Assembly: GCA_964252035.1 (NCBI GenBank)
Contig: OZ176202.1
Direction: 5' to 3' (one strand)
Length of the DNA: 64,000 nucleotides
From: Podarcis erhardii
Lineage: Eukaryota
The notes beneath the pieces are model-generated. The model was not told where the DNA came from and ran no database searches. It saw only the letters and a list, made by a program, of their open reading frames with translations. Below, piece by piece: positions 1 to 64,000 of the stretch. Numbering within the stretch: the first letter of the stretch is position 1; every line of letters begins with the position of its first letter. A program made the position numbers and the translations under genes.

Positions 1-545
1 TTGTGTGTCCAGTTCATACTTTAGGAAGTATGCATTATTAAAGACTTTACCATTCCAGTCATGTCTTTCCTTTCTGATGTGAAGTTAATGTTCCTGGATC
101 AGGCTTGCATGTTTTCTTCTTTCATCCCCCCACTCCCATACCTTCCCCCCTAATTTAAAATGCATCCAAATTTTCTTTTGGAAACAAAGACTGCTCTTGT
201 TGGGCCTTTTCAGAGTTTTTAGTTATGGCAAGCAGTTTATATCTTGCGGAGCTAAGTCCCTCTCCTAGAATTCTCCATGATACACTTACAGGTGTGTGTT
301 GCCTTCCCAGAGAAGCTGGGATGACTGAGAACGTAATTACTTACTTTAAAAAAAGATATTACATTACCACTTGAAGTTTTCAAGGGCAAACATCACGGAA
401 ACACAGAATAAGAGTCAATAGAAGGCCAGCTACTCAGAAGCAAGTCCCATTGAGTTCAGTGAGACTTATTCCTAGAGAGGTGCTGTACAGGATTAGTTTC
501 TCTGTTCTTCCCCATCTCTCTGAAACAGCATAATAGCCAGGAAAA

Positions 546-1075
546 GGGTTATAGCTAAGTGGGAGAGTACATGTTTTTTGCATGCGGAAGGTCCCAGGCT
601 CAATCCCCAGCATCGCTCTTTTTAAAAAATAATTTGTATTGATTTATCATAAACATATGCACAAACTAACACATAACCATACAAACAATAACAGAAGCAA
701 TAAACAAAGCATATTCAGTATAAAAAGCAAATTACTGAGATGCAGTATTTTAAGATGAGTCTATATATCCCAATCACAACAAGGAGCGAATCATGGGAGT
801 AGTACTTATATGGCTTCCTGTTTCTGTCATCAAAAAAAATGGAGACCAGTCCATGTCAAAATTGTCTGATTTGGCTTCGCTTCAGATAAAGCATTAGTAA
901 ACTATGCCTCCCACATAGGAATGTAGAAATTCTGAGTATCTCTTGTTAAAAGATCTCTTGTGGTGGAGCTGAGAAAGTTTTCTCTCTGACCAAGACCTTA
1001 GAGAGCCGCTGGCCACTAGCAAATACTGAGCAAGATGGACAAATGTTTTGACACCATATATGAGTGTCATGTGTA
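546..1075 (+). mobile_element. tRNA-derived SINE (Squam2-like), split by an insertion at 619-957
   Basis: tRNA-like head gggttatagctaagtgg...ggtcccaggctcaatcccc (546-618) resumes at about 958 with body/tail gagagccgct...aatactgagcaagatggac. Confidence 0.6.
619..957 (-). mobile_element. LINE (L1-like) 3' fragment
   Basis: Minus strand shows a decayed ORF2-end-like peptide (NFDMDWSPFF), a T/G-rich 3'UTR and an A-rich end. Confidence 0.5.
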
Positions 1076-2149
1076 TTATTCATACTCCTTTGGTCTGTAA
1101 GGACAGAGGAGCAGAGACTTACCCTTCACTGCCTGCCCATGGGCTGCGGGGAAGTGTGCCTGCAGTAAAGAGGTTGCACATACCTCCGTATCTGTACTGT
1201 ATATGTGGAAGTTTATATTTTGGAGTAACTGGGTGGGTCGTTCTCTGGCTAGTTTGGCATTTGGCATTGTAGTTCAGAGAACTTTCCCAGCTGTGTGCCA
1301 AATTCAAGCCAGGTGTGCTCTGATGGCTAACCCTATCTACGCTAAGGGCATGCTTGATACTGTTCTACTAGCCTATCAGATAGCAATAGAAAAAGAGACA
1401 CCAATAGGATACCTAATCCCTCATTTTATATTCAGTAGAAACTGGGGACTTAACAAGTTCCTTGTGTGCAATATGCTATTCTAACTGTGAATCAGCCAGC
1501 AGGGGATGCTGTAAAAGTAATGAATTCCCTGCACTCTGCTTCATCTCAAAGTCATATGTCTCTCCCAAATCAAAACCATCCTTCTCTTCAAGCTTATGTG
1601 TTTAATTGCTCTGCTGGGTAAAAATGGGTCCTTCTTTATCCCAGACACAGCCAAAGGTTTTACGGGTGAAACCATTTCTTTGCCACCACAAGTAGGATTT
1701 TTCTTTCTGTTGCTTCTAGTGTTTGCTTCATTCATTTTTTTCTTGAAAAATATTTTTACAACAGAATCATACTAATTGTATTCACGAGGCCCTCGCCCAG
1801 TTAAAAAAGAATTTATTTGATTGAGCTAGTCCGAAATTTCTAAGATTAATCTGCATAACTGCATATTTTTTTGTTTATATATGTGTTGTAGCAGGACTTA
1901 TCTTAGGTAGGGTCTACACATTAATACATATAACAAAATCCCAGTGGTCAAAAGCAGCAAATGGAGAGGATGGGGAATGTTATAATCGTAAAAGTTTTTA
2001 TAACCTGTAGCACAGTTTATCTTTTTAATCATTTAATTTTACCAATAAATAGACCGGGGTGGGAGTGGGGTCTACTTGTTGCTGTTATGAATTCAACCAC
2101 ATTTATTTGCATGACATATTTGCTATATGTTAATTTGGATTTTTGTATT

Positions 2150-2325
2150 TGTATTTGGGATTGTTTAGGGACTTCTGTTGGGGAGTGTATTTTTATTAGT
2201 TTGTATACATTAGTGTTGTTAATTGTTTCAATTATTTTTATTTATGTATTTTGTGCTGTAACTTTGTGTTGTGAACCATCCTGAGACCTACAGGTATAGG
2301 GCGGTATACAAATTTTAACAACAAC
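2150..2325 (+). mobile_element. LINE 3' tail (L2-like)
   Basis: tgtgaaccatcctgagacc...gtatagggcggtatacaaat followed by an (aac)n tail. Confidence 0.5.
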
Positions 2326-2879
2326 AACACCAACTCAGTGGAGCTAAAATAGATCTATAAGGATTGTACTGTAGATCTATAGGATTGCAGTCCTTTGACT
2401 CTTTAACTGGGTACAAGCCTCATTGGAACACATTTTATTGTATGTAAATTGTATAGTATATTTGTTGTGATGGATATTCTCAGTGTATCTTCTCAGTGCA
2501 GAATAACAAAACACCATACTTAGTAAATAGGTACATTCAGTACTTTTTTTCTGGGGGTACGCAAGGGTACACAGTACCAGCACTGGGTACATTATTATTT
2601 TGCCTATTTAGACCCAATAGAAAGCTGGTGATCCATAGTGGCATAAGTGGCAGAACAGAGATATATGGATTGCCTTGTTGCAGTTCCATAACTCTCCAAC
2701 AAATTGAACTACCCTGTCATCATGGTTAATACTAGACACCATTTGTTGATCCACAAATCCCAGGAGAGTAGAATTTTCCTGAATCTGTATCCTTCAAACT
2801 AGTATCAGGCACACATAAGATTTTCTTTTCATTGTGTATGACGAGATATATAGGGTTTGAGGAATTATGCGGTAGAAAA

Positions 2880-3125
2880 CATGGAAACATCAAGGAGACT
2901 GAGCAAGGAAGATACAGAAGCTAGAAGGCTAAATAAAATAGTCCATACAATAAAAGTCTTGATTATCAAGAAGGCCTAGTGAGTGGTCTGTGACTAGCTG
3001 TGAACTATGTCTTACTATTGTGGAAGAGAAGTGGCTGTGATAAGGATATGATGGGTATTTGTGTGAAAGACCTATGTAAGATGCTCTGAATTTTCTAAAA
3101 GAAGAGTGGGATATAAATAAATATT
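2880..3125 (+). mobile_element. Degenerate LINE 3' end (L2-like)
   Basis: Ends in tgtaagatgctctga...gaagagtgggatataaataaata, the usual squamate L2-type tail pattern. Confidence 0.4.
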
Positions 3126-3500
3126 GTGTTATACAATGTAACTATTTTGCAGAGTAAAGTACAGTTGTCTCAGAGGGGAGGAGGCAAAGCTACATTGAGA
3201 AAGGTCTCTCTCTCCCCCCCCCCCCCCCGGGACTGAGAAGGCAGTTCTCTTCAATCCCCTCTCCCATTTATTCTGAAGAGAAGTCTCCCTTCCAGTCCAC
3301 AGACATCTTTCTGCTTCAGAGAGGCAAGCTTCATTGGTCCTTCTATCAGTGCTGTAGCTAAGTGGGGGGCTAGCTGTTTGTTTGTTTGTTCTGGGTAAAG
3401 CCTCCAGAGGAGTGCCATTGAGGCTCCCAGCATGTGTGCGTATGTGCAAATGCATGTTTGTTTGGGCGTGTGTGTGTCATATGGGTCTTTGACGAGCTGG

Positions 3501-3809
3501 GTAATCTGGTGAACCGGGTTCACTTCCCCACTCCTCCACATGCAGCTGCTGGGTGACCTTGGGCCAGTCACACTTCTCTGAAGTCTCTCAGCCTCACTCA
3601 CCTCACAGAGTGTTTGTTGTGGGGGAGGAAGGGAAAGGAGATTGTTAGCCGCTTTGTGACTCCTTGAGGGGAGTGAAAGGTGGGATATCAAGTCCAAATT
3701 CTTCCTCCACCACCACCACCTTCTCCTCCTCCTCCTCCTCCTCCTCCTCCTCCTCCTGCTCTTCTTCTTCTTCTTCTTCTTCTTCTTCTTCTTCTTCTTC
3801 TTCTTCTTC
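3501..3809 (+). mobile_element. Squam3 SINE, 5'-truncated, with expanded (TCC)n(TTC)n tail
   Basis: gtaatctggtgaaccgggttc...gtgaccttgggccagtcacacttctctgaagtctctcagcc...gggatatcaagtccaaa, then trinucleotide repeats. Confidence 0.8.
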
Positions 3810-4934
3810 ACCGAATGAAATAAAACCAAGTTCCACCCCTGCCTTCCAGCCAATGAACTACTTGCCAAAAAGAAGGAAAAAAGCCTCCATGAATAAGCAA
3901 TAGAATGAGTATCCCAGGGACAGGTAGGACAAAGCTAACCATCAAAGTGTTTCCTTCTAAACCTTGTTAACTCTTAAATTTAGGGGATTCATGGGGGTGT
4001 CTATGAGACTCGAATGGGAGTTCCCATAAAGCCTTCCTTTCTGCAATGGGACCAGAGAGAGGTATCTGAGGAAAGGGAGGCCTCTTCTTTCTTCCAGGCT
4101 CTGTAGGAGGGGCCTTCCAAAAGGAAGATAGCTATAGGCTTCCAAAACTCACCTTCCACATCACAACAAGCAGTTCTGGACAGGGTTATATGCTATTTTT
4201 GTCTTTCCTTTTACATGTGAATGTGGACTAGATAGACCTTTGGTCCCATGAAAGAGTTGCTCTTACGTTCTCATAAATTTTAAATTTTGATCAATGTATT
4301 TTTTGAGTTCTTGCTTTTTATAGTACAAAAAAGTAAAGAATTTATATAGGAGTAGCAAACGCTTTGTACATTTTAAGTGCCTAGAATTAAGAAAGAACTT
4401 GTTTCCTTGTAATGAGATGCAGCATTTCCTTCCATCAGGTTACACCCGTTGTTCAGTGCTTTTTAAATAACTGAAAACTCTGTGATTGTTTAACCATTTT
4501 GAAGCATGCCTCAGGAATTATTTCAATATTGAGGCGGACCTAATGGGAAGAAATGAGAATTATAATGTTTTCCATCTTGAATGTATGACAGGAACTTTCT
4601 ATTAATTTTCCCCAGGCAGTTCATCATTGGTTAATGTGCAATGTGCTTCTCACTAAAGTGGCCTTGGAGCATTTTTGTGGTTTTTCCATAATTAATGCCA
4701 TGCCTCATATGTCCACTTTTACTGCATTCATTAGTTGACTTCAGTGGATTGACACCCCGCATAGAATTATTGCAAAGAGTTTGTTAATGCTAAGTGGATG
4801 TAATTTTCCATGCTGGATAAAGTTTATGGGTCAGTTGGGTTTGCTTTAAGGTAATTAACCCACCAATTTCAGTGGCTTTACTTGTGTGACATTGGATATA
4901 ACCCCATTGTGTTAGCAAATCATTGGTTTTAAGT

Positions 4935-5010
4935 CAGGGGTAGGGAATCTTTTTCAACCCAAGGGTCACATTCCATTGTGAGCAACATTTTAGAGGCCTC
5001 GTGCAAAAGG
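4935..5010 (+). mobile_element. hAT-type MITE 5' end (related fragment at about 50481-50530)
   Basis: caggggtagggaatc...ttcaacccaagggtcacat resembles gggtagggaagctgtttcaacccaaggatcacat at 50481. Confidence 0.45.
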
Positions 5011-6689
5011 TGGGCAGGGCAGAGACAAAAAAAAAGGGCAGAACCAATGAATATGAGAGCCTTACAGTTTGCTATATTCCAGCCTTGCAAAAAAGTCAGA
5101 AGTGTACGCACAAGTACAGATACACACACAGCCTCCTCCATCAGGCAAGCAAGAGATACTAACACAAGTCAGGGACATCTTCAAGCCGTCAAAAGCACTT
5201 GAGGAAGGCACAGAATGCATTGAAAGATTTTAGCAGTATCACAATACAACATTTTGAAACAAATCATTATAGCAGTAATAAAAATTAAGCAAACAAAAAG
5301 AGCCATCCCGCCTTGCAAACCAGCTTGCTATCACACTTAACTAGCAGTAATTTTTTAAAAATCCAGTCAAGAAAACCCCCAGAAGAATAAAATGGTCTTT
5401 GCTTATCTCCTAAAAATAGAATCATAGGTGCTAGGCATATCTCTCTGGGATAAAGTGTTCATCTGATCTCTGCAGATGAGACACCCAGGATATGTGATGA
5501 TCTAAGACTTGGGTACTGAGTGAACAGACAGGTTAGTGCAAGAGAAAGCAGTTCTTCAAATACCTGATTCCTGGCCATAGTAGTCACTTAGGTTTGTTCA
5601 CCCTAAACTGCTTAGGACTTTTCATAGCCTGTGTTTCAAGTTATATTCTGTGGTTTTTAAAATCAGCAGGAGAAGAAACTCATGTGTTATAAGGAAATAA
5701 AACTTTCATATTTAATTTAACATATTTTGGGTTTTTAATAAATATGCGGGAGGTTTTTTTTCTTAGTGCTTCAGTCTCCTCTTGTAGTGGTGGGAATAGT
5801 GTTTGATGGGTGGGTTACTCTGCCTTCTCCTTCCCCTCCCCCATTTTTCTTTTACTGAAATTCCATTGACAATAATTAAGAAACGGGGGCCAGCAAGAGG
5901 TCAGTAAGTCTCTGCCAGTGAAACCAGGGATTGTTTCCCATGTACAACACTCTCTATTCCAACCCCCCCCCCCAGCTTTGCCCTTGTGGCAAATATAACT
6001 CTGATGACTTCTGCCTTTCTTGTAAGTTGTGCAACTAGTGAGGAACCGAGGGTGGAGAGGGAGATGATTTATGTGAGCGAAAGACCAGCCAGTTGATTGT
6101 GTTTTGATTGTTCCCTGCTTCTCTTCACTTACCAAGTAGTGGTTAGGAAAGCCAATCTCACATCTGGTACTGTAACTCCCGACAACAGGCGTTTTGCGGC
6201 AAGGTTAGGATTCCTGCATAGTTCTTTTGAGGGAGAAATGCTTAAGCCTAAATTTTGGGGTTACGCAACTGAGAAAGGGAGGATTATTCAGAACACAGTG
6301 TTAGGTCTCCTAAATGCCAGCCCTGTTAGGTCATCAAGCCTGTGGCTCAGTATTCATAGGATGTGCTTCCCATCCTGCAAAGTGATGGAGGGATGGAAGA
6401 AAGGGCTCCTATAGCTATAATTAACTATGGGTGTTTCCAGATAGGGCTTAATACTGCAAACAGGATATTCAGATGCCGCAGACGTTGGAAATACGTTTTT
6501 CTGACATCGGATTTTCCATGAACATGGTGGATGTGCATTAAATGAGAGAGAGAGAGATACAAGCTGGCATTTTGACACTGCTAACATGCTGTGGGTGCTG
6601 TGAAAACCTATAATAACACACCCATCTGTAAACACACAGTTAATCATGTTTAAATTCCTGGTTTTATTTATTTATTTAAAACTTTTATA

Positions 6690-6800
6690 CAGTAGGCCCA
6701 CAGCTAACGCGGGGTTATGTTCCGGGGATCACGCCTAAAGCCAAAATCACATATAGTCAAAAGCCATTGGGTTCAATGGCAGGTAGGATTGCCAAAGTTG
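6690..6800 (+). mobile_element. Tc1/mariner (Tigger-like) MITE end, copy 1
   Basis: ta|cagtaggcccac...cctaaagccaaaatcacatatagtcaaaa...caatggcaggt; near-identical to 15056-15165. Confidence 0.6.
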
Positions 6801-9049
6801 GTACCCCTGGTGGAGACAGACCACTATGCCAACACTCAAGAGCTTCAGCATGGGCCAGAAGAAGCTGGAAATAATATACAATACGATATAATATAATAGG
6901 AATGGGGCTAGGATATTAGGCCAATAAATTGCTTCACAGGAAGTATTTGTCATCACAGAGCCAATTACTTTGGCGTAGAACAGCAAGCGAGATAATATAG
7001 GGATGCACTTGAACAATCTTAGGTCTTCATGTGCAGCATAGTAAGGCAAACCTGCCTCACTTTATTTAAATACAGTGTCGTAACTGAGGCACTTCATGAT
7101 GCTCTAACGCTGTACTCTAGTACTAAACTCTTGGAATATGAAATGTCTGAAAGTTTGGCACTTACCTGTATGTATATGTACAGATGAAGCAAAGTAAACA
7201 ATAGTACTGTTTTGTTTTGCGACTTTGTCTAACAACTTATTTTATGTAAGAACAAATCTAATAGTTACAAATTTCATTGTGATGCAGATGGAAATCAAGC
7301 CTGACCTAGGAAAGCATCTCTCTGAAATTTTAGGGTTGCCATATGCCCTCTTTTTCCAGTACACGTCCTCTTTTTCATGGGTAGAGTTGTCATAGCGATC
7401 CATAGTTACAAGTAGAAGTCGGCAAATGTGTCCTCCTTTTTGCTCTTCGAGATACAGCAACCCTAAACTTGGTGTGCACTTTTCTGGAATTAACTTTATT
7501 TACTTGATATATATGACAAAGTCAGCAAACAAAACCATGATCACAGAAAATAAAATCCATAAATGCAAACAAATCTTAGCTTTTGTGTTAGTAAAGTTAC
7601 GCTTCTTTGGATTGCAATGTAATTCTGAAAATTGTTTGAAATGAGCTTTGGTTGAGACATTATAGGGATATTTAAATAAAGAGCAGAAAACTGAAGGATG
7701 CACAACTTTGGAAAGGACATATGGGGAATATGGGCAATTTCCTGAGCTACAGTCACACTTGTTTTTGTCAGAGGAACAGGGTAGCACTGCCAAAGCAGCA
7801 GTAACAGCTTGGCTTTATAGTTTCCTGACCATCTGACAAAAGGTTGTTTCAGTTTACTGTACACAGTTCTTGGGAACTGCAGATGCTGTTGATTTTGTTC
7901 CTGTTCCCCTGTGGTCCTCCGTGCAGTTCTGGAATAGAATGACCCAAGCTGGCCCACTTTCCCTCAGCATTAGAACATTGCTGATGTGTCAGAGATGCAC
8001 TTGTTCCAAAAGAAGCTGAGAAAGAGACCCCGCCTTAGCACACATGCCAAAAAATTGGGTCCCGTTGGTCTTGCACCATTCTGTTGGCAGCTGGATGGTG
8101 TGCTATCTCTTTAAAGCAAGTATAATTTTCTGAACTGGCTTGGTCAATTTGTTATGGTTTAAAACTGTGGAGCCAGCTGTCTGCAATCTGATGTAATGTT
8201 GCCATAGAAACTAGAAATGAAACACTTAAGCATTCACTACAGAATTTCTGCATCCAACATTAGCCAAAATAATTACAACTTGAGCCATTAGGGGCTTTTG
8301 GATGAGAGCTGGGGGGAGGGGGGCGACTTGTGGTAGCGTGGATGAGAATCAAGCTGTTCCTGTTTACAGTGCTACAGATCCATGTGTTTTATTCCTTAGA
8401 ATATCCAAAGAGATGAACTACTTTATACAGAAACGGCTATGCATATTATAAGGCTCTGCTTTTGGCACAGAGTTGTTAGCTGTGATGATGTGTTCTGGAA
8501 CATGATAGCTGTGAACTTTTAGAGGTACAATACTTGGACTTGTATTGTAAGGGCTGTGACTTCTGAGTGCGATGCCTGTAGTGCAACATTCTGCAAAATG
8601 CCCTTTTCCTGACTGAGGAAAGACCTTTCTCTGTAGGGAACCATTTAACATAAGGCAAATGTTCTACATTTCCTGTAATGCTTTCCTATTCCACGCGGGG
8701 AGTCTTCGAAAGAGAGTTAATCTCTCTCATGTTCATATACAGGGAGGGGTTGCACCTGTACTGTACTAGATCAGTGCTGCATGCCAGTCTATCCAGATCC
8801 ATCTATGTCCTGTCCCCAGGCAGGCTCACTCTTTAGCTGACCGGCTGGTTGCTCTTCCCTCACCAGCCACTTATTCACTTGGCTAGGTCAGATATCGCCT
8901 CTTTATCAGAGTAACTTCCATAGCCCAAGACCCTGTTGCCTTAGAGAGGAGGCTAAACACTGCTGAAAAAACTTTCCAGCCAAGTGGAACACCTTCACAC
9001 AGGGCAGTAGCCAAGTGCTTTCACTAGCACAAGGACGCCTGCTTGCTCA

Positions 9050-9170
9050 ACAGAACTTCCCCTCCTCCCCCTCCCCCACAGGCCACCTACGTCTGTTCTG
9101 GGGTTTTCTCCAACCTTCCAGAGCAGATTTGGGAAAGACGTAGGGGCACAAAGTGAGGGGGGGGGCGTTT
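9050..9170. repeat. Hairpin-type interspersed repeat (related copy at about 53200-53330)
   Basis: ctacgtct...agacgtag inverted arms around tctgttctggggttttctccaaccttccagagcagat; the same core occurs at 53255-53295. Confidence 0.5.
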
Positions 9171-9265
9171 TGTTGTGTTAGTGGAACTCCTTGCACTAAT
9201 GGGAAGCACTTAGTTGGATACCACCTAAATTGCTTTGAAATTTACCTTATATTAGGAATGCAGTA

Positions 9266-9305
9266 TAGAATCATAGAATTGTAGAGTTGGAAGAGACACC
9301 AAAGA
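9266..9305 (-). mobile_element. CR1 3' terminus fragment
   Basis: atagaatcatagaattgtagagttggaag is the reverse complement of the CR1 (ATTCTATG)n-type tail. Confidence 0.6.
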
Positions 9306-11314
9306 ACTCTGCCTCCAAGGTGAGCACATTCTTCAACCCTGCATGGAAATAACCAAGAGAGTGCTGTGGAGGAAAAGTCCCATCTTGGAGGACCATCAGG
9401 AATTGCACTCTGGATTGCTGGATTCTGATCCTACTTGGATGGGGTCAACATTTCTGCTAGGGAATTAATGCTTTAATCTAGTGGCCTCTTTGCTTTGGTG
9501 GAAGAGGTATTGAATATTCTTATCCATTCATTCCACCATCACATCCACCAAATGTATAAACTAAACATATTTGCCTAAGGCTGATGAACATACGGAGGCC
9601 ACTAAGATTGCCCCTCTGTAGGGTGCTGCTTTTTGTTGTATGGATTGTACAGTTTTCTCTATTCACTACAGTTTTTTATCTTTAGTAATGTATAGAACAA
9701 TATACTCTACTTTCTTAAGTATTGGACTAATAACTGTTGTTCAACCTAAAAAACATCACTCAGTGCACCCAAAGGATTGAGGAAATATATTTGTCATTAC
9801 CACTCAGAACCTTGGCATCCTTGCAAAATATTTTTGCAACGGTATAATTTATTTCAGAAGGTGTGTGTGTTTTAACCCCGCCCCCAAAACCCCTCTAGTT
9901 TACATTATAAATACACCAGACAAATGATGCTCTAAGTGCCAGTTGGTCTTGCCTTGGACCAAATGGTTAGCCTCATGCTTATATGCTTTGTAGGAGTCAT
10001 TTTTTAAATAAAGCTTATTTTGTCAGGCTTAAAACATCACCAGAAAATAATGGTGCATTCCAACATGGAAACACAAGTGACCTGAAGTTCACTGACAGGA
10101 AGTTGCTCTTGAGATTTCTAAGCTGGATGTTCAGAATGTGATGAATTGGTCAGAGCTCTGTACATGGAGGCAAAGTGAGGGATACAGTCTTCAGAGATTT
10201 CCAGCTGGAATATTCTCTCTTCCTTGGAATGCATTGTGTACAGTGGCAGTTCTGTACTGTAAAAGCAAAGAGGGCCCCACTCTTTCTTCCTCCCCCTTCC
10301 CTGCTTTCTACTCTCTCACACACAGATTCTAAACAGGGCACAACAGAGGAAGTAGCATATTGAGCACTGGATCTGGCTTGAAAATGGGAGCTCTGATTTG
10401 GTTCACAAGGAATGGATTGTTTCAGCTTGTGGTGTCACTGCTGCTGGAGAGGGTGGATTTTTTTGGTCTCTGTAATGTTTGATACTTGAGGGAAAACAGC
10501 TGGAACTGAGCATACTGCATCAGATGTGAGACAAAATGGGATGCTGGGGAATATGGACTATACTCAGTGCCTGTAAAGGTCAGAGTTTTCCTTTGGTCAG
10601 ATCTGGAGGAATGCTGCATCCATATTAGAAGCCAGCCTTGAGAATCCTCAGAATGAGAAGCTCCGAGACAGCGAAGGAGAAGATCTTTCTGTGGCTAATA
10701 AAACAAGTCAGAGTGGATGAGATCTCCTATTTCCTTTCCCTTCCCTTCCTTTTACCCCCCTCCCATCATTTTTGCTGCTGCTGCTGTTTTTGATTTACTT
10801 GGAAGTCTGGAAAAAAGTAGTCAATGATAGAGTTTCAGTTCAGTTTGGAGAAGCTGTTTATAACCAGGTTTTTAAATGTCAAGAGCCGCCAGGCCAGACA
10901 AGACCAGTGCCTGACCCAAACCACAGGAGCCTAACTAGCATGGCTAAAAGAGTCCCAGGAAAGAGTTCTGCCTGAAATGCGCTCAGAGACAACGTGGAAG
11001 TAGCTATTATTGCACAATGGGTGGAGAAAAGGATGAGGGCTGCAATGCATTTAGGTGCCTGAGACCTTACTGTGCGCTAATTTAGAAGTTAAAATGGTAT
11101 GTGCTGTTCTTTTTAAAGCAGTTTGTGTGTGAGAGAGAGAAATTGCGGCAGGGGAGAGTAAGTGTGACCTGAGCTTGAAAATAACAGTTTTAAGTTACAG
11201 GATTTTCCCTGTCACGGAGCACAGTAAGCCTGAGGCTGCATCGACTTGACTTCAGAAAGTGATTGAGCTGCGGGATAATTCTTTTATTAACATTTCCTTT
11301 TATTTCCTTGCCAG

Positions 11315-44988
<33,674 letters not shown>

Positions 44989-46204
44989 CACACTCTGAAA
45001 CATAGCATCTGCCAGTTGGAAAAGCCAGAGTTTCCTACCATGTCAATTTTATCTTTAATTTCTCCAGAAAGCTCTTTGGCATCAGGCAATGGAGGTCTTT
45101 GGGAAGACGTTGAGGCCCTTGTGTTTCTCTGTCGAGGGAAATGGTGCTTTCTGATTACCCCTTAAAGAAAAGGCACAGTTATGTTAATTTCTTAAAGACT
45201 GAGGCTAGCTTCGACCCATTTCAGAATATACATGTCCATTACAAAAAAGGGAACTTTACATCAACTTTTAAGCCCCAGGAACTTGGAGGAGTAGAGTTAG
45301 GTCTCTGTACTTTGGGGCTGCTCATTTGTTAAATCATGGATCTACAGTCCTAAGCAAACAAACTTACAAGTAAAAATCTTAAACATTACATCTCTTCATA
45401 GTAGCTTATGTTTATCCTTTTCAATCCACCAATTCATTTTACATAAATAAATAAAACTCCTTCCTGTGTTTGGTGGGGTTTTTTCAGGTTTCTGAGCCTC
45501 TAGGTAGGCCAAAGATCCTCAATGGATTTAGTTTTATTGTGGATCTCCTTTTATGCCAGTGCAATTTCCAAGACCAACTCAGAAAATTCCTTATTTGTAT
45601 AGAATTAAAGTCATTTTTATAACTGCTTCTTTAGCACTCAGCTTTTTATTTGCCTTAAAATGCTTTTGAGCAGTTCACTTACAGCATCCGTGTTTCAGAG
45701 GCATTTCATTGTTGTCACTATTATTTGGCACCTGACAGGTTTGTGTCTTATAGCTGTTATTGTAGATTGTAACATCTGTTTTGTAAAGTTTTCTTTTTGA
45801 AGTCAGATTTTGGTTCTCAGGCTAACAACTTGTTTATGGCAGTTCGTATGCTGGTATTACTAAAAGGCTAAAATATATTTTGCCTTGTGTATGTACATAT
45901 ATAATTATAAAAAAAGGTTTTTCATGTTACTTGCAATTTGGTGTACTGTATTATATTGTCAGTTGAAATGCTGCAGCTTTGACTTGGTATCCTGACCATA
46001 TCAATGAAAACATTGGTCTCTGAAAAACAAAAGGTTATCCAGGGAAGTAAATTAACTGATAAGAAAATTGTGTGTCTGACACAGTACCAGAACAAGAATC
46101 ACATTCCATTGTATTGATGGGGAAAACAAACTTTAAGCTGTCATTCTTGCAAGAAGTAAATATAATACCTCTATTATTGGGTGTTAAAATGACAATTAGA
46201 GTAA

Positions 46205-46290
46205 AAGCCATCTGGTTGGCACTGTGCGAACAGGCTGCTAAACTAGATGAGCCTTTAGTCTGATCCAGCAGGGCTCTACTTAGGTTCACC
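46205..46290 (+). mobile_element. CR1-type 3' end fragment within the putative 3'UTR
   Basis: gccatctggttggcactgtgcgaacaggctgctaaactagatgagccttt...tgatccagcagggctc. Confidence 0.55.
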
Positions 46291-47914
46291 TGGGATGCTG
46301 AAACAGCTTGTTCTTTCTTCCCCATGTTCTTGTTTTCTAAAACTATTAAACAATGCAGTGTAGAATCTCTTACTCCCTTCTGTGAATATAGATGAAGTTT
46401 ATTTTTGTACATGGCCAGACATTTTGTATACCAAATAAGCTCAGCTTGAGTTCTAATGTATCTAGATTATTCTTTAGTGTCCATTAACAAGCTAAAATTG
46501 TAGAGGCTTTTCAGGATAAATAACAGCAAGTAAACTGGAAGATGTAATGAGCTCAGCATGGAATTGGAAACTCAGATCTGGTTCAAAGCTGCTTTGTAAT
46601 TTTACGCAAGTCTCGTCACCTCTCTAACTCACTTGCTTTGTCCTGCATCTGAAAAGAAAGTAGTTTATACAACTTCTTGAAGCACATTCAACCTTAAGAG
46701 GAAAGTTGGGTCACAAAGGCACACAGCCTTCCCCAAAAGTGTTTTTGACTTGATGTGCTTTTTAACTTTTTGCAGTATTTTTTTAAAGCTAAAAGCAAAA
46801 CATTATAAAGTAATTTAAACTGAGGTGTCCAAAGCTGCTCTGGATTTTCTTTCCTTTGATGAGACATAAGGAAGAGAGATGCTTTAACAGGATGGCTGTA
46901 GAGAATGTGAGACAGTTGAATGTGGGTTTGGGGCCGGGGGGCTGAGGGAGGTTAGTAAGTAAATCATTTAACAAATTGACAAAAGCAGTTGTTAAGGCTT
47001 TAATCCAAATAAACTTGTTTAAAAGTGCCTCCATTAAAGCACATGGATCAAGCTTCCAAAAGTGTTGAAGTGCACAGAAAGTTTAATTTTCTGAACAAGT
47101 TTTCACTTGGGGCCTAATACCATAGGTCTGAAAGATACCAGCATAGGTTAGCTTCCACATGATGAGCACAAGCCAGTTGAAGTTAGCTCTTTGAAACTAG
47201 AGCATTCAAGCAATGAAAAGGGACTTCAGGGTGCTTCAATTTAACTGAATCATGTCCAGTATTTAAGCTTAGTATGCTGGGTTATGTAATATGGATACAG
47301 CTGTCCTCCCTGCAATCATGTTAATATGGACAATGTAGTTTAAAAGTACCGTAAATACTTCCAGTATCCATACACAGACAATGACTCATTGCTTTCAGGT
47401 CCACTTTCCATTTAAGTAGATTTACAGACTAAACCTGTGGATGTTGACCATAATACATTTTGAAGCAACAGGACTGCTTTTGCAATAGACTAATTAATAT
47501 GACCCTTTCTACCAGCATAGATATAAATATGGATAAAAAAGATCACATGGTGCATGGAAAGTGAGGATTGCTTCATATAAAGAGGATTTAACATATTCTT
47601 CCTCTCTCACTATCTCCAGAAAAGTGCCTTGCACCTGCAACTGTCTGTAGTGGCAAGTAATTGTGCACATTAAGCAGTCACTAAAATAAGTCATTTCTCA
47701 CATTACATGTCAGTTGATTCATGTGGAACAAGTAGAAACATTCCTTGGTGGCAACATGTACTGTCTGTCTCCAAGACTGTCATGTGCAATGCTAATTCCC
47801 AGACGACCATTTTTGGTAGGGGTGTGCTTTACAATAGTATTTTCACACAGTAAAAAACGTAACATAGCAAGTGGCCCCTTTGACTTCTGACTGTCAAGGA
47901 CCTTAAAGGTATAT

Positions 47915-48140
47915 TCAAAACAAAAAAAATTCCTTCCAGTAGCACCTTAAAGACCAACTAAGTCAGTTCTTGGTATGAGCTTTCGTGTGCATGCACACTT
48001 CTTCAGATATGGTATCTGAAGAAGTGTGCATGCACACGAAAGCTCATACCAAGAACTGACTTAGTTGGTCTTTAAGGTGCTACTGGAAGGAATTTTTTTT
48101 GTTTTGACTATGGCAGACCAACACGGCTACCTATCTGTAA
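47915..48140. mobile_element. Penelope-like element fragment: pLTR piece with an inverted duplicate
   Basis: gaaagctcatacc...ttagttggtctttaaggtgctactgg is a reptile PLE pLTR-type sequence. Perfect 95-bp arms (47915-48009 / 48013-48107); direct repeat CTTAAAGGTATAT at 47902-47914 and 48141-48153. Confidence 0.85.
48010..48051 (+). ncRNA. Minimal type-I hammerhead ribozyme motif
   Basis: UGGUAU (stem I) - CUGAAGA - A - GUGUG CAUG CACAC (stem II) - GAAA - GC - UC / AUACCA (stem I'); predicted cut after C48045. Confidence 0.75.
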
Positions 48141-50376
48141 CTTAAAGGTATATGTAAATGTACCCCTGACCATTAGGTCCAGTCGCGGACGACTCTGGGG
48201 TTGCAGCGCTCATCTCGCTCTATAGGCCAAGGGAGCCGGCGTTTGTCCGCCGACAGCTTCTGGGTCATGTGGCCAGCATGACTAAGCCGCTTCTGGCGAA
48301 CCGGAGCAGCACACAGAAACGCCGTTTACTTTCCTGCTGGAGCGGTACCTATTTATCTACTTGCACTTGATGTGCCTTCGAACTGTTAGGTAGGAAGGAG
48401 CTGGGACCGAACAATGGGAGCTCACCCTGTCGCAGGGATTCAAACCGCTGACCTTCTGATTGGCAAGCCCTAGGCTCTGTGGTTTAGACCACAGTTCCAC
48501 CCATGTCAAGGACCTTAGGACCCCCAAAATGTACCGCTTCCAACAAATCTGTTCAATGTATTCTGATGTGCACACAGCTGCCACACTTGGAAACAGTGTT
48601 CCATTTATTAAATGGAGAAAGTAGATCGTGGATATTCATTTACATTTACAAATGTGTTACTGGAATTGAAGTTAATGAAGCAATGCACAAAGTACATCAG
48701 ATCACATGTGGTACACTGAATTTGGGTCATATGATTGCAAATGCATGTGGTATGACCAACAGGATTTTCATTTAGGTGTTAGGTTGTGTTTTAAAACAAA
48801 TATTAAAAAAATGAGTACCTTGCAATATTTATCCTTCTGAATCGGGGGCACGTATGTGAGATGTGGCCTGCATCAGGTTTCCATCTCCTCCGCAGTTCCT
48901 CTGCACCCTCAACAGCAAGCTGCTGGTGGAGACTTTCCCTGCTGGAGCCTGTGAAAGGAAAGCATAGCCCTGATAATTGTGTGAACAGAGGTATTAGTTG
49001 CATGGGAAAATGTGGGTGGGTTAGTGTGAATGGGGTGTCACCCCTCCATAGGCCCGTATGCAACCCCTGACCTCTGTCCCCTGACAGAATGCAGCCCTCA
49101 CCTCAACTTAAGTTTTTTCTCCTTTTCTAGATACACCCTCAAAAGGCAATTGCTTTTTAAAAGAGCAAATTGAGCGAAGGAAAGAAGCCAACAACAACTG
49201 TTCTTTTAAACAACAAAAGCAATCTAAATTTGTTAGGCTACAGAAGCTGCCTTACTGGTTCAAACTTGAATGAAAGGAAAGGGAAAAACCAGTGTTCACT
49301 CTTATCGAAAGCATTGTATACATTAATATCCCTAAGCTACGTTAGGAATGGAACAATGATGATTGCTTAAACTGAATGACAAAGGGGTAGAACTTCTATG
49401 CCTGTTTACAAATCCAGTGCAAATTTTCCTGATTTTTAAAATATATACACTGCTTTTAAATGTTTTTACAATTTGTTCATCCTTGAGTTAGACTTTTGCT
49501 TGCAGATTATTTTAGTTTATTGTTGATTTAGCAGTTGACCATTTCAATAGTATATATATTGATCCTGGAAAAGCCTTAAAAAGTTAGGTACCTCTTAAAC
49601 ATTATGTACAGCAATGAACTCACTGTAAACAATAGCATGTTATTTACCACCATCTCCTTACATGCAGGGTTCCAGGTAAATGTTGGATTGGAGACTGTCA
49701 AAATACACAAAGCCAGAAGCATGTGCCAATTCAATTTGTCTCTAGACATACAGGGCCACTTAAGTCTCCATGTCATACTGTTTTAGTTGGCATCAAATCA
49801 TAACGTTAGCAAGGTAAGGCCTGATGGTCTAAAGACTTGTAATTGTAAACCTGGCTTTGGTGCAAATGGAAACTCTGGAAATAAGATCTGGAGCACAAAT
49901 CCTTATTAACCCTTTTCACACAGATCTAAGTGCAGGAATAAAGGTCAATTCACCAAGTCATGGCTGTACATCTGTATTGTATTATTTTTAGTCTAAACGC
50001 ATTGACTCCAAGCTAACTTTTACTCATACTCAAGACCTCTTTTTGGAAAACGAAAACTTTAAACAAGTTATGTAACAACTAACAAATGTTGCACTTTCTG
50101 TATATGAATCAATATTTAAATAACTTATTTTTCTCCATTTGCTGTTCTTAAATAATGTAAGTAGCTGTAATATACCAGTACCAATAAGTCTTTGCAGTTT
50201 GCTTCAACCTGAAAAAGCGGTGTATAATAAAAAATGAGAGAAAATGAGGAGGGGGAAAAAATCTTACGAATTTGTAAATATTACTGTGCTCTGTTACATT
50301 TAGCAAAAAGAGGAAACAAAAGGAATTTTCTGTGTATGAAAACTTCTCTATAATTATGACTTATTGTTCATAGGAA

Positions 50377-50386
50377 AATAAATAAA
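50377..50386 (+). terminator. Candidate distal polyadenylation signal (overlapping AATAAA x2)
   Basis: aataaataaa followed about 20-45 nt later by U/GU-rich tgtatcttctttgttagtgttagtaattttt. Confidence 0.5.
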
Positions 50387-51539
50387 TTCTCTCAAGCTCA
50401 TGTATCTTCTTTGTTAGTGTTAGTAATTTTTATTATAAAAGCTGAATTAGGATCAGTAAGGTGCAAAGTTGCTTGGGAAAGGGTAGGGAAGCTGTTTCAA
50501 CCCAAGGATCACATGCCCTCCTAACAAACCATCGGGGGAGCATGCTAGTGGTAGTTCCAGAAGGAAAAAGTGGGTGGAGCAACAAATGTTAATTTACTCA
50601 CTCATTCCTCTCTGTCCACCATCCAGACAACAAAGAGGAATAGGAGGGTGCAAAGCAGTTCCAAGCGAGGGGAGTGGCCTTGGGAGATTTCCATGGACAG
50701 GTAAAGAGGAATGGAGGGCTTCATTGAGTTTTGGGGGCCAGAGTTTTCTTATCCGTGCAATAGGGTTTAGCAAAGAGCATTGCTGAATCTGCAGGGGCTG
50801 AACATGAGCAGGGAAGTCATGAATATCAGCTGTTGATTCTTTCCTGATCTCCAATGTTCCTTCTGTGGCTTTGGAGATTACAGAAATGTCTTCAACTGGC
50901 ATTCATGGATTTACATGTTACTTGAATTTATTTATTTCTGTTTAGGTTGTCCATTGACCACAGTCCTCTGGGCCATTTATAAATATTTAAAAGCTACAAA
51001 AATTACTTTTGACCCAGGAAGCATGTTTGCCCATAATGCTAGAAATGTGAAAAAGTCTTGCAAAGAAAGAGAAGGGCTGGAGTAAATTGTTTAGAAATTA
51101 TTTATTATTTGTACGTGGTGATGACAATCAAAGATGTAGGCTTGCATTGCTAGTTCAGGCTTGGAATCATTCTAAGAGTTCACATTCACTTCAAACTGCT
51201 TTTCCCCATCCCTGCCAAATTAACAGTCAACTACCTCCACTAGGCTGCCTGGGCCCAGCCATCTGACTATATTATTGCTGTGACTCCCAAACTGAGGATT
51301 AAAACTCACTGGTGTGTGATAAATTATCTCTTATTAACTCAGGCCAAAAGCATATTAGGTCTAGCATCCTCTCTCCTACAGTGGACAAATGGATCTTTTT
51401 GCTAACTGACCACTGGTTTAATCTTTTTGTCTGTTGACATACCTCTGGGTAACCAGTTCATAATAAAAAATACACTATAGAAATGGAAGATTTTTAAAAA
51501 GCAAATGGTTGAAATATTCCACAGAATAAAAATTGCCCC

Positions 51540-51733
51540 AAGTATCCTGAACGCTGCAGACCCGGAAGTAAGTGTTCCTGTTTGCTAATGTTTTTCGGAA
51601 GCTGAATGTCCAATGTGGCTTCAACTTGAGTGCAGGAAGCTCCTGCAGCCAATCGGAAGCTGTGCCTTGGTTTCTGAATGAAGTCCAACGGACTCCTGGA
51701 ACAGATTAAGTTCGAGAACCAAGTTACCATTGT
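51540..51733 (-). mobile_element. Tigger-like MITE related to family B
   Basis: cttgagtgcaggaagctcctgcagccaatcggaagctg is the reverse complement of the 35510-35550 core; ends accattg|ta. Confidence 0.7.
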
Positions 51734-51959
51734 AGCTGGTAAGCAGCTGGTTCAAGACTACTGCTCTCATTTGTTTGGTGACCAGGCTGAATGTGTAAGT
51801 CCATCAACTACAGTTTAAAAAATCTCTCTTGGAAATTATCCTGGGCAGTTGCATCATAAACTCTTATTCAAAGAATGAACATGCAGAAGTCTACATAAGG
51901 TGTTCATAGCTACATAGTAAAATTAGATTTCGTTTTGCTGTCAACACTGACTGTAGGTT

Positions 51960-51978
51960 GTTCCACAAGAGGGCACTG
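51960..51978 (+). promoter_or_regulatory. Candidate CTCF site
   Basis: GTTCCACAAGAGGGCACTG fits the CCACNAGRGGGCRC core; motif match only. Confidence 0.4.
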
Positions 51979-53840
51979 TTCTGCTAACTAGAAATAGGAC
52001 ACTGGGCTTTTCCTGCAAGAATTGTGATGAGTTATGATACAGCCACAGGCTGTTTCCAAGTTACTTTTGAGTAACAAAATAGAAATAAAAACAAAAGCAA
52101 CATGACAGCAACAGCAATTGCTCTTATACATTCCTTTAACTGGAAAGAATTATGCCTTCCAAATGGCTGCAGCCTGTCATATTTTGGAGTCAAGCACAAA
52201 TCCTAGAAGTATTCTTATTTCCTCTGTGTGTATGCACATGTGCACATACGAAGATCAAATCCAAGTTACTAGTGAAGAATGACATTCACATTCCAAAAAT
52301 ACAGAAGCCACTTCCTGAACACCATCTGCAAACCATTCAGTTCCAACAGACAGATAACACAGCAAGTCCTCACACAGCAAGACAATGTTCTATTTTCCAA
52401 AGGGTGGAAATTACCTTATTGCTTTAAATCTTTTTAATATATACCTGCCTTATGGCTATGAAAGTCATGCTTGGTTTCACTCAAAGCAAGCCATGATTGG
52501 TGAGTCAAGAACAAACCTTGGATTCACATCATGCTTTGAGTGAAACAAGTCATGATCCCTGGTTCAGACATAACATTAAGCCAAGAGTCATGGTTTGTTG
52601 CTCTCACTAGGCAAGCAGCAAAACACCAACAATGTTCATGTTCATGGTAAACTGATATAAGCATGACATGTGAACACAGCCAATATGTTCCTCATTCAGA
52701 TGAAATGGACAACAATATTAATTGGGCTGGGTTTCTTCCCTGCAACTTCTATATGGCTGGTTTTTGTTTTTAATCTGCTAATGAAACATAATTTGCATAG
52801 CTTGAAAACCTCAAATTGCTATGGAAAAACATCACTGGTTCAGAATCTGCAGATGCTTAGATTTACTGCAGCTATTACCGTAAGCTTCCTTAAAAGCCTT
52901 TGCTCTGTGGTTTACTAGGGCTCCAGCCTGCCCAGTTTCCTCCAGTCTACTCCAACCAGCAGTTGCTTTACACCATGTATCAAGCGGACCATCACAAAAC
53001 CAGTATTCAGAAAGTTCATGCAATTTCAAATTCTGTACTATATCACAAACTAAACGATGCTTGTACTTATCACTCCCCCCACCCCAATCTCCAAATTGCA
53101 CATAGTGGTCTCAGATGCAACAAAGCTTTAAAGAAAACAATAATCTCTTGAGATAAATTCTTTGGATTATATCTAATGAAGTTGTCCTGTTGGTGCAAGG
53201 AGTTCCGCCTGTGCAATGAGGTGTCCCCTCCCTCAACTCTCCCTGCCCTGCCCAATCTGTTCTGGGGGTTTCTCCAGCCCTTTGGAGCAGACGGGGTATA
53301 GGAAGAATAAGTCCCATTGCACTGGCAGAAGTCTGACCCCTAACAATGGATGTCTTCATATTCATACAACCCTATGAATTTATAGTTGGTAAAAAGTTAA
53401 ATGTTTTCTTGGAAGCTCACAGCTTGATCCTCTGACATCGGTGAAGTTGTGTGGCCTAGAGCTCGGCCCAGGATCCTATAGTATGCATGAGGGATTAGCC
53501 TTCCTACATGAGAACTTGTACTATAAAAGGTCTGTAACAGGGATGGCGATCCCATGGCTCTCCTGACCTTATTCAGCTCCAATTATCCATTGCTGGCTGG
53601 GACTGATGGAAGCAGGACTCCATCCCTGGCCTATAATTACGTACATATATCATTTTTCCTCACCAGAGAATAAAATAGACTTATTGCTTTGTATCATAGA
53701 TTAGGGAATAAGGGGTTACAAATCAAAGTATGCAACATCCAAGCAGGCATATGTCTCTTTGTTTACACACTGAACAACTGGTTTGATTACAATATTTGGC
53801 TATGTCCCAGAAAGAGATGACATCAGGATGGGGAGGCCTT

Positions 53841-53866
53841 GACTGACTGACTGACTGACTGACTGA
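53841..53866. repeat. (GACT)n microsatellite
   Basis: Direct reading. Confidence 0.9.
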
Positions 53867-53875
53867 CCTATTTGT

Positions 53876-54156
53876 CAGGGATGGGGAACCTGTTGGTCTC
53901 CAGATGTTGTCAGCCTACAAACCCCATCATCCTTGACCACTGACCACGCTGGCTGGGAGTGATGGGAGTTGGAGTCCCACAACATCTAGAGCAGTGTTTC
54001 CCAACCTTGTGCCTCCAGCTGTTTTGGACTACAATTCCCATCATCCATTGCCACTGGTCTTGCTAGTCAGGGATGATGGGAGTTGTAGTTCAAAAACAGC
54101 TGGAGGCACAAGGTTGGGAAACACTGATCTAGAGGACCTCAGGTGGCTCACCTCTG
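53876..54156. mobile_element. hAT MITE (outer), interrupted by an inner MITE
   Basis: cagggatggggaacctg...ctccagatgttg...caacatctagag [insert] gacctcaggtggctcacctctg. Confidence 0.75.
53992..54126. mobile_element. hAT (Charlie-like) palindromic MITE (inner), 135 bp
   Basis: Near-perfect palindrome cagtgtttcccaaccttgtgcctccagctgtttt...aaaacagctggaggcacaaggttgggaaacactg; 8-bp TSD ATCTAGAG at 53984-53991 and 54127-54134. Confidence 0.92.
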
Positions 54157-55479
54157 AGCCACCTTTGTGGCACAGTAGGCCTTTAAGTCACTGCACAGAG
54201 ACCCAGAGTTAGTAGGCATTAGAAAGTGCCACAGTGAATTTGGTGGACTGAGCTCTAGTTTACTTTGGCCTATGTGAGGGAAGACTGGCATACAAAGTAT
54301 GTTTGCAGTGTGGTCCACACTTGGTTATGTTTTTTCACCTCGGAGTTGTGGCCTCTCAAACCCTCCTGTAGGGTTTATTTTTGGACTTGGACAAGACCAC
54401 TCATGAAAGCTAGTTTAAAGCTAGCTTTCAGAGAATTTAAATAAACTTCAATTTTCTTGGCTCCTTACTAAAGTCTTCTGTCCTGAGATGATGAGGGATG
54501 GAGTTTTCTAGATTCATTAAATGCATACTGACTTGAAATCAGGATGCTGACTTGGCTAATTTACTTATTCAATTCCAGGGTTTAATTTTATAGATGTCTT
54601 TGTAACACAGGAAAAAGTCTGGAGCAATTTGATGTTAATATTTAAGGAAGAGAAAAACGTTACATAAAGCAAATTACAAGAGCAATTGGCTCTGTCCTCT
54701 GTTTGGGGGCAAGTGATAAGTTGATAGTACCTTTTGGCTCTTGAGACTTTAAGAGGAAATGGCAAGCTATCTGAAGGTGAGAAAGGAAACATTCCCGAAT
54801 TATTGCCTACTTTATATACATTGTAATATCCCACTTTGAATGCTAAATGGAAACAACTGCCAAGTTCCATCTGGTCCCAGTAAACTATTTTGGCTGTGAT
54901 TCAAATGAGCCTGTAGCACACATACCAGAGATAGCATGTGTGTGTGTGTGCAGCTGGAAGTCCTGGGACTGTCTCTAGGCTCCAGAGCAGCCCTCCCTGT
55001 CTCAAAACCAGAACCACCACCACCACCCCCCAGCTCTCCAGAAAGGCACTGAAACTGGTTCAGTGCAATGTCTGTGTCTCTTTGGCAAACATTTATTGCA
55101 ACTTGTACAGGAGAATTTCCTATCTGATTACAACCTTTAAATTTAATCTTTTTTATTTGCTTTTTCATAACAATCTCTTATATTTTTCAACTTCTCTAAA
55201 TTGTTTTAAGGCTGGTGTTTAAAACTTAAACTGAAGGATCGACTGAGCTGCCTGTTTATTAAGATCTCCACCTGAAGCCCTATTATGAGTCCCCTGCCAG
55301 AGGAGTTGTACTGAGGGACAGTGCCTATGAGCATCTTATTTGCTATGCTATTCTCCAGAGATACTTTTTATTATTCATCGGTGACCCATTCTTTTTCTGT
55401 TCATTGTTTCAATATTAAATTGTGAAGGCACCTTGAACACATTTCATGGGAAGCTGAGATTAATTTTCATAATTATTTA

Positions 55480-55705
55480 CCGTATTTTTTGCTCTATAAG
55501 ATGCACCAGACCACAAGATGCACCTAGTTTTTGGAGGAGGAAAACAAGGGGGGGGGGAAATATTCTGAATCCCAGAAGCCAGAAAAGCTACGCAGTGAAA
55601 GCAGCAATCCCTCTTGCTGTTCTGGCTTCTGGGATAGCTGCGCAGCCTGCATTCGCTCCATAAGACGCACACACATTTCCCCTTACTTTTTAGGAGGAAA
55701 AAAGT
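55480..55705 (+). mobile_element. Tc2/pogo-like element, copy 2 (3' TIR missing)
   Basis: ta|ccgtattttttgctctataagatgcacc; shares agcctgcattcgctccataagacgcacacacatttcccctt with the other copies. Confidence 0.8.
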
Positions 55706-56639
55706 AAGTACAAGTACAAATACAAGTGTTTGACATGGAACACTCCAGCTATCTTCACTGTTTGCTTCTGAATTTTGAGAAACCCAACTAATTAGCAGTT
55801 GCTGCTATAAAGCTTATTTGTTTATTTGTTTTAAGAATTTATAAACCACTTAATATAAACTAAAGCTATTGGGCCTCAAAACTAAAACCAAGAATTCAGC
55901 TGAGGAAGGCTTTAGTGGGGGGGGGGTCTTCATCCTATTTCTAAAACAGAGCAGTAACTATCTATTCACCAAGGCAACAGGGTTCAATAATGTTGGTGCC
56001 ACCACAGCAAAGGCCTTGTTACCACCAACCACACTCTGAAAGTGTGGCACTGCCAGAAAGACTTCAACAGCTGAGTGCCAGGACTAGGCCGTGATACAGG
56101 GGACAAAAAGGTGTCTAAGATAAGCTGGTCCTCAATTGGTTTGGTCTTAAACCTGGCCCAGTAGCATACAGGCAGGCAGTGCAATTATTTCAACAGAGAG
56201 ACATAGAGCTGCTTCAAAACAGATTGGGCTGCCTCCCTAATCTACAGATAAAAGTCAAATCTTGCAGACAGTGCACATCCCTGTCCAGGAATCATCATTG
56301 TTGGCATACAAATTGAATCTGGCAGAAAGCACTCTAAGCCATTGAAAACACCTTGGCTTCCAGCATTAGTGACAGATCTAGATGCACTGCCAGACTGCAA
56401 GCCTGTTCCTTCGCAGAGAATGCAACCCCACCTGGAACAGGCAATGGACCAGTCACTCAGACCAGGCCTAAAGGTATCCTGCACAAGGTATAAATGTTGA
56501 TCATATTTCTCATCCCAATATATATAGCCCTGAGTCTTGACTGTTGATCTATAATCAGTTCTGAAAGTTTCAACATTTGGGGGGGGGGGGGAGATAGCTC
56601 AGTAGCAAAGGATGTGCAAGCAAAAGGATGACAGGATCG

Positions 56640-56757
56640 TGGAGCTGGAAAAGGCAATGAGAATCATCTAGTCCAGCTCCCTGCAATGCAGGAATCTTTT
56701 GCCCAACATGGGGCTCAAACCATGAGATTAAGACTCTCATGATTAACTGAGTGAGCT
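56640..56757 (-). mobile_element. tRNA-head/CR1-tail SINE, degenerate
   Basis: tcatctagtccagctccctgcaatgcaggaatc...ggggctcaaacc...gagattaagactctcatg: reverse tRNA-like head plus CR1-like tail. Confidence 0.55.
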
Positions 56758-57084
56758 TTTGCCCAGATTTATTTCCCAGCATCTCCGAGTAAGGCTGGGG
56801 GCCTGCTCCATTCTCCACGCTCCTTGTAATATATAGTAGTTTGGTTTTATCCGGGCTATGTTACATTGGGTATTTTGTTTATCTAGCAATCATTTTAGTA
56901 ATATTTTGTGTGTATGAGGTTGTATGGTTTTTATTGTGTGTGGTGTGATCAACTGTAAACTGATTTGCAAAACTTAAGGGTTGAATCTACCCCTGTCCAT
57001 GTGCAAGATGGGGCTGCAGAGGGAGGGGAGGGGAGGGGAGGGAAGGTAGGTGAAGACCTGCTAATCAGGAGTGTGCAGCGCAAT

Positions 57085-57220
57085 TAAACCAATTACCTGG
57101 GGGGAAGGTATTGAAGCAAAGGCTGGATGGCTATCTGCTGGGGATTCCGTATTGTGCATTCAGTAAGGGGTTGGACTAGATTGTCTACAAGACCACCACC
57201 ACCCCAACTCTACAATTCAC
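57085..57220 (+). mobile_element. CR1 3' end fragment
   Basis: aagcaaaggctggatggctatctg...ggggttggactagat...ccaactctacaattc. Confidence 0.65.
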
Positions 57221-58660
57221 ATACATTATCTCACTCCTTCTTCCAACAGCTCTGAAAGAGAGGTCAATATAGTGTGACATGAACAGAGCTTGCTAAAAGA
57301 CCCATTCTTCCTTTATGACCACAGTGATGTCAACAGATTGCTACAAAGGCTGTCAATACTGCAGCATCAGAGTCTCTGAAGAGCTTATTATCATCAGCGG
57401 CCATTTCATCAAAGGAATGCCGGTGTGGGCACAGAACAACCATAGAGCCCTAGGTGACAGCAGCAGATGGAAAGTGTCCTGTTCCCCATTCTCTGAAAAC
57501 TGTCTTATCACTCTGCTGCAATATGGTAAGTGGTCAAAAATAAATCTTCCTGGCCCAAAGAAAACAGAAGGATAGATTATTCATCTTTCCTATTGTGATT
57601 TAAGGGTTCTCTATGCAGTCACAAGTGGCTTCTGCAAAGCCCCACAATAGTAAAACTGTAATTTCCCAGCCCCTTATTTCTGAATCCTTCATTAAACCAC
57701 CTTTAACTTCAGAAATTCAATCGTTCTTATAATGTGAAACCTGAAAAGAGAGGCACTACAGAGCTGCAGAGTTAACATCTGTATAGCAGGAATCAGACCA
57801 AGTGCCAGAGATGCTCCAACATTATTATCAGAATGTGACATTAAACTCATTAGGGGGTTCTGAATATGCTGCCATGCATCATTAGCCAAACAATGAATGC
57901 CTAAGGGTTTCCTCAGACACACTGTATAATATGATAATACACTTAAACTAAAGTGATATTCAATGAGACCCCTGAGTCCTATTTTCAGTTTACTGCATGA
58001 AAGTAAAGAAAAGCAGCTGTGCCTTGTAAAGGCAACGCAGCAGTTTCTTACCCAAGTGCATACAGCCATCTACTGGTGACCAGAGGAATCAAGCACTATA
58101 AACACACAAGAGAGAACTATTTATCTTGAATTTTAGGTAGTGTTGCTGGTGCATTACAATCCAAAATGCCAACAGGGTTAAAGGAATGGGAGAGGTGTTG
58201 TGTAAAACCTAACTAGGGCAGGTCATGCTTGGTACTAACCTTGGCACCAGGTTGCACCAAATGCTGCAGGAGGAGAAAAGGGTGGGCTCATTCCCCATGG
58301 AAGGCGGCTGCTACTCGGTTCAGCACTGAGAAAGGACACAGGTCCCCTGCAAGGCAGAGAACAAAAGTAAAGGAAAACATGGTAGCCCTTACACTGGCAA
58401 TGCTGGAGGTGGATTTTAGGTGATCACCACACGTCAAGACAACTTCCATCATATTGCCAGTGGTTAAGAAACATCCTGCATGGAGGTTGTCAAATATCCT
58501 AACTTATAATTGTCAAGTCTACTCCCCACACACGTTGTGAGGTTCAATGATTATTCCTTCTAAAGTTAGCCTCTCACTTCTGCATCTGTTAACTCAATTC
58601 TGTTGCTGGCAACTCTAGAAGAATTATCTACATCAGCTTTTCAGTAACAACATTTGTTAT

Positions 58661-58999
58661 GTAAGGTAAAGGACCCCTGGACGGTTAAGTCCAGTCAAAG
58701 GCGACTATGGGGTGTAGCGCTCATCTCGCTTTCAGATCGAGGGAGCTGGCGTTTGTCCACAGACAGCTTTCCGGGTCATGTGGCCAGCAGGACTAAACCG
58801 CTTCTGGCGCAATGGAACACTGTGACGGAATCCATAGCACACAAAAATACTGTTTAGCTTCCCGCCACAGCAGTACCTATTTATCTACTGGTATACGTTC
58901 GAACTGCTAGGCTGGCAGAAGCTAATTCGAACTGCTGACCTTCCAATCAGCAAGCCCAAGAAGTTCAGTGGTTTAGACCACAGTGCCACCTGCATCCCT
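58661..58999 (-). mobile_element. Sauria (Squam1) SINE with 10-bp TSD
   Basis: gtaaggtaaaggacccctgg...gtggtttagaccacagtgccacc; CATTTGTTAT at 58651-58660 and 59000-59009. Confidence 0.92.
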
Positions 59000-59601
59000 C
59001 ATTTGTTATATATGCCACTCAATGCTCCTTTCCCTGTTGTTTGATCCTTCCCACATATCAATTAGTAACCAGTTTTAATTGTTTAAAATTATATTATGTC
59101 ATCATGCTCCAATCTATTTAGAATATACCCAGATTTAGAAGTTTAATAGTATAACCTATGGTTGCTCTCTGCAGATTGGCTTTCCTCTGTTGTTTTCCTC
59201 ACCTTCCTCATTAAAATATGTATCTGATCTTTTTACCCCGACAAGGAGACTGCATCTTACGTCTGTTTATGGAAAAATGGTGAGAATCTGTCTTTAGCAA
59301 TGCAAAACATCCAGTGCAAAGTTAAAAGGCTCTAAAGCCCATTGATTTCATTGTTCAGGATTTGCACATGACAGGACAGTATGGCAGGCAACAGTAGAAT
59401 ATGTTTCCTGCAGAACTGAAAGTTGCAGCAAGTAAATTTTATTTTTCAACACACAGGAAGTGACTTATAAGCCACAAAGATATACAATAAATCATCTTCA
59501 CTGGGGAAAAACCCTCTTACGTGTTTTGCATAATACAGAATGATTCCAGAAATCTGAGAGCTCTCACCAATCATATTCACCACCCAGACTCAGTACACTT
59601 A

Positions 59602-59984
59602 CCGTATTTTTCGCTCTATAAGACACACCGGACAATAAGACGCACCTAGTTTGGGGGGGGGGGAGGAAACAAGAAGAAAAAAATTCTGAACCCCAGAAGC
59701 CAGAACAGCAAGGCTTCTGGGATAGCCTCTTGCTGTTCTGGCTTCGGGGACACCCTGTGAAGCCTCCACAGGGCAGCGGGGTGAAGGCACCCTGCTGCCC
59801 TGCGGAGGCTTTGCGCAGCCATCCCCAATCTAGAACAGTGAGAGGGAGCGCTGTGCAGTGCTCCATCTCCCTGTTCTGGCTTTGGGCTTAGCCGTGCAGC
59901 CTGCATTCGCTCCATAAGATGCACACACATTTTCCCTTACTTTTTAGAAGGGAAAAAGTCTGTCCTATAAAGCGAAAAATACGG
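59602..59984 (+). mobile_element. Tc2/pogo-like element, copy 3, full length
   Basis: ta|ccgtatttttcgctctataagac ... gtcctataaagcgaaaaatacgg|ta. Confidence 0.88.
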
Positions 59985-61404
59985 TATTTTGACTGCATTC
60001 CACTTTTGATGCCACTTTTATGACTGGAATTTGCACCTCCCCATGCTAACCACACACACCCATTGTTTTATACAGTGGAAACATGTCCAGCACAAGCACA
60101 ACTGGAGTTTGTCCTCCCTCCTCACATTCTCACCCTATGGGACAACCAATTGTTACAAGGAAACCACCATGAATCTTTATACTTGGAGGACAGTCAAGCA
60201 CACAGAGAACAAAAAAACAGAATACTCTTCTCTGGTAAATCCCATTAAAGCAACTCTACTTCTGAAAACACAAGGAGACAAGCGCTTGGTTATCTTTGGG
60301 CAAGTCACTGTGAACTACAATGCTTTATTGATAGTTCATTTAAAAATCTATTACCACATATTTAATATGACAACAAAAGTCTGGGATACAATTTGTATAA
60401 ATTATTTTGCTATTAACTACATCTTTCCCAGCTATTGGAACTCACCAGTGGGCAAAGGAAATAGAAAAGGTAATGTTTATAGGATTTCCCCCCTGTAATT
60501 CCTATACCAAAACTTGAGTAAAATTGAATAGGAAGCGCAATTATTACCATACTTAAATGTTGTTCTGTTTGTCTAATAAGCATTTCGAGAGTAGACATTT
60601 AGATTTTACTCCAGGGATCAGTGGCAATTAGTGACCACTAAAGCTGGTGCGGCAGTCAAGAGCTCCTGAGGACACTTAAGCAGTATAGTTACTTAGCATC
60701 TAAGTGAACTCAATGCTGTGAGGCAGGCTAGCCTGAGAGAGACTGTCTTGAGAACCCACCAGCTTTTTAATATTTTATTTGATAGCAGAAAACAGATAAT
60801 AACTCTTTTCAACATTTTTTAGAGGGGGGGCAGCTGAATTATCAGTTACAAAGAAAAACAACCTTTTGCCAGATTCCACAGGTTTTAGACATGTGGCTCC
60901 AACTTGGCTCATCCATCTGAGATGGGTGCCATTTGCGGACCGGCACGGGCACCCCTGATCTTCTTGGAGACATGCTGGGTTGCCCTGGCTGGCCCGCCTT
61001 CCCGGCACCATAGAGCGTTGGGGGTTCCCACCAAACCCATCATTTAAATGAACCAATCCACAGTGACATTGGGGGTGGGGCCTCAGGAGTGGACCGTGAA
61101 TGTGCAGGCTTCACTCAGGTCCGCTGTGGCAGCTAAAAAGGGGGGCGGAGCCAGCACACATTGAGGAACTTGGGATCCAAAAGTAAGAAATAGAGGAATC
61201 TCCAAACCATTTCCCTTCAGATTGAAGGGTAGAAACTTAGTAGCGTATTTGAGAGGATTCTTGCTTGTGCAAAACGTCTGCTTCTACCTGGGACCCTTTT
61301 TCAGTTCCAAGCCCTGGGTGGCCAAGAGACCAGTCTAGGCATAATCTGAGCAAGGTCAAATCAGCTACCAGATCCAAGAGAGAAAAGTAAACTAGCATCA
61401 GCAT

Positions 61405-61437
<33 letters not shown>

Positions 61438-61455
61438 AAAGAAAGAAAGAAAGAA
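61405..61455. repeat. Compound (GCAA)n(GAAA)n microsatellite
   Basis: Direct reading. Confidence 0.93.
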
Positions 61456-62309
61456 ACCTTGCATTTTGAAGAGTAGCACTTGCTGTTTGCATAGGCCAAC
61501 AGTATAGTCTTATACAGATCCAAAATGAGTTTATGCTTTTCTCATTTGCTCTGTCTCCATCAGTGATCTAATCCTGTGTGTGCTATATGATTCAAAAATA
61601 CTGACCCCAATCACAGGCCAGTGAATTCATGCCATATACCTTAGAGTATTCAATGTTCCTTGCCATGTTTCTTCAGAAAAGCATGCTAAAAAAAACCCTT
61701 ACTGCTACATTCCATGTGGCTGTCCTGCAAACAGTGCCTGCAATGATTGACTATGTGTGGGGATAAAAGCTCCTTCCAAGGGTTGAGCAATCCATCTGGC
61801 AGAAGGTTTCTAGCACTGCAAAATCTGTTGTTGTGGTGCAGAAGCACCAAGAGCTTTTTTTTCCCCACAGAAAATGCATTAGTAATCAAGCAGTTGTCCC
61901 ACTAAACTTGGATCTCTTTGAGCAGAGTTGGCCCCATATGTTCCTGATCATTTTAGCTGGATTGCTGGAGCCATTTTATTCATGTTCCTCACATCCTCTA
62001 CTATCATTTTTTTTCCCCTGAAGCACAGAAGAAAACCTGAACTGGATTAATGTTTGATGTTTTTAGATGATATTTAGGGTTCATAGAGAAGCTCATAAAG
62101 AATCTTCAGGACAGCTGATTCAATTCCCTCCTCTGTATCAGGAGACCCTTTACTACATATAAATACATCCATAATGGATGCCTGACCAACCAGCTGCCTG
62201 AAAACTTTCGAGGAAGCAGGTCCAACAAACTCATTACCTGTGGTTGTCTAGAATGAACCACAATGTACAAAAAAGTATATGGAGTTGGTCTTAGATCTGC
62301 ATCGGATAT

Positions 62310-62695
62310 GATGGTCAAGGGTCTGCACACTAAGCCTTATGAGAAACAGTTGAGGGAGTTGGGTATGTTTAGTCTGGAAAAGAGGAGACAGGGAAGAGAT
62401 ATGATAGCCATCTTCAACTTCCTAAAGGGCTGTCACATGTGGGATGGAGAAAGCTTGTTTTCTCCTGCTCCAGAAGGTAGGACCTGAACCAATGGATTCA
62501 AGTTACAAGAAAGGAGATTGCAACCAAAAACTAGGAAGAACTTTCTGGTAAGAAAAGCTGTTTAACAGTAGATCAGATTCGCTTGGAAGGTGGTGGACTC
62601 TCCTCCACTGGAGGTTTTTAAGCTGAGTTTCGATGGCCATCTGTCATGGATGCTTTAGTTGAGATTCTGCAGAAGTTGGACTAGATGACTCATTG
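62310..62695 (+). mobile_element. CR1 LINE 3' fragment (ORF2 C-terminus, decayed)
   Basis: MVKGLHTKPYEKQLRELGMFSLEKRR..DMIAIFNFLKGCH is a typical CR1 ORF2 end, followed by ggactagatgac. Confidence 0.88.
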
Positions 62696-64000
62696 GGAAT
62701 AGTGCTCCTCTCAGGTGCACAGGAAGAGTAGTCAGCTGTCTAGTGGGCGAAGGAGAATTTGGTAGTGGCACCTATGGTAGGAGCAGACAGCCCATGGCAG
62801 ACTACAGGGAATACCTATGAGGGCTGCCCTCCTTTTCCATGGGGCCTGCACTAAGCAAGTTCTAGCGCTCAGATTCTCCATCCATTGGCCTTCAATTCCT
62901 CCACCCACTTGGCCTGCAAAGCCTTGTTTCCCTCAATCCCCAGAGAAGGGAGTGTATCAGACACTCAGGGAGTCTTGCCTGTCTTCTCCATCCCAACTGA
63001 GAGCCACATGGATAGGATAATCAGGAAACCAGTTGTTCTGTCGGAAGCCTCTTTCCCCTTTCTCACAGGTCTTAGGGCTACTTCTGGTGCTAGTTTACCA
63101 GGTAAGCAAAAGACTGACCATACAGTCTCATACACAGTATGGTTGTAACGTTAGACTTTTTTGCCTCTTTTCATTTGACAAATGCTCTGTGACATTGGGG
63201 AGGTGGTAATTCCGCATTGATTTACTATGGATGTTTGTATGTGATGCCAATAAAAGGTTTGATGATGATGAAGATATACAGTATGGCTCTGTTACAAGGT
63301 TTAGGTGATGTTTTGAGGGGTCATAGCCTGGCTTATTCAAGGTTTAAGAGATTTGAGAGTTTGCAGCCAGGGATTCTACCACGGAAACCCGTTATTTCCT
63401 GCTCACAAATCAAATAGTCCACTTCAAATATAACTGCAAAGTAACTTGCTTAGTCAGGAGTACAGGAGTGTGTGCATGTGCCAGAGAGAACATAGCTTGC
63501 CTTTCAGCTCCAGGTCGCATATGCTGTCCTAGCATGTTAACAGAAAACTTGCTTTTGCTGTGGAAGTTGCTGGAACAGTCCAGAAACCACAGAGTGGCAA
63601 AAAGTAACCTATAAAAGCTGAAATGAGGGTTCCTAAAAGGGAATTTCAGAACTGTGCCACAGGTATTTCTTGAGTTTCATTCACACAGGAGGAGCCACAT
63701 GAATGTAAACTGGAGGATGTGGATTTTTCATAATTTCTATGGACAATTTTGTGCTTCAGTTTTCTTTTTGGCTTTTGAACTTTGGACACTCTTTCCCACT
63801 CTATGATTAAGATCACATTTCAGAAACTGTAACATATCACTCTAATGAAATCAGAGAAGTGACACCTTTCTAAATTCCTTATCTAAAATGAACTGTGTAG
63901 GAAACACAGGCTTGAAGGCACTTTGAAGCAGCGCTACTACTGATGCTGTTCTGCCCCTCAGCGACCATATTTTCAAGCTCCAAAAAAGAACAGGCACAAG

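What the first reader, a model, noticed from the sequence alone, without database searches (positions are those of the whole stretch)
48010..48051. Hammerhead ribozyme core in the sense strand of the probable SASH1 3'UTR
Seen: the complete catalytic core (CUGAAGA...GAAA...UC), a 6-bp stem I (UGGUAU/AUACCA) and a palindromic stem II (GUGUGCAUGCACAC), on the + strand about 3 kb after the SASH1 stop and upstream of the best poly(A) signal. Established: Penelope-like element pLTRs carry minimal type-I hammerheads whose stem III is only a short palindrome (here AGCU); these generally need to dimerise to cleave efficiently. Inference: a retroelement has placed a potential self-cleavage site in a tumour-suppressor/pigmentation gene mRNA, recalling the rodent Clec2 3'UTR hammerheads. 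The minus-strand copy has only a 3-bp stem I.
Basis: partly seen in the sequence, partly recalled or inferred. Interest (0 to 1): 0.8.

Follow-up and report, generated by a model that had tools for sequence, protein, structure and literature searches.

The report
Penelope retrotransposon palindrome with locked hammerhead
The hammerhead ribozyme motif is really there, but it is the standard minimal ribozyme of a Penelope-like retrotransposon, sitting in a young 226-bp head-to-head insertion whose two arms pair perfectly, so the ribozyme fold is locked out and this is an ordinary transposon relic downstream of SASH1.

Summary
At 48010-48051 (+) lie a 6-bp helix I, CUGAAGA, one extra A, a helix II closed by G10.1-C11.1, GAAA, the palindrome AGCU and the cleavage-site C at 48045. 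A min-HHR descriptor finds this motif and its minus-strand mirror, and nothing in 200 shuffles. No Rfam hammerhead model matches, even at E<=10.

The motif belongs to a 226-bp insertion (47915-48140). It has two perfectly complementary 95-nt arms, a 3-nt centre, a 33-nt tail at one end only, and 13-bp target-site duplications. This is the published Penelope-like element layout: an inverted 5'-truncated copy plus a one-sided 30-40 bp tail.

In plus-strand RNA the arms form a hairpin of -193 kcal/mol. The hammerhead fold costs about 60 kcal/mol more (P about 5e-43) and is never favoured during transcription. Only one sense copy exists, so there is no partner in cis for dimerisation. Published minimal PLE hammerheads are inactive as monomers.

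SASH1 is confirmed, and its stop codon lies 3,022 nt upstream. Whether SASH1 mRNA reaches the motif is undecided, because a strong poly(A) signal lies at 45446.

Earlier notes of this scan report the same kind of palindrome at other loci of this genome. Verdict: ordinary transposon relic, low interest.

The parts
47902..47914 (.). Left target-site duplication, CTTAAAGGTATAT
   Evidence: Exact 13-bp direct repeat of 48141-48153, abutting both ends of the insertion.
47915..48009 (-). Antisense (inverted) 5'-truncated PLE terminal copy without a tail. It carries the mirror hammerhead core at 47974-48009 on the - strand, with a helix I of only 3 bp.
   Evidence: 100% reverse-complementary to 48013-48107 over 95 nt. 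Descriptor hit on the - strand. Core match.
48010..48012 (+). 3-nt centre (TGG) of the palindrome. It supplies the outer 3 bp of helix I on the + strand and is probably the first 3 nt of the sense copy.
   Evidence: That it is native sequence is inferred: a random triplet would pair with CCA once in 64.
48010..48051 (+). Minimal type-I hammerhead motif. Helix I is 48010-15/48046-51. CUGAAGA is 48016-22. The extra A is 48023. Helix II is 48024-28/48033-37 with G10.1-C11.1. GAA is 48038-40. The palindrome AGCU is 48041-44. C17 is 48045, so cleavage would fall between 48045 and 48046.
   Evidence: The features match the PMC4209133 list.
48013..48107 (+). Sense 5'-truncated PLE terminal copy (right arm of the palindrome).
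48108..48140 (+). 33-nt one-sided 'tail' with an AC-rich stretch (CAGACCAACACGGCTACC). It forms the 3' end of the sense copy.
   Evidence: Present at the right end only. [quoted passage not shown]
48141..48153 (.). Right target-site duplication, CTTAAAGGTATAT
44707..44988 (+). Last SASH1 coding segment (C-terminal SAM domain), with the stop codon TAA at 44986-44988.
   Evidence: ORF list. PDB 2dl0 SASH1 SAM, E = 1.2e-31. Pfam SAM_1/SAM_2. Sequence.
45446..45455 (+). Tandem AATAAATAAA with a GU/U-rich downstream element. This is a candidate proximal SASH1 poly(A) site; transcripts ending here would exclude the motif.
   Evidence: G+T fraction 0.78-0.80 at +10..+50, a run of six T. A heuristic only.
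49937..50386 (+). Candidate distal poly(A) signals (AATAAA at 49937, 50226 and 50377/50381). Transcripts ending here would include the insertion in a long 3'UTR.
   Evidence: A heuristic only.

Best explanation
The motif is the terminal hammerhead of a Penelope-like retrotransposon (PLE). It was delivered as a short 226-bp 'head-to-head' insertion (47915-48140) into an AT-rich site about 3 kb downstream of the SASH1 stop codon. The insertion has two 5'-truncated copies of the element's 3' terminus in opposite orientation. One copy starts at a proximal reverse-transcription start point. The other starts 33 nt further out, which gives the one-sided tail. The two copies are joined within 3 nt of each other just upstream of the ribozyme core.

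The most likely origin is inferred, not shown. The PLE enzyme nicked and extended both target strands, and one cDNA switched template onto the other. This produced a perfect palindrome flanked by a 13-bp target-site duplication.

In the parent element, the hammerhead is thought to process multimeric PLE RNA as a dimer, helped by the element's protein. In this copy it is a silent relic. Any transcript through it, on either strand, folds into a 95-bp perfect hairpin that sequesters helix I and the whole core. No second sense copy is available for the dimeric helix III. If long SASH1 3'UTR isoforms include it, what the mRNA gains is a long perfect dsRNA hairpin, not a working self-cleavage site.
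For: Motif and significance: (0 of 200 shuffles).

Features of metazoan PLE min-HHRs listed in PMC4209133, all present:
- an unpaired nucleotide between A9 and 10.1 (A48023)
- a G10.1-C11.1 pair
- a long helix II
- palindromic 15.2-16.2 (AGCU) with no real helix III

Insertion anatomy:
- The arms are 100% complementary over 95 nt, with centre TGG, a 33-nt tail and a 13-bp TSD.
- PMC11167929 shows that the Anolis Poseidon enzyme cuts and extends both strands, prefers AT-rich targets, and starts reverse transcription at two sites in an AC-rich stem-loop 111-118 nt after the position equivalent to A9. Here the 3' end lies 118 nt after A9 (48022), in an AC-rich stretch.

Locking of the ribozyme:
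- The hairpin MFE is -192.8 kcal/mol. Forcing the hammerhead fold gives -132 kcal/mol, so P is about 5e-43.
- In prefix folds the right arm zips onto the left from 8 nt onward, and helices I and II never appear.
- The minus-strand RNA folds the same way, at -194.8 kcal/mol.

Activity of such ribozymes:
- Single min-HHRs gave no detectable cleavage, and dimers cleaved only weakly (PMC4209133).
- The Anolis PLE HHR was inactive without protein, and no RNA-seq reads ended at its cleavage site (PMC11167929).
Against: No PLE reverse-transcriptase or GIY-YIG coding sequence lies in the window, and I could not obtain other copies of this family (blank scans). Assignment to PLEs therefore rests on architecture and on the ribozyme's features, not on homology to a named consensus. 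The hammerhead differs in sequence from the one lizard PLE consensus I could read, Poseidon_Ac.

All three frames downstream of the ribozyme are closed (read). In Poseidon_Ac the ORF starts inside the ribozyme, so this may be a different or a non-autonomous PLE family.

Thermodynamic predictions ignore helicases, RNA-binding proteins and ADAR editing, which could loosen the hairpin in vivo. The two-strand priming and template-switch origin is inferred, not shown.
Confidence: 0.85

Rival explanations
1. One reading: the + strand hammerhead is a functional, conditionally active self-cleavage site in long SASH1 3'UTR isoforms. It would work by dimerising in trans with other PLE-derived transcripts, or with help from PLE protein or chaperones, and would lower SASH1 mRNA levels as the Clec2 hammerheads do.
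For: The catalytic core is intact and helix I has 6 bp on the sense strand. The isolated 42-mer adopts the two-helix fold. The motif lies about 3 kb after the stop codon, upstream of plausible distal poly(A) signals. PLE HHRs can cleave as dimers or with protein (PMC4209133, PMC11167929). PLE-derived retrozymes that overlap exons in Xenopus lie mostly in 3'UTRs (2026 preprint).
Against: The fold is excluded thermodynamically (P about 5e-43) and at every transcription length. There is no tandem sense partner. A trans helix III of AGCU/AGCU is worth only about -2.5 kcal/mol. Monomeric min-HHRs are inactive in vitro. No Rfam hammerhead model matches. A strong proximal poly(A) signal at 45446 may end most transcripts before the motif. 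The perfect arms and TSD point to a young, unselected insertion.
Confidence: 0.04
2. The relevant property is the hairpin, not the ribozyme. In long SASH1 3'UTR isoforms the 95-bp perfect inverted repeat would act as a dsRNA element. It could be a substrate for ADAR hyper-editing, Dicer/Drosha processing into small RNAs, or Staufen-type decay, as inverted-repeat Alus do in human 3'UTRs (the Alu analogy is from my own knowledge). That would modulate SASH1 expression.
For: The hairpin is -192.8 kcal/mol with 95 consecutive pairs. Many miRNA-precursor covariance models score it at 50-68 bits purely for its hairpin shape.
Against: All miRNA matches fall far below their gathering scores (for example 67.8 against 95) and hit both strands equally, which marks a generic palindrome. 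It is unknown whether the site is transcribed as part of SASH1. No conservation or expression data are available. Earlier notes of this scan (unchecked) report many such palindromes in this genome, so this one has no special claim.
Confidence: 0.08
3. The structure is not a retroelement. It is either a MITE-like DNA transposon with long terminal inverted repeats or a fold-back assembly artefact, and the hammerhead resemblance is incidental.
For: A 193-bp perfect palindrome flanked by direct repeats looks superficially like a MITE. Perfect palindromes can arise as sequencing or assembly chimeras.
Against: The element is asymmetric, with a 33-nt tail at one end only. A 13-bp TSD is atypical of DNA transposons, while variable TSDs, a one-sided tail and an inverted truncated copy are PLE hallmarks. 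The motif carries four independent features of PLE min-HHRs that a chance match would not be expected to have. An assembly fold-back would not create a clean TSD around an insertion.
Confidence: 0.03

Closest known systems
Minimal type-I hammerheads (min-HHRs) of metazoan Penelope-like elements (Cervera & De la Pena 2014, PMC4209133; Lunse, Weinberg & Breaker, RNA Biol 14:1499, cited in PMC6765202)
   Same: The core is CUGANGA...GAAA...UH. There is an unpaired nucleotide between A9 and G10.1, a G10.1-C11.1 pair, a long helix II and an open helix I. There is no true helix III, only a palindromic 15.2-16.2 pair (AGCU), so activity is expected only as a dimer. The paper also notes dual motifs close together on opposite strands.
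   Different: This sequence variant has a fully palindromic 14-nt helix II. It is not the one shown for any element I could read. This copy has no tandem partner and is base-paired to its own antisense copy.
Poseidon_Ac (PAc), Penelope-like element of Anolis carolinensis (Frangieh et al. 2024, PMC11167929)
   Same: The ribozyme layout is the same: CUGAGGA, an extra U, helix II, GAAA, CG, UC in the consensus. Insertions end about 0.1 kb past the ribozyme in an AC-rich region. There are two start sites 30-40 nt apart (the 'tail'). Targets are AT-rich, both target strands are cut and extended, and the HHR is silent without protein.
   Different: The nucleotide sequence differs, so this is not the same family. 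In PAc the ORF begins inside the ribozyme, whereas here all three frames close within about 50 nt. PAc is described in tandem arrays, not as a short palindrome.
Complex tandem/inverted PLE insertion structures (Craig et al. 2021, PMC8557442, Fig. 2)
   Same: An inverted 5'-truncated copy lies directly next to a sense copy. A 30-40 bp tail is present at one end only. Truncation at the 5' end is heavy.
   Different: Both copies here are truncated to about 0.1 kb, at almost the same point. The whole insertion is therefore little more than a perfect palindrome, with no ORF or full pLTR.
Discontinuous hammerhead in rodent Clec2 3'UTRs (Martick et al. 2008, cited in PMC4209133; details from my own knowledge)
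   Same: A hammerhead core on the sense strand downstream of a protein-coding gene's stop codon.
   Different: The Clec2 ribozyme has a full three-helix architecture with tertiary contacts. It is active as a single unit, is conserved among orthologues and has been shown to reduce expression. The present motif lacks helix III and loop contacts, is transposon-borne and young, and is sequestered in a hairpin.
Metazoan non-LTR retrozymes (Cervera & De la Pena 2020, PMC7229834; Li et al. 2026 preprint 10.64898/2026.07.22.740005)
   Same: PLE-related type-I hammerheads in short non-coding repeats. In Xenopus, the copies that overlap exons are mostly in 3'UTRs.
   Different: Retrozymes are head-to-tail tandem repeats that allow dimeric cleavage and circRNA formation. 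Here the two copies are inverted, not tandem.

Membership tests
Metazoan PLE minimal type-I hammerhead (min-HHR) | Invariant core: C3 U4 G5 A6 N7 G8 A9, G12 A13 A14, A15.1-U16.1, H17 | tested here: met
   48016-48022 CUGAAGA, 48038-48040 GAA, A48041/U48044, C48045. Descriptor hit.
Metazoan PLE minimal type-I hammerhead (min-HHR) | One unpaired nucleotide between A9 and G10.1 (PMC4209133) | tested here: met
   A48023 (the hit needs extra = 1).
Metazoan PLE minimal type-I hammerhead (min-HHR) | Helix II longer than the canonical 4 bp and closed by G10.1-C11.1 | tested here: met
   G48024-C48037. There are 5 bp with a 4-nt loop in the fold, and up to 6-7 bp given the 14-nt palindrome.
Metazoan PLE minimal type-I hammerhead (min-HHR) | No stable helix III; palindromic positions 15.2-16.2, allowing a dimeric helix III | tested here: met
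   AGCU at 48041-48044. The AGCU/AGCU duplex is worth only -2.5 kcal/mol.
Metazoan PLE minimal type-I hammerhead (min-HHR) | Open helix I of about 4-6 bp (type I topology) | tested here: met
   6 bp on the + strand (48010-15/48046-51) and only 3 bp on the - strand copy.
Metazoan PLE minimal type-I hammerhead (min-HHR) | Located in the terminal repeat of a Penelope-like element | tested here: inconclusive
   PLE hallmarks are present: TSD, an inverted 5'-truncated copy, a one-sided 33-nt tail and an AT-rich target. No RT/GIY-YIG ORF lies in the window and no other family copies could be fetched. The sequence differs from Poseidon_Ac.
Metazoan PLE minimal type-I hammerhead (min-HHR) | Mg2+-dependent self-cleavage 3' of C17 (as a dimer or with protein) | not testable with these tools
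   Needs in vitro transcription and cleavage assays. Folding predicts that the active fold is inaccessible in the genomic context.
Rfam hammerhead families (Hammerhead_1 RF00163 and its clan) | Covariance-model score at or above the gathering threshold | tested here: not met
   No hammerhead match at gathering score on the whole window, nor at E<=10 on 291 nt or 63 nt. This is expected if the models require helix III and loop features that min-HHRs lack.
Non-LTR retrozyme | Head-to-tail tandem repeats, each carrying a type-I hammerhead | tested here: not met
   Only two copies of the core in 64 kb, in inverted orientation.
Clec2-type mRNA-embedded hammerhead | Complete three-helix ribozyme able to fold and cleave as a single unit within the mature mRNA | tested here: not met
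   There is no helix III. The fold is excluded in context. Presence in the mature mRNA is undetermined.
miRNA precursor families (mir-559, MIR1222 and others) | Score at or above the family gathering threshold, on one strand | tested here: not met
   The best score is 67.8 bits against a threshold of 95, with equal scores on both strands, which marks a generic palindrome.

The most novel reading that the evidence does not exclude
Long SASH1 3'UTR isoforms of this species include the insertion. Its 95-bp perfect hairpin, or less likely a hammerhead transiently freed by helicases, editing or PLE protein, then measurably alters SASH1 mRNA fate through editing, small-RNA production, decay or cleavage. 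That would be a lineage-specific regulatory change created by a Penelope insertion.
Probability: 0.06. Interest if true: 0.45.

Novelty: new member of a known kind. Interest (0 to 1): 0.15.

Why it matters
It matters little beyond annotation. The locus is a clean, young example of the head-to-head Penelope insertion type. It has a perfect palindrome, a one-sided 33-nt tail and a 13-bp TSD, and its end points agree with the two reverse-transcription start sites mapped biochemically for an Anolis PLE. It could therefore serve as one data point for models of how PLEs make inverted structures.

For ribozyme scans it is a caution. An intact hammerhead core on the sense strand of a gene says nothing about activity when the antisense copy lies next to it. 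The motif should not be reported as a regulatory ribozyme of SASH1.

Tried and rejected
1. Rfam covariance models gave no hammerhead hit: whole window at gathering score, then 291 nt and 63 nt at E<=10. Only sub-threshold miRNA and sRNA hairpin models matched, on both strands, and I rejected these as generic palindrome matches.
2. BLAST of the element against the window found nothing beyond the two arms, so no family alignment or covariation test was possible.
3. Two scans of metagenome contigs for the core were blank. This says nothing about vertebrate genomes.
4. The search of earlier findings by sequence was blank.
5. Lunse et al. 2017 (PMC5785218) is not held, so I cite it only through the review PMC6765202.
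6. I read the Poseidon_Ac consensus from the supplement and compared it by eye. The layout is the same and the sequence is different. I did not run an alignment, because that would have meant typing a long sequence that has no reference.
7. The tRNA scan of 44.9-52 kb was negative.
8. Poly(A) heuristics cannot decide where the 3'UTR ends.
9. I did not run the large protein search to name the host species.
10. The MITE and assembly-artefact readings were considered and rejected (see rival explanations).

Full report
**Observation**

The + strand at 48010-48051 reads as follows:

| Element | Sequence | Coordinates |
|---|---|---|
| Helix I, 5' strand | UGGUAU | 48010-15 |
| Core, C3-A9 | CUGAAGA | 48016-22 |
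| Extra nucleotide | A | 48023 |
| Helix II | GUGUGCAUGCACAC | 48024-37 |
| G12 A13 A14 | GAA | 48038-40 |
| A15.1 to U16.1 | AGCU | 48041-44 |
| C17, cleavage site | C | 48045 |
| Helix I, 3' strand | AUACCA | 48046-51 |

The one detail it did not mention is the unpaired A between A9 and G10.1.
- I wrote an RNAmotif-like descriptor for the 'min-HHR' of Cervera & De la Pena. It finds this site once on the + strand (helix I 6 bp) and its mirror at 47974-48009 on the - strand (helix I 3 bp).
- The same descriptor finds nothing in 200 dinucleotide-preserving shuffles of the window, both strands.
- The 30-nt core occurs only at those two places, with 0 expected by chance.
- Cut out of its context, the 42-mer folds into helices I and II (-11.7 kcal/mol, z = -2.2).
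- Infernal with all Rfam families gives no hammerhead match. I tried the gathering score on the window and E<=10 on 291 nt and on 63 nt. The curated models therefore do not recognise it. This fits a ribozyme without helix III, but it remains a failed membership test for those models.

**What surrounds the motif**

- The motif is the inner end of the right arm of a palindrome. Arms 47915-48009 and 48013-48107 are 100% reverse-complementary over 95 nt, with TGG between them.
- To the right of the right arm lie 33 further nucleotides (48108-48140, containing CAGACCAACACGGCTACC). They have no counterpart on the left.
- The whole 226-bp block is bracketed by an exact 13-bp direct repeat, CTTAAAGGTATAT (47902-47914 and 48141-48153). 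This is a target-site duplication in an AT-rich site.
- No other copy of the element lies in the window, and no ORF in the window is long enough to be its reverse transcriptase.
- Directly downstream, 48160-48400 is another interspersed repeat, with a 73% identical copy at 58673-58923.

**What it is**

Cervera & De la Pena (PMC4209133) list the features that recur in metazoan PLE hammerheads beyond what their search pattern required:
- the G10.1-C11.1 pair
- a long helix II
- the palindromic nature of 15.2-16.2, with no real helix III

All four are present here.

Craig et al. (PMC8557442) describe PLE insertions as heavily 5'-truncated. [quoted passage not shown] That is the anatomy seen here.

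Frangieh et al. (PMC11167929) showed several things for the Anolis Poseidon element:
- The enzyme nicks and extends both target strands.
- It prefers AT-rich DNA.
- It starts reverse transcription internally, at two sites in an AC-rich stem-loop 111-118 nt after the ORF start.
- The tail is the sequence between the two start sites.

In the Poseidon_Ac consensus the ORF's A is position A9 of the hammerhead. The layout there is CUGAGG|A-U-helix II-GAAA-CG-UC, the same as here with different letters. In the window, the sense copy ends 118 nt after A9 (48022 to 48140) in an AC-rich stretch, and the inverted copy ends 33 nt short of that.

I therefore read the block as two 5'-truncated copies of a PLE 3' terminus. 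One was primed on each target strand from the distal and the proximal start site, and they were joined where one cDNA switched onto the other. The assignment to PLEs rests on these hallmarks. The joining mechanism is inference.

The family is not Poseidon_Ac itself. All three frames close within about 50 nt after the ribozyme (read), so it may be another PLE family or a non-autonomous one.

**How it behaves as RNA**

- Folding 47880-48170 gives a hairpin of -192.8 kcal/mol in which every nucleotide of the ribozyme pairs with the left arm.
- Forcing hammerhead helices I and II with an open core gives -132 kcal/mol. The active fold then has an equilibrium probability of about 5e-43.
- The left arm is transcribed first and the palindrome centre is only 3 nt long. 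I therefore folded growing transcripts. From 8 nt into the right arm, the favoured structure is the zipper onto the left arm. Helices I and II appear at no transcript length.
- The minus-strand transcript behaves the same way (-194.8 kcal/mol) and has only a 3-bp helix I.
- The dimeric helix III that such ribozymes need has no partner in cis, because each strand carries one sense copy. In trans, AGCU/AGCU is worth about -2.5 kcal/mol.
- Two isolated copies are instead predicted to form a domain-swapped dimer through the palindromic helix II (-42 against -25 kcal/mol for two monomers). That dimer still lacks helix III.
- Published biochemistry points the same way. A single min-HHR showed no detectable cleavage, and dimers cleaved only weakly. 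The Anolis PLE hammerhead cleaved only in the presence of its protein, and no RNA-seq reads ended at its cleavage site.

**The SASH1 context**

- The ORF at 44707-44988 is the C-terminal SAM domain of SASH1 (PDB 2dl0, E = 1.2e-31; Pfam SAM_1/SAM_2). It ends with TAA at 44986-44988.
- The motif starts 3,022 nt after the stop codon, on the same strand.
- Candidate poly(A) hexamers lie both before and after it. A tandem AATAAATAAA at 45446-45455 has the strongest GU/U-rich downstream element. Weaker hexamers lie at 45604-47033. After the motif there are hexamers at 48607, 48802, 49937, 50226 and 50377/50381.
- These are heuristics. Without transcript data I cannot say whether any SASH1 mRNA contains the insertion.
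- PLE-derived hammerhead repeats in 3'UTRs are not unusual in themselves. [quoted passage not shown]

**Age**

The arms show zero differences over 95 pairs, and the 13-bp duplication is intact. This indicates a recent insertion, or homogenisation between the arms. This is inference; no rate was measured.

**Comparison and verdict**

- The motif is a new copy of a known kind of ribozyme in a known kind of insertion.
- It resembles the Clec2 3'UTR hammerheads only in location. It lacks their complete single-unit architecture.
- It is not a retrozyme, because the copies are not tandem.
- It does not pass Rfam's hammerhead models.
- If the insertion is transcribed at all, the only realistic consequence for the host gene is a long perfect dsRNA hairpin.
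- Earlier notes of this scan report the same type of Penelope palindrome with hammerheads at many other loci of this genome. Follow-up agents reached the same 'relic' verdict at three of them. I used those notes as leads only. The tests above were made on this locus.

Noticed in passing
window 48160-48400 and 58673-58923: A GC-richer interspersed repeat, possibly SINE-like, lies directly 3' of the Penelope insertion. A 73% identical copy lies about 10.5 kb downstream on the same strand. ARAGORN detects no tRNA-like head.
   Followed up: partly
window 43000-43563: A GC-rich block (GC about 0.61) lies between the large SASH1 exon-like ORF (40727-42010) and the last coding exon. It has long overlapping ORFs on both strands (122-187 aa, Arg/Pro/Gly/Ala-rich). 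It could be a CpG island or a repeat, and it remains unexplained.
   Followed up: no
window 45446-45455: A tandem AATAAATAAA is followed by TGTGTTTGGTGGGGTTTTTT, 458 nt after the SASH1 stop codon. By sequence heuristics this is the best candidate proximal poly(A) site, which would give a short 3'UTR isoform lacking the insertion.
   Followed up: partly
window 48024-48037 (and 47985-47998): Helix II of this hammerhead variant is a perfect 14-nt palindrome. Two isolated ribozyme copies are therefore predicted to prefer a domain-swapped dimer through helix II and helix I (-42 against -25 kcal/mol) over the textbook helix III dimer. Whether this is a feature of the family is unknown.
   Followed up: partly
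window 48022-48140: All three reading frames downstream of the ribozyme close within about 50 nt. In Anolis Poseidon_Ac the ORF starts inside the ribozyme. This suggests a different or a non-autonomous PLE family.
   Followed up: no
whole window: AWTAAA hexamers are over-represented on both strands: 218 observed against 148 +/- 12 in dinucleotide-preserving shuffles. This probably reflects A/T-rich repeats and low-complexity tracts.
   Followed up: no
window 15937-16866: A 309-aa ORF on the + strand overlaps the stretch that another first-stage note (s1-225636) reads as a SASH1 exon extension. I did not examine it.
   Followed up: no
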